A stretch of DNA of 64,000 nucleotides from Setoptus koraiensis (Eukaryota; Animalia; Arthropoda): positions 186,001 through 250,000 of the forward strand of contig CM106586.1 in assembly GCA_048013815.1 (NCBI GenBank). Direction: 5' to 3'. The stretch's first letter is position 1. Each line of letters opens with the position of its first letter. The notes under the pieces were generated by a model. It saw only the letters and a list, made by a program, of their open reading frames with translations. It had not been told where the DNA came from and did no database searches. Made by a program: the position numbers and the translations under genes. Of this stretch, positions 1-64,000 are shown piece after piece.

Positions 1-112
1 GAGGTTTACAGTAATGTCTGCTGAAATGCGACAAGGTTGAAATGCGACAGATCTCTCTCTGCGCACGGTCAGTGGGTTAAATTCAGCGGGAAATTTGAAT
101 ATTGATCGTTTT

Positions 113-613
113 NNNNNNNNNNNNNNNNNNNNNNNNNNNNNNNNNNNNNNNNNNNNNNNNNNNNNNNNNNNNNNNNNNNNNNNNNNNNNNNNNNNNNNNN
201 NNNNNNNNNNNNNNNNNNNNNNNNNNNNNNNNNNNNNNNNNNNNNNNNNNNNNNNNNNNNNNNNNNNNNNNNNNNNNNNNNNNNNNNNNNNNNNNNNNNN
301 NNNNNNNNNNNNNNNNNNNNNNNNNNNNNNNNNNNNNNNNNNNNNNNNNNNNNNNNNNNNNNNNNNNNNNNNNNNNNNNNNNNNNNNNNNNNNNNNNNNN
401 NNNNNNNNNNNNNNNNNNNNNNNNNNNNNNNNNNNNNNNNNNNNNNNNNNNNNNNNNNNNNNNNNNNNNNNNNNNNNNNNNNNNNNNNNNNNNNNNNNNN
501 NNNNNNNNNNNNNNNNNNNNNNNNNNNNNNNNNNNNNNNNNNNNNNNNNNNNNNNNNNNNNNNNNNNNNNNNNNNNNNNNNNNNNNNNNNNNNNNNNNNN
601 NNNNNNNNNNNNA
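113..613. other. Assembly gap (~500 N)
   Basis: Continuous run of N. It truncates the MCT-like CDS and creates spurious X-filled ORFs. Confidence 0.99.
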
Positions 614-949
614 AATACGCGCAATACCATAAGTGGTGCCATTTAAGACAAACATGACGATTAAAATGACCCAAGCGTAGCCAGAGTCGACATTTTTCAT
701 TTCATTCATTGCGTCATCATTGTTTGCAGTGGCCATTTCCAATGATTTTGTTACATCAATATCACTATCAATGCTATCGGCCATTTTTCGCTTGCAATCC
801 CAAATTGGTTGCACGTTATAGGTCGTGGTTGTTCTTATTCTGTTTGTCGTTTCATCGTTGTCGCCATCTGTACCTTGCTCGTTTGTCATATTTATGGTGC
901 TTGAGATAGAATTGACACAACAGTGTCCCCTGTATTTTGTTTCCGACAT
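614..949 (-). CDS. Monocarboxylate transporter (SLC16/MFS) family, N-terminal fragment truncated by the gap
   Basis: ATG at 949. VDSGYAWVILIVMFVLNGTTYGIARI matches the PDGG(W/Y)GWVV TM1 signature of SLC16 transporters. Confidence 0.75.
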
Positions 950-3900
950 GAATCACTATTTCAATTCACTATTCACAAGCAACCTTTAATATGTTCTTTT
1001 TGCTTTTAAGTTTGTTAGTCTGGCGCTTATAATGAGGCCCGTACAAGCTCGCGCTAAAAATCTACGCAGGCACTTAGATGATTCGCAAAAGTTTGATTTC
1101 TACCAATCCGATCAAACACTTGTTTCACTAATGCTACTATTGAAACTACCAAATTACTACTCGATGAAACTCATTCAAGCCGTCATTGATTGATTTTGTC
1201 AATTTGTATTTGTCTTTCGCCTTTGCTTTTGCTTTACTCTCATTTAACACATTGCTACCTGTCCACCAATCAGCTGTTTAGTTCTTTGTCAAGACAGTTA
1301 AGCTGGCTGGTGGGTGAACCAATTGAATAGAACATAAGCTCTATTACTGAGTCGCAGATGCAATATGTATTACCTGTATGAACAAAATTTGCTAGACAGC
1401 GGCAATCAAATAAGACCTAATAGCAGTGATAGACTCAATCTCAGATACTTTGATGAGATTCAATTTAGACACGATTTTGTTAGTTGGTTTGTTTGTTTCA
1501 AACGGCTCGAAAACTAAACCAATTATCGCTGATTAGGTTTAATTCATTTTCGATTCGACCATGATCTTTTGAGTGCTTTTGTAGTGAATTGATGTTATTA
1601 TTAGCAATGTGAGTTGATTATGATAATGTAAAAAGTTGTTACAGTTATTGTGCTACTGTATGGTCGTCAAAGATTTAATATATACAGATACAACTATTGA
1701 AACAAATTATACGACAACACACATGCTTGTCTGCCTGGTGAAATACTACTGTAATCATCAGTTATAACCTTGGCCTTGGACTTGGCCATGATTGTTGTTG
1801 ATTTGTCTGCCAATGAAGGACCGGAAAACAGAGAAGAAAATATTCAAATTGTTTGTGCAATGCAATACAATTGCAATCAAAAGTCAAGCGTCTAGTGTGT
1901 CTGGTGTGTATAGTCACTATATTCACTATAGTGTCAGGTGACTAATGATTGATGATTGGAGGTGACAAATATGATCAATGATACAATAATGCATCTATGT
2001 ATTGCAGTATAATTATTATCGTAATTATTTGTTTGTTTGTTTGTTCAACACTTATATTATAATGATTGCTATGATTGTAATTGGTTTGTGCAAAATGACA
2101 CCAGAATAGATATAAATAGTAAATCAGCCCCAAACATTGGAGGCAATACATGTAATTGCTGTTGAGTTCAACAACAACATTGGCAATGGTAACATTAGGT
2201 GACAACAACAAACATTACGCACCAAATTTTATTAATCATATGCTCATCACGGATGAACTAATGACGAAATGACGTAATATATCTAGACGATGATCATTGT
2301 AGGTGCAGCTCAACAATTTAAGCAAAAGTACAAACAGATTACTGGTGTCACCATTAGACAAATAAGCAACAACAACAAAAATTGTGTCATGCCATCAACA
2401 AGCTAACAAGCCAGCGATATAATCATCAACAACAAAACAAACAAAACTGTTCAGATTATCCCCATTCGAGAGCACCAGAAACAAGCAGCGAAAGCGCCAG
2501 AGAATTGTCCATGATTTTGTTGTTGTTGATTTTTCTTTTTGTTGGCCTCTCGTTTCTATTGTAACTCATAATAGGTATGGTGCAATGATGCGTTGGTATC
2601 CTGTCTGTATACATATTCAGAGACAGAATGGAGATTTTCTCTCAGGTGAATGGAAGTGAATCGAGACACAACTACCTTTTACGAGTGCTAGAGCCATGTG
2701 TAAACGGTCGCACTGTGCAATGAATAGTGATAATTACTGCAAACATCTTCTATCTACTGCTGAATAAAATAGCAACATACATAATTGAGGACATTTATTA
2801 TCTGTTGAGAGGGTATACAATATCAAAAAGAAAAACAAAAATTCACCCATTTGTTCCTGCTGTTGAATGGCACTAGCTTGCCGTTCGACTGGTCCAGGTG
2901 ACTGGCTTGACTGTTTCGCAGTTGCTGTAATGTTATGTTATCTTTAGATTGGGCCTTGCACACCATCAGATACATTTAATGGTTATTACTAATGGTTGCT
3001 AATGAGGCTTAAACCTTATCTCACAAAGGCAACAACAACAGCAACAAAAAGAGTATCAAACAAAGATAAAACAAAAGCTCAATCTAACACATAGAGAATA
3101 TCATTAGTTTTAATCGAGATTGCTCCCCTTTCTCCTCGCCAGAATAATGCTACTAACACCATTGCTGTCGCTATCACAACTCAGTAAATTTAGTATGAAA
3201 TTTCGAGGATCACTTGGACAACTCGATTGCCATTGCTAATCGTCACTTTACCACTATCAGTTGTGCTGGGATTAGATAAAATAAAATAAAATAAAACAAA
3301 AACAGCAACAACAGCCTTCAATGATAAAGCCACCATGATAAAACATTTATGACTGTAGTCTAACATGTATAGTCTAGAATTGAACCGGCAGACACAAGCG
3401 AATGATCAAAGAATAGCCAGACGTTCAAGAGGGGATACAAATGGCTAAGCAACAAATTTAATGATATTACGCTGTGTCCCTCTCTCGAAACCAACTCAAC
3501 TATGTTCGAAAAACTCCGCTAAAAGCATCCTTGTGTCACACAAACAGAAATGATGTATTTGTCAATTGCATGCTGGTGCTTACATAACTACTCACAACTA
3601 GGCGAATCTCTTCACTGGAACTCTTGGATTTTTGCTTTAATTCTTCAGATCGAGTTCACTATAGACAATTATAGAGAAGCCAAGCGATCGACCCCATGTA
3701 CAATCCTATCAGACACACGTACAACTCCATACAATCAGATAAGAATAGACACCTAGCAATATTTCGTTTCGTAATATCACGACAGATTGTCTGGCTGGCT
3801 GGTGAGTTTGAACTCACTTTGCCTGAGTCAATGTTTGCACAGTTCAACGGATCCGTTTGTCCAATCAAAAATACACCTGTATTAATGAAAGCGACTATTC

Positions 3901-6900
3901 AAAGGAGCGAACAAATCGATGAAGACAACACCCTGTCGGTCTGTTTCAATTCTTTTATCACTCACCTTTTGTTTGTTTGTTTCGTTGCGAGTTTGAACTT
4001 TCGGAATTGTTTCAGTGCCGTTAGATATATCTGTCGTGGTGTTGTAACTTGTGATTGCTGTAATATGTCACCCACTACAAACAAGTGAGTTATGGCGACA
4101 GGTCCTCTGATGGTCACATTTTTGAAGCGAACTAGTGTCATGTGTGGTCGATGACGGATTAATAATAGAGTAGAGAGTTTGATAGATGCGCTCAAACGTA
4201 GCTCAATGGCGCCCTTAAAATATAAATAAAATGCAGCAACTATTTACACAGACTGCACCATGTCTCGAATATTAGACGACTTCTCGAGTCATTTCTTGTC
4301 ATTCGGGTCTTTTCATATCAGCTTAGGGTTGGCCAGCTAAAAAAACTCACCAACCAACCCAAGTTATGGCCTCTCATTCTATTTCATTGTGCAGCTTATG
4401 ATAGATCGCCTGATACGCCCGGCATCAACACGAACAAGATGATCTTTTTTCTCCATTCATTAAATGACCATGTCTGCACGAAATTTTCCCAGCTACCGCC
4501 ACAACATTCAAGAGAAAATCTAGCGAAATCTTGGACCGTGGCCTGGAAAAATAAGATCTCAACTTCAGTGCGAACTACAATGGCCAACTGGCGAGTTATC
4601 CCCAATAGAAAGTAGAAAATCATAGAATAATATGAGAAGGCAATGAAGAGTAATACTGAAATGTCATCTCCACGTTTGCACAATATTTCCTATTATTTCA
4701 TCATTCTAAGGCTGCCCTGTAACTATAGCAACCCCCATATAATATTCTTCTTGACTTGTGTATCGTGATGCGCAGCTCATAACACTTATACATCAGCCTA
4801 GCTCTGTCATATATGAAATGATTTGGACGAAATCGTTAATGTTCATCCAATGTCTTAGTTTCTCAGTCTCTATTTGAAGCGGAGATATTTATCACTAGAA
4901 ATAAACACGGGCTAAATCTGAGAATTTGGCCTTGTCATTCGAAAAAAACGAAGGCGTAGCTTTGATGATTCTGTCGTTTGTTATTTGTGCAACAAACAAA
5001 TAATTCCTCAGCGTGGCTCATCTTTCTAGTACTCGCCTGCCTTGCCAGTACATACTGCTATCCTGATCATCGTGGTCACCATAATCACGAGACGATATAG
5101 ATGGAATCTATAACATTGAATGATGAAGCCATTGCAAGCGAACAAGACTCAGAATCTATGCAAATTTACAAGGAAAAATTGGTATCACTACGATGGTCGA
5201 CCAGCGCGACCGCCTCTAAGCTATTATTATTTATGCAGTCAATATCATTTCAATCATATTGCCTTGCTCGATCATTAGCATGTTGATAGGACGATCTGAT
5301 TTCTTCGATTGAATTTTGTTTGCAATATGGATTTCAATTCATTATACTTGTTGTTGTGCGAAGCAAAACTAATGAATGCAAACCAATAATTATCTTGCTC
5401 AAAAGAAATGACGCACGAGTGGAGATAAGAGAATAGTCAAAAATCGTACTCAGTTTAGTATGGTAATTATATATATTCGCACTGATCCAATGTTTTCTAC
5501 TAAAGTCAAGACGGACATTGCAAGCAGTCTTCTGTGGCACCGAATTGTTGCGATTTCAAGAATTCTGGATTCGACTGGATGAAATTGCCTTATTTTCTCT
5601 TGCACACAATTCATTCTCAACTTGTTCATTTTTCGACTACTACTGTACACTATTAATATTGTTTAATGGAACTTCCCCAGACTTGTATCTTCAAATAATG
5701 GACCCATTAAATTCAAGTGAAATCTCTTTTCGCCCCAAAGAATCTGGAACTGCGTCTCGGTATGAACAATGTCTCGTAGAAGTTTCTTGAATCAGTCGAG
5801 TTATAGGATTGGCACGGGTGATTCTATATGTCAATAATGAAAATCTTTGCATTGCGCGAAAATTGTCTGAAAAGAAAATTGAAATGTTTTCTGGATGGAG
5901 ATACATGTTTCAGTAAGAATATTGCGGAACTTCGGGAATAGAATCGAGATGCTAACTGTCTGTCGACAGCGTGCACCATGGTACTATAACATATAGTTAG
6001 GATATGGGAAAAAATCTCGAAGAAGTCGTATGAGCTTAGCTCTGATAGAGAGACTACTACCGCTGCCTGATTGCAGAACAATCAACCAATCACTAGAGCC
6101 AACAGAATTAGTGATTATCGATAGAAATTATGTGATAACCTAGATTTTTCGGAACCAGGTAAATATGGTCGCAAAATATAGTTATACTAACAATATAATA
6201 GTATAATACGTATATAATATAATCGTATAATACTTATTGCAGCAGTGTAAGAGTTATGGCAATAGTAATTGTTTTCTACTAACCATTCTTTTTATCTTCT
6301 AAGGATTATATTATTATATGATTGTTTCGGTGCACATAAGTTGCATGCGCTAAATTACATAAATGAGGCACAGTTGTTGGTGGTGAGATGGCTAAATGAT
6401 GTTTTGAATGATGAGCTTTTTTCTATTTATCACTAATTGTAGTGATCACTACTGTTATTCTTCTTTTTTTTCCTCAAATGTTCATAGTTAATTGCACATA
6501 TTACTCGCATGAATTACATATCGACCATGTGATCAATGCTGTTTTTGCATGAGGCTATATGACTTGATCTGAGAAGCTTTTTAAAGATATTTGACAATAC
6601 TATTGGAGCATGATTTTAATGAAATTTGTGCTTGACTTCGATTATTCCAATGAGGCAAAAGTGTGGTGGCGCCTGATTATTGCTTTACTGTTGGGAACAT
6701 TCGTGTTTAACTTTTGTTTTTCATGGAAACACTGTGAGGTCTAAAGTTTTCATGCAATGATTCTTTTTGCACAAAATACAACGACGGGACATAAAAAAGA
6801 TACAAATAATTGCAACGGTGAAATTCGCAGCACTATTGATGACTAATTGATGACGTGTGTTTAGATGGTGATAGGGTTAACTGGATGAGCGAGAAAAAGT

Positions 6901-7978
6901 AAATTGAGTGCAAAGTTGTCCATCCGTTAGCTGTAATAATTTAATCTAGCTTGACGGGCATGAAAAACAAACATCAATTAGATAACTTACGACCAACTAA
7001 CGCTTGTGACTGTTGTGTTGAAACAGATTTGCACTTGGTAATTCGGTGTTCGGTAGTTGTCCTCATTGACCTGTGACCTATGGTTGTGCTCACTAATTGT
7101 TTGTCGATATAAGAGAAATGCAACAACTAATGATGATGATGTAACTCTAACTGGAAAGCATGAACTCAGACATACAAGATCAGATATGAGCGCCCACGAA
7201 AAACACTTCTGGAAAAGGAGAGTTACATGAAGCAATCATTTTGTGCTGCGGATCAGTCTGGCGAGCTTGTTCTCTCATGGACACACCAGTACCCCATTGC
7301 GCGGGTGTAGCGCCTGCGCCTCAGAACCCAATCCAATTGCAGCAATTTCTTCTTGAAGCTGTCGCCAATCTCTGGCTAAGTGTCACGAAACCTGCGCACA
7401 TTCCAATTTCCTACACTTCCTCGGCGTGCATTTCATAGGACAGACATTTCCTAGAGCGAGTACCTCACAATCGTATATTATATTATATTATTACACCTGT
7501 ATGAAATTGAGATATTTTCATTCATTGCTATGAGGCGAGGCGAAAATTTTCATGGTTTTTATTGATCTAGTCATATTGAAGGATGTCTAACGCGGGACAG
7601 ATTCTGCGAATAACGAAAGATATCTCTCTAAAATTAGGATTAAGATTAGACTTAAGATATGCAACATCGTTGATAAAAACTACTTCATTCTCGATATATT
7701 TCTCGCCGGAAGATCATCGGATAAGAGCCCTGATTATTGTAGCACCTCACAATAGCTATCCGAACCACAATTAAGTGACATCCATTGGGCCTAGTCAATT
7801 CCATGTCCAATCTAAAGCTGAATATTTATATGCCGCAAGAGGAGGACCCGTCCTTCTGAACAGCTTACATCGTCTGTCCCATTCGATGTAGGCTCATCGA
7901 ATTCATGGTGGCCCCGTGCGTCTGTTTCGCCCAACAGACATAATAATGTGTTCCGTGGTGTCAATCAACTAGCAAGGA

Positions 7979-8252
7979 TAGAGTGGGGGTCTTTATTTTT
8001 CGTCCATCGCGGATTTTAGCGTGGTTTATTCCAAAGAATTTAAACCATTGGCTTTTATTTGGACGAAACGATTAATTCATTGTTCTTATTCTTTTTTTTT
8101 ATTTAAACCATGGTCTAAATGGTTAATATTAAACGAAATGGACGAAATGATTTTTATGTCGATTGGTTTAAACCAAATTGTAATAAAAACCATTTAAATT
8201 AATCATCGGTCGTGGTTTATCCCTTGATTCTAATGTAAAGACCCCCACTCTA
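7979..8252. mobile_element. hAT-type MITE, 274 bp, perfect 17-bp TIRs and 8-bp TSD
   Basis: TAGAGTGGGGGTCTTTA (7979-7995) and its exact reverse complement TAAAGACCCCCACTCTA (8236-8252). AGCAAGGA is duplicated at 7971-7978 and 8253-8260. The interior is AT-rich and non-coding, with recurring TTTAAACCA/GTGGTTTAT motifs. An 8-bp TSD and TAGAG termini are typical of hAT. Confidence 0.9.
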
Positions 8253-9690
8253 AGCAAGGATGTTGACAATTGTGATATCAATCGTTCCAATTCAGTAAGC
8301 TGCTCATCACCAGAAGTTATGGCATCCCCATCAGATTTTGCCGCAACCACCAGTAGGTCTGCCTAAAAAGATTGACTTCACCACAACAGCAAGAAAAACG
8401 TCATTGTCCATCTTTATCAGCATTACTTTTAACACATTTGCCATTAATCGAATACAAAATCAATATTAAAGAATAATATCTATGTGGATAATAATAGCTT
8501 TGCCATTGCCACGCAAATTGTCCAACGCAGACGTTCAATATTAAAGAGAGACAGTTTATCAAGCGAAGTTAAAGAATCTAGACTGGGTGCTTCGAGCGAA
8601 ACAAAAAGTTATGTAGAGCACGCCAATGAAACGACTCGGATCCCCACGAAACACTAATAATCGGATTTGAATAATTTTTTGTACAAGATGCCACCAAAAG
8701 ATACTGTGTGAATACAACCGGATAGACACATATCTGATGTGGAGCAATTATTTCTCTGTATGTGGGATGGCACAGGCGAATAAAAAAAGCCACCAACATG
8801 TAATTTAGTTTATTTTCATCATGCCACAATATGCATCAAAGTAGCAGCAACTTAAAAAGCTTTAGGTGTTTTTAAGATAAAATTACGTCATACGCACATG
8901 TAATTAATTGAGCGCAATTCATTTAAGCACAAGGCCGTTTGCTGTTAGTGGACCGGGCATAACCGTTTGTTATGAGTCCACTCGTGTGGGAAAATGTCAT
9001 TGTAAGGCCTTAAGTTTGGCAAGCTGAGAATAATGGTTTAGCGTGGATGACACAGAAGCACAATGAGAAATTACACTGCTATAATGATTGCAACGGCGTA
9101 GTCTAATGATTGCATGATGATCATGAAATGGACCTCGTTTTATCGAACCTTGCAAGTGATATCATCAGATAAATGACATAAAAATATGAACGTTTCGGGG
9201 TAACTGAAACTGTTGTGACATTACGCAAAAGTTATTACATGTAATATTAATTTATCAGTGTAGATCAGTAATGAAGAGGCAGGTTAGTGCGACTAACTCG
9301 TTTCGACATGATCTTGATTTGAGTTATTCTCTCAAATAACAAGTGTAAGTGACAAGATAAAAGATTAGTCACGACTGAGCCAAACATGTTGTCTCTCTTC
9401 CAATTAATAATGATGATACGCATAACAGATGAACACGAAGCGCAAGCAGATTGCAAAATTGTTCTTTCAATGAGCGACCACTGACGCTAAATGTTGAGCT
9501 ACTTCGAGAACCGGAAATTGTACGAACCCGAAAATGACATCAGTGTGTTTCCCATCCCCCTCATCTAGCTGAATGTCGAATCGAGGGTCTTTAATTAGGC
9601 TCTGTTAGCTCCACAGGAAGCAAAAAGTCCTGTAATGCAAGTTGATAGTTGAAAGTTAGAAGCTACAAAAATCTGATACACACAGTAATC

Positions 9691-9693
<3 letters not shown>

Positions 9694-9753
<60 letters not shown>
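9694..9753. repeat. (GA)n microsatellite
   Basis: About 30 perfect GA units. Confidence 0.97.
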
Positions 9754-9754
<1 letters not shown>

Positions 9755-12307
9755 AAACGAGCGAGTATCAGTTGTTATTGTTGAGGATGCGATAGAAGGA
9801 GCGACCGCATCTGACCCGCCTAGCCACAAATGCTGTCGGTGGCGCCAATCATCGCAATTGAGACGAGCGAGCTATCCAGCCAGCTAACCAACTAACCACT
9901 AGCTGGCCAGTGTAGTCTTGGCGGAACTACTGCGAAAAGAAACGGAGAGCGAGGGCGAGAGAGGAAAAGCGCATTGAGAATGTCTGAGAATGGCCTATTG
10001 TGGTCAGCCAATGGGAAGCGATTGGCCAAAACACAATTAAACTACAAATGGTTGGTCGGAGAGAGGAGTGAAAGAATTGATTGGATCATAATGAATGAAA
10101 GACATGAGAATGACCATACATCCAACAATAATAATACATGTAATATATAATAGATCCAAAGCAAGTATATGTTAGAGAAAGTTTATTCATTGTGGATGGT
10201 GTTTACAATAAAGAAAAGATTCACACAAGAATGGTGATATGAACAGTAATGCAGTTTATAAACATTCAAACAGAAATGATAAACTTGCAAGTTGCAACTA
10301 ACTGTAAGTAGCTTCTTCTTTTGCATTTTGTGTCTTGTCGATACACACCGGAAGTGGCGTGGTCGCCTGTCGCGCCCTTAACCCAGCCAATGTGTGTACA
10401 GGATCAAAGTGTATTGTTGCAATGGCTGCAAATGAATAAAAAGATAGTTTCTCTGCTAACGACTTGCTCTTTTCTAATTAGGCTAATGTGTTAATAGTGT
10501 GTGTTTGAATCATTTTAAATTTGCAAAAGTAAATTGTGAAAGTAAGCACAGTAGGCTATCTATATCTCTTACTGGTAATCATCATCATCATGAGCATCAT
10601 CTAGCGATGTTGCTTCTTTTTAAACAACTTTTCTTTTTACATATAGTGTTATCAACAAAGCTAGCCGCTCTCATACATGTAGCATGAATTTCATACAAAA
10701 ATGTCGGTGCTAAAGTGAGTGTGTGTGTCATCATTGAAAGCATTTGCATCGTAGACATGTCTGTAAGGCATCGTTATGTAATACTGACACTAATAAGTGA
10801 CTAATAAATTATATCATTATGCTAGCCATCATGTTAACCTGACTACAACTATCAAAAAAGACGACACACTCTTTGAAACTGCAAAAGTGATGTAACTAGA
10901 TGATGTAACAATGAACCACCCAAGCTGAAACAAGTAGTGAAACATGAAATAGAAGGGGTTTCATTGAATCAAATGAACATATCTAAAAAACAAGACAAAT
11001 CACAGGCCATTCAACATGAAGAGTGTCCCTCATGTCTTTATTATTATTAGTCACTATTAAGGTATGGCCTCTCTCTTTCTTTACTGCACCAGCAACTACT
11101 CGACCTTATCAACTGGCACCATCTCTATTTGTGATGCCTGCTCCTTTTTATTTTTATTTTCATTTTTATTTTTATTTTTAAACAAACTGCTTAACGAACG
11201 GCATTAACGTTAATACAATCATTGTATGCAAATCACTGCTGCAAATCTTCATATAATATAATAACTTGAAATCGATTTCGCTTTGGGCGTCATCGCTAAA
11301 TGTACAGTTAATTGTTTTTAGTTTTGCTAGTTAGCCAAACTATTGTAAGTATAGTGCAAGTTACAACAGTTTGCTTAATCATGAATCATGAGTCATGATC
11401 GCTAACAAGCAACATGTGAGCTTCGCAATTACAGCAACACTAACAAACCGCTAGTAATAGTATAAAACAATTCTACTGCACTTGCCACAGACTCCATCCA
11501 ACTAATTTAAATGCTCTTTTTCTGTCTTTTTCTGTCTTTTTCTCTCTCTTTTCATGCCTCCAAAAATCTAAATCATGCCTAGCTTGGCAGAGATGACACT
11601 GACAAATGACTTGTGAGTAGTAGGCTAATTGTTGAGTGCTTCGGCTAACGAATCATAACGACCAACTAGTATTTGCTAGTATTTGTATGGCTAGTATTGC
11701 ATAGAAGAAGAAAGAATTGAAATTAGAGTAGCACAGATAATTAGATTGTAACACATCACTTGTGGGCCTATTTCATTGTTGGCGCTGTTGCTTGATTTAT
11801 TTGGTCATGCTCATCATGTTGGGCTACCTGTTTGTGTGTTATGGCTAATAAACATCATGTATCCTGTAGCGAGACAAGAGAGTCGCTAGTTGTATGGCCG
11901 TGAGTCAAACAATCAATTGGCTAGTTACTTTCGATGAGGGTTACATACTAGCTATACACGGACAACATAAGCAAATAGTGGCTTTGCAGCAGCAGCAACA
12001 ACAACAACAACAACAGCAATAGCAACGCAAATGGAGTATTGTTGTCTTGAAAAGTATTCCACTTTGGCACACACCATTGTTAGTGGGCCAATAACCGGTA
12101 GCTCCATGTAACAGTAAGCTAAACAGTTGGTTGTGTGCACTAAAGAGAAAAGACCTAACGGTTATAATGGCAGGTAATACTTTTCATGATGCTTACTTAC
12201 CTTTTCACTATCTTATATTGGCAATTATCATGAATCATTGATGGTGATTGGAGTTGGTCATGAGAATAAAAAGTTGTTCTTCTCTTACTGGTTTCAATGA
12301 TCACTCC

Positions 12308-12411
12308 ATCATCTCATCTCATCTTATGCCTTCGCATTTCATCTCAACCATTCCCGTCTCATCTCGTCTCATCCCGTCTCATCTCATCTCATCCCGTCTC
12401 GTTTCGTCTCG
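12308..12411. repeat. Degenerate pentanucleotide repeat (TCATC/TCGTC)n
   Basis: Runs such as atctcatctcatc...gtctcatctcgtctcatcccgtctc. Confidence 0.85.
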
Positions 12412-15400
12412 TATAAGCGCATCTTGCCTGACTGATCTTTTGTCATGTCACCATGACAATAAAACTGCTGCGCTTCAACACACAACAATTGATAGACTGA
12501 CGATTTGATTTTGTCGGATTGGGCCAGCCGCTGCTCGAGCGTCATTGCATTGGCTCGCTCATGAGAGCCACTGTTTCTGATGTGACTATTCAATGCATTC
12601 GCACCATTGGCAACATCTTCAATTCATCACACAGCTACCGGTATAAGGGCACTTGTTGTTTATGTAGTTAGACAGTAGCTGACAGTGACCACAGGTATAA
12701 TCTATTATTTGAAAGCAGTGATAGTAGTAATAGCAGTGACAGTAGTAATAGCAGTGACAGTAGCGGTAGTAGCAGTGTTATTCAACAAGTAACTGTTGTA
12801 ACCAACATTCCGTTATCGTGATCGTGAGCAACAGGTTAAAACTGGATCACTCGCATTAGTGATTTGGTTCGATGAAGATATCAACAAAGACACAGTCAGA
12901 AACAGAAACAGAAACAGAAAGCGAGACAACGATGAAAGCAATTGTTATTGGGAGGCGCCATTCAATCAAATGAGTAGTTCCGTTTGAATTTACACTAAAA
13001 AAGAAACGCATCGATTGTCTAAATGAGTGATTCAAGCCAACACGGTAAATTGATTATTTTGCCCTGGGCTCAACATTGGCTTACTTATTTCAACTCATAT
13101 AACCTCAGTCAAATACAAGTTAAGCAACGGCAACAATTCCGACAACTCAATTTACTAACACTAACTTGTAAGAGATGACGGTAGCGTAGGCGATCACTAT
13201 TGCGAATTAGCAACATATGATCGAGCTCGTTGAATGCTGTTTAAACGAACCCAGTAAGAAGACGCTCATTTTCCATATAGAGTATTATTTGACAATAATA
13301 ATTATAATGATAGCAGAGCAGACAATGACATAATTACTAACTTTGTAAGTAGTAGTGAAGGCTCTAATATATGGGTTCAACAGTGGGCCAGTGTCGCAAT
13401 GTGATGCAACTAACAAACTGACTAACTAAACTGACTACAACTAACAAGTAAACACACTAACTTGTAAGGAATATGGTGTGCTGCTGCTGCTGCTGCTGCA
13501 TCAGATAGAAATACTGTTGTTTACACCTGTCGTTGTGTAACTATTGCTAGCAAAGGTGAGCACACATCGTTTACAGATCATAAGTCACTGGATAAGTCAC
13601 TGGCTCTCTCATGATTATGTGCGTTAATGTTGGTTTGATAGGTTGATTATGATTGTTTGCACTAGTAGTAGGAGGAGGAGAAGCAAACAAAAATTATTGT
13701 GCTATCATATTCTTGTTTGTTGCAAGCTAGCTGTAACCCATTTCTTCTTGCTGTCGAAAGGCGTATAATACATGTAACCACTACTAGCATCATCAGCGAC
13801 AACATTACGACAAATCACCTTGACCAGCACGACACATGTGGTGATACCATATAGCCTACATAAGACACTTGTGTTAGCTCGCCAACAATTGTTGCACCAA
13901 TAGGCGCAATTTGAGGAATTACACCTGTCGCTGGTGAAGTAAACTCGCATACTTGCATGCATAATGCATGTTGAGAGTTGAGATTTATATTGAAAATTAT
14001 TCGTGTCATCATGTGTTGTGAGTGGCTATCAAATTCAAGAAGAATCTTGTATGTTGAGCTAAATGCACTTGTTATTTTAGCATAAACACCAATAATTTTA
14101 TGCTTTGCGATCTAATGTGTTTATACAGTTTTACCACTATACCTAGACTTTATGTCATGCAAGCGCAGTTATGTATGACATGTTGCTTATTATTATTCAC
14201 ACAGGTATTCAGTTCAATCACGGTACTGCTATTACTTGATGATGATAAGACTGGACTGTTGTTCTAGTGAACATGACATGACCATTGATCCATTGGAGAC
14301 CCCCACCGATTGGTGGCCTCCAAACATTTTAAGTTGCTGTATTGTTGTAGAAGGCAAACAATAGCTGAAACAAGAACCATGAATAACGTTCACAAAACAA
14401 GTGTAAACTTCTCACTACTATCTAGTGAATGTTATATTCAAATATATTACACCACAACACCTATAGTAAACGGTGTAAGCACTAGTGAACAAATCCGTAC
14501 AGTCTGTCAATAATTACTTAATCTGTCTAATATATCAAATTCTCAATCAATAACTAATCATCTCATTTGTTTGATATGTTGCAACAACTTTTTTGTTTGT
14601 CTTGAGTTCAAGCTACTATGGCAACTGCATACATGAGAGCTATTCAAATGGATTATACAACAATAAAACAATTGGTAACCGTGAGCAATAGCTGGACCAA
14701 TGGTAATTCTCGTTTGTCTTTCTGTAGTATTGCCAGCTGTAACTTTACAGTTACTACCAGTGATTAGTGAGCAGAATAAGCCCAACAAACATGATAAACA
14801 GACCAGATGTAAGAATATCTTATAAATATAACACTAGAGCTATTCAACATGATGAATGGCTCTTGTCTAGGCGCCGTTCAACTATTGTTGATGGTCACTA
14901 TGACAGAGCGACAGCGAATATAAATAAATCTAAGTGAACCGTTAATCTCGAGCCGTGCTCAACGTTAGCTTTGTGAGCTCATGACTATATGGCACCAACA
15001 AGTAGTTGTCTCAACATTTGAGTTACCAAGTCCGGAGTGCATTGGCAGTGGCAAGGAAGAAAGAGAGAGAGAGAGACACGTGATATAAGCGAGCTTACGG
15101 GAAAGAAAATAAAAGAAAAGCAATTATATAGTTATAGCAAGTAAGCGAAACAGTTGAGCTTACACATCGGCAAGTTCGAATGGGATCGACGGATTGGACC
15201 ATAGATCGGACAATTTGGGGTAAAGACAACATTAGATTGAATGAGGAGGGATGCGCTGCTCGGTAATGCCATGAGAGAGGTTATTGCTCATTAGTTTGTG
15301 GTTTAGTCACCACGACAACAACAACAACAACAACAAGTGGCACAACAAACAAACTGAACATACAAAGATGAAAACGGAGAAAAAAAACTACAGCAAGAAA

Positions 15401-16652
15401 CAAAAATATTGGAGATTCATCATTGGAAGAGCCGGCCAAAAGTATTTAGCAATGCAGTGTGGCCATCATGATGATGTTTGTTCCTTTGAGCCACCAAGCC
15501 GATCCGAATCTCAATATAGCGATTCGTGTTCCTACAACAAGCGAAAAAGAATACAATACACAGCTCGCCAGAAATAACAGTTTTCTTTCTGTTCACTTCT
15601 TTCTTTTGGTGCAGCTCGTTGCGTTCCTTTTTGCTCCCACATCATCACACGGCTTGATATCTGAATAGGTGTGTGTGTGTGAGTGTGTATGTTTATAGGA
15701 CATAAGCAAACAAGGGGATACGATTCTGCTACAACACCCAAAACTTTGTTCACTGTCCATGTGTCTCGATAATAAATGGTACGTACAAGCGTGTCTATGT
15801 GTATAGTCTAGATGTGAATACAATAACTTTGATAGTGAGGCCGATTCTCTGATAACCAATTGAACAAAGTCAATTAAAGGTTTTTTGTTAGACAAACAAC
15901 AACAGCAACAGTGTCGTCTCGCTCGAGTTTCACTCTCAAGTCAAACAAAAAAACATGTGCTCTGCACCTTACAAATTTGCTTGTTTCAGCACTAAAGCCG
16001 CAGCAATGCCCGATGCGCTTTCAATCGTGATGTCAGCACTTGTTAGGGTCAGCAGCAACAAGTGTCGACAATTTTTATCTGCTATTCTTTTATTTGTAAG
16101 ATAAAGGCCATGTGTGGTGGTTCATCATGGTATTCTCAAAGTGTGTTGCGCAACTCACAACTATTGAAATATATAAAAACAAGAGATAAACTTTAGAAAT
16201 GAACGCCACAACATATAAGTTGCTATAGTTGTTCATGATGGACGACTATGCAATAAACAGAACCATAACCACAAAATTTGTTTCATGCACAGAATTCACC
16301 ACAAACGAGAACAAGTGCCAAGAGTTGCTCCTTCTTATTTGATTAATAACAACATGATGGTTCATTAGAGCAAATTCATTCCTTTCAGTTAACGTCATTA
16401 TATGTCTATTGCAGCAATCTAATTTCTATTATTTTCACCGAACAAACTTTAGTGGACAATCCCATCATCAATCCACAAACAGTTTTGTTAAAGTTTCTCA
16501 AGAGGGCGCTCAACACATAGAAGCCACTCACAAGGTAGACAAAACACATTGTACTAGTCAATGGTGTGTGTGCTTGTTTCAAAAAAGTTTTTTGCTAACT
16601 TGAAGCGCCACCACCAGTATCTATCTGGAAACACTGTTATGAATAGTTGTTT

Positions 16653-16653
<1 letters not shown>

Positions 16654-16685
<32 letters not shown>
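16654..16685. repeat. (GA)n microsatellite
   Basis: Perfect GA run. Confidence 0.95.
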
Positions 16686-16689
<4 letters not shown>

Positions 16690-17976
16690 AAAACGCTCCA
16701 CTATCCAATGTAACCATAAACATGTTTGTCAGTGTGTACCTATCAGTCGGTGTGTGCAAAAGAAGGAATTCTTTCTTAACTTTTCTTTACTTAACTTTGT
16801 GCTTTTAAAGAGGCATTAGTTCTGAGAGAAGAAGGAGAGGAAAAAATTATTCGCTCCTACAGACAAACAACCAGAATTTTGATCTCTGATACTACTCATT
16901 CTTTACTTTTCGCCTTCAAATTAGTGGCTGATAGTAGTGCCTCTTAATAGTGTTTTCATTCTAGTGCAGTGATCTCAAATGAAAGCCAATCTAGAGCTAG
17001 CCAAAGGAAGCAAAGAAATTAAAAGTGAAGTTAATCATCGATGATTTATAAAATCAAGTGGATAAAATCAAGTGATTAGTTTGGTTAGCTTTGTTGTGGT
17101 GTGGTTAAGTCAGGTTACTAGATCAGTATCAATAATAATTATAATAATCAGAATAATCAACAGATGCCCTGTCGCAGAATAACAATTGAAGTAAAAGGAA
17201 GGAGAAAAGAAAGACCTGACTAGCTTGTTTGCAAGCTGCTACCATTTTATACTACATATAAATTTATATTGGTGAAGCTTACAGCAGCAACAACAACAAC
17301 AACAACAACAGGTGAAACCATATCAACACAAACCGCACAAAACAGCGCACAGCACAACCACAATCGACACCAACAACGCTGGACAGTACAGGGTGTAAAG
17401 ATGTAATTGAAGCACCGCTGTCATGCTTCATATGCTGCACGTTGAAATAAACTTTGCATTAATCAACGTTGCTGTGCATAAATACCACGCACAGACACAC
17501 TATAGGCTCAGCGTAGTAGTTTAGTGAACATAGAACTCCAAGCCACGGACAACCATCGAATCTAAAGAACTATTCTTCTCTTTGTGTGAGAATGTATGTG
17601 TGTGTGTGTGTGTGTGTGTGCGTGTATGCGTGTGCGCTTATTTGAGTTGAATTCAACTATGCGTGTGTGTGTGTGTGTTAGTGTTAGAAGTAATACAATG
17701 GAAACTGTTGTGTCCAGTGATCTCGCAAAGCATCTTTTATATTCACACCGGAGCCTACTGAAGCAATCAGAATCAATTTAAATTATTATTATTTTTATTA
17801 TTATTTATTGAACATTATATTATTTTTATTATCACAATCGAATTAACTCACGAACAAACCTACATTGAGATCTCACGACATCTTAACACAACACATTCTA
17901 AATGAATTCTATATTATTATTCACACATAACTTAAATCAAATAGCAACAAGTATCACCTAATTCCAAGAGGCCATA

Positions 17977-20900
17977 ATGACCAACAACAACAACCAGCAA
18001 GCTCTTCTAACTCAGCAGCAGCAACAACAACAACAGCAACATCTCCAACAACAACTCTATCAAATTCCCCAACAGATTATATCCAATGGAGATCACCAAA
18101 TTGTGGACGGCTTTGGCGAATCTAATCCCGGTTCAGCCTTCAAGCGTTTCTACCCAACTAACGCTCTTCCTGAAAATGGAAATTTAGCAGGCAACTCGTT
18201 AGGATCAAATCGAGCATCATCAACATCTTCAGTTAATAATCACACTTTGAATTATGCTTCATCATCAATTAATGGTATCAATGGAAACAATGGCATCACT
18301 GGAACGTCGTTTAGTTTACACACGCCAAACCCAAATGGTTTGTTGCACTCGATGTCATCTTCAAATGCAACAATAAATGCCACCAACAACAGTCAACAAG
18401 CCATTCTTACTCAACAACAACATCACCATTTGCAACAGCAACAACTATATCAATTGCAACAGCCAAAACAATTTTTATCAAATGGCCATCAAATTGCTGA
18501 CGGTTTTGGTGAATCTTCCAGTGGCTCTGCCTTTAAGCGTTTCTATCCGACTAGTGCGCTTCCTGAAAATGCAAATATGACAGCCAATGCACTAGAATCA
18601 GATAGAGCATCATCGACATCAGTTGCCACCAATCCTGCATTGAATCACGCGTCACCATCAATCAATGGTATTACTGGCAACAATGCCACTTATGGTGCCG
18701 ATAGCACGTACAGCACTTATGGAACCTACGGCACTAATGGAATATACGGCACTAACGGAGCATACAGCGCTAATAGCACCAATGTCAATAAAGTTACTAA
18801 TGGTGCTAATGGGACCTATGGCACCAATGCGACCAATGCTGCTAATGGGACCTACGCCACCAATGGCACCAATGTTGCTAATGGGACCTACGCTACCAAT
18901 GGCACCAATGGAACCTATGGCACACCTTTTAGCTTACATACACCAAACTCAAATGGTTTGTTGCGATCGATGTCATCCTCAAATGCAACAATAAATGGGA
19001 ATCATATTAGCACTAACAATCAACAAGCCATTCTTACTCAGCATCATCTTCAACAACAACAACAACAACCCCAGCAACCCTCTCAACTGAAACAAACACA
19101 TCTGCCAATAACTGCACCAAACAATCAGCAAATATTGGCAAACCCCAAACAACAGCAACTCTATCACCTACAACAACAACCAAAACAATTCATATCAAAT
19201 GGCCATCAAGTCGCAGATGGATTGGGTGAGGCTACCGCTGGTTCCGCCTTTAAGCGTTTCTACCCAACCAGCGCACATCTTGAAAATGCAACAGGTGGTG
19301 CATTAGAATCAAATAGGGCCTCATCAACATCGCTGGCCACTAACCCCGCATTGAATCAAGGGTCACCATCAATTAATAGTGTCAAAAATAGCAGCAATGG
19401 CAGCAATGGCACCAGTAGCACCAATACGACCAATGGGACCAATATAAAGAATGTCAGTGCAAATAGTATTAATGGTACAAATAGTATCAATGGCACAAAT
19501 AGTATCAATGGCACCAACCGTACTAATGGCACCAATACTATCAACGGCACTGACAGCTCGACTGGCATCAACGGGACGTCTTTTAGTTTACACACACCAA
19601 ACTCAAATGGTTTGATGCATTCAATGTCTTCCTCGAACGCAACAATAAATGGAAATCATATTAACAGCAACAATCAACAAGGGACTTATCAAACGACTAC
19701 AGAGATGGCACAAAACGCTTATCTTCTAGGTTGTTTATTTAAACAACAAAATGAACTCTGGTTGGCAATACATCATTTCGAGAAAGCTACCTCATTTGAT
19801 CCAAATTTTCTGGACGCTTATATTAATTTAGGCAATGTGCTGCAAGAGGCACATGTATACGACAAAGCCGCCACTGCCTTCTTGAAAGCTGTCAATATAA
19901 GCCAAAAACAAAACACCAATCTAAGTTCCACCGCATCTCAAATCAAATATTTACCACATCAACCGTCACAATCGAACGTGCCTTCAATCGCCGATTCATC
20001 AAATATTCATCCGACAGGCTCGATCAAATCGAATAAAACATCTGTCAAAAGTCAATCGTCATTGAACAAGAAAGAAAATAATATTGTCAGCGAGTCAAAC
20101 GTCCCTGTTGTTTCAAGTGCCTCTACCATCTCGGAACCTAGTAATAGGTCGCCCATCCTAGAACCGCGAGTTGTTTCATTTCCACGCATGGATAATCATG
20201 AGATTGAATTCTCCGGTGGAAATAAATTGGGCATTTTTATATCGCATATAAAACAAGGAAGTTACGCAAATTCACAAGGAATTGAAGTCGGTGACAAGGT
20301 CCTGAAAATTAACTCACATTTGATGAAAAACCTTACCAAAGAAGAGGCATACGAATGTCTCAATAATAGCAAAGATCAGCTTGTCTCTATGATTGTACAG
20401 TACGACCAAAATGAGACAAGTGCTACAAATCGTCGAGTTATCAATGGAGATAGTTTTTACATCAAGACTCACTTTTCATATGTAGCACAGAGTAAAACTG
20501 AATTATCTTTCAAAAAAGGAGAGATTTTCCATATTGTAGATACCCTTCCGTTCAGTTCGAAAAGCACAAGATTACAATGTTGGCTGGCTATTCGCGAAGG
20601 TTCGAATGCTGATCAAGGCCTCATACCAAACAAAAATAGTGCCGAAAAATTGGCGATGGAACAAAAATCTGAACCACTCGAACAAAATGAACAGAATGAT
20701 AATCAGAGAGTTAGCGAAGGTGGAGTTGGCTTTTTCAAAAAACGCCTCGCCAGAAGAACTAAATCTTTATGCAGAGATCATTCTGATAATGTGGTCTTTG
20801 AAATTGGATCTTGCAAATTCCCAGCCTATGAAAGGGTCACACTCAAGCATCCCGGGTTCACTAGGCCGGTTGTGATATTAGGTCCGTTAGCTGACATCGC

Positions 20901-21915
20901 GAGGGATAAGCTTCTCAAAGACTATCCAGAGAAATACTCTTATCCTACGGGATTCCATAAGCAAAACGCTAATGATGGCTCAACAACTGTTAGAAATATA
21001 GTTAGACTCAAGTCCATTAGTGACGTGACGGACCAGGGCAAACATGCTTTGTTAGACATGACACCAGCAGCGATTGAAAAACTGAACTTTATTCATCTCT
21101 ATCCCATAGTTATTTTCATGAAAGCTGAGACTAAGTCAATAGTTAAAGAATTCAGAACCAGGGGGGCAGAATCTTTGGATCCGAACGCGAAAGACGAAGA
21201 CACCTTGCGAAGAGTTGGACAGTCCAGCAAAAAGCTTCTGGAACAATCGATGAAGATAGAAAAACTTTGGTCTCATCTTTTCACTGCAACCATGAAACTT
21301 TCGACCATGGGAAGTGAAGTATGGTATAGAAAACTGAGAGAGACAATAGAAAATCAACAATCTGCCAATGTATGGATATCTGAACACAAAGTGGATAAAA
21401 AAGGTTCATCTAACAATGTGAATGAATTTTTGTTTCCATTATCGGCTCCCCCAACTTCATTTTTAGGGGATGAACAGATCGCCAACGATGATATCATTCC
21501 AAAAAATTCTTTTCAGAATGTGAGGACTTCATCAGCTGCACAGGCTCGTTCATTACATAATAGAAATAATTACTCTTCACATAGCATGGCACAAAAGTTG
21601 GCCAAAGCATCAAGCGAACCCAAATTGAATGCTGCAGAACATCTCAACAATGACGACGATGATGAGGACGATGATGACATTATCAAGAAACCGTTTCCAC
21701 TCTATGATGAGTCAAGCAGCGCTGAGTCACTATCCCCGTCACCACAACCGGATTATATTCCAACCCAATATCCGATCGTGCCCCCTAGAGTTCCTAAAGG
21801 TGCATCAACATCTAACTATAGTAATCCAAGTAACCATCACGATTTATACGTTAAATCTTATTCGGATAACAAGTTCCGAAGTGAATATATCAATCAGTGG
21901 TACTGTTGGGATTAA
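17977..21915 (+). CDS. Chimeric ZO-1/polychaetoid-like MAGUK (PDZ3-SH3-GuK) with two OGT-like TPRs and a triplicated Q/N/S/T-rich N-terminus, 1312 aa, single ORF
   Basis: PDZ at ~20161-20403 (EPRVVSF...GGNKLGIFI...GDKVLKIN...LTKEEAY...MIVQY). SH3 at ~20446-20660 ([12 protein letters not shown]...[15 protein letters not shown]...[13 protein letters not shown]). GuK at ~20815-21390 ([33 protein letters not shown]...[21 protein letters not shown]). All three match ZO-1/pyd. TPRs at 19705-19900 ([10 protein letters not shown]...[15 protein letters not shown]) match OGT. PDZ1, PDZ2 and ZU5 are not seen. Confidence 0.9.
18061..19650 (+). repeat. Three diverged in-frame tandem copies of a coding module (GSAFKRFYP...RASSTS...FSLHTPN...[10 protein letters not shown])
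   Basis: GSAFKRFYP starts at 18130, 18523 and 19240. Each copy ends in [23 protein letters not shown]. Spacer length varies between copies. Confidence 0.93.
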
Positions 21916-22457
21916 AAATACACATTCTAACTGAAAACCTACATGATTGAATTTAATCGGTTCTCTTTTGTAGAGCAAATAATGGTTTCATTAAATGATG
22001 CTATCGAGTATATAAAATAAGTTTCTCTTGAATAATTATCTTAGGTATACATTGGCGGCATACAATGGAATCCAGAGTAAACACCCCAATTAGTTGAGAT
22101 CACTGTACTTACTCACTCCACTGACTTACTTGTTTCCATTTCTAGGAGAAAAATTGTCTCTTTTCGTCAATTCATTCAAAAATAAGGTTCGCAAAAGTGT
22201 GAACTATTTTGCAGGAAATCAGAGTGATCCGTGAGTTCGGTGACCGTATCGAGTGAACGTTCATTGCGATTGTTTTTTGTTGCACAAAATAGCGCGCTCA
22301 TCTTGAAGCGAGCCACGTTGTGGCAATAATTTCATGAGTATATCGGAGGATACCAAAAAATAAGGCTTTAGATGGGACATTTTCCATGCCATTCTTATGG
22401 AACTTCAAGATGGATGAGCGAACGAGATTTCTTTCTTGGAACCCCGCAGGTCTTTCG

Positions 22458-23114
22458 TCAGATATTTAGTAAGTTTTTTTCAATATCATGTCGTATTCTT
22501 TCCGCTTTCATTCTACGCGCGTGAGCTAATTTTCTTTCCTCGATATATTTCGGAATGAATTCATCATATTGTAGCTGCTGCTTGTATAGTTTTTCCAGTA
22601 ACTTTTCGCTGTTTGCGTCAGCCGCTAAACTAGCTTCTTGAAGTTTTTTATAAGCATCATCCAAGGGCTTCATACATATTGATTTGACTTGTTCAATATC
22701 CTTTTGAAGATTCTCGAGACATTTACTCAAATCAACTCTGCATTTTACAATAGACGGTTCTCTTGCCCAATTGTTCAATGCACATTCTTTCGTTGATTTC
22801 AATAAGCTATCACGTTCTTTTTCCAGCCGTTGTACCTCAGGCAATGTGCTAATGATTTCATCAATACGGGAATAATCTTCACCGTCTGAGGCTAGTGATT
22901 CTAAATCGTCAACATTGATATGTTTGAGTAATAATTTATACTGTTTCCTCAGGTACTTGTCATCTGTCAAATTGTTGCTGTTTGACGTTTCGTGTTTGTG
23001 GTTCCACTTCATTGTGATTAAATTTTGTTGATCGATACACACAATATCGATAATTGATGTTTTCCAGTCGAAAATTTCAATAATATTCCAGTTTATATGT
23101 TTTTCGCAGCTCAT
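22458..23114 (-). CDS. VPS37: ESCRT-I subunit VPS37 (Mod(r) domain); the start may be the Met at 23012
   Basis: C-terminal SEKLLEKLYKQQLQYDEFIPKYIEERKLAHARRMKAERI matches the VPS37 pattern FIxxYxxxRKLAHxRRxKxEK. Coiled-coil character. Intronless. Confidence 0.75.
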   Translation of the reverse strand: MSCEKHINWNIIEIFDWKTSIIDIVCIDQQNLITMKWNHKHETSNSNNLTDDKYLRKQYKLLLKHINVDDLESLASDGEDYSRIDEIISTLPEVQRLEKERDSLLKSTKECALNNWAREPSIVKCRVDLSKCLENLQKDIEQVKSICMKPLDDAYKKLQEASLAADANSEKLLEKLYKQQLQYDEFIPKYIEERKLAHARRMKAERIRHDIEKNLLNI

Positions 23115-23475
23115 GTGACATATGAGTTTGTTAATCTGAAGAGATAATAATCAAAGTCAAACAAACGGCAAAAGAAGAAGAGAAAAATGTTCACTAGGTT
23201 ATGTTGACGCCACAGAGGTGGGTGTGGCAGATGGTAACCAATGTCAACGATAATTCCTCATGTCAGGCCAGTGTACTGTCTGCGGTAGCTACCAGTCAGT
23301 TGTTGTCTTTTGTTGTTTTGTTATTGCTCATCATTACTATTATAATATCCTGAGTACCATTAAATTGTTAATTAAAAATATTCTAAATATATGATATTTA
23401 CTTTTTTTTAGATTATATATTCAATCGATTTGAAGAAACTTTTTTGCATTCTGATAAACATAAAAAACACTTGTT

Positions 23476-24501
23476 ATGGATACACCAACTACCACAACCA
23501 AACAGGAAGCGCTCCAATCTGAAAATGATCGAACATATACAGATTCTAACGGGAATAAAATCTATGGATCAGTAGTGAGCCAAAACGAAGAGGTGGCAAG
23601 TTTGCTCAAATATTTTAGTTTAGATATTGCTCATATGAGATCATTCATTGAGAAAGTGAAATATCGTTGCTCCAAATTACAGCCAGATGAGGAATTGGAA
23701 CTATTAAAACTAACTGTACAATGTATCGATTTAACAACGCTGTCTGGTGACGATACAGCAACAAATGTTGAGAGATTATGTCTGAGAGCAAAAAAGCCAC
23801 TAAATGAAGATGATATCTGTTGTGCGGCCGTTTGTGTTTATCCTGCAAGAGCAACCGATTGTAGACGAACATTCGAGAGGATCGGTGCTAGTTCAAATAT
23901 CAAGACGGCCTGCGTGGCCACTGGTTTTCCATCTGGGCAATACGGATTGAAAACAAGACTTCTAGAGATCAGATATGCCATCGAAAGTGGAGCCAATGAG
24001 ATCGATGTTGTTATAAACAGAACAGCCGCCTTAATGCACGATTGGGTAACAGTATATTCAGAGATTTGTCAAATGAAAGCAGCCTGCCTCGAATACAAGC
24101 AGGAAAATTTAGATGTTCACTTGAAAGTGATCATAGGTGCGGGTGATTTATTAACTAGTACTCCTCGAACTATATACATGGCTAGTCTGATTGCAATAAT
24201 AGCAGGTGCTGACTTTATTAAGACTTCTACCGGCAAGGAAGGGGTCAATGCCACTCTTCCAATAGGTTACATAATGATGCGCTGTATCCTTGATTACTAT
24301 TTGGCGACAGGACTCTATGTGGGATTTAAGCCCGCAGGAGGCATTAGAACGCATAAAGATGCTCTTCACTGGCTGATTATGCTCAAAATGATGCTTGGAC
24401 AAGAATGGCTAAACCCACATTTGTTTAGATTTGGTGCAAGTGGTCTCTTAGATGATGTCGGTAAGCGCATACAAGTCTTGACTGGAAAACAACATGATTA
24501 A
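23476..24501 (+). CDS. DERA: Deoxyribose-phosphate aldolase
   Basis: CIDLTTLSGDDT, AAVCVYP, GANEIDVVI, DFIKTSTGKE, GFKPAGGIRT, FRFGASGLLDD. Intronless, 341 aa. Confidence 0.97.
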   Translation: MDTPTTTTKQEALQSENDRTYTDSNGNKIYGSVVSQNEEVASLLKYFSLDIAHMRSFIEKVKYRCSKLQPDEELELLKLTVQCIDLTTLSGDDTATNVERLCLRAKKPLNEDDICCAAVCVYPARATDCRRTFERIGASSNIKTACVATGFPSGQYGLKTRLLEIRYAIESGANEIDVVINRTAALMHDWVTVYSEICQMKAACLEYKQENLDVHLKVIIGAGDLLTSTPRTIYMASLIAIIAGADFIKTSTGKEGVNATLPIGYIMMRCILDYYLATGLYVGFKPAGGIRTHKDALHWLIMLKMMLGQEWLNPHLFRFGASGLLDDVGKRIQVLTGKQHD

Positions 24502-24601
24502 ATTTTATATAAGTCCTCGTAGTCAATATCGTTATAAATATAGTCCTGTTTAATATTCATATGAAGAACAGAAGTAATAAAGCGTAGATTAGAGTCCGTA
24601 A

Positions 24602-25210
24602 TCATGTGTACATCATCTCTGCAGCCAATGACATTTTCTTGGGCAAATGCAATCCCTCTTCAAAGTAGGCCGCCAGCTCCTCTGCAGAAACGTCTAATGA
24701 GTCATCGTATCTTCTATCACCATCCTCTACAACTGTGTCTTCTTTAAAATTAAAATCAGACCTTACTGTCTTGGAACCTTTCCTATAATTGTTAGATGTT
24801 GTCTCATAATAAAAATCCTGACGACTAGCGAATTTTGTTTTCCCTGGACACCGATGCTGATTTTTTGGATCTATCACGAGCTCATCCATCCTTTCTCTAA
24901 GATCAGTGAAGCTGGATGCAGCATGTTTTGGTGAGGTCATTTTAGGATTGATAGGACTTATAGTTTTAACAGTTTCATGTCTTGTATTGTAAGTTTCTAA
25001 TGCTGGCTTAGCCAAACTGAAGGAAGTAGATGGTTCGCTGTGATGTTCCAGTCTATCGTTTATAATATCACCTTTGAAACTAAGTTGCTTTAATGACGAT
25101 GAGACCTCATTAAGTGCTCGGATTGCATGATCCTCAGATGTCTGCTTGTCTTTAACCTTGGTTATGTCTCCAAATAATAACGATTGTGTCTGACTTGTTG
25201 TTATAACCAT
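24602..25210 (-). CDS. OSER1: Oxidative stress-responsive serine-rich protein 1 (C20orf111/DUF776)-like
   Basis: C-terminus DVSAEELAAYFEEGLHLPKKMSLAAEMMYT* matches the conserved OSER1 end (PKKMSxMAEMMYT). Confidence 0.85.
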   Translation of the reverse strand: MVITTSQTQSLLFGDITKVKDKQTSEDHAIRALNEVSSSLKQLSFKGDIINDRLEHHSEPSTSFSLAKPALETYNTRHETVKTISPINPKMTSPKHAASSFTDLRERMDELVIDPKNQHRCPGKTKFASRQDFYYETTSNNYRKGSKTVRSDFNFKEDTVVEDGDRRYDDSLDVSAEELAAYFEEGLHLPKKMSLAAEMMYT

Positions 25211-27445
25211 TTTGAAAGTTAGACAAAGTGATGAATGAATATCCTCGAGAACTAACCTAATTTAGTATTCATAAACAGACACTCAAAATACAATAGAAAT
25301 CTCAATTGGATTGTATTTTAGTTGAATATTTAAGGATAACGTAGTTGGTGAGATTTTCTAGATAAATCTTTACTTGATTCCATCATGTTCGTCGTTTGTA
25401 CTTATATATTTGTACAACAGTGTTAATGCTATCTCAATTCTCTGAACTAATTCTTCAAGTTGAAGCGCGCAATTTGAATTGTGCAAAACCATTTCATCAT
25501 CGTCCAGTCGGATGATGCAACTTTTTACAAACGATAGCACCTAGCTTAGGTGATTAATTAACCTAACCGCCCTACAGAGTATGTCTATGAATAAACTCTC
25601 ACAGAACTTCCCAAGTTTGTTATTTCTGGCTAGATATGACAACCTCGGAAGTAGAGATAATTTGGGCTTCATCAGCCGGAATCAACCCATGACTATTGAT
25701 GAAGTAGCGCAAGCTCCCTAGTCAGAAACTGACATTGAATGTCTGCTAATCAGTAGATCCATAAATCCATTTAATCTTTTCACTTGACCTGGTGTGCGGA
25801 TATGACGGACAGAAGTGGAGTCATTGTCTCCTGCCTTAATGAACAAAGGAACACTCAGATGGGACAAAGTTCATTCCAGCATCTCCAAGGGTCCATTCTA
25901 ACATAAATACACACATGACTCCTAGTAGTAGAATGAAATGAATATTTTTATAAAAGTTTTATAATAAAACCAAGTTTGCTATCTAGTACTCGATAAGGGA
26001 TCACAGAACAAATTGTTTGAGTGATTAACAATTAGTATCCTGCAAGAGAGTTCAGGGTGTTCATTATATATGATCACCGAGGCAATGAATTCTTTTTTTA
26101 TTCGAACAAGCTGAATATCTTCCGTTTCACATTTCGTACATGAAACTAGGCCCTCAAACACTGTATCAGGTCGTTGGGTTTTCGGTGCTTGTCCCTATTA
26201 GAGATTGTTATATGAGGTAACCAGTGATTTGCTCCAATTTCAACTTTCAACACTGCTCTGAGATCTCTTGAGAGGTCAGACAAAACTCACTATAACCAAC
26301 TATTCTTCATTCAACTATTGAAAATTTCAAGTTTATTAGATTATTTTCTATAATTGACCTAACGAAAGTGACAATCAGTTAAACCGGTTGGCGATTAGAA
26401 CTTCATAATACATCGGAAGTATATTCATCTAAGCTTGAGTATTGATTAGTTTTAAATTGTTGAACAAGTTAGAAATTCAAATAGACATAACTTGGCTATT
26501 ATCGATACACACAAACTCATGATCATACGACTAGATTTTAAAAAAGTAACCACTTCTCATAGGAATTGAATTGGTTAATTTAAAAAGCTTAATTATTTGC
26601 ATGTATAACAAGAGGAAGGAGTTACTACAATCTATTGTGATTGATACATTTGTTACATGAATATAATTGACATTATGTCACAATATTACGCAAGAAAGTT
26701 GCAAACTCGAAAGAGTTTCTATGTATATGAACTCAATGCAGCCCATTCGTTTGCTTACATTGTTCAACTATCTCGACTGTTATCCGTTACTCTCCGTGAA
26801 CATCTAGCTTTATCAGATATCGTCAGTCTCCGATAGGGCGATGTTGTTTTGTTGTGAGGAAAAGAAAACAAGAAAACTGGCTTTGTTGGTAACTTGACAC
26901 TTCTAATGGTTCCATCATTGACTATATACTTGGCAAGCTTAACTATATACTTTTGACTATGCAATGCCTACGACTTACTAATACATTTTTTTTACGACAA
27001 ACTTGTTGACAATTATCAGATGCTTGTTGCACACGCATTGCAAGCGACTTCTTCAAGCAGACTTGTTTAACTTATGAGCTAATGGGATTTCAGGACCGGA
27101 ACAAACTAATCATAATATTGTCATGAGGACTACATATACAGTCTCAACCGTTTGCAGAAAACAAAGATAACGGGATGGATAATTTTTGGTTTGGTGTAAT
27201 AAGCAACTAAACATTAGGCCACACCTCAATGCAAAGTTATCCATAGTGGCCGAGAGATAATCATGTAAAGTTTTATGGCTAGAATAAATAGCCAGTAGAG
27301 TTATGGATACTCGCACAGTCCACAAGTTTCTCATCAACAAAGCATATCGCAACAGTGAATAGAAAACCAAACAGCATATATCTATCGAACAGGTACTAAC
27401 TTATACCGAGAAAGTATTCGAGTTATCAGTATTAAGAGAAAGAAA

Positions 27446-28228
27446 ATGCATTCACAACCCAAAGTTGATACTCAAAATTTGTGCTCAAACTCAACGATCA
27501 TCATGTCATCAAAACGATCAAGACGCGCCAACAATAATACCTTGGGACAAATCATACCAAAAGTAGCCATCTTTTTGTTGGTCGTATCCGTTTGCTTAGC
27601 TCTAGTATGGGGTCATGAGGTATGGTACAAATATATCACATTTCTACACTAATTTTTTTCTTCTGATTGAACAAAGCAAACTGTCGATGGGACATAATTT
27701 AACAATTAAATGAATCCTATTCGACTAACCCCTTCGACATTGTTAATTACTGTGCTTTCCCGATCAAAACAGGAAGCACACCAATCTTATGATGACCATA
27801 AGCACCACAAATACAATCCATACAAATATGGATACAAAGTTGTAGATCATAAAGGTAACAAACAATGGAAGCAAGAAGAAAGCCATCACCCGATGGAAGT
27901 GAAAGGCAGTTATGGCTTCAAGGACAAACACGGTCTCTTCAGAGAGGTCAGTTATGTTGCCGACAAGCACGGTTTCAGAGCTCACGTTAAGACCAATGAA
28001 CCAGGAACTGCACCTAAAAACCCAGGTTAGAACCTAACTACTAGGATGATAAGCCCAATCTGCTAGTAGAACGAAATTGTGTTACTTGAATACTCGTATC
28101 TCTCTAACTTCCAAACTTTTCAAAATCAACCATCTGATCTTACTTATATAGCTGCAGTCAAGATGGACGCCCACCCCGATCCATCGTTACACAAAAATCA
28201 CTATGGCTCAGGTATGGGACATCATTAA
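27446..28228 (+). CDS. Cuticle protein with chitin-binding Rebers-Riddiford domain (chelicerate CP10.9/14/16.8-like), 3 exons, ~167 aa
   Basis: join(27446-27619, 27773-28025, 28152-28228), all GT-AG with consistent phases. Hydrophobic signal-like segment. PYKYGY...GNKQWKQE...VKGSYGFKD..GLFREVSYVADKHGFRAHVKTNEPGTAPKNPAAV. The start could be the Met at 27503. Confidence 0.9.
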
Positions 28229-28905
28229 TAAATTGGATTTTGTATCGGCTAGATGGCGATTTATGTTGATATGCATGGGATTAGCATCCAAACATAGTAA
28301 ACTCTTGTGTCATCATTTACAAGAGCACTAAATAAAAGAGACTACTGTTGTTAGAGTTGCTTGTCTGGTAACTAATAACATCATGAAGGCTAAAAATAAT
28401 TTGGACAGTGAATGTTGCAATTTCTCAAAATCTAATGATTCTTCCCACTGTCATCAGTCGAGCTCTATCTATTGACGTTTCATGTACTTGTCATTCGGAA
28501 GATCCTGCTAGACTGAGCAGACTGTCAGGGTATTGATTCTGGTGCTGATTTTGATTGGACAGTCCAATCAATATCCAACTCATGAGATAAAAAGTATTCG
28601 TTTCTTTCTGCAGAATTATCTTGGATAGTCTTAAGCGGTTCACTATCGTAGAACAGCTAATTTAGGTATATCACAATGCAACATGAATATAATTTACAAA
28701 CAGAGACACGAAATATATGTACATTGTAATATAAAGTTGCGTTAATTTTGTTCTGGATATTCACTCCTCTATAACATCCTGTAACATTGATCAACTGGTA
28801 CAACGTCTTGGGTAGTGTTTGTGTGTATCTTTTCAGTTCGGGTAGCTAGATGATCCTTTAGGAATAAAACGCATCACAGCGTCTGGAATAAAGCCAGTTG
28901 AAGTA

Positions 28906-29283
28906 TTACCAGACTCCTGCACTTGTTTGGGGCCTCATCGATTTATAAAGATAATAAGCTCCAGGTATGGAGCATAACAAACCGCTAATAAAAAATATTG
29001 TTGCATCGTAATCTGATAGTGGTTTAGATACAATAATAATAGCGAATATTGTAAGACCAATTCCTGCTAAAAGTAATACACTTGCGGCAATGATGACCGA
29101 ATTCTGATTTTTATTTGCATCACCGATATGACTGGCTCGGCTAAAATCAAATCTCGTGTCCAAAGTCGAATTTGACGGCACTCGTTGATCAGCAACGATG
29201 TCCTGGGAGTTCGAGAGGCTACCATATGTAGGGATAGCATCATTGACGTGAAAATTCGGCCGTGATTGTTGCTGAGAGTTCAT
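28906..29283 (-). CDS. Small two-TM protein, TMEM134/TMEM230 (DUF872)-like
   Basis: Two hydrophobic helices, VIIAASVLLLAGIGLTIFAIIIV and IFFISGLLCSIPGAYYLY; the PGxY motif follows TM2. Confidence 0.65.
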   Translation of the reverse strand: MNSQQQSRPNFHVNDAIPTYGSLSNSQDIVADQRVPSNSTLDTRFDFSRASHIGDANKNQNSVIIAASVLLLAGIGLTIFAIIIVSKPLSDYDATIFFISGLLCSIPGAYYLYKSMRPQTSAGVW

Positions 29284-30047
29284 TCTTCTTCTCTTTTACT
29301 ATATCTTATATTGATAAAAGATTCAGTCCGGGTCACTAAAATTTTGTATTGGATACGATAATTATGAATTAAACCATAGTCCTAGACATTCCTTATGTGT
29401 GTGTGTGTATGTTGAATTGAATATCTATTCTAGTTCGACTACTTTCTATGTTGACTTCGATTCTATTTATGGACAATCGATCCGATCAATTATGTTTGTA
29501 TAATCATGTCGCCATGGCAATTGTAATATATCGCTTGTTTATTGGATTATATTAAGCATTGAAAAATTTGTAAAATTATTTTTATTTCAAAAATATGCCA
29601 ACCGATTGAGCATCGGTGAAACCATCCGATTCAATTCTCAACGTTGGAGAAGAAACATGTTACTCAGGCTATATTAGTCATATTTTTTTTATATACGTTT
29701 TTCTCCTATGTCGTCAACAACTTTCAACATTCGGTGTTACCTTTCTGCGTGCATGCTGTTAATCTCTAAGCATTTAATGTTACAAATGATCAGATCAAGT
29801 AGAAAGCTTAAAGCAAGATAATCTTGACTATTAGTCAAATAATGCGAATGAGCTTGTTTCCACTTGATTGTAACCTGTTAGTTATTTTAACTGATTTTTA
29901 TTAATCGGATAAGAGTCACGCTGAAATGGCCTTACCTTATAATAATGTTGTTCTGTTTGATTCAACGAACTGTTCAAGATAGTAAATTTAGCGCCAGTTG
30001 TGAATAGGAAGTGACAACTGCATGTTACAAATATCAATCAGTATTAA

Positions 30048-31088
30048 TCAGTATCTCATACTAGCTGAAGAATAGAAGTGTCTCACGGTTTCTTTGATGC
30101 CAATGTCGATCGATGTAAACTGATATTCTGCTAGATAGGCTCTAAGTTTTTTATTGGATGCAGTTTTTCTCTGTTGTCCATCACTGTAACTTGATTCAAA
30201 CACCAGTTTGATATTGCCATGCCTGATATTATTTTCTTTGTACAAATCTTGAAAACTAGATAATATTTTGAAGGCAAGCTCTTTGATAGTGATCTCATCA
30301 CTCTCATCAACACAAAGGATCAAAGGCTCTGGCTTGTCGTAGTTCTTGAGAGTCCATAACATAAGCTTAGCTAGATCTTTGGAATATAAGAATTGGCGAA
30401 CTGGCTTGCCGGATCCATAAACCGTTAGATGTGTTTCATGTTGGAGATTTTGCTCCGATTCTCTCATCGCTCGATAAGCTTTATGAATCAAACCTGGTAC
30501 CACATGACCTGTGTCTATATTAAAATTATCATATAATCCGTAAATATTACATGGAATCACCGAGGTAAACAAACTTTTTTCTTCCGTGGGTCTAGAAATC
30601 TGATCCAAATTGTATGCACGATTCAGAACATCGATCATCCTCTTGGCATAAGAGTAGCCAAAATTCGAGTCATGAGGAGGACCATCATGGATCATGCTCT
30701 CATCGATGGGATAAGGAGTGTCATCTGGAAAAATACATGTGGACAGACACGATATACACTTTTTCACTCTATATTTGTAACTGAATAATAGAACGTTATC
30801 ATTTATGGATGAATTGATTCGATAAAACTTCAAATTATTCTCTATATTGGCAAATAAGCCTCCAACATGGGCAGCCAAATGAATTACATAAGTGGGCTTG
30901 TAAGTGTCAAATATCTTTTCCGCTTGTTCCGAATCTGTAAGATCTCCATCTTTGGAACTGATGAACTTGAAACTCAATGATTTCACCTGCTCATCATTCG
31001 AGTAGTTGACTTCATCCTCTAAAGACCGGCCCACTAGGCCAGTGCCACCTGTAACCAAGACAACATCCTTCTGGATAGAATTACTCAT
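30048..31088 (-). CDS. GFUS: GDP-L-fucose synthase (FX/TSTA3)
   Basis: VLVTGGTGLVG Rossmann motif, VIHLAAHVGGLF, SCLSTCIFP, YSYAKRM catalytic YxxxK, GSGKPVRQF, SDGQQRKTASN. Intronless. Confidence 0.97.
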   Translation of the reverse strand: MSNSIQKDVVLVTGGTGLVGRSLEDEVNYSNDEQVKSLSFKFISSKDGDLTDSEQAEKIFDTYKPTYVIHLAAHVGGLFANIENNLKFYRINSSINDNVLLFSYKYRVKKCISCLSTCIFPDDTPYPIDESMIHDGPPHDSNFGYSYAKRMIDVLNRAYNLDQISRPTEEKSLFTSVIPCNIYGLYDNFNIDTGHVVPGLIHKAYRAMRESEQNLQHETHLTVYGSGKPVRQFLYSKDLAKLMLWTLKNYDKPEPLILCVDESDEITIKELAFKILSSFQDLYKENNIRHGNIKLVFESSYSDGQQRKTASNKKLRAYLAEYQFTSIDIGIKETVRHFYSSASMRY

Positions 31089-31675
31089 GTTATTCTCATG
31101 AATTTTCGCCGATTGAAACTCACCAGAGTGGTAGATTGTTGTTAGATTGTAATATTTTCATCGAGATCCATTCTAATAAATTCACAAAAATTCCTGGATG
31201 TCTGTACAGTTCATACAAACCGCAATCAGCTGATATGCATCATTCACTTGTTGTCCAAGTGATATGTGGACACCATCGGCGCTATATAGTTATTATGGCC
31301 GGACTATTCACCTGTGATTGGTGTTGCCGATTTATGGCTGACATTAGATCGTCAAACGCCGTTCTGGTGACATTAGGGGCGATGGCTCAACTACTGTCAA
31401 ACTTGTTAGCCCTCGCGTCACTTTATTGCGATTGTTTAAGAGTGAAGTATCAATATGGGCAGTAGGTGAGTACGTATTAGGTTACTCTGTTACGCCAAAC
31501 ACGTAGATTTACTTTATAACATGATTTCTTTGCAGCATATTGAAATTTGATCGATAAAACGAATAAATACATTAGAATCAATTCTATGATAAATCTTTGT
31601 TCATTTTATTTTACTTGGTGATTTTGTTTTGTTCAATTGATCGTATAGACTTGTTTGAATCAAGGCTAAAGGAAA

Positions 31676-33160
31676 TTAGATGAGATATCCATCTTGATAG
31701 TTTCTTATATGATTTCCAATGGTACGGATATCTTGTGGGCAGTATGTTAGATCTTCTAATCTCGTAGATAATCTAGCTCCTTTAAAGCTCTCCGAATGAT
31801 TGTTGACGATATAATCATTATGGTTTATACCATATCTCTGGCAGGATTCTCTCTTTGATGACAATCTAGAGAAATTTTCCTTGGAATATCTAGACTCTTT
31901 CGAAAAGAAAACTTTCAAAAAAACTGTAAAAAGGCACATGCCTATTCCAAACAATGCAATCAAAGCTATTCCGACATGGTATAATAATTTCTTCTTATGG
32001 GAATTGTAGGAGTGATTAATGTTATCTTCCAGAGATTTTATGTAATACTTTCGCAATATGATCGATATCGAATATTCCAATAGAGTATATTCTCTGAATG
32101 TTGCTCTCAATGAAACATCGTTGCGACTATTACGGTCGGTAATCAGGGCATCTATTAAATTATTAAAGCTAGCAACATTAAGATGCTTATGTGCTTCCCA
32201 GTACTTGATCTGTATTTTGGGCTCTAGTTGGAGGGATACCTGAAGAAATTCTAGTGATGTGTGATGAAGCTCCAAGAAATGTGAAACATTGATATGTCGA
32301 TTTGATTGAAAGTAAATGAAGCCAAGCGCATATTCAGCCGTGCGACGAGACATCCACTTCATGTATAAGGCGAGGCCGATGTTATTAATTGGATAGTGAT
32401 GTCTAGCGTTGATATTGTGAATCGGAGCATCAAGAGATAAGCAACTTCGTTCAATGAGTTCTGTCAGTTCTAGAAATGACGTAACAGTTTCTATTGGGTC
32501 GTAACCTAGTCTAGAGTCCGCTTTGATTTGATTGTAGATTAACGAAAATCTATCCTTGGCTGCTCGAAGATCGTCAATGATATGTGAATCGCTTGGTAAC
32601 CATTGTTGATAATGAACAATGAGATAATTGATAGAGGTATGTATTTCTTCGTAGTATTTAGTTAATATTTGATATTCTAGATGAGGCCCATGCAATGCCG
32701 GACTAGTGTTATGATTATCCGCGGTCAAGTTATTAAGATTTGTTATCAGGTCAGTGGATACAAGTGAAGAAAGACGTCTATTGTATATGGCATCTGTTTG
32801 GTTGTCCCCTTGTGACTCAATAATAAATAACATCATGTTATCTAGGTCCATAATGACACTAGATGTCTTCTCGTGAGCCTGATATATTTTATGGTTTTCA
32901 AGCCATGTTGAAGTAGATGAAATTGATTGTGTTATCAAAAGTGAACACAGTATAGCTGACCAAATAATAAAGAAACTGATGAAAATCAATAGTAATGACG
33001 ACAATTTATAGTTTTCAAATAACTTATACAAATAGTTATAAATGAGACCATGATGGTCCCTGTTTGAGGAGGGACTGTCACTGGTGTTTGAGTCTTTCCT
33101 ATTAACCGAAGTGTGTCGTTCCATAATTTTTTTGTGACTTGTCAATAATGCGATGGCCAA
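31676..33160 (-). CDS. Two-TM membrane protein with a ~310-aa extracytoplasmic helical domain, possibly NIT (nitrate/nitrite-sensing)-like
   Basis: 494-aa ORF with TM segments at about aa 53-80 and 393-420. ALYMKWMSRRTAEYALGFIYFQ and FLQVSLQLEP..Y resemble my recollection of the invertebrate NIT motif (ERALGxxF[YF]). The CDS is solid; the family call is tentative. Confidence 0.5.
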   Translation of the reverse strand: MAIALLTSHKKIMERHTSVNRKDSNTSDSPSSNRDHHGLIYNYLYKLFENYKLSSLLLIFISFFIIWSAILCSLLITQSISSTSTWLENHKIYQAHEKTSSVIMDLDNMMLFIIESQGDNQTDAIYNRRLSSLVSTDLITNLNNLTADNHNTSPALHGPHLEYQILTKYYEEIHTSINYLIVHYQQWLPSDSHIIDDLRAAKDRFSLIYNQIKADSRLGYDPIETVTSFLELTELIERSCLSLDAPIHNINARHHYPINNIGLALYMKWMSRRTAEYALGFIYFQSNRHINVSHFLELHHTSLEFLQVSLQLEPKIQIKYWEAHKHLNVASFNNLIDALITDRNSRNDVSLRATFREYTLLEYSISIILRKYYIKSLEDNINHSYNSHKKKLLYHVGIALIALFGIGMCLFTVFLKVFFSKESRYSKENFSRLSSKRESCQRYGINHNDYIVNNHSESFKGARLSTRLEDLTYCPQDIRTIGNHIRNYQDGYLI

Positions 33161-34017
33161 GTTAGAATGTTACTCAATTAATATATAGATATATGAATAT
33201 ATATAGAGTGATATATTTTGTTTTTGAATGATATGTGTTGTCGGAATTGAATTATCAAGTGAAGTTAATGTTAGAAATGACTTAGATACAATACAATAAT
33301 AAAGATGATGTAATAGTTGATTATTGTTTCTAATTGTCAATTTCTAACAGCCAATGGCCAGTTGTAGTTGTAGCAATGTCTAATTGAATGTAATAATAAT
33401 GCAAATATTGATAATGTCGAATATATTATAATCTTATAATTTAATGGTGCTTCGAGTGGCTAATAAGCGCTGGTAACAATTGATGTCTAATGTCATCTTG
33501 TGTGACATTGAGACATATTGCATAGTAAGATATTATTAATAAGAATTTATATCCAACTAGCAACGATCATACTATTATGTATAGTAGTGGTAGTTGCATT
33601 TTTATTATAACTGTGTTGCTACAATAAGCCATTGAATTGGCATGGTTGTGCCATGCATTTGTATAATATATTATACAACAAAGAGGACAATAGGTGAACC
33701 GTGGGCCATGGCAGCGGGACCAGTTCGTGGTGATTGTTGCAGCAGCTGCACCATTGGGCCGGTCATGTGCGTACTACTTTTCTCGTACATAGATGGGGCG
33801 ACATATCCCGACCCATTGATCCGATACAATGGTGAGAGTGCGCATGCGCTTGTTAGGCCCGCATCGGCTAATTGTATGATGCGTTTGTCATTTGAGAGTT
33901 TAGTAGTCAATTGTCTCCCCAACGAATAACATCAATACACATACACCACCGATCATCAAGTTGCCTCAAAATAACATAACAACAACAACATTTGTCAACA
34001 ATAACAACAACAACACA

Positions 34018-34320
34018 ATGACCAGCTCAGCCACCATATTAGTGAACACATTTTGTTTAATTTTCATCATATTACAACTAATTAGTGTTGATATATACGC
34101 TTGTGGACCAGGTAGAGGCGGCGGGCGTAGAAGAACATTTCGAAAATATCCACCATTAGTTTACAAGCAACATATACCAAATGTTAGTGAAGACACGCTG
34201 GGTGCTAGTGGGCGCAGCGAAGGAGCTATCCAACGTCAAGACAAGAGATTTAAAGAGTTGGTTGTAAACTGGAACCAAGATATTGTGTTTAGATCCAGCA
34301 CCGATAGAATTATGACACAG
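34018..34320 (+). CDS. hh: Hedgehog exon 1 (signal peptide and start of HhN); gene = join(34018-34320, 40481-40742, 42115-43214), ~554 aa
   Basis: Signal peptide followed by CGPGRG (palmitoylated Cys), basic motif GRRRTFRK, PLVYKQHIPNVSEDTLGASG, DRIMTQ, then donor GTAAG at 34321. Confidence 0.96.
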
Positions 34321-34452
34321 GTAAGCTATTTTGTAGCATGCTGTTTATAGGCCACTCTACTTTGAATTGTTATTCTTCATTCTTTACTTGTCCTATATAA
34401 TATTCTGTTCCATAATGTTGTTCCAGGGTGCATATCTTGGTTGGTGGCCCAT

Positions 34453-34537
34453 TGTGTGTGTGTGTGCGTGTGTGTGTGCGTGTGTGTGTGTGTGTGTTTG
34501 TGTGTGAGTTTGTATGTGAGACAGAAAGAGAGAACAG

Positions 34538-34597
<60 letters not shown>
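34453..34597. repeat. Compound (GT)n/(GA)n microsatellite in hh intron 1
   Basis: GT/GC run then a long GA run. It is the source of several spurious ORFs. Confidence 0.95.
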
Positions 34598-34603
<6 letters not shown>

Positions 34604-34888
34604 ACATCATCTCGGAACAACAACGCTCTTGGCTCACGAGAGAGAAGAAGCGAAAGAGAGTAAAAAAATAACTTCGATTCTTCCTTTCTCTCTCCTTCTC
34701 TATAATCAAGGCGCCACACACACTGCTTTTGTGGCCGACGTTGTTGGCGGTTGTTGGCGGTTGTTGGCGGTGATGTTAATGGTGGCCATTATTATCATTA
34801 GTGTCTCCCATTGCTCATCGTGTAGTACCTGTGATGATGATCACCCAATTCTTCATGCCACAACTGGCATGCTGTTTTCGTTTGACCA

Positions 34889-34932
<44 letters not shown>

Positions 34933-37471
34933 GTCCGCCCATCAGTCATGGGTGCTGAACATGAGAGTGAATGGCATTGTTTGACCATGTTCGAATTACC
35001 ATTTCCAACTTGGTATCGATTTATTTCTATCGCTGTTTCCCTCTCTAACTAGTGGTAATCCAAGTAGTGAGTCATTTTTGATATTAACATTGACCGAAGC
35101 GGCCAACTAACAGCCGACACACAGAGAAAAAGATCACCTAAGAGAAGCGCAGTGCAGCAACAAGTGTGCACTGATTTGCCACATGAAGCCAAAAAGAAGC
35201 GCTCAACAATTGAACACTTGGGTGCTCATTATCTCAATACTACATCTATCTAATGATGATCATGATTCCTCTGCACACTATACGTACATACGCGTATCTC
35301 AATACACACATACATATGCATGGATATATACGCATCCGCATGTATCGGTATATAACGTTAATGTGTACACAGATATGTAAAAGTATGTGGTGACTGGAAA
35401 TTGGACGATGAATCTGGTGAGAGCGTGATTTCAATGCTGCTGCGTGTCCATACAAATACACATATAATGAGAAACAACCGCAGCAATAGAACAAGACGAA
35501 CAAGAGGGAAAAAAGACCCGAGGCTACTTATAGTGTTTAGCTTATTATTACCTGTGTGAGTGTGTATTTGTACGTGTTTGTGCACGAGTGTTGGTTTAAA
35601 TTTATTGGTTCTATAGCTTCTTTCTTGGTTGCTTGGTTTGTTCACTTTTCAACTAAAGATTGTTGCCTTTCACAATGCTCACGCTCATGCTCATGCTCAT
35701 GCTGATGATGACAATCAAAACAACAATAATACATTTGGTGGCATTAGTGGTAGCATTAACCAAAATCAAGCGTGTGACAAATGATGACGATCATTACTAT
35801 TAACAATAATATGATTATTACTACTAATGCTAATTGAACAAACTAAATATAAAATACCTGGAAAAAGAGTGATGAGATTTTCGTTGGACAGAAACAACTA
35901 ACTGGCGAATTACAAGCAGCTATAATCCTCTGTCGTTGTCGTTGCTGCTTCTTGGTCTTCTCATTATTGTTGCTTATCATTTAAATTCTAAAATCAGTGA
36001 CATATCAATCTTAAAACGTAAAACGATGTTTAACTAAAACTACTACCGACTGACCACTAACAAATGGTCAGCAGTAGTAGTGGTGGGAGTAGTGGTCACA
36101 TACAAGCATGACAAGCGCATAGCAAACAATCGGCTCATGGTGCTCAACAGTCACGTTTGATTCTACACACGCACACAATCACAACAACTAACAACAACTA
36201 ACAACAAAAATTAGTTAGTACAACAATTGTAAATATGAGATGCTGTTAAGATCCCATTATCTCTTCTCAAGTCCAATGGGGACCTGACAATGATTGTTGA
36301 GCTGAACTCTCATCCTTTTTCACAATTCGACTTCTTCATTCAATCTTTCATGTGCTACAAATCATTTAATCCAACGTATTTAGTCATGTTAGAATTAATC
36401 ATTAACAACAACCAGCAGCTTCAGTCAGAGAGCCAGCCACATCTTGTTTGTGTCCTGAGACAAATCACGGAAATCATCTTTGTTGTTATATCTCTTCTAT
36501 CGTCTATGCATGCTAGTGCTGGTCTGCAACACACACACACACACACACACCAACAATAGCGCCAACAACATTGCTGACCAATTGTCATATTAGTGACACA
36601 TTTGAATCAGATTATCCCTTGCTTCTTCTTTACCATTCTCAAAAGTTATTATTGCCTTTTATTTCTGCCTGTCACATTGATTGCTACGTCCGTTGCTGAA
36701 TGTTTGGTGTTCGTTTGTATGTGTTCAAGGCCCGTTATTATTTGGCCAACATTGACCAGAATGCTCAGCCAATTCCAGTCAGGCTCTGGTGCCGATGTCA
36801 CCACCATGAACATCATTAGACATTAGCATAATTAGTCTCACCTGACACAATGGCCGCAACCTAACAGCACTATACATTTTATACCAGGTAATAAAATGTG
36901 CGGTGCGTGCTGGTCATAATGACACCGAACACACACACAAACCTAATCAACATTTCATCACTTATATGTATATATATCCAAATCTGATTAATCGCACATT
37001 TTTTCTCTTTTCGACAGCAACCAATAAGCGATCAGTGTGATTTGTCAGTGTCGTTTGTGTTTCTTCCCAATCAAAAAGAACAAAACCGCTTGCTTTCTTG
37101 CGCGCGCGTACCAATTCTCTAAAATGCAAATTAATATCAATAAGGTACAACAAACTTATTTATAACATATATGTACATAGTAGAAAAGAAGCAGTAGAAA
37201 GAAAAGAAGCGGCACCTTGAAAGAACCTTTCTCCTTTAAATAGATGCGAAACATAGAGAGCGCGCATAAGTTAAGTTTAAACAAGAGGTGCAAGTATATA
37301 AGTTGTTGTTGTTTGGTTTTATAAGATATCCATAGACACAGTGTGTCCATGATATATTCTCATATGCACACCAGTTCACACACAGATTATTCGATGTTGC
37401 TTTTCCTCATGCCCATTACCTGTCTATCTACTGACAAGCAAAAACAAATTGGCTTCAAGTTTGCCAATTCT

Positions 37472-37512
<41 letters not shown>

Positions 37513-37985
37513 CTATATACACATGCCTATATTTATATCTGAGAGCGTATATAGTGACTGGACACACACGATGAATTGCATTAAGCTACTCCTGCTGTGC
37601 AAATTATTGGATGATTTAAAAACGATTATCTGTCCAGATTTCACTTGCTACTAACTTACGCGACTCTGGAGCAGCGTGTTTGTTTTTTATTGACCATTTC
37701 CACTTGCTGTCATATTTGCTTGAGATTAAAAACAATATATTCTGCGGCAATTGGTGATTGTGTTCAGTGTCTAGTGGCTAATATTTTATTCAGATATTAT
37801 TATTGAGATTAGAGAGACGGAGAGAAATACTCCTATTCCGATGATAGTGCTTTATGTTGACCACTAAACCAAACCATTAAACACAAGACCACCAACGTAT
37901 GAATATCCGTGCTTTTAATGGCAATACGGCAAATGGTGCTAACATAGGACATAGAAGAAGATTTGAAGTGTATTATTCAATCTAG

Positions 37986-38006
37986 TTTCTCTCTTTCTCT
38001 CTCTCT

Positions 38007-38070
<64 letters not shown>
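37986..38070. repeat. Compound (CT)n(GT)n microsatellite in hh intron 1
   Basis: Directly visible. Confidence 0.95.
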
Positions 38071-38072
<2 letters not shown>

Positions 38073-40480
38073 CGATAGCAATAATCAACCAAATAAAATT
38101 AGATAACTGATGAAAACGAAAGAGATGACCAAGAAAAAGCAGAACAATTCTTCCAAAAGTTACCTTTGTTGTTTCAGTTTTACGTTGAAGTGAAGCACTT
38201 TTTATTAACTCATTCCACCTGGTGTTTATTCGAAAGTCGACAACGTGCATTCCCAATAACCCAATGAGTGTCATAGAGTAATAGTTGACGAGGTAAATAC
38301 TTGACAAATAGAGAAAGAATGAGAGCGCATATGAACTCATAAAGTATGGAGAACTTTACTGTCGGTCATATATCCAAATATTGATTTTTTCACCTCATAT
38401 TTACAGCACAAACACACTTAGAACAAATAGAGAAAGAAGGCAGGGGCGAGAAAATTATGATTGTTGTTGGTGCAATTATAATGTATCTCGGATCTAAATT
38501 CATGCACAACAACTTGCAACGTTTACAAACACTTGTAATTCTTATTCTTATATATATATATTGATCTTATTTCCTCGACTGGCGTCTGAGGACATTTCAT
38601 GTGATCAGATAAAATCATGCAGACATAACTTGTAGAAATACTGTAGTATAGATTTGTACAACCTGTTGATTCGGAGAAGGAATTGTTGAAATTGTTTTGC
38701 TTGTTGTTTACATTCAGTCTTCAGCTGTGGTTGTTGTCATTGTCGTTTAAACTTTCGAACGTTGAATCTTTTATTCTTTCATTATTAAACCAAGCTGAAG
38801 CTTCGATAACTACAAACTAGAATACGAACTATGCACGACAAGATAAACAAGCCTCTTTCTCTCTCACTCATTAGAATAGAACTGTATATATCATTAGGAC
38901 AGTTAAATTATAACAAGTGCTTGGTCAAATATTGAGATGATTGTTTTTTATTTATCTCTATCTCTAGAGATTCCAAGTCACGAGCTGTTGTTAAGTGCAA
39001 GATAATAAGATCTTGTGGCAGTGGTGTTGACTTTATCCTCTTACCTTTTTCTATGGACAAGGTACACACACAATACGATCCTAGTTGGAGAATCTTCCTT
39101 ATGAGATGGAATAGAAAAAATGATAAAACGATTATTGAAAGTTATAACTGACAACTGTGAGTTGGTTGACTGTTGGCCATGATTAGTTAGTTCTGTAGAG
39201 TTAGTGGACATTGTTCGACATTCCGGTATATGCAAAATATCTGGAATGATTTTCATGGGTTGGTTATATATTGATGCTTCAACTATTCATCATGCGCTTA
39301 GTTGAAACTTATCATTTGTTTTCGCCAATGTCGCCTCTAATCTAATTCTGCCGATCTATGTGTTTATACGCATGCACTAATACAGTCAGTTATAAACAGC
39401 AACAGTATATATGACTGACCAGTGAAACGACAGACGGCTGTCGTTTTTACTTTTATCATTTATTGATATGTTGTGTAGACTTGATGTTAGTTAAAGTCGA
39501 AATCGAAGTGGAAGTCGGTGCCGAATTCAAAGAGGAAACAGAAAAAGAACTAATGGAGGATGAGATACCATAAAAAAGTTGATTAGTTTATGTTCGAATT
39601 GATGTTTGATTAGTTGATAAGATGGCGTGATATGACGAATGGGCAGGTAGATGGAAAGAGAAAGAGCGTGATTTTAGTTGATTTATTATCCCACATGTTG
39701 TAGTTGCGGTGACCAACTTACCATGTACTTGTTGCTTCTTATTTCTTGTTCTGTAACTGTGTTCTTTTTCTCTGTGTGTCCACCTCGAACATCTATCTAT
39801 TAATAAGATATAAACTAAAATAACACACACTCAGTTGTTGTACGTGATAGTTATAATGAGATGATGATAAGTAAATAAATACACAATTTTGAAGTTGGTC
39901 AAGATCATTTACTTATTATCATTCATTTGAATCTATCAGCGTCATTACTTTGCTTTTATTTTGTATGTATATTGTAATATCATCATCATTTATTGAATGT
40001 TTCGAACGACGGGATGAGATAAGGAATGACACTCTCAATTAATGCCTATATGACAGCATCATTACAGCTAATGACCATCAATATACTCAATATTCGATAT
40101 TCTCTGACCTATCGCAGCCTCTCAACTGGTGCATGTAAATAATAATAATAAAACGACCACCATCATCAATATACACAACACTACATTTTATTCTTACGAG
40201 TTCTCAACATCTACTTGTAACAGCTCATTCAATTATTCAAATTATAGTCGGCTATACCTTGCCTACCCGTCTGTTGATTCGACTGTCATATCATATCGTG
40301 TAGATGAAAAGTAGACCTATAATCTAAACTACTACCGGTACCATCATCAATCTATCAAACTATAATATTAACCAGTGTCCATTTCTTAATCGTTTTCACT
40401 ATCCATTCCTTCCGTCCCACATGATTGTTTGATTATATCCATGCAAATGAATATAATTATTGTTGTGATTTATATTGTAG

Positions 40481-40742
40481 AGACTAAAAGAAAAACTAAG
40501 CACCCTAGCCATAAGTGTCATGAATCAATGGCCGAATATAAGATTGCGCGTCATTGAAGGATGGAACGAGGAGGGCATGCATGCCATTAACTCATTGCAT
40601 TACGAGGGTAGAGCTGTCGATATCACCACTAGCGATAAGGATAGATCAAAATATGGAATGTTGGCGAGATTGGCGGTAGAAGCAGGATTTGATTGGGTGC
40701 ACTACGAATCCAGGTCCCATATACATTGCTCAGTAAAATCAG
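40481..40742 (+). CDS. hh: Hedgehog exon 2 (HhN core)
   Basis: Acceptor TTGTAG at 40480. [18 protein letters not shown]...[50 protein letters not shown]. Phase-1 donor GTAAGT at 40743. Confidence 0.97.
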
Positions 40743-41591
40743 GTAAGTCAATCATTCATTTATTGTTCAAGTATATCCCATTTCACACTACCTATCTATC
40801 TATTGTTGCTCCATGCATTTATCATATTGTTATAATTGCTTCTATAGGCCACAATATAACTATACCCACTGTGCGCCTTATGTTTACCGCACCACATATC
40901 GACACATACTTACAAACATTTGTAGGATGTGACAAATGGTGACAAATAAGTTGACGAAAAAATTATGCTGAATTTAATTTTCAAACATGAAAATTTGTCG
41001 TTACACTTAATTGAACAGTGTACGCTATTTGTGTTTGGAATTAATTTCAACAATGATCTTTTTCAATTATAGAAAAACACCTTCTTCTAGTGCCTCTTGG
41101 CACATCCGTTGTTATGTTTTCAATGTTTTTTATAACATCAGACATTTTGCTTTATTGATCCCGCCTCTTGGAATTGAATTGAGTATATTGTGGTAAGAAT
41201 TAGAATGTACAATCCAAAACTACAACGGACTATCAGCATTCACTATGCTGTTGATAAATCTTGTTCCAATATGTTGATGATAAATCTTCGGTATTCTTCT
41301 TTTACAGTTCGTTAATTCTATACATACTTCATAACATTGTAGGTGTTTGTCGTATCTTTTATTAGAATCGATTCTATTGACAGCTATATAAACATACTAT
41401 ACACGAATTCCTATAGGTAGTGAGAATACCTATCAATGATATGCATAAGTCTCTCTTATTGAATTTGCATTAATCAGTTGAAGATCCGTTATGATGTCCC
41501 GCTTATGCAGTATCATCGCCGTAGTATCACAAACGCTTGAACAAACACAATAGTACTTGTAGTATTAATCCCCTCGTCCATTGTTATCAAT

Positions 41592-41636
<45 letters not shown>

Positions 41637-42114
41637 GCTGATAGTGAATTTCAACGAGATCCATTTGTCACATTTTCGAGTAGTTTTCAATTGAATTTGT
41701 TCTAAAGTAATTGGATAAACACAAAATAAGTAAACTACTGGAACAACCTATAAATCTATGTGTCTTTATAGGACAATTGAGATCTGTCAATCTTCTTATT
41801 TCGATTGTTTGGTAGATACTGAGTTTCCACATTGAGGGAATCCAATTCTTTCTACCTGTCTACAATGTTCACGATAGATCGCCTGTTAGTGAATGACTTT
41901 TTTTTATTCAATTTTAGAAATTTGTGATTTTTCGATATCATTGAACGACCCTGGTTTCATATAGAGTGGTCAATTCTCAATGTAACGTCCAATTACCTAC
42001 TCTAATCTAACTAGCATCTAGACCAACTAACATCTAGACTAACTAACATCACTATAACCATTAACCGATAATTGCTCATATTTTAAAATTTCCTTTCACT
42101 TTGTCAATATTTAG

Positions 42115-43214
42115 AAAAATCCGATTCAATACGTAACAATGGTTGCTTTGATGGTGCGAGCATTGTTTACACACCAATAGGACCAACATTCATTTCACAA
42201 CTAAGCATTGATGATAAAGTATTGACCGTGAATCCGGACGATGGTAAAGCAAGATTCAGTCCTGTGATGATGTGGCTAGATGTGAATGAGTCTGGCAAGG
42301 ATCTATTTGTTGAACTAACGACCGAATCAAATCTCACTATTAGGTTAACTTCTTCTCATTTAATCTATGTGTCAGATGATTATTATGAGTTAATCACCAC
42401 TGAAGCGTCAACAAATAGCAATACTCAAACAAATCATAATAGAAATAGTGTTTTCACGAACAGTTCTAATAACAATAGCACAGACGAAGACAAATCTACG
42501 CCCAACAATAAGCCAATTATCAATGGTAATGTCAACTCTAAAACAACATCACTATTAGATCAATATACCTACACTACCTATGCCAGAAATGCTATTATTG
42601 GTCAATATTTATTGACCACTACTCTAAAACCCACCGCCAAGTCAAAAGAAGCTAAGCTGCCGACCATGACACAATCAGATAAGGACAGCTATAACTTGGG
42701 TGAATCTGACCAGTTGAACAAAGATTCAATGGTATACTCTTTGATAGAAGATTCGGTCGGTCAACAACCAACCTTTGAATCAGATGATGTCCAGTTACGT
42801 CTCGACAAGATAGCTAGTATCAATTACAATGTTCGACTAGGAATATATGCACCATTGACTCAAGATGGAAATTTAGTTGTAAACTCATTAGTAGCATCAT
42901 GTTACGCTGTCATAAGTGACCAAGATTTAGCTCATCTATCATTCTTGCCAGTAAGATGGTATTATTCTTTGAAAAGCTACATTTTCGATCACATTGTGTC
43001 CGGTGGGTATATGAAAGGTCGTCTCAGCTTTGATCACGATAGAACTCCAGAAATCCATCCACTCCACAATGGCATTCATAGAAATATGGACACACATAAG
43101 GGTCTATCTAATGATAAAGCTCAAGCCCGGGAAAAACAAGTAGGAGTTCATTGGTATCCATCCATACTATATAGATTAGCAAGGATCTTATTACCTACGA
43201 GTTATTTATATTGA
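42115..43214 (+). CDS. hh: Hedgehog exon 3 (G|CF autocleavage site, Hint domain, sterol-recognition region)
   Basis: Acceptor TTTAG at 42114. NNG|CF at 42141-42149, LTSSHLIYV (TxxH), GIYAPLTQDGNLVVNSLVASCYA, LAHLSFLPVRW, GVHWYPSILY. Stop at 43214. Confidence 0.95.
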
Positions 43215-43340
43215 TTCTATAGTCAAGAATCTATCCGATAAATTCTTGAAGAATAATCTGAAGTGGTAGTTATAATTCCTCTATGTTTAATAAATGTACA
43301 CCAAATTTCTTTTACATAAACACTTTTTGACTCACAATCA

Positions 43341-44552
43341 TTATCCCCATCCCCTTTGATGAGCATTTGGTTTGCCACCTTTCATGTGTCGGAAGAAATC
43401 ACGAGAATTTCCATAATTATTGGTCTGATAGTCCGGTTTGAAGTGTTTCGTACAATTATGCGTAGAGGTTCTAGCCAAAAGGTCGTTTAGATCGTAAGAC
43501 GTGGGTGCATGTAATGATTCAGCGTGCAGGGTTTGGTCATATTTAAATTTTTCTTTAGCATCAGAGAGGACTTTATATGCCTCCGAAGCTTCTTTGAACA
43601 GTTTTTCTTCAATTCTACGACTCACTACATCAGCGTCTGAGTGCCTATCTGGATGATGCTTTAGTGCTCGGAGTCTATAAGCACGTTTGAGGTCGCCCTG
43701 GGTGAATTCGCGAGGGAGGCCAAGAATTTGATAATAATCCCTCTTTTTAACTCCTTCACATTTATTTCTCCAATGGTGTAGCGCTAATGTATATTCTCTA
43801 TTATTTTTGTCTAATTCACACATGTATTCGTAAGCAATAGTTGCCTCTTCGAATTTCCCAATGAGCCCATAAAGTTCCGCTCTCTTGAGGTAGGCCTTAA
43901 TATAATTGCTATCTAATTTGACGGCCTCGATGCACTCACTGATGGCAACATTGTTCGAGTTTAATTTCGAAAGAGCCATGGCTTTATTGAAATGCAGGAT
44001 AGCCATCATTTGAGTATCATTAATTTCTTTAGCCTCTCTGAGTGCCCTTGAGTACAATTTGAGAGCTTCCTCATAACGATGACTCCTAAAATTGACATTT
44101 CCTTGTTCTTTCAGTGACATCACCATATCACCTCTGGATGGCGGTGAGGATGGTGGTGGTGGTGGTGGTGGCGAGGATGGCGCTGGTGAGGATAATATTG
44201 GTGAGGATAATATTGGTGAGGATGCTAGTGCTGGTGAGGATGCTAGTGCTGGTGAGGATGCTAGTGCTGGTGAGGATGCTAGTGCTGGTGAAGATGATGG
44301 AGGTGAGGATCGTGGAGGTGAGGATCGTGGAGGTGACGAGGATGGTGGCGGTGAGGATAACATTGGTGAGGAGGACAGTGTCTGTTGTGGCGAGGATGGT
44401 GCTGACGACAGCGGTGTTGATGGCGCTGAATCGCGTAATTCAATTAGAATGGGCTCCTTGTCCACGTCCACGGTAACATTTAAGAATTCAACCTCATCGG
44501 TATCCGTATAATCCTCATCATCAATTAATATAGTTTCAGAAATGAAGCTCAT
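43341..44552 (-). CDS. DNAJC7: DNAJC7-like co-chaperone: 3 TPRs and a J domain, with an acidic/hydrophobic N-terminus and Ser-Pro repeat linker
   Basis: LKEQGNVNF..YEEALKLYSRAL, LHFNKAMALSKL, AVKLDSNYIKAYLKRAELY, then KKRDYYQILG...KRAYRLRALKHHPDRH...FKEASEAYKVLSD...YD with HPD intact. The likely start is MSFISET at 44552; the ORF opens at 44615. Confidence 0.8.
   Translation of the reverse strand: MSFISETILIDDEDYTDTDEVEFLNVTVDVDKEPILIELRDSAPSTPLSSAPSSPQQTLSSSPMLSSPPPSSSPPRSSPPRSSPPSSSPALASSPALASSPALASSPALASSPILSSPILSSPAPSSPPPPPPPSSPPSRGDMVMSLKEQGNVNFRSHRYEEALKLYSRALREAKEINDTQMMAILHFNKAMALSKLNSNNVAISECIEAVKLDSNYIKAYLKRAELYGLIGKFEEATIAYEYMCELDKNNREYTLALHHWRNKCEGVKKRDYYQILGLPREFTQGDLKRAYRLRALKHHPDRHSDADVVSRRIEEKLFKEASEAYKVLSDAKEKFKYDQTLHAESLHAPTSYDLNDLLARTSTHNCTKHFKPDYQTNNYGNSRDFFRHMKGGKPNAHQRGWG
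44140..44420 (-). repeat. Coding minisatellite: 18-bp (SSPALA) x4 plus 15-bp (SSPIL, SSPPR) units
   Basis: GATGCTAGTGCTGGTGAG repeated across 44221-44292; GATAATATTGGTGAG x2; GATCGTGGAGGTGAG x2. Confidence 0.93.
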
Positions 44553-44879
44553 TTTAACAATTAGTTGATTATTAATGATAATAATACATACATACATAGA
44601 TATAAAATAATTCAAGTCGATGCACGAAGTGACGAACTCACCTAATGGAAAAAAATTTCATTCGATGCAGTCAAAACAGCTGCGAATGAAACAACTTGCG
44701 CGCAATTCAAATGCACGATAGAAATACATGGTGTCACATTAACTTTGCAATGGATGCTATACAACATGTGCAACAGAACACATGTGGGCTGGATTGCACG
44801 AAAAGGCATGCAGAGGCAGGTCCGATTAGCAAGACTAGTCAAGTTCGATATATCATAATACACAAATAATTGAAAGAAA

Positions 44880-45932
44880 ATGTTTTCTTCTATAAGCTTA
44901 TTGAGGCGCCCCAACGGACTAAATGGATTCATTCAAACAAGAGGAGCAGCCAGGAAGGGCAAGCGTATTAAGGCGGCGATGGAGGCGAGAAAGAAGGCCA
45001 ATGCAAGAAAGGAAGAAGAAAAATTGAATCCGAAGAAAAAGAAGACTCAGCATAACACCGTTAAGGTGGACAAGGGTCAGCTGAGGTTCCTCGATGAATA
45101 TTCGAGAGACTCATTGCCTATGCCACCCCAAGATGATGTCTACTTCATGAGTTCATTCAGGAAACCTAGATTTTCGTTCGAAGAATGTATAGAATTCCAT
45201 CGTCAAGCAGTGCATCCCACAGTTCTAAATCTACCAAATAGTATTGTTGAGGCCAGAATAGAACTCAATTTGAAGCTCAAACAAAAAAAGAAGAAATATA
45301 TAGAAAGGTTTGCTTCTACTTTATGCTATCCTAATTTATTCAACAGCACCTTGAGACCGCGAAAAATTATTGCCTTGTCAAAAGATGATACCGACCAAGT
45401 GGAGGCTAAGAAAGCAGGAGCATTTATTTCTGGCGGAATGGATGTTATCAATCTTCTCAAAACCTCTCAAATTACCTATCGTGATTTTGATTACCTCGTG
45501 TGCCACAACAACATATTACTAGATTTAGCCAATACGAAAGGCATGAGAGCATCTAGTTTTTTCCCGAATAATCAGAGAGGCAATTTCGGAGATGATATTG
45601 TTGCGTTGGTCAAATTCTTCAAGAATGGATTAGATTATGAATTAATCAAAGAGGAAAAAGACAAATCCATTGGCTGTGTTGATTGCGCATTTGGTCGGTT
45701 GGATATGCCGATCGAACACTTAAGAGAGAATATAATAGAATTTATGAAGTCGGTGAATCGATTTAAACCAGTGAATATGGCGGACGATCTGCAGTTCTTT
45801 AATAGAGTCCTAATTAAAACACCCAGCACAAATGAACTGTTTGTGATGAAATTTTGGAACCTCATGGAGGATTATGTCGATCCAGATGAACAAGAAAAAG
45901 AAGAGGAAATTGAAGAGAGTGAAGTCTGTTAA
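44880..45932 (+). CDS. MRPL1: Mitochondrial ribosomal protein L1 (uL1m)
   Basis: Basic presequence-like N-terminus, RGAARKGKRIK, FIEFHRQAVHPTV-type segment, AKKAGAFISGG, CAFGRLDMPIEHLRENI. Ribosomal L1 pattern; intronless. Confidence 0.88.
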   Translation: MFSSISLLRRPNGLNGFIQTRGAARKGKRIKAAMEARKKANARKEEEKLNPKKKKTQHNTVKVDKGQLRFLDEYSRDSLPMPPQDDVYFMSSFRKPRFSFEECIEFHRQAVHPTVLNLPNSIVEARIELNLKLKQKKKKYIERFASTLCYPNLFNSTLRPRKIIALSKDDTDQVEAKKAGAFISGGMDVINLLKTSQITYRDFDYLVCHNNILLDLANTKGMRASSFFPNNQRGNFGDDIVALVKFFKNGLDYELIKEEKDKSIGCVDCAFGRLDMPIEHLRENIIEFMKSVNRFKPVNMADDLQFFNRVLIKTPSTNELFVMKFWNLMEDYVDPDEQEKEEEIEESEVC

Positions 45933-47246
45933 TAGTGTAATGAAATTTTTGTAGAATACTCTGAATATTGAGATCCTTCAACATAATGAGCATTGTTGCA
46001 GAGATTTGTTCGATGAACTTAACAAAGAATCGCACTTAGTATTTAAACTATCTCTCGCACAAAGCTTCCAGTATCAAGATTAGTTTCATATATGTTGAAG
46101 CTAGAAAAAAGATTCTATCTAAGCTGATTGTTGAAGTAAGATTTTAGCAGTATTAATTGTGCCTCTATGAACTTGGCACCCCTGCCAAGTTTCTCTTCCT
46201 CAATGCAAATGATTTGAATGTCGCATAGCTCAATTGTACGATGCCCGTGTGTTTGTTCGACACCCTTACAAGTCTAGCTATTCAAAAGAATTCAACGAGT
46301 CCCTTATATTGCAAGCAAAGAGATCACATAAATATAATCATAAATCATTGTAGTATTGTATCACTTTGGAGGATCTCAATTGATGAGACCATAGTTTTTT
46401 TGGATGACCAATTCTAAAAATAAATGTATCGATAACCGAATAATGTTGAAGGATATTGCGCAGGATGTAAAAGAATTAAGGTTCACTGATCATTAATCTA
46501 ATTCAAAATTAATAGTATTTTATACGGTGTGGAATTTAGGACTACAGTTGCAATTGTACTAACGATTGTTAGAATGCCGAACCTTTGAATACTCGCAATG
46601 ATCGGAACATTTATGCACGAATAATATTACAATATATGGTAGTCGTTCTTCTCAAGTCTTTCTGTTGATTTAAAAGGTTAGTACGAGTGAAAAGAATCCT
46701 AACGCCATTTGAATAATCAGCTATGAAAGAATAGATTAAAGTCAAATTCAAATGAAAAACTATGTGTGCGGCTGCCTCTGCAAACTCAACTAATTCCTGT
46801 GACATGGATTTGACATAACATCTTGAGTTGTGTGAAGTTATGACAGAGAATCTCGTCTTTCTTCACATCACAATAGTAACAATGCCGAGACTGATTCTGT
46901 TTTTGAACCAATGAATAACTTATTCTCACATAGAGACAGACATTCAATTGAGTAAACTAAAGAGAATACGAGATGATAGGAATAAAGGGATGCATTGATA
47001 ATAAGATTCCATAACATTAATGAATGAATCACCTCAGAGTCTCCGTCCATTGTTTAAACTCGTATACAACAATCAATGGCTGACGAAAATAAGTTAATTT
47101 TCGAGAATAGTATAGATAGCATGATTAATAATAACAATATTAAAGCAGTATATAGTTGAAACCCACCAGCAAAAACAACACTTACGTATCGGTAACAGAA
47201 TATTCAAACTTTAAGCTATTTTGTCTCAATAAACACATATACCATC

Positions 47247-49225
47247 ATGTTTCCGGCAGTTCGCAGGATGTCGGCTATGTGGTCCAATATTCAGGATGTA
47301 TCATCTGTTGCTCTATCTAGTATTAAAGATTCTAGTGCCAACCAACAGAGTGGTGCTCACAACAAGCAATTCTCATTGGTAGGTAACAGTGAGAAAGGCA
47401 AAACTTAAAAGGAAACGATACAAAATCTAATACTCATTCTTGATGTCACATTGAATTATTAGTGCATGGATAGACTATCGGATGAGGTGTTACTTAGGAT
47501 ATTTTCTTATTTGCCACATAAGGAAGTCATAAGATTGTCGACAGTTTGCAAAAGATGGCAAAAGATTTCAAATGATTCAAGATTATGGACTCAAGTTTCA
47601 TTGAGGCCTGAGATATCTGGACTTCACGTAACTAATATGGATCAACTTATAAATATTATATCAGTGAGATTTGGTAAATAGTAGCACTATAAGTTCTCAT
47701 TATTGCGCAGAATATTAGCATATAAATAGCTTTAAATCACTATTAACTATCTTTCTTTCATCATATCGAATCAATTAGGTTCATCGCTACGTTATATTGA
47801 GCTTCCAATAGAACTCATAACTCATACAGTCCTCCATGAACTAGCATCCAAATGTCCCAACCTTAATCAAATTTTATTGGACTTCTCTACAGCGATGCAA
47901 TTGCATGATTTCAATGCCCTTTATTCATTTCCTACTAAATTGAGGACCATGTGCATCTGTTTATCGGAAGTTATATTTATGGAAGGTTTTATGCGAAAGA
48001 TTTACAATTTTATAAATGGTCTTCAAGTATTACACCTGATTGGAACTTATGAAAGAGCTGTCGAGCACACTGAAGAAGAGACAGAAGAGATTTATGAAGT
48101 AATAAATATTCATAAGTTACGGAGTGCAGTTCCTAATCTACGTATCATCAATTTATTTGGTATAAATTTTATTGATGACAGTCATGTGGAATCATTCAGT
48201 AATAGTTGCTTGGATCTAGAGTTTCTTGGCTTGAACTTCTGTTCAAAATTCAATGGTAGCTCCCTGGGAGTGCTTTTTCAAAGGTGCAAGCGCTTGAAAT
48301 CATTACTCATGCAACAAACAGGTGAGATAAGGCCACTCTAAATTATATGATTTCCTCACTCACAGAATTTCGATTTACAAAGATAAAAATTTGCAATCTT
48401 GTTTTAGACTTACAACTAGGGAATATCATGTCTATAGATTGGGAGAAGACAAATCTACAAGAATTAGACATCACTGGTACAGAGTTATCAAGTGACTGTT
48501 TAATTCATGTTCTCACGAGGTAAACATCTGCTTTTCAGACCTTCCTTTCCTTTATCTACCCCCTAATCTAGATACCTCACTAATTCGATTGCTTATTGCT
48601 CTTTGTACAAATTGATAGAATACCCGCTCTCAGGTACTTGAGCGCGGGTCAGCAAGATGGTTTCACAAATCGCGTATTGAAAGAATACCTGGACAAAGGA
48701 AATTACAAAAGCCTGATTGGAGTAGATTTTGATAGTAATGAAAACTTGACAGACGAAGCTCTATTAAGATTTATTAAAGTTCAAGGTGTGCACCTTAAAG
48801 GATTAAGATTATCTGGAATACCTCAATTAACAGAGCCCTTTTGGATAACTGTTTTACCTTATTTGCGACAAGTGAAAATCCTAGTTATGGGCATGCCAGT
48901 GGGTTGCTGTCAGAAGATATCGCAGAAGATACACATAGATTCTCTGATAGATTCCATTGCGAATAATTGTCTCAATGTTCAGCGGTTAGAAGTTAGTTGG
49001 GATGCGGAAACATTAAGATTTAGCGATCGAAGTAGCAAGGCAGTTGATCTGATCAGATTGAAATGCCTGAGTCTCAATTGTTGGGTCCTGAGTGACGGCA
49101 AATATTTCGAAATGGTCAAGTCAAATTTCGAGCGAGCTGATAGGAAAACAGTTGTCAGATCTTCAATCAATTGCAAAGTAACTCTGGTTTATTTATTGAC
49201 CCACTACAGAGATTTAGTTTTTTAG
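47247..49225 (+). CDS. F-box/LRR-repeat protein, 5 exons, ~534 aa
   Basis: join(47247-47378, 47463-47673, 47779-48321, 48408-48519, 48619-49225), all GT-AG and in phase. F-box MDRLSDEVLLRIFSYL...VCKRWQKISND, followed by LRRs (LASKCPNL, LRIINL, LEFLGLNFC, LQELDITGT). Confidence 0.92.
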
Positions 49226-49320
49226 TGAAAGAGCGACGAGAATAAAATTATAAACGTCATCATTTGTGTGGATTTTTCTTGAAATGACTTATTATATATA
49301 TCAACAAGATGTATGAGTAA

Positions 49321-49806
49321 TCATTTGGGTTTTTTATTTTTGAACAAGGCCTTCTTGCTCTTGTGGTGATATTTTAGTTTCTGTATGCCAGCATTGCGAG
49401 GATTCTTCTTGAAGTGCCTGTAAGTTTTGGACATAGTCTCGATGACTTTGGCTTTGTGCTGTGGCCAATTCTTCGTTGATTCTTTTCTGGCTTCTTGATT
49501 GAAGAAGTTATTCTGAAGATCACTATCTTGAACAAAAAAGTTCATATCCTCATTGAATATCACTATGTCCATTTCTACGGCTCTTTGAAGGATCTTTTGA
49601 TGATCTTCGTCATCAGCATCTTTGTCGACCATATCTTCAGGCTGCTCTAGGAATCGCCCAATTTTTTCGGCGATTTTGGGCCTATTAGGTGCTTCAATAA
49701 TAGGCTTTGTTGGCTTTTCTTTAATCGTGAAGGGACATTCAGGTTTATTGAACTCGTTTTCTAACTTTAATAAGTCAGAGTTGTTCATCGATGCTTTTTT
49801 AGCCAT
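49321..49806 (-). CDS. Small charged protein, possibly NOPCHAP1/C12orf45 (DUF4598)-like
   Basis: 161-aa ORF from MAKKAS at 49806. KIAEKIGRFLEQ and RAVEMDIVIF loosely resemble the DUF4598 segments LLDQVQTFLPQ and KVIQMDVALF. Lysine-rich C-terminus. The family call is weak. Confidence 0.45.
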   Translation of the reverse strand: MAKKASMNNSDLLKLENEFNKPECPFTIKEKPTKPIIEAPNRPKIAEKIGRFLEQPEDMVDKDADDEDHQKILQRAVEMDIVIFNEDMNFFVQDSDLQNNFFNQEARKESTKNWPQHKAKVIETMSKTYRHFKKNPRNAGIQKLKYHHKSKKALFKNKKPK

Positions 49807-50359
49807 CTCAAGCTGGATATATAAATAGTAAATAATTAATTTAAATGGAGACGGCGATTTTAGCAGGATTGTGGATGGCATGTGGCAATCGATCACAGAG
49901 ATGTACCGTGTGGAAATCTGCCTATGTCTTCGGGCCTAGTTCAAGAGAAAGGCGCCAGGGGCGCTCGCGGCGGCCTAAAAATGCACTGAAAGGCTTGAAG
50001 TGTCTCGATAAATTTTCCGTTTTTTCTTCTTTTTTTCTTGTTGATTTGTTTTTCGATTGCTCATTCGATCTCACGCACGAAAAATGCGTGTACAAAAAGC
50101 GACCTCGAGCGGTTTTTACTTGGACTACAGCCAAAGACATTGGCAGATTTCCACCCGGTACAGAGAGAAAGCTACTGTTTTCATATTTGAGACGTTAATG
50201 TGGGCGGTTCATTTGAAATTACACGTGCTTTAAGAACCGTACCCTGTCTGGCAAGCTAGAATAATTTCTTTACAGCTGTTACAATCAATCACAAGGTACT
50301 CTAACAAACTATAACAAATTGTAACAAGTTACTATTTATTTTATCTCCTATTCTCAACA

Positions 50360-51634
50360 ATGGTTAATGCAAAAAAAATCCTCAGAGTATTGGACGGCGT
50401 TACTTCTAGGGAGCCAATCTCGTTATCTTCGCTTGACCATTATGAAAGTGAGATGCTCAAAGCTATTAAGAGAAAGGATGGTGATAAGTTATCCATTCTC
50501 CTCGGATTCGACATTTGTTCATCGTCTAATATAGATTACATTCTTCAACAGAAACTCAATGACTCATTCAAACTGCCTCATTATGAATGGTACAATTTAT
50601 TCAAGTATCATGTAAGAGTTTTACGTTTATTACGTATCGATAAACACATCGAGGCTTTCGCGCTGAAGGAAGAGTCCACTACATCTTTTATAGAAATTAT
50701 GCGTGAAACTCAAGATTGGTTTTTGCCTGTGTTGCACAAATTTTCCAGAGATCTTAGACAACTCTCAATACTAGCCGAGGAGGACGCATCGAATCGACGA
50801 GCCTTCAATCTCAAAGAAGCACAAGAAATACAAAAAATTCCAAAACCTGATGCTCTCTTCGAACGGGCCGCTGAGTGCTTGATGAAATTCTTCAGGACCT
50901 GTCATAATGGGTCGGATATGCATAAAGGGATGGCCGTGGTGGCGAATCAACTGTTCAAGCTCTATAAAAAGTTTGATAAAATCCATCTTTTTAAACCCAT
51001 CATCAGGGCTTTAAGAATAACAGAGATAACATCACACAGTAGTCTAGCTCAGCGAGTAACGTTCAGCTATCACGATGGATTAGTAGCTATACTTGAACAC
51101 AACCCTGCAGATGCTGAAGGTAAATTAGAGTTTGCTTATAGAAATTGCCACCCTACGAGCATGAAAAACAGATTTCTCTGTCTAGTCTATCTCATACCGA
51201 TCAAGATGCAATTTGGAATTATGCCCAATGATAAGCTTTTGGAGAAATACAACCTCACAAGATACTACCAGCCTATCAAGAAGTCTGTGCTCTCTGGTAA
51301 TATCGATCATCTGAATGCTGCTCTTGAAAAAAATCGTCGCTTCTTCTCCAAATACGGCGTCAACAATGTTCTTGAAAAGCTACGCATCTTGTGCTATAGG
51401 AATCTTTTCAAGAAAGCGATTCTTTCCTTACGTACACATATCATACCTATTGAAACGCTGAAAATAGCATTAAGAGTAGTCAGCAATGAAGAGAGGACCA
51501 GCGAAGATATAATCTGCATTCTGACTAACCTCATTTATGTCGGTCGACTCAAGGGATATATATCTATCAGTCAAGAGAAGCTTGTTGTGTCCAAAGTCGA
51601 TCCGTTTCCAAAGAAAATAGCGTATATTGAATGA
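50360..51634 (+). CDS. PCID2: PCI domain-containing protein 2 (TREX-2 Thp1/CSN12 homolog)
   Basis: VANQLFKLYKK...HLFKPIIRAL, QRVTFSYHDG, LVYLIPIKMQFGIMP, CYRNLFKK, CILTNLIYVGRLKGYIS...LVVSKVDPFP. Intronless. Confidence 0.92.
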   Translation: MVNAKKILRVLDGVTSREPISLSSLDHYESEMLKAIKRKDGDKLSILLGFDICSSSNIDYILQQKLNDSFKLPHYEWYNLFKYHVRVLRLLRIDKHIEAFALKEESTTSFIEIMRETQDWFLPVLHKFSRDLRQLSILAEEDASNRRAFNLKEAQEIQKIPKPDALFERAAECLMKFFRTCHNGSDMHKGMAVVANQLFKLYKKFDKIHLFKPIIRALRITEITSHSSLAQRVTFSYHDGLVAILEHNPADAEGKLEFAYRNCHPTSMKNRFLCLVYLIPIKMQFGIMPNDKLLEKYNLTRYYQPIKKSVLSGNIDHLNAALEKNRRFFSKYGVNNVLEKLRILCYRNLFKKAILSLRTHIIPIETLKIALRVVSNEERTSEDIICILTNLIYVGRLKGYISISQEKLVVSKVDPFPKKIAYIE

Positions 51635-51838
51635 CAAGGCTGTAGCCAACGAGTTGTATTCTTTCGATTAAAGAAAAACTGATCTCTTTCATGGTCATAT
51701 TACAATAAATTTGTCATCTTTCATTGATTGATATTTAGTACTTTATAAGCGAGTTATTTTGCTTTTTTGCTAAAGAAAATCCAAAATAAATAATAATTCT
51801 TACTTGAAATTTTTCAAGGTGTTCGTTTGTTTGCAGAA

Positions 51839-53605
51839 TTAGAAATCATCCTCAAATTGAAAAGACTCCGATGAGCAATCCTGATCCAATTCGACGAGCT
51901 GACCTTCTTTCGCATAGCAAGTTTTGATGTACTCAAATAACTCTTGTTTGGGCGAATTTAGTTCAATTGATTTTTGGACACATTCGAAGTACCCTGCTAT
52001 AATATTGTATAGAGTGGAAACGTTTACTCTTCTTTCTATCATATAACAGTATATATCGTAGATTTCTTTTTTCAATTCTTTATTCAAGAAAGTGAAATAT
52101 AGAATGTCTCTCTCGGCTTGGGAAGCTGCCAGTAACTGAATAATAAACTTCAAATGTTTATCTCCGCCAAATGCACCACATCCCCAATTGCCCGTGGCCA
52201 CTGCGATCTTAATGTCATGACATCTTGCTTTGAACCCACAATAAGCTTTGTTGAGTTCTCTATCTATATAGGTTGGCTTGAATTGATTATAATGTGAGGC
52301 CCTTGTGAACATCTTGGCATCCATTGCTACTACTCGATGCATGCGTCGTCTCCAACTATCAACAGGTGTTTCATCGACAAAATTACCCTTCCACCTAAAA
52401 GTATTGGAGTAACCGTCGTAGGTGTTGTATTGTTCAGCACCAGATATGAAAATTACTTCGTAGTCCAGTAGTCTTTCACAGAATAATCTCGATATAATCA
52501 TTTCTGGACAAATAGAAAACATTATCTCTTCTTGTACACAACCATGTGACAATATGCCCCCTCCAATCATTTGATTTGCAAAATCTACTTGGAGCATGCC
52601 GCGACCTTCTTTCTCAATCCTACCGTCCCATGAAATAGACAGTCGGCATAAGGGTTTTTTTGAACATGTCCAGTCAACAGGGTCTTCTTGATTCAGTGGC
52701 ATCCGAGTAAAACTGATAACTCCGATTGGATTTGTGTCGGTAACTCTCTTGAAATAGTTTATAATACATTTTAACTTTTCAGCTTTGCAACTATTGGATC
52801 CGGATAGTAACCTGAGTTTACATTGTTGATTGAAAGAAAAAAAAGTGGACGATTATAGATCATGATACACACAATAACAATCAGAGAGTGGGCCAAAACT
52901 ACACATGTTCAATTAACCAAGCACTTACCTCCAGAAATTAATATCTGGATAATTCTTATATAGAGTAGAGTTTCTTTTTGGAAATAAACATAAAAAAGCA
53001 TTGGCCATTAAACAAGCTACTTGTTTTTGACTTAGGACCAAAGTCTTAGATTTGTTTTGAGATAGCAGTGGCACAGGTTGAGTCACTATTTCTGGTAGAG
53101 ACAATGCGAGCTCAATGATTCTGGGTAGCAAATTTTGAAAAAATTCCAAGGTCATTGTATCACTAACAGAATCTAGTACGTCCCTAAGCACATTAAAGTT
53201 AAATTCGCTATAGGCTGGATTCAAGTGCTTAATGACTTTTTCCAAATGATCAACTGACTCTATTTTGATGCCTCGCAGTTCGGTGTTAATGAGTTGCCAC
53301 TTCCAGGTAGTACCACCATCTTGTCTAGTTATCATATTGGATGAGTCACATGGTAATAAAACAACTTGTCCCTCCTCATCTTGGCTAATGTGTCTGTAGA
53401 ATTTGGGCGTTGGTGACGGGCAGATTGTGTCCACAAGTGGGGTATCGAACAATATCAATAGTCCTTTGTTAGGTTTCAAGGGCTTCAATTTTAGCGGGCA
53501 GTTTGGCCAGCGATTGAGATCGTTAATGCCGAACGGTAGCTCGTCCACATCGATAAATTGAGCTACTCGAGGAGATTGTGAAGAAGACAACAATGAAGTG
53601 TTCAT
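51839..53605 (-). CDS. PARG: Poly(ADP-ribose) glycohydrolase, 2 exons, ~549 aa
   Basis: join(complement 52929-53605, 51839-52811) with a 117-bp GT-AG intron. LQVDFANQMIGGGILSHGCVQEEI (GGG-X6-QEE catalytic motif), RELNKAYCGF, VATGNWGCGAFGGD. Confidence 0.97.
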
Positions 53606-53787
53606 GATGTTGAACTTCTAGGTAAAAATTGATCTTATACTATATACAATTTGTTTTTTCTATTATAAAATATGCAGGAGAAATATCGGAACCTCTTGAT
53701 AGGAACAGCACAGTTCTCTTTCGGCCGTGCTGCGCACGGCACAATCATTTGTCGAGTTATGTCGTGCCGTAGCGTCCCGCTCCCGTA

Positions 53788-53840
53788 CACACCCACCTAC
53801 AATCCGCACACCCACCTACAATCCGCACACCCGCGTACAA
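53788..53840. repeat. 19-bp tandem repeat x~2.8 (CACACCCACCTACAATCCG)
   Basis: Two perfect units (53788-53825) and one degenerate unit, upstream of PARG. Confidence 0.9.
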
Positions 53841-54016
53841 TATTTTTAAAGCGTCATCGCAACCAACCAACCAAACCAAAGTGCAGTATTGAACCCAGAC
53901 GGGCGCCCATCGTCCACTTACATATATTATCACCGAATTGAATCATTTCATAAAGCGTGTTCGCGAATAAACACTGTAGAAGCGAGCGTGGCGTTTTCAG
54001 TTCAAGAAAAAATCTT

Positions 54017-54326
54017 TTAGCGAGCACCCTGTAAATGGCTCAAGCCGAGCCCGAAAGTTTCCAAGACGCCATGAGTGGAGAGCATGCAGCGCAGTGGAGA
54101 GAGGCCGTAAACATCGACCGAAGACAATAAAACTTGGTCGATTGAACGTCCATCGCAAGTCGGGATCGCCGCATTCAGTTTACCTGGACTACTGCTAGCC
54201 CTCACCTCATACAGTCTCTACAGAGGGAGAGACCTCACCAAACTAGCTACACCAGCAGGATGTTAAGGGCATTCGACATGGGCCTACCATTATAAGCGAA
54301 TTGCCACACGGTATGACCAGCTTTTT
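54017..54326 (+). ncRNA. Candidate structured ncRNA, possibly a reduced RNase P/MRP-type RNA
   Basis: GC-richer intergenic island with several stems (GGCTC/GAGCC 54037-54051; TCGACC-G-AAG/CTT-GGTCGA 54114-54141; GTCTCT/AGAGAC 54214-54233). GAAAGTTTCC follows the first hairpin, TTGAAC follows the second, TGGACTAC lies at 54185, and T5 at 54322. Suggestive only. Confidence 0.3.
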
Positions 54327-54618
54327 CGTATTCTTTTTTCTTTAAAATGTTTATTATTTGGACTCCGTCGCGAGGTTACAATATCTGATACATGTATTAC
54401 ATTGATTTACGATAGTTGGACTAAATGAGAATGATTTGGAATAAATTGTCACTAAACAATGACTTTTGACACTTGATATTGTCATGAGTTCAACATTGGA
54501 TTATTATAAATTCTGAATCAAATTCAGATTAAATTTTCATGCATTTCCCCTTGAAACGGACGTTGGTTAAAACAATTAAGCAGAATTGATTGGTTTGACT
54601 CAATTTGATAAATACCAA

Positions 54619-57501
54619 TTATTCTCTATAGAATTGATCACCAATTCGGCTCATTGATAGAGGCTCAGGCATAGATTTCAAAATATTCTTCCATTGGCTA
54701 TTGGATTGGCGTGAATTGCGCCAGCCTTGGTCATCGTTGTCTCTGTTATTGTTGCCACTATAGTTGTAGTCTTGATAACCATTCTTTTGACTATTCCTCT
54801 TTGGATTGTATGAGGGGCTTGATACCCTCTCTCCATTACGCAATCTTCTCCTACTGCTTGAAGGAACCGGAAGTTGTTCGCCAAACTTACCATAGATGGC
54901 AACAACTGCTTCCTTATCTTCTTTGGTATTAGTCTTGATACCCCCCTCAAAATATGGATGCATTATCGATGCGCGCTTTCGAAGATTGTGACCAATCCCA
55001 AGCGCATGACCAATTTCGTGAGTCAAAACAGATTCTAAATCAATGTCAAAGACGCCAAATATATGCGATTCTGATCTTGAATTGATTGGCTTACTAGTTG
55101 ATGCTTGCTGCTGCTGGCCGAGGACAGGTAATTGCTTACTCTGGTGCAATTGTGCTTGAATAAATCGAGTGGCTAGTTCATATGCCACTGTGTTATTATT
55201 GATATTATGCTGATTATAGTTGTTGCTGTTTATATTGGTGATGTTGTTGCTGTTGGTCTTATTGCTATCATTATTAATGATATCGCCGGTGCTGTTGTTG
55301 TTAATGCTATTAATCTTGTTGTTGATGGTTTTGTTAGTGCTGGCTTTTATGGTGTTATTGATTTTGCTGGTGTTACTCATATTTTTGTTGTTATCTTTGC
55401 TAATCACTACACTGTCTGTATGCGATAGCTTGATTGGAGATGAATTTTTCTGCTGCGATGTGTTTGTGTCTACCGATACCGAAGGTAATAAAGTTTGTGC
55501 CTCATTCGCATTGGTATTATTAGTATTTTCTTTGTTTTGTGTAACCGTATAAATGGATTCTAATAGTTTCGGTATATCTATAGCACCGCTTCTAGCCAAA
55601 TTAGTTACCTGTCTGATAATGTCACCAGTATCAATATTCATTGCTTGCAACATTTGAAGCACTTGTTGTAGCAACTGTGGCTGTTGCTGCAATTTCTGCA
55701 GCATAGGCAACAATTTTTGTATGATCTGCGGGTTTTGCGTAAGATGAGCAACGAATTTAGGACCATACTGAGCTATTACATGTCCAATTGGAGTTGTTGG
55801 GGGCTGTAGCGTTGAATTCTGATAGATTTGTTGTTTGGTATTATCCGCTGCTTGATGGATGTCTGTTGTCGAGTTTGTAGAATTGACGAGCATGTTTTGA
55901 GAGGATCCCGAATCGGTTAGTTGACTGAGCAGGGCAGCATTTGCAAAAAAGTGTGCAGATGATGCCCCTAAATTATAATCATCAGTGTAATTTACGCTGA
56001 CCGTATTTGTATGTTCTTGTTTTAAAGGAGTAAACATCTTAGATAACGGAGAGTTTGTACTATTGGAGTGCATACTATTCACATTGGCTGTCGATTGGGG
56101 ACTTTGCGTTGTCGACAACCAACGTTTAAGCCTTCTAGATCTTCCATCACTGTGTTGAATCTCTGAATTTACACGACCAACGTCAATAATATCATCCATA
56201 CTCTCGAACAATTGTCGTTGTACCTCTAATCTGTTTATGGGCTCACTTTGTCTCTTGTTTTGGTCGTTAATCGCAAAAACTTCCGGATATTCACTGTGTG
56301 ACTCACGGTTGACCTCAGAGAATCGTGCCGAGGAAATTCTCGGCCTCGCATAGACATTCTTCGGCTCATTGGATTCACTACCCTCGATAATTTGCAAAAG
56401 TTTACTCAAATTCTTCTCTGGAGTTTTTTTCTTGCTAGTGGTAAAACCCATCTGCGTTACACCGTCATCTCCTTCGAGGTATAAAGTTTCATTAGCTGAT
56501 AATACTAAATCAGGAGCCCGGGTTGGATATTGTTTTTTTTCATAAAATGCGTTCATATTCATATGGATTTCACTGAAACCATTAGAAGTGAAAGTTTGGG
56601 CTAATTCCATTGGATCAAACCGAAATACTTTCCCGTCAAAGAGCTCCAATTTATATAATCGCTTGTCATTGAAATGAATTTGAATTTGTTCATCTTGACT
56701 CCCTTGTGTCTCATTGATTTTCACAAAGCGTATATTACTACCTGAATTTGTCGACCAGCGATCAAAAGCTTTCGCCACCAGACTGTCCAAATTGTCTCGA
56801 GGTATTCGTTTGGTATAACTAACAACACGATAACTTATTTGGCGTGCCCCTGTTGTAGCATCTACAGGATATTGTCTCAGTCGGTTGCTTATTTCGATCA
56901 TATTCTTAGTCTTACTTTGAAAATTATTTGGCCACTCAAAATCACCCGATGAATATAACTCATTATCTTGTTGGAAAATACTGTTGCCTTGATTGTTTGA
57001 TTCTAAACTCGCTCGCTGATTTACAGAACCCGATTTCTTGAAATCTTTGTTACCACATCGAAAATCGTTCTTAGATATGTACGACATAGACCTCAGAATG
57101 CTTCCAGAAATGGGTAAATCAAGTGTTTTTCGCAAAAATTCTACAGCTAACTTGAATTGAAATTCTCTGTTTTGATTAGTTATCGTTGATTCCAGGTCTG
57201 AATCGGCCATTTTCATCTCTTCACCTGACTTGGCCATATCCGAATAACCATATCTCTCCAGATAAGATTGCAATTCGAGCATTTCTTCATCATCTATCAT
57301 CAAATTAGAATTTTCTAGAGCGTCGACAAATCTTTCAGTTTGCCCAAACAAAGATGCAAGGTCTGGCGATTTTTGAGACTCAACTAGAGCTTTTTGAGAG
57401 TCTTTATGGGATGATACTCTGTACGCTGATGTTTGCCATATCAGACAAGTGAATAGCAGACTTAACGATCTTAATCTACAGCTAAATTCTGATGACAGCA
57501 T
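54619..57501 (-). CDS. Matrix metalloproteinase (M10/matrixin)-like, 960 aa, catalytic domain split by a large insertion, no hemopexin domain
   Basis: Signal peptide; prodomain LQSYLERYGY; cysteine-switch-like FRCGNKD (57063-57043); ISYRV...AKAFDRWS...IRFVKI; HEIGHALGIGH (55020-54988); Met-turn SIMHPY; EDKEAVVAIYG. Confidence 0.9.
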   Translation of the reverse strand: MLSSEFSCRLRSLSLLFTCLIWQTSAYRVSSHKDSQKALVESQKSPDLASLFGQTERFVDALENSNLMIDDEEMLELQSYLERYGYSDMAKSGEEMKMADSDLESTITNQNREFQFKLAVEFLRKTLDLPISGSILRSMSYISKNDFRCGNKDFKKSGSVNQRASLESNNQGNSIFQQDNELYSSGDFEWPNNFQSKTKNMIEISNRLRQYPVDATTGARQISYRVVSYTKRIPRDNLDSLVAKAFDRWSTNSGSNIRFVKINETQGSQDEQIQIHFNDKRLYKLELFDGKVFRFDPMELAQTFTSNGFSEIHMNMNAFYEKKQYPTRAPDLVLSANETLYLEGDDGVTQMGFTTSKKKTPEKNLSKLLQIIEGSESNEPKNVYARPRISSARFSEVNRESHSEYPEVFAINDQNKRQSEPINRLEVQRQLFESMDDIIDVGRVNSEIQHSDGRSRRLKRWLSTTQSPQSTANVNSMHSNSTNSPLSKMFTPLKQEHTNTVSVNYTDDYNLGASSAHFFANAALLSQLTDSGSSQNMLVNSTNSTTDIHQAADNTKQQIYQNSTLQPPTTPIGHVIAQYGPKFVAHLTQNPQIIQKLLPMLQKLQQQPQLLQQVLQMLQAMNIDTGDIIRQVTNLARSGAIDIPKLLESIYTVTQNKENTNNTNANEAQTLLPSVSVDTNTSQQKNSSPIKLSHTDSVVISKDNNKNMSNTSKINNTIKASTNKTINNKINSINNNSTGDIINNDSNKTNSNNITNINSNNYNQHNINNNTVAYELATRFIQAQLHQSKQLPVLGQQQQASTSKPINSRSESHIFGVFDIDLESVLTHEIGHALGIGHNLRKRASIMHPYFEGGIKTNTKEDKEAVVAIYGKFGEQLPVPSSSRRRLRNGERVSSPSYNPKRNSQKNGYQDYNYSGNNNRDNDDQGWRNSRQSNSQWKNILKSMPEPLSMSRIGDQFYRE

Positions 57502-58743
57502 TTTGTGTGAGCATTAATTGATATAGTCCTTTTGAGAGCAACTAAAAGTGCCTACAAATATTTAATTATTCAGGAAAGTTGTATGCAGGCCTCTTTAGTT
57601 GAAGCGATTACTTGTATCGGTGAAATTTTGGCGACTATCTTTTAAAACAATTCAATGCTTGTGAGTTACAGTTATTACAAATTGCCATTCAATACAACAT
57701 TTATCTTTTTTTTTTACGCTGATATGACTCACTGACTGAAAGAGAGAGAGAGAGAGAGAGAGATAGCGGCATACATTCACTCAATCTGAAGCCATTTAGG
57801 TTAAGTAACTTTAACGTGGAGCTCATCCGTCCGTTATAGAAAGCTAAAGAAATGTGTCGGATCGGCCACAAATTCATCAGAGTATCAGTTGCAACCTTAA
57901 TCGTTTATCAGAATATCAAGTAACATATAAATGCTGCCAGATCCATTCATCGAAGTTGAATATCATTCAGCTTGCACAGTTAATATGCTGTATCTCCGCG
58001 CTCAAATCCGATGAATTTTGCCGATATTCATTGTAAGTCGGCATTGTGGACACCAAACCTTACAGAAAGAAATAGAATTGCCAACATGATTTTAGTATTT
58101 TTCATCTATCGCCCTTCTCATTACCGGAAGCAACTAAATCTACTACCAGTTAGATAGCATCATGATCTCTAGAAATAGATACGTTCCGAAATGATGAATC
58201 ATTATTGATCCTCCAATAACTGTGTCACTTAACCATCAAATAAGCTAGATCATAACAGTTGTGAGGTAATCTTGATCTTGAGGTTATTTGATAGAAACTC
58301 ATCAATAGTTCACAAATTGAATAATCTTGATAGTTGGAGACCTTTTTGTCGTCACAGTTACCACAGACATCATTAGGCATCTAGACAATCCGCAGAAAAA
58401 AGCGAAACTGAAAATGTATGAACGCTACTAACCCGTTACCTTCCCTAAGGGGCGACAAATGTAAATGTCGCGATGCATAATAGCATGCACAGTGAAGAAA
58501 AGAAGTTGGCGAGGCACGGTTTTTGAGTCAATAAGGGCTTTTGCCCTTATTGAAAAGCCTTTGGAGTCAAGACCGCGTGTCATATAATTGATTGATTGAT
58601 GCTGTGACAATGCACACCAATTAGCGATTGGTTTTACATATTTCACACACTTGATTGTCTGAAAATGCTGAGACCAAGGCAACAAGTTATACTGATTATA
58701 CCAGTATAAGAGCGTTTAATTTTTCCAGTGAATGATCTTAGAT

Positions 58744-58847
58744 GTATGTAAAGGACCAGTTGCAATAAGGATCTCCAGAATCAAACTGATCTGACATATA
58801 TAAAGGACCTGTTGCATTTAGGGTCTCCAGAATCAAACTGGTCTGAC
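58744..58847. repeat. 52-bp tandem duplication
   Basis: AAAGGACC.GTTGCA.T.AGG.TCTCCAGAATCAAACTG.TCTGAC starting at 58750 and 58802. Confidence 0.9.
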
Positions 58848-58875
58848 GTTCGATTTGATTTCGTTGTATTATATA

Positions 58876-59355
58876 TCGGGTGTTGTAGCGATTAGGTCCC
58901 CACTCGGAATTCGATTAAACTTCACACACTGGCTCTATAGGGGCCCCATATCACGATTTGAGTGGTCCGGAAGTGCGGAAACTTCCGGTTCCGGAAATTC
59001 AAAAATATCGAGGTAGAGCTCTGAAAATTCAGAATCAAGTAGATAACACCTAGTGAAGAACGATGAAATCAAAATTGATCTCCCATAACTTCCGGTTCAC
59101 GAGATATCGGGGATTATTTAATCAAGAAGTGTAGCCGGATGCAGTCAGCGGACCCATTCTGTGCATAGACTGAGCAACATCATGTATTGGCTCATGTTTC
59201 AGTCAGTACATCTCAGAATTCTTCTTATTCACGCCAATGATGGTCCGTACATCCGTGCACGGATTGCAGTCATTTGAGCGGAGGGCTGAGGGCGAAGCCC
59301 GAAACCCTAAGCGCTCATCAACCCTACCCGAAGGGTTCCCGTCGCACGCAGTCGA
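58876..59355 (+). mobile_element. Interspersed repeat copy A (left arm of a long diverged inverted repeat)
   Basis: Aligns by eye with the reverse complement of 62020-62477 along its length (GCGATTAGGTCCCCACTCGGA, GGAAACTTCCGGTTCCGGA, TCAGCGGAC.CATTCTGTGC, and a 40-bp identical core). Confidence 0.85.
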
Positions 59356-59711
59356 TACTTCCTCTCCGATTCTTGATGATGCGCGTCATTGTGATGAATT
59401 CGGTTTCTATCGTCGCAATTCTTCAGCCAAGAATTTTCCATGGTTTGCAGTCACGTGACAGTGTCGATGAATTTCCTCGATTCATCGACACCTCTCGACA
59501 CGAATTGAAATCTTTCGGTGTTCCGTTAACGGGCCCCGCCCACTTGACTCCCAGCCCATTGACATCTTTTCCCGGTATGCGGGTGGGCCGCCCGCACATT
59601 TAGGTGCCGCCTGAGGGGCGTAGCCCCGAAGTGCGTGCAAAGAAGATAGATATTTACTGATTGATATAGACATTTTATTAATTTTTTATATATTTGGACA
59701 CTTGGGTATTA

Positions 59712-60077
59712 TTAGATGGATATCAATCCCTTGATTTTTGGACTCAGTAGAGTTAAAAGCTCATCGGTAGACTTGCTATCTTTAGTCGCGAGAATAGCAA
59801 GAATCTCTTTCTCTCTCTTAGCGAAAGCCTTGCCCTCTCTGTCATCCAGATTGGCCTCGACTCGATCCATCAAATCGAGCTGATAATGCTCCTCTTCTCG
59901 AAGCTTCAACAATGATTTGTGCACTCCTGGATGAGCATGTCCAACGAGTTTCTTTATCCTGCTGTGCCAGGCCTCGACAGAATTTTGAGTTCTCGGCAGT
60001 ACTCTCTCAACTAAAGACGAGACACTCCAAAACTCTTGTGAAACAAGTGATACTGATTCTATCAGTATCTCGAGCGC
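59712..60077 (-). pseudogene. Decayed MULE (Mutator-like) transposase C-terminal fragment
   Basis: Frame reads EFWSVSSLVERVLPRTQNSVEAWHSRIKKLVGHAHPGVHKSLLKLREEE. This matches the invertebrate MULE motif W(N/S)V...PRTNNxxEGWH...HHP.IW.FI..L..EQ (PRTQNSVEAWH at 59996-59964). An in-frame TAA at 60078-60080 lies upstream, with no ATG before the motif. Confidence 0.7.
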
Positions 60078-60349
60078 TTAATTTTTTGGATAGACGAGTA
60101 TCGTTGGAATATAGATGCGAGTATGTGACAACATGTCGGAGATAAACATCTATGCCTGTCGATCAGAGTAGCATAAAAGATGACAGAATAAGTACAGGTT
60201 CTCCAAATTTCTATCGCAGCATGATACACATGTCGATTGCTTGCGTATGGAATTTAGTAAGATTCTTACAGTCAGTTTCGCCGCAATGAGTAATTAAGTT
60301 AGACACAACGATTAGTCAATGGCGCAGACTTTGTTATAGTGCATCAATT

Positions 60350-60502
60350 TTGAATTTCGAAGTTCGAAATGTGACCATCGAACTTCGAATTGTCACCAAC
60401 GAACTTCAAATTGTGGCCATCGAACTCTGTACAAGCACCTGGAACTCGTATCGGAAATTCGAATTTATAATTTCGAAGTTCGAAATGTGACCATCGAACT
60501 CT
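60350..60502. repeat. 21-bp minisatellite (CGAACTTCGAATTGTCACCAA-type), two clusters
   Basis: Units cgaagttcgaaatgtgaccat, cgaacttcgaattgtcaccaa and cgaacttcaaattgtggccat; the block recurs at ~60470-60500. Confidence 0.88.
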
Positions 60503-60509
60503 TTCAAAT

Positions 60510-60645
60510 CTCCATAGAGATAACATTGTTAACGTTTAGATACTTTAACACAGGGAACAGAAAAAAATTCGTCAAAATCGTCAAAGTCAAATTCCCATAG
60601 AGTTGACATTGTTAACGCTTAGATACTTTAACACAGGGAACAGAA
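60510..60645 (+). repeat. 83-bp satellite-like tandem, cluster 1
   Basis: GATACTTTAACACAGGGAACAG at 60539 and 60622 (period 83). Confidence 0.92.
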
Positions 60646-61522
60646 AACAAGTTATACTGATCATACCAGTATAAGAGCGCTTAATTTTTCCAGTTTCCAG
60701 AATGTTGCGAGCAACATGCACAACACACAAACAGAGTATCATCAAAACGGATAGGTGTGAACATGTTCAGCTATCCCGATATTTACATGATTTACCTAAT
60801 TAAAATTAAGTGCTCTGTGAGACAGTGCTAGCTGTCTCTAGAAAGTTTCAAGAATTTATCCTGGTGAGAACAGTTTCTAAAATGCCACGTACTCAATTAC
60901 CCTTCGTGCCCGGAAATGGCTTAGATACTTCAACACAGGAATTTCTTTGTGCTAGGGAGGCGGAGCGACTTAAGTCTCAAACTTATGTTTAGCTTAATGT
61001 GTGCAAGGGAGGAGGAGTGACTTAAGTTGTCACTCCACGCTATTTGAAATAGCTTAACCTATCTCGTTATAGCATCGATCCAATTCCTCACTATACATTA
61101 ACCTCTGCATGAGCCCGAGACTTAAAATTCAATCCACCTCCCTAGTAAATGTGTGTTTGGGAGGTGGACGAACTTTCGAGTCTTAAGCTTGAAAGTACCT
61201 CCCACCTCCCATACATATTTCAGCCTACACACTCACTAAGCACTGATTATACTGGTGCTAATGTTTGCAAGCACACAGCGCGTGACTCTAGAGATCGAAA
61301 ACTGTGAATATCCACAAATAAATCGGTACGTGAATATTCACTGGCATACAAAGTCGGAGTATTCACAAGCACACAGCGCGTGAATCACCATAGCACAATT
61401 GGTGAATATCCTGTGAAATGCACGAATTCAGTATCCACCTTCATACCGTGCGTGGACATTCATGCGTGATCTTCAGGATCCTACAGCACTACATCATAAG
61501 CCCTTAATTAAAATTAAGCGTT

Positions 61523-61650
61523 AAAAATTCGTCAAAATCGTCAAAGTCAAATTCCCATAGAGTTAACATTGTTAAAGTCTAGATACTTTAACACAGGGAA
61601 CAGAAAAAAATTCGTCAAAATCGTCAAAGTCAATTCCCCATAGAGATAAC
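61523..61650 (+). repeat. 83-bp satellite-like tandem, cluster 2
   Basis: TTCGTCAAAATCGTCAAAGTCAA at 61528 and 61611 (period 83); same unit as cluster 1. Confidence 0.92.
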
Positions 61651-61890
61651 GGTTGTGGTAGCGATTAGGTCCCCACCCAGATTCTGATGAAACTTTCGAT
61701 ATAGGTTCATCTTGACCCAAATAAGACGGGAAAATAAGTCCGGAAGCCAGGAAACTTCCTGTTCTGGTTTGACATGAAGTTGAAGCAAGAGATCTGAAAC
61801 TCACCAGACCGACGTTTCAGAGAACGCTGAACACGATAGCTTACTTTTCAGCTCCGTGCGACTTCCGGTTTTCAAAATATCGGCATATTT
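61651..61890 (+). mobile_element. Interspersed repeat copy C (partial, same orientation as A)
   Basis: GTAGCGATTAGGTCCCCAC...GATGAAACTT...TCCGGAAG.C.GGAAACTTCC...ACTTCCGGTT...ATATCGG is colinear with the 5' half of copy A. Confidence 0.75.
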
Positions 61891-62019
61891 ATAGGTTTGG
61901 AAGACCGGAAGTTGACGAATCTCAGCTTCGCTTCACTCGGGTATGAACCTGCGATAGGTCTGAGAACTCAGCCTGCGGCCTCGTAATTTGGAGGCCGTCA
62001 CATCTCCGTCGTCGCTCCC

Positions 62020-62477
62020 GCGACGACTACGTGCGACGGGAACCCTTCGGGTAGGGTTGATGAGCGCTTCGGATATCGGGCTGCGCCCTTTACCCTCCGC
62101 TCACATGACTGCAATCCAGACACAGATGTTTGGAATGGCAGAAGAATACGATAATGCATGGTGCTGCGCATACGTGGCACAGAATGAGTCCGCTGAACGC
62201 AACCGCACAGACCCGGCCACACCCTCGGATCAACTTGAACCTCTTTATCTATCGAACCGAAAGTCATAGGAATTTAATTTTGATGCTATTATGCTCCGCT
62301 AGGTGTCTCCTATCATATTCTGGAATTTGGGAGCTCTATCTCGATATTTTCGTATCTCCGGAACCGGAAGTTTCCTGGCATCCGGAATACTAAATTCATA
62401 GTATGGGTCCCCTACGGGGCTCTTGTGTGAAGTTTCATCGAAATCCGAGTGGGGACCTAATCGCTTCAACACCCCGA
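62020..62477 (-). mobile_element. Interspersed repeat copy B (right arm, inverted relative to A)
   Basis: Reverse complement of copy A, including the identical 40-mer at 62030-62069. Confidence 0.85.
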
Positions 62478-63277
62478 TTTTGTATTGGATTAGGTCCCCA
62501 AGCCTTTGCTCATGCGTAAGGTTGCGGGCAGGATATTTTTCGTGTGGGGTGCCTCCTGACTTTACTATTTGTGTATAAGGCCGCCCCTTATTTTTTCGGC
62601 TTTCCTCTTTGCCTCTTCACTATCGACAGGTTTCGCTACTACCTTGTCAAGCTTTTTAAACCAGGTTGCGAGTAAGGCGTAAGATGTCTCACCCTGGTTA
62701 GTTGCTCGCTTTAAATGACGTCGTGACCAGTTGCGGCGGCTGTTTTTGCGAAAGGGTTTGGTAGTGGAGGTGGTAGTGTTGGTAGTAGTGGGAGTGTTAG
62801 TATCCACTGTAAAGTTAGGATGGTGAGAGGGAGGCTAGGTTAGGGACGCAATTAGTAACTAATTCAGACTCTGCCGTGGTAGGGGTAATGTTTCGCTTGT
62901 TCAGTGGCAGTATGCGGACAACAGAGCCTGTAGAGCGACGACCGCGGACTCTCCTTGGCCTCGCTTGCTTCTACAGGGTGCTTCGTTATATTGTTGCTGA
63001 ACCAGGCTAGATCTTGTTGATCAGTTACCTTGCTACCCATAGTTCTGTATGTTTGTTAGCTTATTGGTACCTCGAGAGGTATTTAAAGGGGTATATAGAT
63101 AGAGGGGTATGCGTGCTGTGTGCAATGAGTGTGCTGTGCGTGTTGCGCGTTCTATATTTGCTGTGTTACTATGCGTACTGTGCGCGCTGTACGTGCGGTG
63201 CTTGTGTGCGGTGTTTGGGTGCAGAGTGTATGTGTGCGAAGTGTATGTGTGCTTACTCTTTGTGATTTAATTTTTGG

Positions 63278-63440
63278 GCAGAGCCTCCGGGCGCCTTTTT
63301 GATTTTATCATAAAAGTGGGCGTGGCTATGAATTGGTATTTGGACAGGGCCTCCGGCCGCCCTTTCGATTTTTGGGTTAAAATGGGCGTGACCGTGGGTA
63401 TATTGTTGACAAGGGCCTCCGGCCGACCTGTTGATTTTTA
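63278..63440. repeat. 66-bp diverged tandem repeat x~2.5 with GGGCGTG box
   Basis: GCCTCCGG at 63283, 63349 and 63415; AAAGTGGGCGTGGC and AAATGGGCGTGACC in the first two units. Confidence 0.85.
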
Positions 63441-63524
63441 GCGCTGAATTTTAATTAAGTAGCTATTCGTGTGGTGATGATGGATACGTTTATTCACGTG
63501 AGTAGAACAAATCAGTGCAATTTT

Positions 63525-64000
63525 CTATCTAGGGAAAATTAGCACAAGGAAGGCATCGGGATGTATCTAGTAGGTTTCATCGTTCTAAATTTACCTAGTT
63601 TGTTAGTACAGTGGAAGCTAGGAGGCGGAGTCATTGGAAAACAATTATACAGTGGAAGCTGAGATGCTTACCAGACAAAATTAGAAGCAAGAATGCTAGC
63701 TGTTTACAAATTGGAATTAGCACTAGGGAAGCTAGAAAGGCAAAAACTAGGTAGATTTAGTACAATAGAACGCTTAAATGTTGGTTTATTAAATTTAACA
63801 CAGGAACAGCTAGGAGGCAGAATCACTAGGAAACAATGATACAGAGAAGACTGAGATGCAAACTAGGTGTATCTAGCAAAGTAGAAGGCTAGCTGTTGAC
63901 AATAAGGATCTAGCGCACGGGAAGTTAGTAGTCATTAAACTAGGAAATCACAGTACAGTAGAAGCTACTCAAGTTGACAAGTGTCTCGCAGCACAAGTTA
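63525..64000. repeat. ~192-bp diverged tandem repeat running off the window end
   Basis: GCTAGGAGGC.GA.TCA.T.G.AAACAAT.ATACAG.G.A..CTGAGATGC at 63617 and 63809, with later colinear GCTAGCTGTT.ACAA blocks. Confidence 0.8.

What the first reader, a model, noticed from the sequence alone, without database searches (positions are those of the whole stretch)
19705..21390. Chimeric gene: two O-GlcNAc transferase TPRs fused in frame to the PDZ3-SH3-GuK core of ZO-1/polychaetoid
Seen in sequence: within one uninterrupted 3.9-kb ORF, 19705-19900 encodes ..[59 protein letters not shown], followed ~90 aa later by a ZO-1-type PDZ3-SH3-GuK. Established: [10 protein letters not shown] and [15 protein letters not shown] are near-invariant in consecutive mid-array TPRs of animal OGT. 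Normal ZO-1/pyd has PDZ1, PDZ2 and a C-terminal ZU5, and none are seen here. Inference: this is a lineage-specific shuffled gene, possibly assembled from intronless copies, that replaced PDZ1/2 with an OGT substrate-recognition/dimerisation fragment. It could tether OGT or its partners to cell junctions, or compete with OGT. I know of no described MAGUK with this architecture.
Basis: partly seen in the sequence, partly recalled or inferred. Interest (0 to 1): 0.85.

Follow-up and report, generated by a model that had tools for sequence, protein, structure and literature searches.

The report
ZO-like scaffold carrying OGT's dimer repeats
One mite-type gene has inserted, in frame, the two helical repeats that let the sugar-adding enzyme OGT pair with itself into a cut-down cell-junction scaffold protein; the piece looks kept by selection, and no other sequenced organism shows this combination.

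Summary
One 1312-codon ORF (17977-21915, +) encodes three orphan N/Q/S-rich modules, then 61 residues (19726-19908) that match OGT TPR6-7 specifically, an S-rich linker, and a ZO-1-type PDZ3-SH3-GuK core (E 1e-72 to ZO-1 structures). PDZ1, PDZ2, ZU5 and the OGT catalytic domain are absent from the whole window.

New here:
- The captured piece is OGT's homodimer interface. All six residues probed by mutagenesis (E206, W208, L209, I211, H212, E215) are identical.
- This segment is about 97% identical among 119 animal OGTs, but the copy is only 62-69% identical to any of them. Its 19-20 changes are far more conservative than neutral mutation predicts (p about 0.0003).
- The modules just upstream evolve at dN/dS 0.11-0.14 in the same frame.
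- The gene is sister to nine PDZ-less "short ZO" proteins of acariform mites. None of those, nor any of 260 ZO-like proteins, carries the TPR.
- A contig from another study spans both junctions without a difference.

Reading: a real lineage-specific chimera. The TPR pair most likely serves as a pairing module, with itself and/or with OGT. Transcription through the TPR is compatible with the data but not proven. The earlier scan note s1-314345 covers the upstream modules on this same window.

The parts
17977..21915 (+). Single uninterrupted ORF of 1312 codons plus the stop; the chimeric gene
   Evidence: It is by far the longest ORF in the window.
17989..19668 (+). Three tandem orphan modules (aa 5-137, 138-346, 347-564), N/Q/S/T-rich, with conserved blocks (…[10 protein letters not shown]…, …FSLHTPN.NGL…[10 protein letters not shown])
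   Evidence: Repeat families. Pairwise dN/dS is 0.11-0.14 with dS 0.9-1.5 over 127 shared codons. No homologue was found among the 409 proteins fetched or in Pfam.
19690..19908 (+). Two TPRs (predicted helices aa 572-590, 594-607, 612-624, 628-644). Clear OGT TPR6-7 similarity runs from aa 584 (nt 19726).
   Evidence: The AF2 model has pLDDT about 90 across the four helices. Its best PDB matches are OGT TPR structures 6eou, 1w3b and 7ntf.
19753..19788 (+). Motif [12 protein letters not shown], corresponding to OGT 206-217 (helix B of TPR6). It carries dimer-interface residues E206, W208, L209, I211, H212 and E215, all identical to OGT.
   Evidence: Alignment. Interface residues and mutant phenotypes come from PMC8586251.
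19909..20163 (+). S/N-rich linker (aa 645-729, 26% Ser), predicted disordered
   Evidence: pLDDT below 50 from model residue 101; composition; no homologues.
20167..20421 (+). PDZ3-type PDZ domain (aa 731-815) with the GG-N-x-x-G-I-F loop kept
   Evidence: Pfam PDZ 37.6-38.6 bits. Aligned to ZO-1 PDZ3 in 3shw.
20458..20637 (+). SH3 domain (aa 828-887)
   Evidence: Pfam SH3_2 34-37 bits.
20809..21396 (+). Guanylate-kinase-like domain (aa about 945-1140)
   Evidence: Pfam Guanylate_kin 40.3 bits. Aligned to the ZO-1 and ZO-3 SH3-GuK structures 3lh5 and 3kfv.
21412..21912 (+). C-terminal tail with an acidic run and the …SSEPKLN…IIKKPF motif, shared with the nine short ZO-like relatives; no ZU5
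   Evidence: BLASTP E 3e-8 to P0004.

Best explanation
This is a genuine, translated, lineage-specific chimeric scaffold gene. Its backbone is a divergent ZO/Polychaetoid-family MAGUK from a fast-evolving acariform 'short ZO' clade that has no PDZ1, PDZ2 or ZU5. Between a constrained orphan N-terminal region and PDZ3 it carries a copy of TPR6-7 of O-GlcNAc transferase, the two repeats that form OGT's small homodimer interface.

Shown: the copy has left the near-absolute constraint of OGT, but it has been filtered by selection so that the TPR fold and every probed interface residue are kept.

Inferred: the pair works as a homotypic pairing module that lets the scaffold self-dimerise. In canonical ZO proteins that job is done by the domain-swapped PDZ2, which is missing here. 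The same face could also pair with an OGT monomer.
For: - The ORF and domain calls are confirmed.
- The match is specific to OGT TPR6-7: 84 bits, against at most 26 bits for any other OGT TPR pair.
- This segment averages 97% identity among 119 animal OGTs. The window copy is 62-69% identical to them, with 14 of 52 near-invariant columns changed.
- The observed BLOSUM62 sums are 242 and 238. Neutral simulation from the two closest OGT coding sequences gives 210±9.6 and 201±9.7, so p is about 0.0004 and 0.0002.
- Thirteen of the 15 canonical TPR positions are unchanged. The two exceptions are Y248F and the terminal P256Q (read from the alignment).
- E206, W208, L209, I211, H212 and E215 are all identical. 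[quoted passage not shown]
- The upstream modules are under purifying selection in the same frame up to 20 codons before the TPR (dN/dS 0.11-0.14). PDZ3-SH3-GuK lies downstream in the same frame.
- The DNA-like run X2, from another study, holds a 15.4 kb contig covering 19051-22700 with no differences. Contigs of X3 (19650-20110) and X6 (19707-19964, 19951-20188) are collinear across the TPR, and no credible joint lies within the ORF.
- AF2 predicts four confident helices whose best structural matches are OGT TPR structures.
- PDZ2 is the dimerising domain of ZO proteins (PMC6928914), and it is absent here.
Against: - No run of proven RNA type covers the TPR. The only run flagged 'RNA?' gives a single 160-nt contig in the SH3 region.
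- No orthologue carries the TPR, so no codon-based dN/dS could be computed for it. The selection test rests on a simple mutation model.
- Stops and frameshifts in the TPR would be purged anyway, because the MAGUK core lies downstream.
- A two-repeat TPR without neighbours may be marginally stable, and the OGT interface is small (about 560 Å2).
- The AF2 model used an alignment of OGT segments, so its agreement with OGT is partly circular.
- Dimerisation was not tested.
Confidence: 0.45

Rival explanations
1. OGT docking. The main partner of the TPR pair is OGT itself. The fragment would pair with an OGT monomer through the TPR6-7 face. That would either tether OGT to the junctional scaffold, whose long S/T-rich regions would be likely substrates, or act as a natural competitor of OGT dimerisation.
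For: The interface residues are identical to those of OGT, and the OGT interface is symmetric and homotypic, so a heterotypic pair is sterically plausible. The protein is rich in Ser, Thr and Asn (N-terminus S 13%, T 11%; linker S 26%).
Against: There are no interaction data. Residues flanking the interface helix have diverged: 14 OGT-invariant columns have changed. That would be unexpected if co-fit with the unchanged OGT surface were the main constraint. Dimer-breaking OGT mutants lose activity only on a protein substrate, not on a peptide, so a 'poison' effect would be mild.
Confidence: 0.2
2. Fold-only module. The two TPRs are kept simply as a small folded helical spacer, or as a binding site for some unrelated ligand. 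Retention of the OGT interface residues would then reflect their role in packing helix B of TPR6, not pairing.
For: The selection test shows conservative substitution, which demonstrates constraint on the fold but not on a specific interaction. Many TPR pairs bind peptides.
Against: W208, L209, I211 and H212 are surface-exposed interface residues in OGT. Unbroken identity over W208-A217 and D221-L235, while both flanks drift, is more than fold maintenance usually needs.
Confidence: 0.15
3. Passenger that is not in the mature protein. The TPR lies in the genomic ORF but is removed by an in-frame intron, or the functional product starts downstream of it, so it is open only because nothing has yet broken it.
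For: No proven RNA read spans it. The flanks are low-complexity sequence where cryptic splice sites are easy to find. Depth in run X6 is lower over 19707-20188 (2-4) than over 20379-21931 (7-9).
Against: The N-terminal modules are under strong purifying selection in the same frame, so translation starts far upstream. The substitutions in the TPR are non-random. The contigs of X3 and X6 are collinear with the genome across the TPR, and no credible joint lies within the ORF.
Confidence: 0.12
4. Assembly artefact. The OGT-like piece was joined to the MAGUK gene by mis-assembly.
For: The piece is flanked by low-complexity repeats, which break de Bruijn graphs; X3 contigs end near 19650-19655.
Against: A single X2 contig from a different study and sample covers 19051-22700 with no differences. 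X3 and X6, from further studies, carry the same junction sequences. The piece is only 62-69% identical to any OGT, so it cannot be a stray read from the real OGT gene.
Confidence: 0.03

Closest known systems
ZO-1 / ZO-2 / ZO-3 and Drosophila Polychaetoid (ZO subfamily of MAGUKs)
   Same: The PDZ3-SH3-GuK core aligns end to end with the ZO-1 crystal chains 3shw and 3tsw (E about 1e-72). The gene nests inside arthropod, and specifically acariform, ZO sequences in the tree.
   Different: It has no PDZ1, no PDZ2 (the dimerising domain) and no ZU5. Its N-terminal 565 aa are an unrelated triplicated orphan module. It carries a TPR pair that no other ZO-like protein examined has.
Unnamed 'short ZO-like' clade of acariform mites (P0001-P0007, P0010, P0023; Logan/ENA contigs L001, L002, L006, L007)
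   Same: These are the closest relatives: 55-63% identity over SH3-GuK, a shared C-terminal tail (E 3e-8), and a 100/100 clade on a long stem. They are single-ORF genes without PDZ1, PDZ2 or ZU5.
   Different: They also lack PDZ3 and have no TPR. Their N-termini carry a different conserved motif (…VPMTTIMIPA…QILVFMIPYM…) with no similarity to the window protein. They show no synteny with the window.
O-GlcNAc transferase (OGT, GT41), TPR domain, repeats 6-7
   Same: There is a 61-residue collinear match to residues 196-256. Identity is complete over OGT residues W208-A217 and D221-L235 (E206 is also kept; I207 is Leu), and these stretches include all the probed dimer-interface residues. The predicted fold superposes on 1w3b and 7ntf.
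   Different: Only two of 13.5 repeats are present. There is no catalytic domain (no PF13844 hit). Fourteen OGT-invariant positions have changed, and ladder Asn196 has become Leu.

Membership tests
MAGUK, ZO subfamily | Contiguous PDZ-SH3-GuK core of ZO type | tested here: met
   Pfam PDZ, SH3_2 and Guanylate_kin all exceed their cutoffs. The match to ZO-1 3shw is E 1.7e-72, against E 1e-15 to 1e-24 for Dlg and PSD-95.
MAGUK, ZO subfamily | Two further N-terminal PDZ domains (PDZ1; PDZ2 with domain-swap dimerisation) | tested here: not met
   Only one PDZ is found in the ORF. tblastn with three full-length mite ZO-1 proteins finds nothing upstream anywhere in the 64 kb.
MAGUK, ZO subfamily | C-terminal ZU5 domain (ZO-1/Pyd) | tested here: not met
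   There is no PF00791 hit and no tblastn match downstream.
MAGUK, ZO subfamily | Phylogenetic placement among ZO proteins | tested here: met
   In the IQ-TREE tree of the SH3-GuK region, the window groups with the nine short-type proteins (100/100) inside the acariform ZO group (98/94). No non-ZO MAGUK outgroup was included.
O-GlcNAc transferase (GT41) | GT41 catalytic domain | tested here: not met
   There is no Glyco_transf_41 hit in the ORF. tblastn with two mite OGTs matches only 19726-19935.
O-GlcNAc transferase (GT41) | Long TPR superhelix (11.5-13.5 repeats) with an asparagine ladder | tested here: not met
   Only two repeats are present. N196 has become Leu and N230 is kept.
O-GlcNAc transferase (GT41) | TPR6-7 dimer-interface residues (E206, W208, L209, I211, H212, E215) | tested here: met
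   All six are identical in the alignment. The residue list comes from PMC8586251. Actual dimerisation cannot be tested with these tools.
TPR repeat | 34-residue helix-turn-helix repeat with the canonical small and large residue pattern | tested here: met
   Pfam TPR_1 scores 40.3 bits against a cutoff of 27.8, and TPR_11 35.6 against 26.8, on the fragment alone. AF2 predicts four helices with pLDDT about 90.

The most novel reading that the evidence does not exclude
The captured TPR6-7 pair forms a heterodimer with the animal's own OGT. This junctional scaffold would then be a natural, genetically encoded OGT adaptor or competitor: it would station O-GlcNAc transferase at cell contacts, or titrate OGT dimers. 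That would be the first case of an OGT regulator made from OGT's own dimer interface.
Probability: 0.15. Interest if true: 0.75.

Novelty: new variant of a known kind. Interest (0 to 1): 0.55.

Why it matters
MAGUK scaffolds are a textbook case of domain shuffling, yet none is described with a TPR, and none turned up among 260 ZO-like proteins or in two very large protein libraries.

The captured piece is not just any TPR. It is the minimal stretch that makes OGT a dimer, placed in a ZO relative that has lost the ZO dimerising domain. If it pairs with itself, that is a natural experiment showing the OGT TPR6-7 interface is portable and sufficient on its own, and that scaffold dimerisation can be rebuilt from an unrelated fold. 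If it pairs with OGT, it is a new kind of OGT adaptor.

The work also brings to light an undescribed clade of PDZ-less ZO-like proteins in acariform mites.

Tried and rejected
- **Other OGT or ZO pieces in the window.** tblastn found none. The TPR is therefore not an exon of a resident OGT gene.
- **The same fusion elsewhere.** I ran a length-matched search over the TPR plus core, a search over the TPR alone, a search for short ORFs carrying TPR, linker and PDZ3, an exhaustive HMMER search with aa 700-1145, and a motif scan of 260 ZO-like proteins. None found it.
- **Synteny with the closest relatives.** Ten neighbour genes of L001 and L002 were run by tblastn against the window without a match. 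L002 and L007 are syntenic with each other only.
- **Paralogy versus orthology of the short-ZO clade.** I compared sample accessions of short-type and canonical ZO contigs. All came from different samples, so this stays undecided.
- **Transposon or capture signature.** No terminal repeats or target duplications lie around 19660-19920.
- **Exon-shuffling model.** The fragment crosses a conserved arthropod OGT intron site, and its 3' end does not match an exon end. Neat exon capture is therefore unlikely. Retrocopy versus DNA copy from an intronless parent cannot be told apart.
- **A joint alignment of OGT and ZO segments for one AF2 run (A1).** The OGT rows were misaligned, so I discarded it and folded only aa 560-700 (A2).
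- **Similarity between the window N-terminus or linker and the relatives' N-termini.** None was found.
- **Earlier scan notes on OGT or ZO elsewhere in this genome.** None exist.
Full report
**1. What is in the sequence**

The window holds one uninterrupted ORF at 17977-21915 on the + strand, 1312 codons long. It is the longest ORF in the 64 kb by a wide margin. From N- to C-terminus the product has these parts:
- three tandem copies of an N/Q/S/T-rich module (aa 5-137, 138-346, 347-564);
- a TPR pair (aa about 572-644);
- an S-rich linker of about 85 aa;
- PDZ, SH3 and guanylate-kinase-like domains (aa about 731-1140);
- a 167-aa tail with an acidic run.

**2. The TPR piece comes from OGT, and specifically from repeats 6-7**

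Searched against all PDB chains, the 93-aa stretch around the TPR gives one 84-bit alignment to human OGT residues 196-256. The other repeat pairs of OGT give at most 26 bits, and consensus or designed TPRs about 25 bits per pair. Searched against 5.8 billion protein clusters, the listed best matches (120 of 409) are all OGTs, at 64-74% identity. tblastn with two mite OGTs finds only this piece in the window (19726-19902). There is no GT41 catalytic domain. So this is an OGT fragment, not an OGT gene and not an unrelated TPR.

**3. The MAGUK part is ZO-type but cut down**

Residues 731-1140 align end to end with the ZO-1 PDZ3-SH3-GuK crystal chains (E 1.7e-72). The match to Dlg and PSD-95 is much weaker (E 1e-15 to 1e-24). 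Full-length mite ZO-1 proteins match nothing else in the window, so there is no PDZ1, PDZ2 or ZU5 within 64 kb.

**4. Relatives**

The nearest proteins are nine single-ORF products from Logan and ENA contigs (P0001-7, P0010, P0023). They are 55-63% identical over SH3-GuK and share the C-terminal tail. They have no PDZ domain and no TPR, and no such pieces lie within several kb of them.

In a maximum-likelihood tree of the SH3-GuK region, the window protein plus these nine form a 100/100 clade on a long stem (0.62). That clade sits inside the acariform mite ZO group (98/94), with the window protein sister to the other nine (100/98).

Loss of PDZ1, PDZ2 and ZU5 is thus a trait of the clade, whereas the TPR is private to this gene. 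Two of the relatives' loci share gene order with each other but not with the window. Whether the clade is a paralogue of canonical ZO-1 or the remodelled orthologue in one mite lineage stays open.

No protein with both an OGT-type TPR and a MAGUK core was found. This holds among long products, short ORFs and the exhaustive HMMER search of 1.84 billion representatives.

**5. Is the junction real?**

Several public runs from different studies hold the sequence. Run X2 has flat, DNA-like depth. It carries one 15.4 kb contig that covers 19051-22700 with no differences, spanning the module-TPR, TPR-linker and linker-PDZ3 junctions. X3 and X6 carry collinear contigs over 19650-20110 and over 19707-19964 plus 19951-20188. 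The copy is only 62-69% identical to any OGT, so it cannot be a stray piece of the true OGT gene. I treat mis-assembly as nearly excluded.

**6. Is it translated and under selection?**

Three lines bear on this.

- **Upstream constraint.** The three modules differ at dS 0.9-1.5 but dN only 0.13-0.18, giving dN/dS 0.11-0.14. The ORF is therefore translated in this frame up to 20 codons before the TPR.
- **Escape from OGT constraint.** Among 119 animal OGTs the 61-residue segment is 97% identical on average (minimum 87%). The window copy is 62-69% identical and differs at 14 of 52 near-invariant columns. It has clearly left OGT's regime.
- **Conservative substitutions.** The 19-20 changes are almost all conservative: V/L, I/L, V/T, T/S, L/F, K/Q, R/H, I/V, F/Y, R/K, Y/F, L/V and L/I. 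I started from the coding sequences of the two closest OGTs (L003, L005). I then simulated neutral, AT-biased mutation with stops disallowed until the same number of residues had changed. The BLOSUM62 sums came to 210±9.6 and 201±9.7, against the observed 242 and 238, so p is about 0.0004 and 0.0002.

The canonical TPR positions are kept, apart from Y248F and the terminal P256Q.

I read this as purifying selection on the folded TPR pair after capture. Two caveats apply: the mutation model is simple, and no orthologue exists for a codon-based test.

RNA evidence is only compatible. The run kinds were mostly unknown. X6 looks RNA-like and its contigs cross the TPR unspliced. The one run flagged 'RNA?' has a single 160-nt contig in the SH3 region. 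The only joint reported rests on a 21-nt side in low-complexity sequence, so I treat it as spurious.

**7. What the captured piece is in OGT**

OGT dimerises through a small (about 560 Å2) interface at TPR6-7. [quoted passage not shown] E206 and E215 make the polar contacts. The authors conclude that the hydrophobic network at the TPR interface is sufficient for assembly (PMC8586251).

In the window protein the stretch [12 protein letters not shown] (nt 19753-19788) keeps all six of these residues. The next run, D221-L235, is also identical, while both flanks have drifted.

One of the two asparagine-ladder positions (N196) is now Leu, and two repeats cannot form OGT's substrate lumen. A substrate-recognition role is therefore unlikely.

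AF2, run with an alignment of OGT segments, predicts four helices at pLDDT about 90 with disordered flanks. The best PDB matches are OGT TPR structures at rmsd 0.9-2.9 Å. This is partly circular, because the alignment rows were OGTs.

**8. Origin**

Many arthropod genomic ORFs show an OGT exon ending at …ARIFDR followed by an intron. The window copy runs through this site. However, the OGTs most like the copy lie on contigs as single 978-980-aa ORFs. These include P0128, which shares the derived A-T at positions 245-246 with the copy. A DNA copy from an intronless parent is therefore as likely as a retrocopy.

DNA identity to those OGTs is about 73%. Third codon positions differ at 30-39 of 61 sites, so the event is old. 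No transposon-like repeats flank the piece.

**9. Mechanism**

Shown: a real in-frame OGT TPR6-7 copy sits in a ZO-type scaffold, and it is constrained for fold and for the interface residues.

Inferred: it acts as a homotypic pairing module. Canonical ZO proteins dimerise through domain-swapped PDZ2 (PMC6928914), which this protein lacks. A portable dimer interface next to the PDZ3-SH3-GuK core would restore bivalency. I give this reading about 0.45.

I put that at about 0.2. A fold-only spacer or other ligand gets about 0.15, a passenger absent from the mature protein about 0.12, and an assembly artefact about 0.03.

**10. Novelty and score**

This is a new domain architecture within a known superfamily, seen so far in one genome. 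It would interest people who study MAGUKs or OGT, because the captured unit is exactly OGT's dimeriser. It rests on sequence inference, without expression or interaction data. Interest 0.55.

Noticed in passing
window 17989-19668: There are three tandem copies of an orphan module with conserved blocks (…[10 protein letters not shown]…, …[21 protein letters not shown]). They are separated by expandable N/G/T/Y-rich 9-nt repeats. Pairwise dN/dS is 0.11-0.14 at dS 0.9-1.5. No homologue was found in Pfam or among the 409 proteins fetched.
   Followed up: partly
L001:1510-3858, L002:7028-9559, L006:499-3480, L007:3087-5657: This is an undescribed clade of nine PDZ-less ZO-like proteins (731-1004 aa, single ORFs). 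They have a Q-rich N-terminus, a conserved hydrophobic motif (…VPMTTIMIPA…QILVFMIPYM…), SH3-GuK, an acidic tail and a C-terminal …NQNNYHYYNLNKI in most of them (7 of 9). L002 and L007 share the gene order Pescadillo - Rpp14 - gene - TFIIIC sub6 - ABCF.
   Followed up: partly
window 16900-22400 (run X3): Contig depth in run X3 falls about 300-fold from 5' to 3' along the gene: 682, 245, 61, 29, 11, then 2-5. It is 378-528 in the 1 kb upstream of the start codon. This does not look like whole-genome DNA. The run kind is unknown and the pattern is unexplained.
   Followed up: no
P0249-P0256 (genomic ORFs of various arthropods): Many arthropod OGT genes share an exon that starts near …ACYLKAIETRPDF and ends exactly at …KEARIFDR, so it covers all of TPR6 and part of TPR7. 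The window copy extends past this intron site.
   Followed up: partly
window 17590-17680: A (GT)n/(TG)n microsatellite lies about 300-400 nt upstream of the start codon. An AT-rich tract at 17780-17840 lies between it and the ATG.
   Followed up: no
window 22461-23114 (-), 23476-24498 (+), 43344-44615 (-), 51842-52702 (-): The neighbours are ordinary single-ORF animal genes: a Mod(r)/VPS37-like gene, deoxyribose-phosphate aldolase, a TPR-DnaJ protein and the PARG catalytic domain. The region is intron-poor, so an intronless 3.9 kb gene is not in itself a sign of retroposition.
   Followed up: partly

Follow-up and report, generated by a model that had tools for sequence, protein, structure and literature searches.

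The 64-kb window (the whole stretch of DNA that was analysed) holds an intact three-exon hedgehog (hh) gene on the + strand, with a predicted product of 554 amino acids. The gene is best explained as a functional hh orthologue whose binuclear calcium site was probably dismantled on its own branch, while the zinc centre was kept. Few features of Hedgehog ligands are as strongly conserved as the two-calcium site, and its carboxylates are kept in flies although fly Ihog does not use them. The mite would represent a natural ligand without an intact calcium site, with a zinc centre and under strong purifying selection, and its sister species differs mostly at that site.

Gene structure and metal ligands

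The Pfam HH_signal profile was matched by exon 1 with 90.5 bits and by exon 2 with 152.8 bits (cutoff 22.1), and the Hint domain in exon 3 by 148.7 bits (E 2e-43); coordinates are listed in Table 1. Splice sites read CAG|gtaagc (exon 1 donor, phase 0), tgtag|AGA and TCA G|gtaagt (exon 2 acceptor and donor) and tttag|AA (exon 3 acceptor). In exon 3, the Hint motifs NNG|CFDG, LTSSHLIY (TxxH-type 'SSH') and VASCYAV (SCYA) were found, Hint/HhC is interrupted by an N/S/T-rich low-complexity insert, and the encoded protein is 83% identical to P0001. The splice junctions are identical in the nearest relative (the sister species, L005/L001), and synteny with this species includes a DnaJ gene downstream and a GDP-fucose synthase gene and an ORF of ~490 amino acids upstream. 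Exon structure and flanking genes match those of the nearest relative's hh, in support of orthology. The gene was identified from its sequence as the hedgehog orthologue of an acariform mite.

Table 1. Coordinates of hh features in the window
Feature	Position	Strand	Description
hh exon 1	34018..34320	+	signal peptide, palmitoylation Cys, first half of HhN; HH_signal profile 1-77, E 1e-25
hh signal peptide	residues 1-28, 34018-34101	+	hydrophobic residues 9-28
Cys29 (palmitoylation Cys of CGPGRG)	34102-34104	+	CGPGRGGGRRR directly after signal peptide
shortened loop R-S-S-T-D	34291..34305	+	S93-T95 at 34294-34302; stands in place of SHH K87-D95 acidic loop
intron 1	34321..40480	+	6.16 kb; CA/GA microsatellites abundant
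hh exon 2	40481..40742	+	second half of HhN; HH_signal profile 78-161; 1:1 alignment to SHH 101-184
exon 2 calcium-site region	E126 40556-58; N129 40565-67; E131 40571-73; H134 40580-82	+	
exon 2 zinc ligands and E176	H140 40598-600; D147 40619-21; H182 40724-26; E176 40706-08	+	
intron 2	40743..42114	+	G|gtaagt ... tttag|AA; reading frame restored across it
hh exon 3	42115..43214	+	end of HhN, G|CF, Hint/HhC; stop codon 43212-43214
autoprocessing site G|CF	42141-42149	+	GGT TGC TTT; exon 3

Positions 34279-34320 encode DIVFRSSTDRIMTQ; exon 1 reads DIVFR-SST-DRIMTQ at the place where other Hedgehogs carry an acidic loop of eight residues. In phmmer alignments to PDB SHH chains the equivalents of SHH D88, E89, E90 and N91 are missing, with the gap placed opposite SHH 88-91 (DEEN) or in equivalent register, and the HH_signal match of exon 1 comprises 73 residues against 77 profile positions. 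The four-residue loop deletion with loss of E89 and E90, as given in the original prediction, was borne out by both results. Exon 2 was aligned to 7e2i_G, residue i of the exon being human SHH residue 100+i; relative to SHH it carries T125I, D131E, H133M and the D129N already predicted, while E126 and H134 are unchanged. The original prediction had further read these changes as a coordinated loss across two exons. This reading is weakened to the loop deletion plus D129N. T125I and D131E carry no weight: all clade members and the spider mites have T125I, even where the site is intact in other respects, and D131E, a conservative change, is also found in the loop-bearing sister species (E stands at position 131 in 6 of 21 other Hedgehogs).

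The usual arrangement of six calcium carboxylates on a loop of eight residues (E89, E90, D95, E126, D129, D131) is not found in the window Hh: the deletion takes out E89 and E90, N stands in place of D129 and E in place of D131, D95 and E126 are kept, and the loop has four residues. This six-carboxylate site is typical of the Hedgehog family but does not define it; parts of it are likewise missing in Blomia and in a spider paralogue. The zinc centre is complete, with H140/D147/H182, E176 and all seven positions of the EHHDEHH motif present, and H180 and C183 are also kept. As originally predicted, the gene model and alignment retain the zinc ligands, the N-terminal Cys and G|CF. Because these motifs are intact, the precursor is expected to be processed in the usual way, by removal of the signal peptide before Cys29, by N-palmitoylation, and by Hint-driven cleavage at G|CF with addition of cholesterol.

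Distribution of calcium-ligand loss and selection on hh

The loop is exactly eight residues long between F86 and D95 in all other Hedgehog exon-1 sequences sampled (~172; 165 matched by regular expression and 7 inspected by eye). The deletion is unique in this sample and post-dates the split from the nearest relative, in line with the claim that it is not common in arthropods. Exon 2 of the sister species is 97.6% identical, and the species keeps D129 and the loop RDDENTNA (loop codons AGA GAC GAC GAG AAC ACA AAT GCC GAT); RDDExTxA and/or D129 are kept in the sister and in L002, L003, L006, L008, L009, L010 and L011. The five-member clade was supported by 100/96 in the tree; a metagenome scan with exon 1 did not find relatives. 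Because the nearest relative and seven further relatives keep the site, the comparison places the deletion as recent and derived on the window species' own branch. Ten differences between window and sister in mature HhN could be polarised; all ten are window-derived and none is sister-derived, and seven of them are at positions 88-97 or 129. Omega against the sister was 0.028 for exon 2, 0.117 for the mature part of exon 1 and 0.27 for Hint (dS 0.28-0.57); the hh signalling domain is still under purifying selection (omega 0.03-0.12).

The six carboxylates are known as calcium ligands, and a review of 30 Hh proteins found them conserved throughout (PMC4102407); the wider survey corrects this 30-sequence view of the ligands as essentially invariant. 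Hh of Blomia tropicalis (KAI2810324.1, P0116) carries E126Q/D129H/D131G plus H134Y. Like the window Hh, this protein and the related P0035 are acariform and have lost calcium carboxylates (three), but a different half of the site is altered and exon 1 encodes a complete loop of full length, KDDEGTGA (P0035 also carries H180W); the loss in Blomia is independent of the deletion in the window. Spider mites show D131G/A and H134F, the mite relative P0059 has the loop KNTAGNNA, and a nematode Hedgehog also shows a calcium-ligand lesion. An orb-weaver paralogue (Nephila pilipes GFS68227.1, Trichonephila, Larinioides) has the loop KDKRGTGA (E89K/E90R). It resembles the window Hh in being a chelicerate ligand with both loop glutamates lost or replaced by a non-acidic state; the changes are substitutions and not a deletion, however, and D129 and D131 are kept. 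The orb-weaver sequence is probably one of two hh paralogues in these spiders, and redundancy could explain its changes. Judged by the sequences compared, calcium-ligand loss recurs in chelicerates, and the window Hh stands at the extreme of this pattern rather than being a singular event.

We consider it a serious possibility, without quite favouring it, that the mite Hh signals without ligand-bound calcium and with zinc kept, and that the calcium site of Hh was taken apart repeatedly, independently and in different ways among acariform mites and in certain other chelicerates. Fixation by drift is possible but rather doubtful: a slightly deleterious or neutral change would have been fixed in a small inbred lineage, at a site that is weakly constrained in Acariformes, with no co-evolution and no new mode of action. 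The differing lesions in Blomia, spider mites, P0059 and the orb-weaver paralogue are consistent with drift, as is the terminal branch of the window species, ~5x that of the sister (0.077 vs 0.015). However, the site is intact in eight relatives from the same clade as the window species, which argues that constraint is not generally absent there, and purifying selection on the remaining domain is very strong (exon 2 omega 0.03). Drift would address the cause and not the mechanism, and it is compatible with a calcium site dismantled on the window species' own branch.

Predicted consequences for calcium binding and signalling

In vertebrates the two-calcium site is on the face contacted by PTCH1, CDO/BOC, GAS1 and HHIP, brachydactyly A1 results from mutation of the corresponding IHH residues, and the site has been proposed as a regulator of latent zinc-peptidase activity. 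The vertebrate carboxylates bind two Ca2+ at this face, to which PTCH1 and the co-receptors attach (PMC8660895). Exon 2 matched the N-domains of vertebrate SHH, IHH and DHH (PDB 3D1M, 6DMY, 7E2I and others) with E 2e-43, and exon 1 with E 6e-25. Vertebrate and window Hh have in common the palmitoylated Cys, a basic N-terminal stretch, H140/D147/H182, E176, G|CF and the exon boundaries; the window Hh differs by a loop that is four residues shorter and without E89/E90, and by D129N, H133M and C102L.

A net in-frame loss of 12 bp together with substitutions converted the loop RDDENTNA-D into RSST-D and removed the carboxylates of E89 and E90. With D129 also changed to N, three of the six carboxylates (D95, E126 and E131) are left. 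An acidic, calcium-stiffened loop would have been exchanged for a short neutral turn, HhN has probably lost the binding of two Ca2+ at physiological affinity, and signalling would presumably rely on contacts that need no calcium, among them the interface between the lipidated N-terminus and Patched.

Drosophila Hh has lost zinc ligands (EHHTVHY) and kept all calcium carboxylates, and the contact between Hh and Ihog in this fly does not involve the calcium site (PMC4102407). Fly and window Hh are both arthropod ligands naturally without one of the two metal centres, and fly Hh still signals; the window mite is the reciprocal case, with EHHDEHH kept and calcium ligands lost. Because fly Ihog binds elsewhere on Hh, the argument from CDO/BOC, GAS1 and HHIP applies to vertebrates and might not carry over. 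Engineered Shh mutants comprise E90A/E91A/E127A and E90A/E91D/D96A/E127A/D130N/D132L (PMC4102407, PMC8052667), and calcium-free Shh is made and processed and becomes calcium-insensitive (PMC8052667). The same ligands are removed as in the mite, including D130N, which equals mite D129N; the engineered protein keeps the loop length (laboratory substitutions), whereas in the mite half of the loop is gone and both D95 and E126 persist.

Against a full loss of calcium, N129 and the Ser/Thr hydroxyls of SST could hold one Ca2+ weakly together with D95, E126 and E131, and the protein would still be calcium-dependent. Three carboxylates and one amide oxygen do remain, the replacing residues Ser/Ser/Thr bear oxygen and are not hydrophobic, and partial occupancy has a precedent in SHH, which has one buried high-affinity and one exposed ion (PMC4102407; PDB 3n1r). 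Such a reduced site is nevertheless unlikely: the residue over the buried ion (mouse E90, human E89; PMC4102407) and its neighbour are both deleted, D129N takes away one more charge, and the mouse Shh triple mutant E90A/E91A/E127A lost stable calcium binding in molecular dynamics (PMC4102407). If the mite ligand does signal without bound calcium and the site was lost repeatedly in chelicerates, core signalling from Hh to Patched would not need the calcium site outside vertebrates. Nature would then have supplied a matched pair for the study of calcium-site function, the window species and its loop-bearing sister, and their ligands are a ready pair for biochemistry and cell assays.

Authenticity of the sequence

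Logan contigs from two DNA data sets of different studies, X1 (depth ~436; 33937-34447) and X4 (depth ~103; 33900-34447), matched the window with 0 differences and no indel calls; read-level comparison covered 33900-39899. The deletion was thereby confirmed in DNA by two independent data sets. Run searches returned no RNA runs holding hh; the runs returned show flat depth through the intron and are therefore DNA. No alternative or micro-exon restoring the acidic loop was detected in the whole 64-kb window or in intron 1 by tblastn and motif scan. Restoration of a DEE loop by such an exon, on which the original prediction could have failed, was rejected, the loop being inside a continuous exon with no second loop-encoding fragment in the window. 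A pseudogene was rejected on low omega and intact motifs, and no second hh copy was found within the 64-kb window. An artefact or dead copy (assembly error, decaying paralogue or splicing-restored loop) is very improbable: RNA run searches returned DNA runs only and the second-copy search spanned the 64-kb window, but the independent DNA data, at high depth, match without exception, the deletion preserves the frame and is located within a continuous exon, six codons short of its donor, a loop-encoding alternative exon is absent from the window, every one of the three exons has an open frame, canonical splice sites and a low omega, and synteny is preserved with the sister's single detected copy.

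In organism C (X6, X19) the sole contig stops at 34276, 15 bases 5' of the loop. For a housekeeping gene next to hh, identity to the best matches with a named source (Medioppia, Tyrophagus, Oppia, Tetranychus, Sarcoptes) is only 52-59%.

The hedgehog gene and its two metal sites

The hedgehog (hh) gene was modelled as three exons on the + strand (table) encoding a 554-aa product, in which a signal peptide, CGPGRG, HH_signal (split between exons 1 and 2), G|CF as the cleavage motif and the Hint module follow in this order; Pfam scores were 90.5 + 152.8 bits for HH_signal and 148.7 bits for Hint, and the gene is a true Hedgehog. Between the SSHLIYV and YAPLT motifs, Hint contains an N/S/T-rich low-complexity insert of ~150 aa (42380-42830), which is also present, in diverged form, in the nearest relative (Logan sample SRR33593474, hereafter the sister); a comparable insert in spider mites is Ser-rich.

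Positions 34279-34320 encode DIVFRSSTDRIMTQ, exactly the exon-1 end read in the original prediction, and alignment with solved SHH chains by phmmer placed a 4-residue gap in the loop. Exon 2 aligned one-to-one with SHH 101-184, which fixed the SHH numbering of its residues (human unless stated otherwise). Compared with human SHH, the loop carries K87R, lacks D88, E89, E90 and N91, and continues with T92S, G93S and A94T; exon 2 carries T125I, D129N, D131E and H133M, and D95, E126, H134, H140, D147, E176, H180, H182 and C183 are retained. Calcium is coordinated by six carboxylates, mouse E90, E91, D96, E127, D130 and D132 (PMC4102407; the human number is the mouse number minus one), of which three are lost in the window Hh (E89, E90 and D129), one is conservatively exchanged (D131E) and two are kept; half of the loop is lost as well. 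The complete EHHDEHH motif (as defined in PMC4102407) is intact, and the zinc ligands, the N-terminal Cys and G|CF are all present, as had been predicted.

Features of the hh locus (window coordinates)
Feature	Position	Strand	Remarks
GDP-L-fucose synthase	30048-31088		
hh exon 1	34018-34320	+	donor CAG|gtaagc
hh exon 2	40481-40742	+	acceptor tgtag|AGA, donor TCA G|gtaagt
hh exon 3	42115-43214	+	acceptor tttag|AA, stop 43212-43214
TPR-DnaJ gene	43341-44615	-	just downstream of hh, likewise in sister
Mitochondrial-type ribosomal protein L1	44880-45932		
Poly(ADP-ribose) glycohydrolase	51839-53605		two ORFs (PARG_cat_N, PARG_cat_C)

Authenticity, rarity and age of the loop deletion

Logan contigs from two different studies matched 33937-34447 and 33900-34447 with 0 differences and no indel calls, at depths of ~436 and ~103, so that two independent DNA data sets agree exactly with this part of the window; all sampled words of 33950-34400 were present in 4 runs from 4 studies. 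Run searches yielded no RNA run with hh, and the matching runs were classified as DNA because depth stays flat across intron 1. Traces of the window sequence were also seen in air metagenomes. Restoration of the loop by alternative splicing or a micro-exon was ruled out, since the loop codons sit within an uninterrupted reading frame, six codons 5' of the exon-1 donor, and tblastn and a motif scan detected no fragment coding for an acidic loop elsewhere in the 64 kb.

Loop length was compared in exon-1 matches from a 90%-clustered database (23 hits) and an exhaustive phmmer search of 1.84 billion representatives (best 150 of 414 hits). Among the matches listed, the spacing from F86 to D95 was exactly 8 residues in 165/165 loose-pattern matches and in 7 further sequences outside this pattern (one protein, P0180, was left unplaced). 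The window Hh was the sole length variant among these best 150 of 414 and 23 clustered hits, which argues against a deletion common across arthropods; more divergent loop variants may occur among the weaker 264 of the 414 phmmer hits.

The sister is 97.6% identical to the window in exon 2 (L001), 83% in the Hint exon (P0001) and 79% in exon 1 (P0058/L005), with identical splice junctions and the same flanking genes. It reads DIVFR-DDENTNA-DRMMTQ and GWDEEGMH and therefore has the loop and D129, with E131 and I125 already there. Seven more relatives (L002, L003, L006, L008, L009, L010 and L011) retain RDDE(R/Q)TGA and/or GWDED, and a maximum-likelihood tree grouped window, sister, L002, L010 and L011 with support of 100/96. 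The deletion is thus dated after the split from the sister. Specific to the window branch are the deletion and D129N only; T125I is common to the whole clade and spider mites. Of the lesions in the original list, the loss of E89/E90 and D129N are confirmed as specific to this branch, T125I and D131E (already in the sister) are present and not specific to it, and the Ca-site lesion is narrower than first listed. When differences between window and sister in mature HhN (the signalling domain) were polarised with three outgroups, 10 were window-derived and 0 sister-derived, 7/10 lying at positions 88-97 or 129; the terminal branches measured 0.077 (window) and 0.015 (sister). The loop DNA reads GAC GAC GAG AAC ACA AAT GCC in the sister and TCC AGC ACC in the window; the change comprised several substitutions on top of a net loss of 12 bp and was no single clean event.

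Nei-Gojobori estimates of omega (window vs sister) were 0.028 for exon 2 (2 non-synonymous differences, one of them D129N, and 15 synonymous), 0.117 for exon 1 (mature part, without the gap), 0.27 for the Hint exon and 0.11 (dS 0.79) for the neighbouring GDP-fucose synthase gene as control; dS of the hh exons was 0.28-0.57. HhN is under strong purifying selection, and a decaying hh copy was ruled out by this low omega.

Calcium ligands in other Hedgehogs and possible calcium independence

Positions 89 and 90 are non-acidic in some other Hedgehogs too. An hh gene of orb-weaver spiders has the loop KDKRGTGA or KDKKGTGA (Nephila, Trichonephila, Larinioides). The proteins from Nephila pilipes, Trichonephila clavipes and Larinioides sclopetarius (P0110, P0120, P0121) have basic residues at both loop glutamates; D129 and D131 are retained in Nephila. 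The nematode Soboliphyme has the loop RDKQGTGE, the metagenomic fragment P0156 has KNRRGTNH, and a relative of the window's clade (P0059, Logan SRR18067565) has KNTAGNNA, which is full-length and non-acidic. Exon 2 was covered by just 21 retrieved proteins, with D at position 129 in 18 and a variable position 131 (D 10, E 6, G 3, A 1, Q 1). Blomia tropicalis Hh (KAI2810324.1, P0116) keeps an acidic loop of full length and carries E126Q, D129H, D131G and H134Y, and P0035, 57% identical to it, has the same unusual exon-2 motif TQSWHEGN. P0035 additionally carries H180W; the three zinc ligands and the exon-1 acidic loop are retained in both. Although labelled 'sonic hedgehog protein-like, partial [Rhagoletis zephyria]', P0035 is probably mite-derived and looks like mite contamination of a fly assembly. 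Judged from these sequences, the two astigmatid proteins represent an independent erosion of the Ca site and peptidase-like residues. Spider mites have D131G/A and H134F. The Ca site has thus been eroded repeatedly in Acariformes, by different changes each time. Across chelicerates, too, ligands have been lost more than once, which lessens the singularity of the window case.

Mouse Shh E90A/E91A/E127A lost stable Ca binding in simulation (PMC4102407), and a six-fold 'Ca-free' Shh, including D130N, was made and processed and was unresponsive to calcium (PMC8052667); for these reasons, HhN of the window species would no longer hold two Ca2+. The acidic loop of Ca-free SHH shows electrostatic repulsion and flexibility (PMC4102407), both of which should also be gone where the loop is removed and not just neutralised, which makes a short neutral turn plausible as a stable arrangement. 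Signalling would then proceed via the N-terminus, predicted to be palmitoylated, and other Ca-independent contacts. In vertebrates, the Ca/zinc face provides one of the two interfaces with PTCH1 (PMC8660895), and Drosophila Ihog binds Hh at another place, Ca-independently (as stated in PMC4102407). The original observation is confirmed and its interpretation partly supported: calcium independence is plausible, and the proposed co-evolution of Patched or Ihog is putative. Drosophila Hh is the reciprocal case, with zinc lost and calcium kept, whereas the window Hh has kept zinc and lost Ca ligands. Window species and sister form a matched pair, a useful natural experiment.

Neighbourhood of hh and intron 1

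GDP-L-fucose synthase shares 85% identity with the sister's protein and only 52-59% with those of named mites (oribatids Medioppia and Oppia; astigmatids Tyrophagus and Sarcoptes; trombidiforms Tetranychus, Halotydeus and Dinothrombium), which indicates an acariform mite lineage that has no closely related annotated entry in the database. The genes around hh are compact, and most have few introns or none; the TPR-DnaJ protein has a long N-terminal Ser/Pro-rich repeat tract of SSPALA and SSPPRS units. In the compact genomes of five relatives (L002, L003, L009, L010 and L011) the order is prefoldin, hh, zf-CCCH/RRM, adenylate kinase, Arf and ZPR1, and in window and sister it differs (hh, then DnaJ); a rearrangement of the locus therefore took place in the ancestor that these two share. 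Intron 1 is full of CA/GA microsatellites (34448-34608, 34883-34937 and 36522-36561), and its segment 34740-34771, with a contig depth of ~6,000 vs ~100 and many different loose ends in one sequencing data set (X4), is probably a short dispersed repeat.
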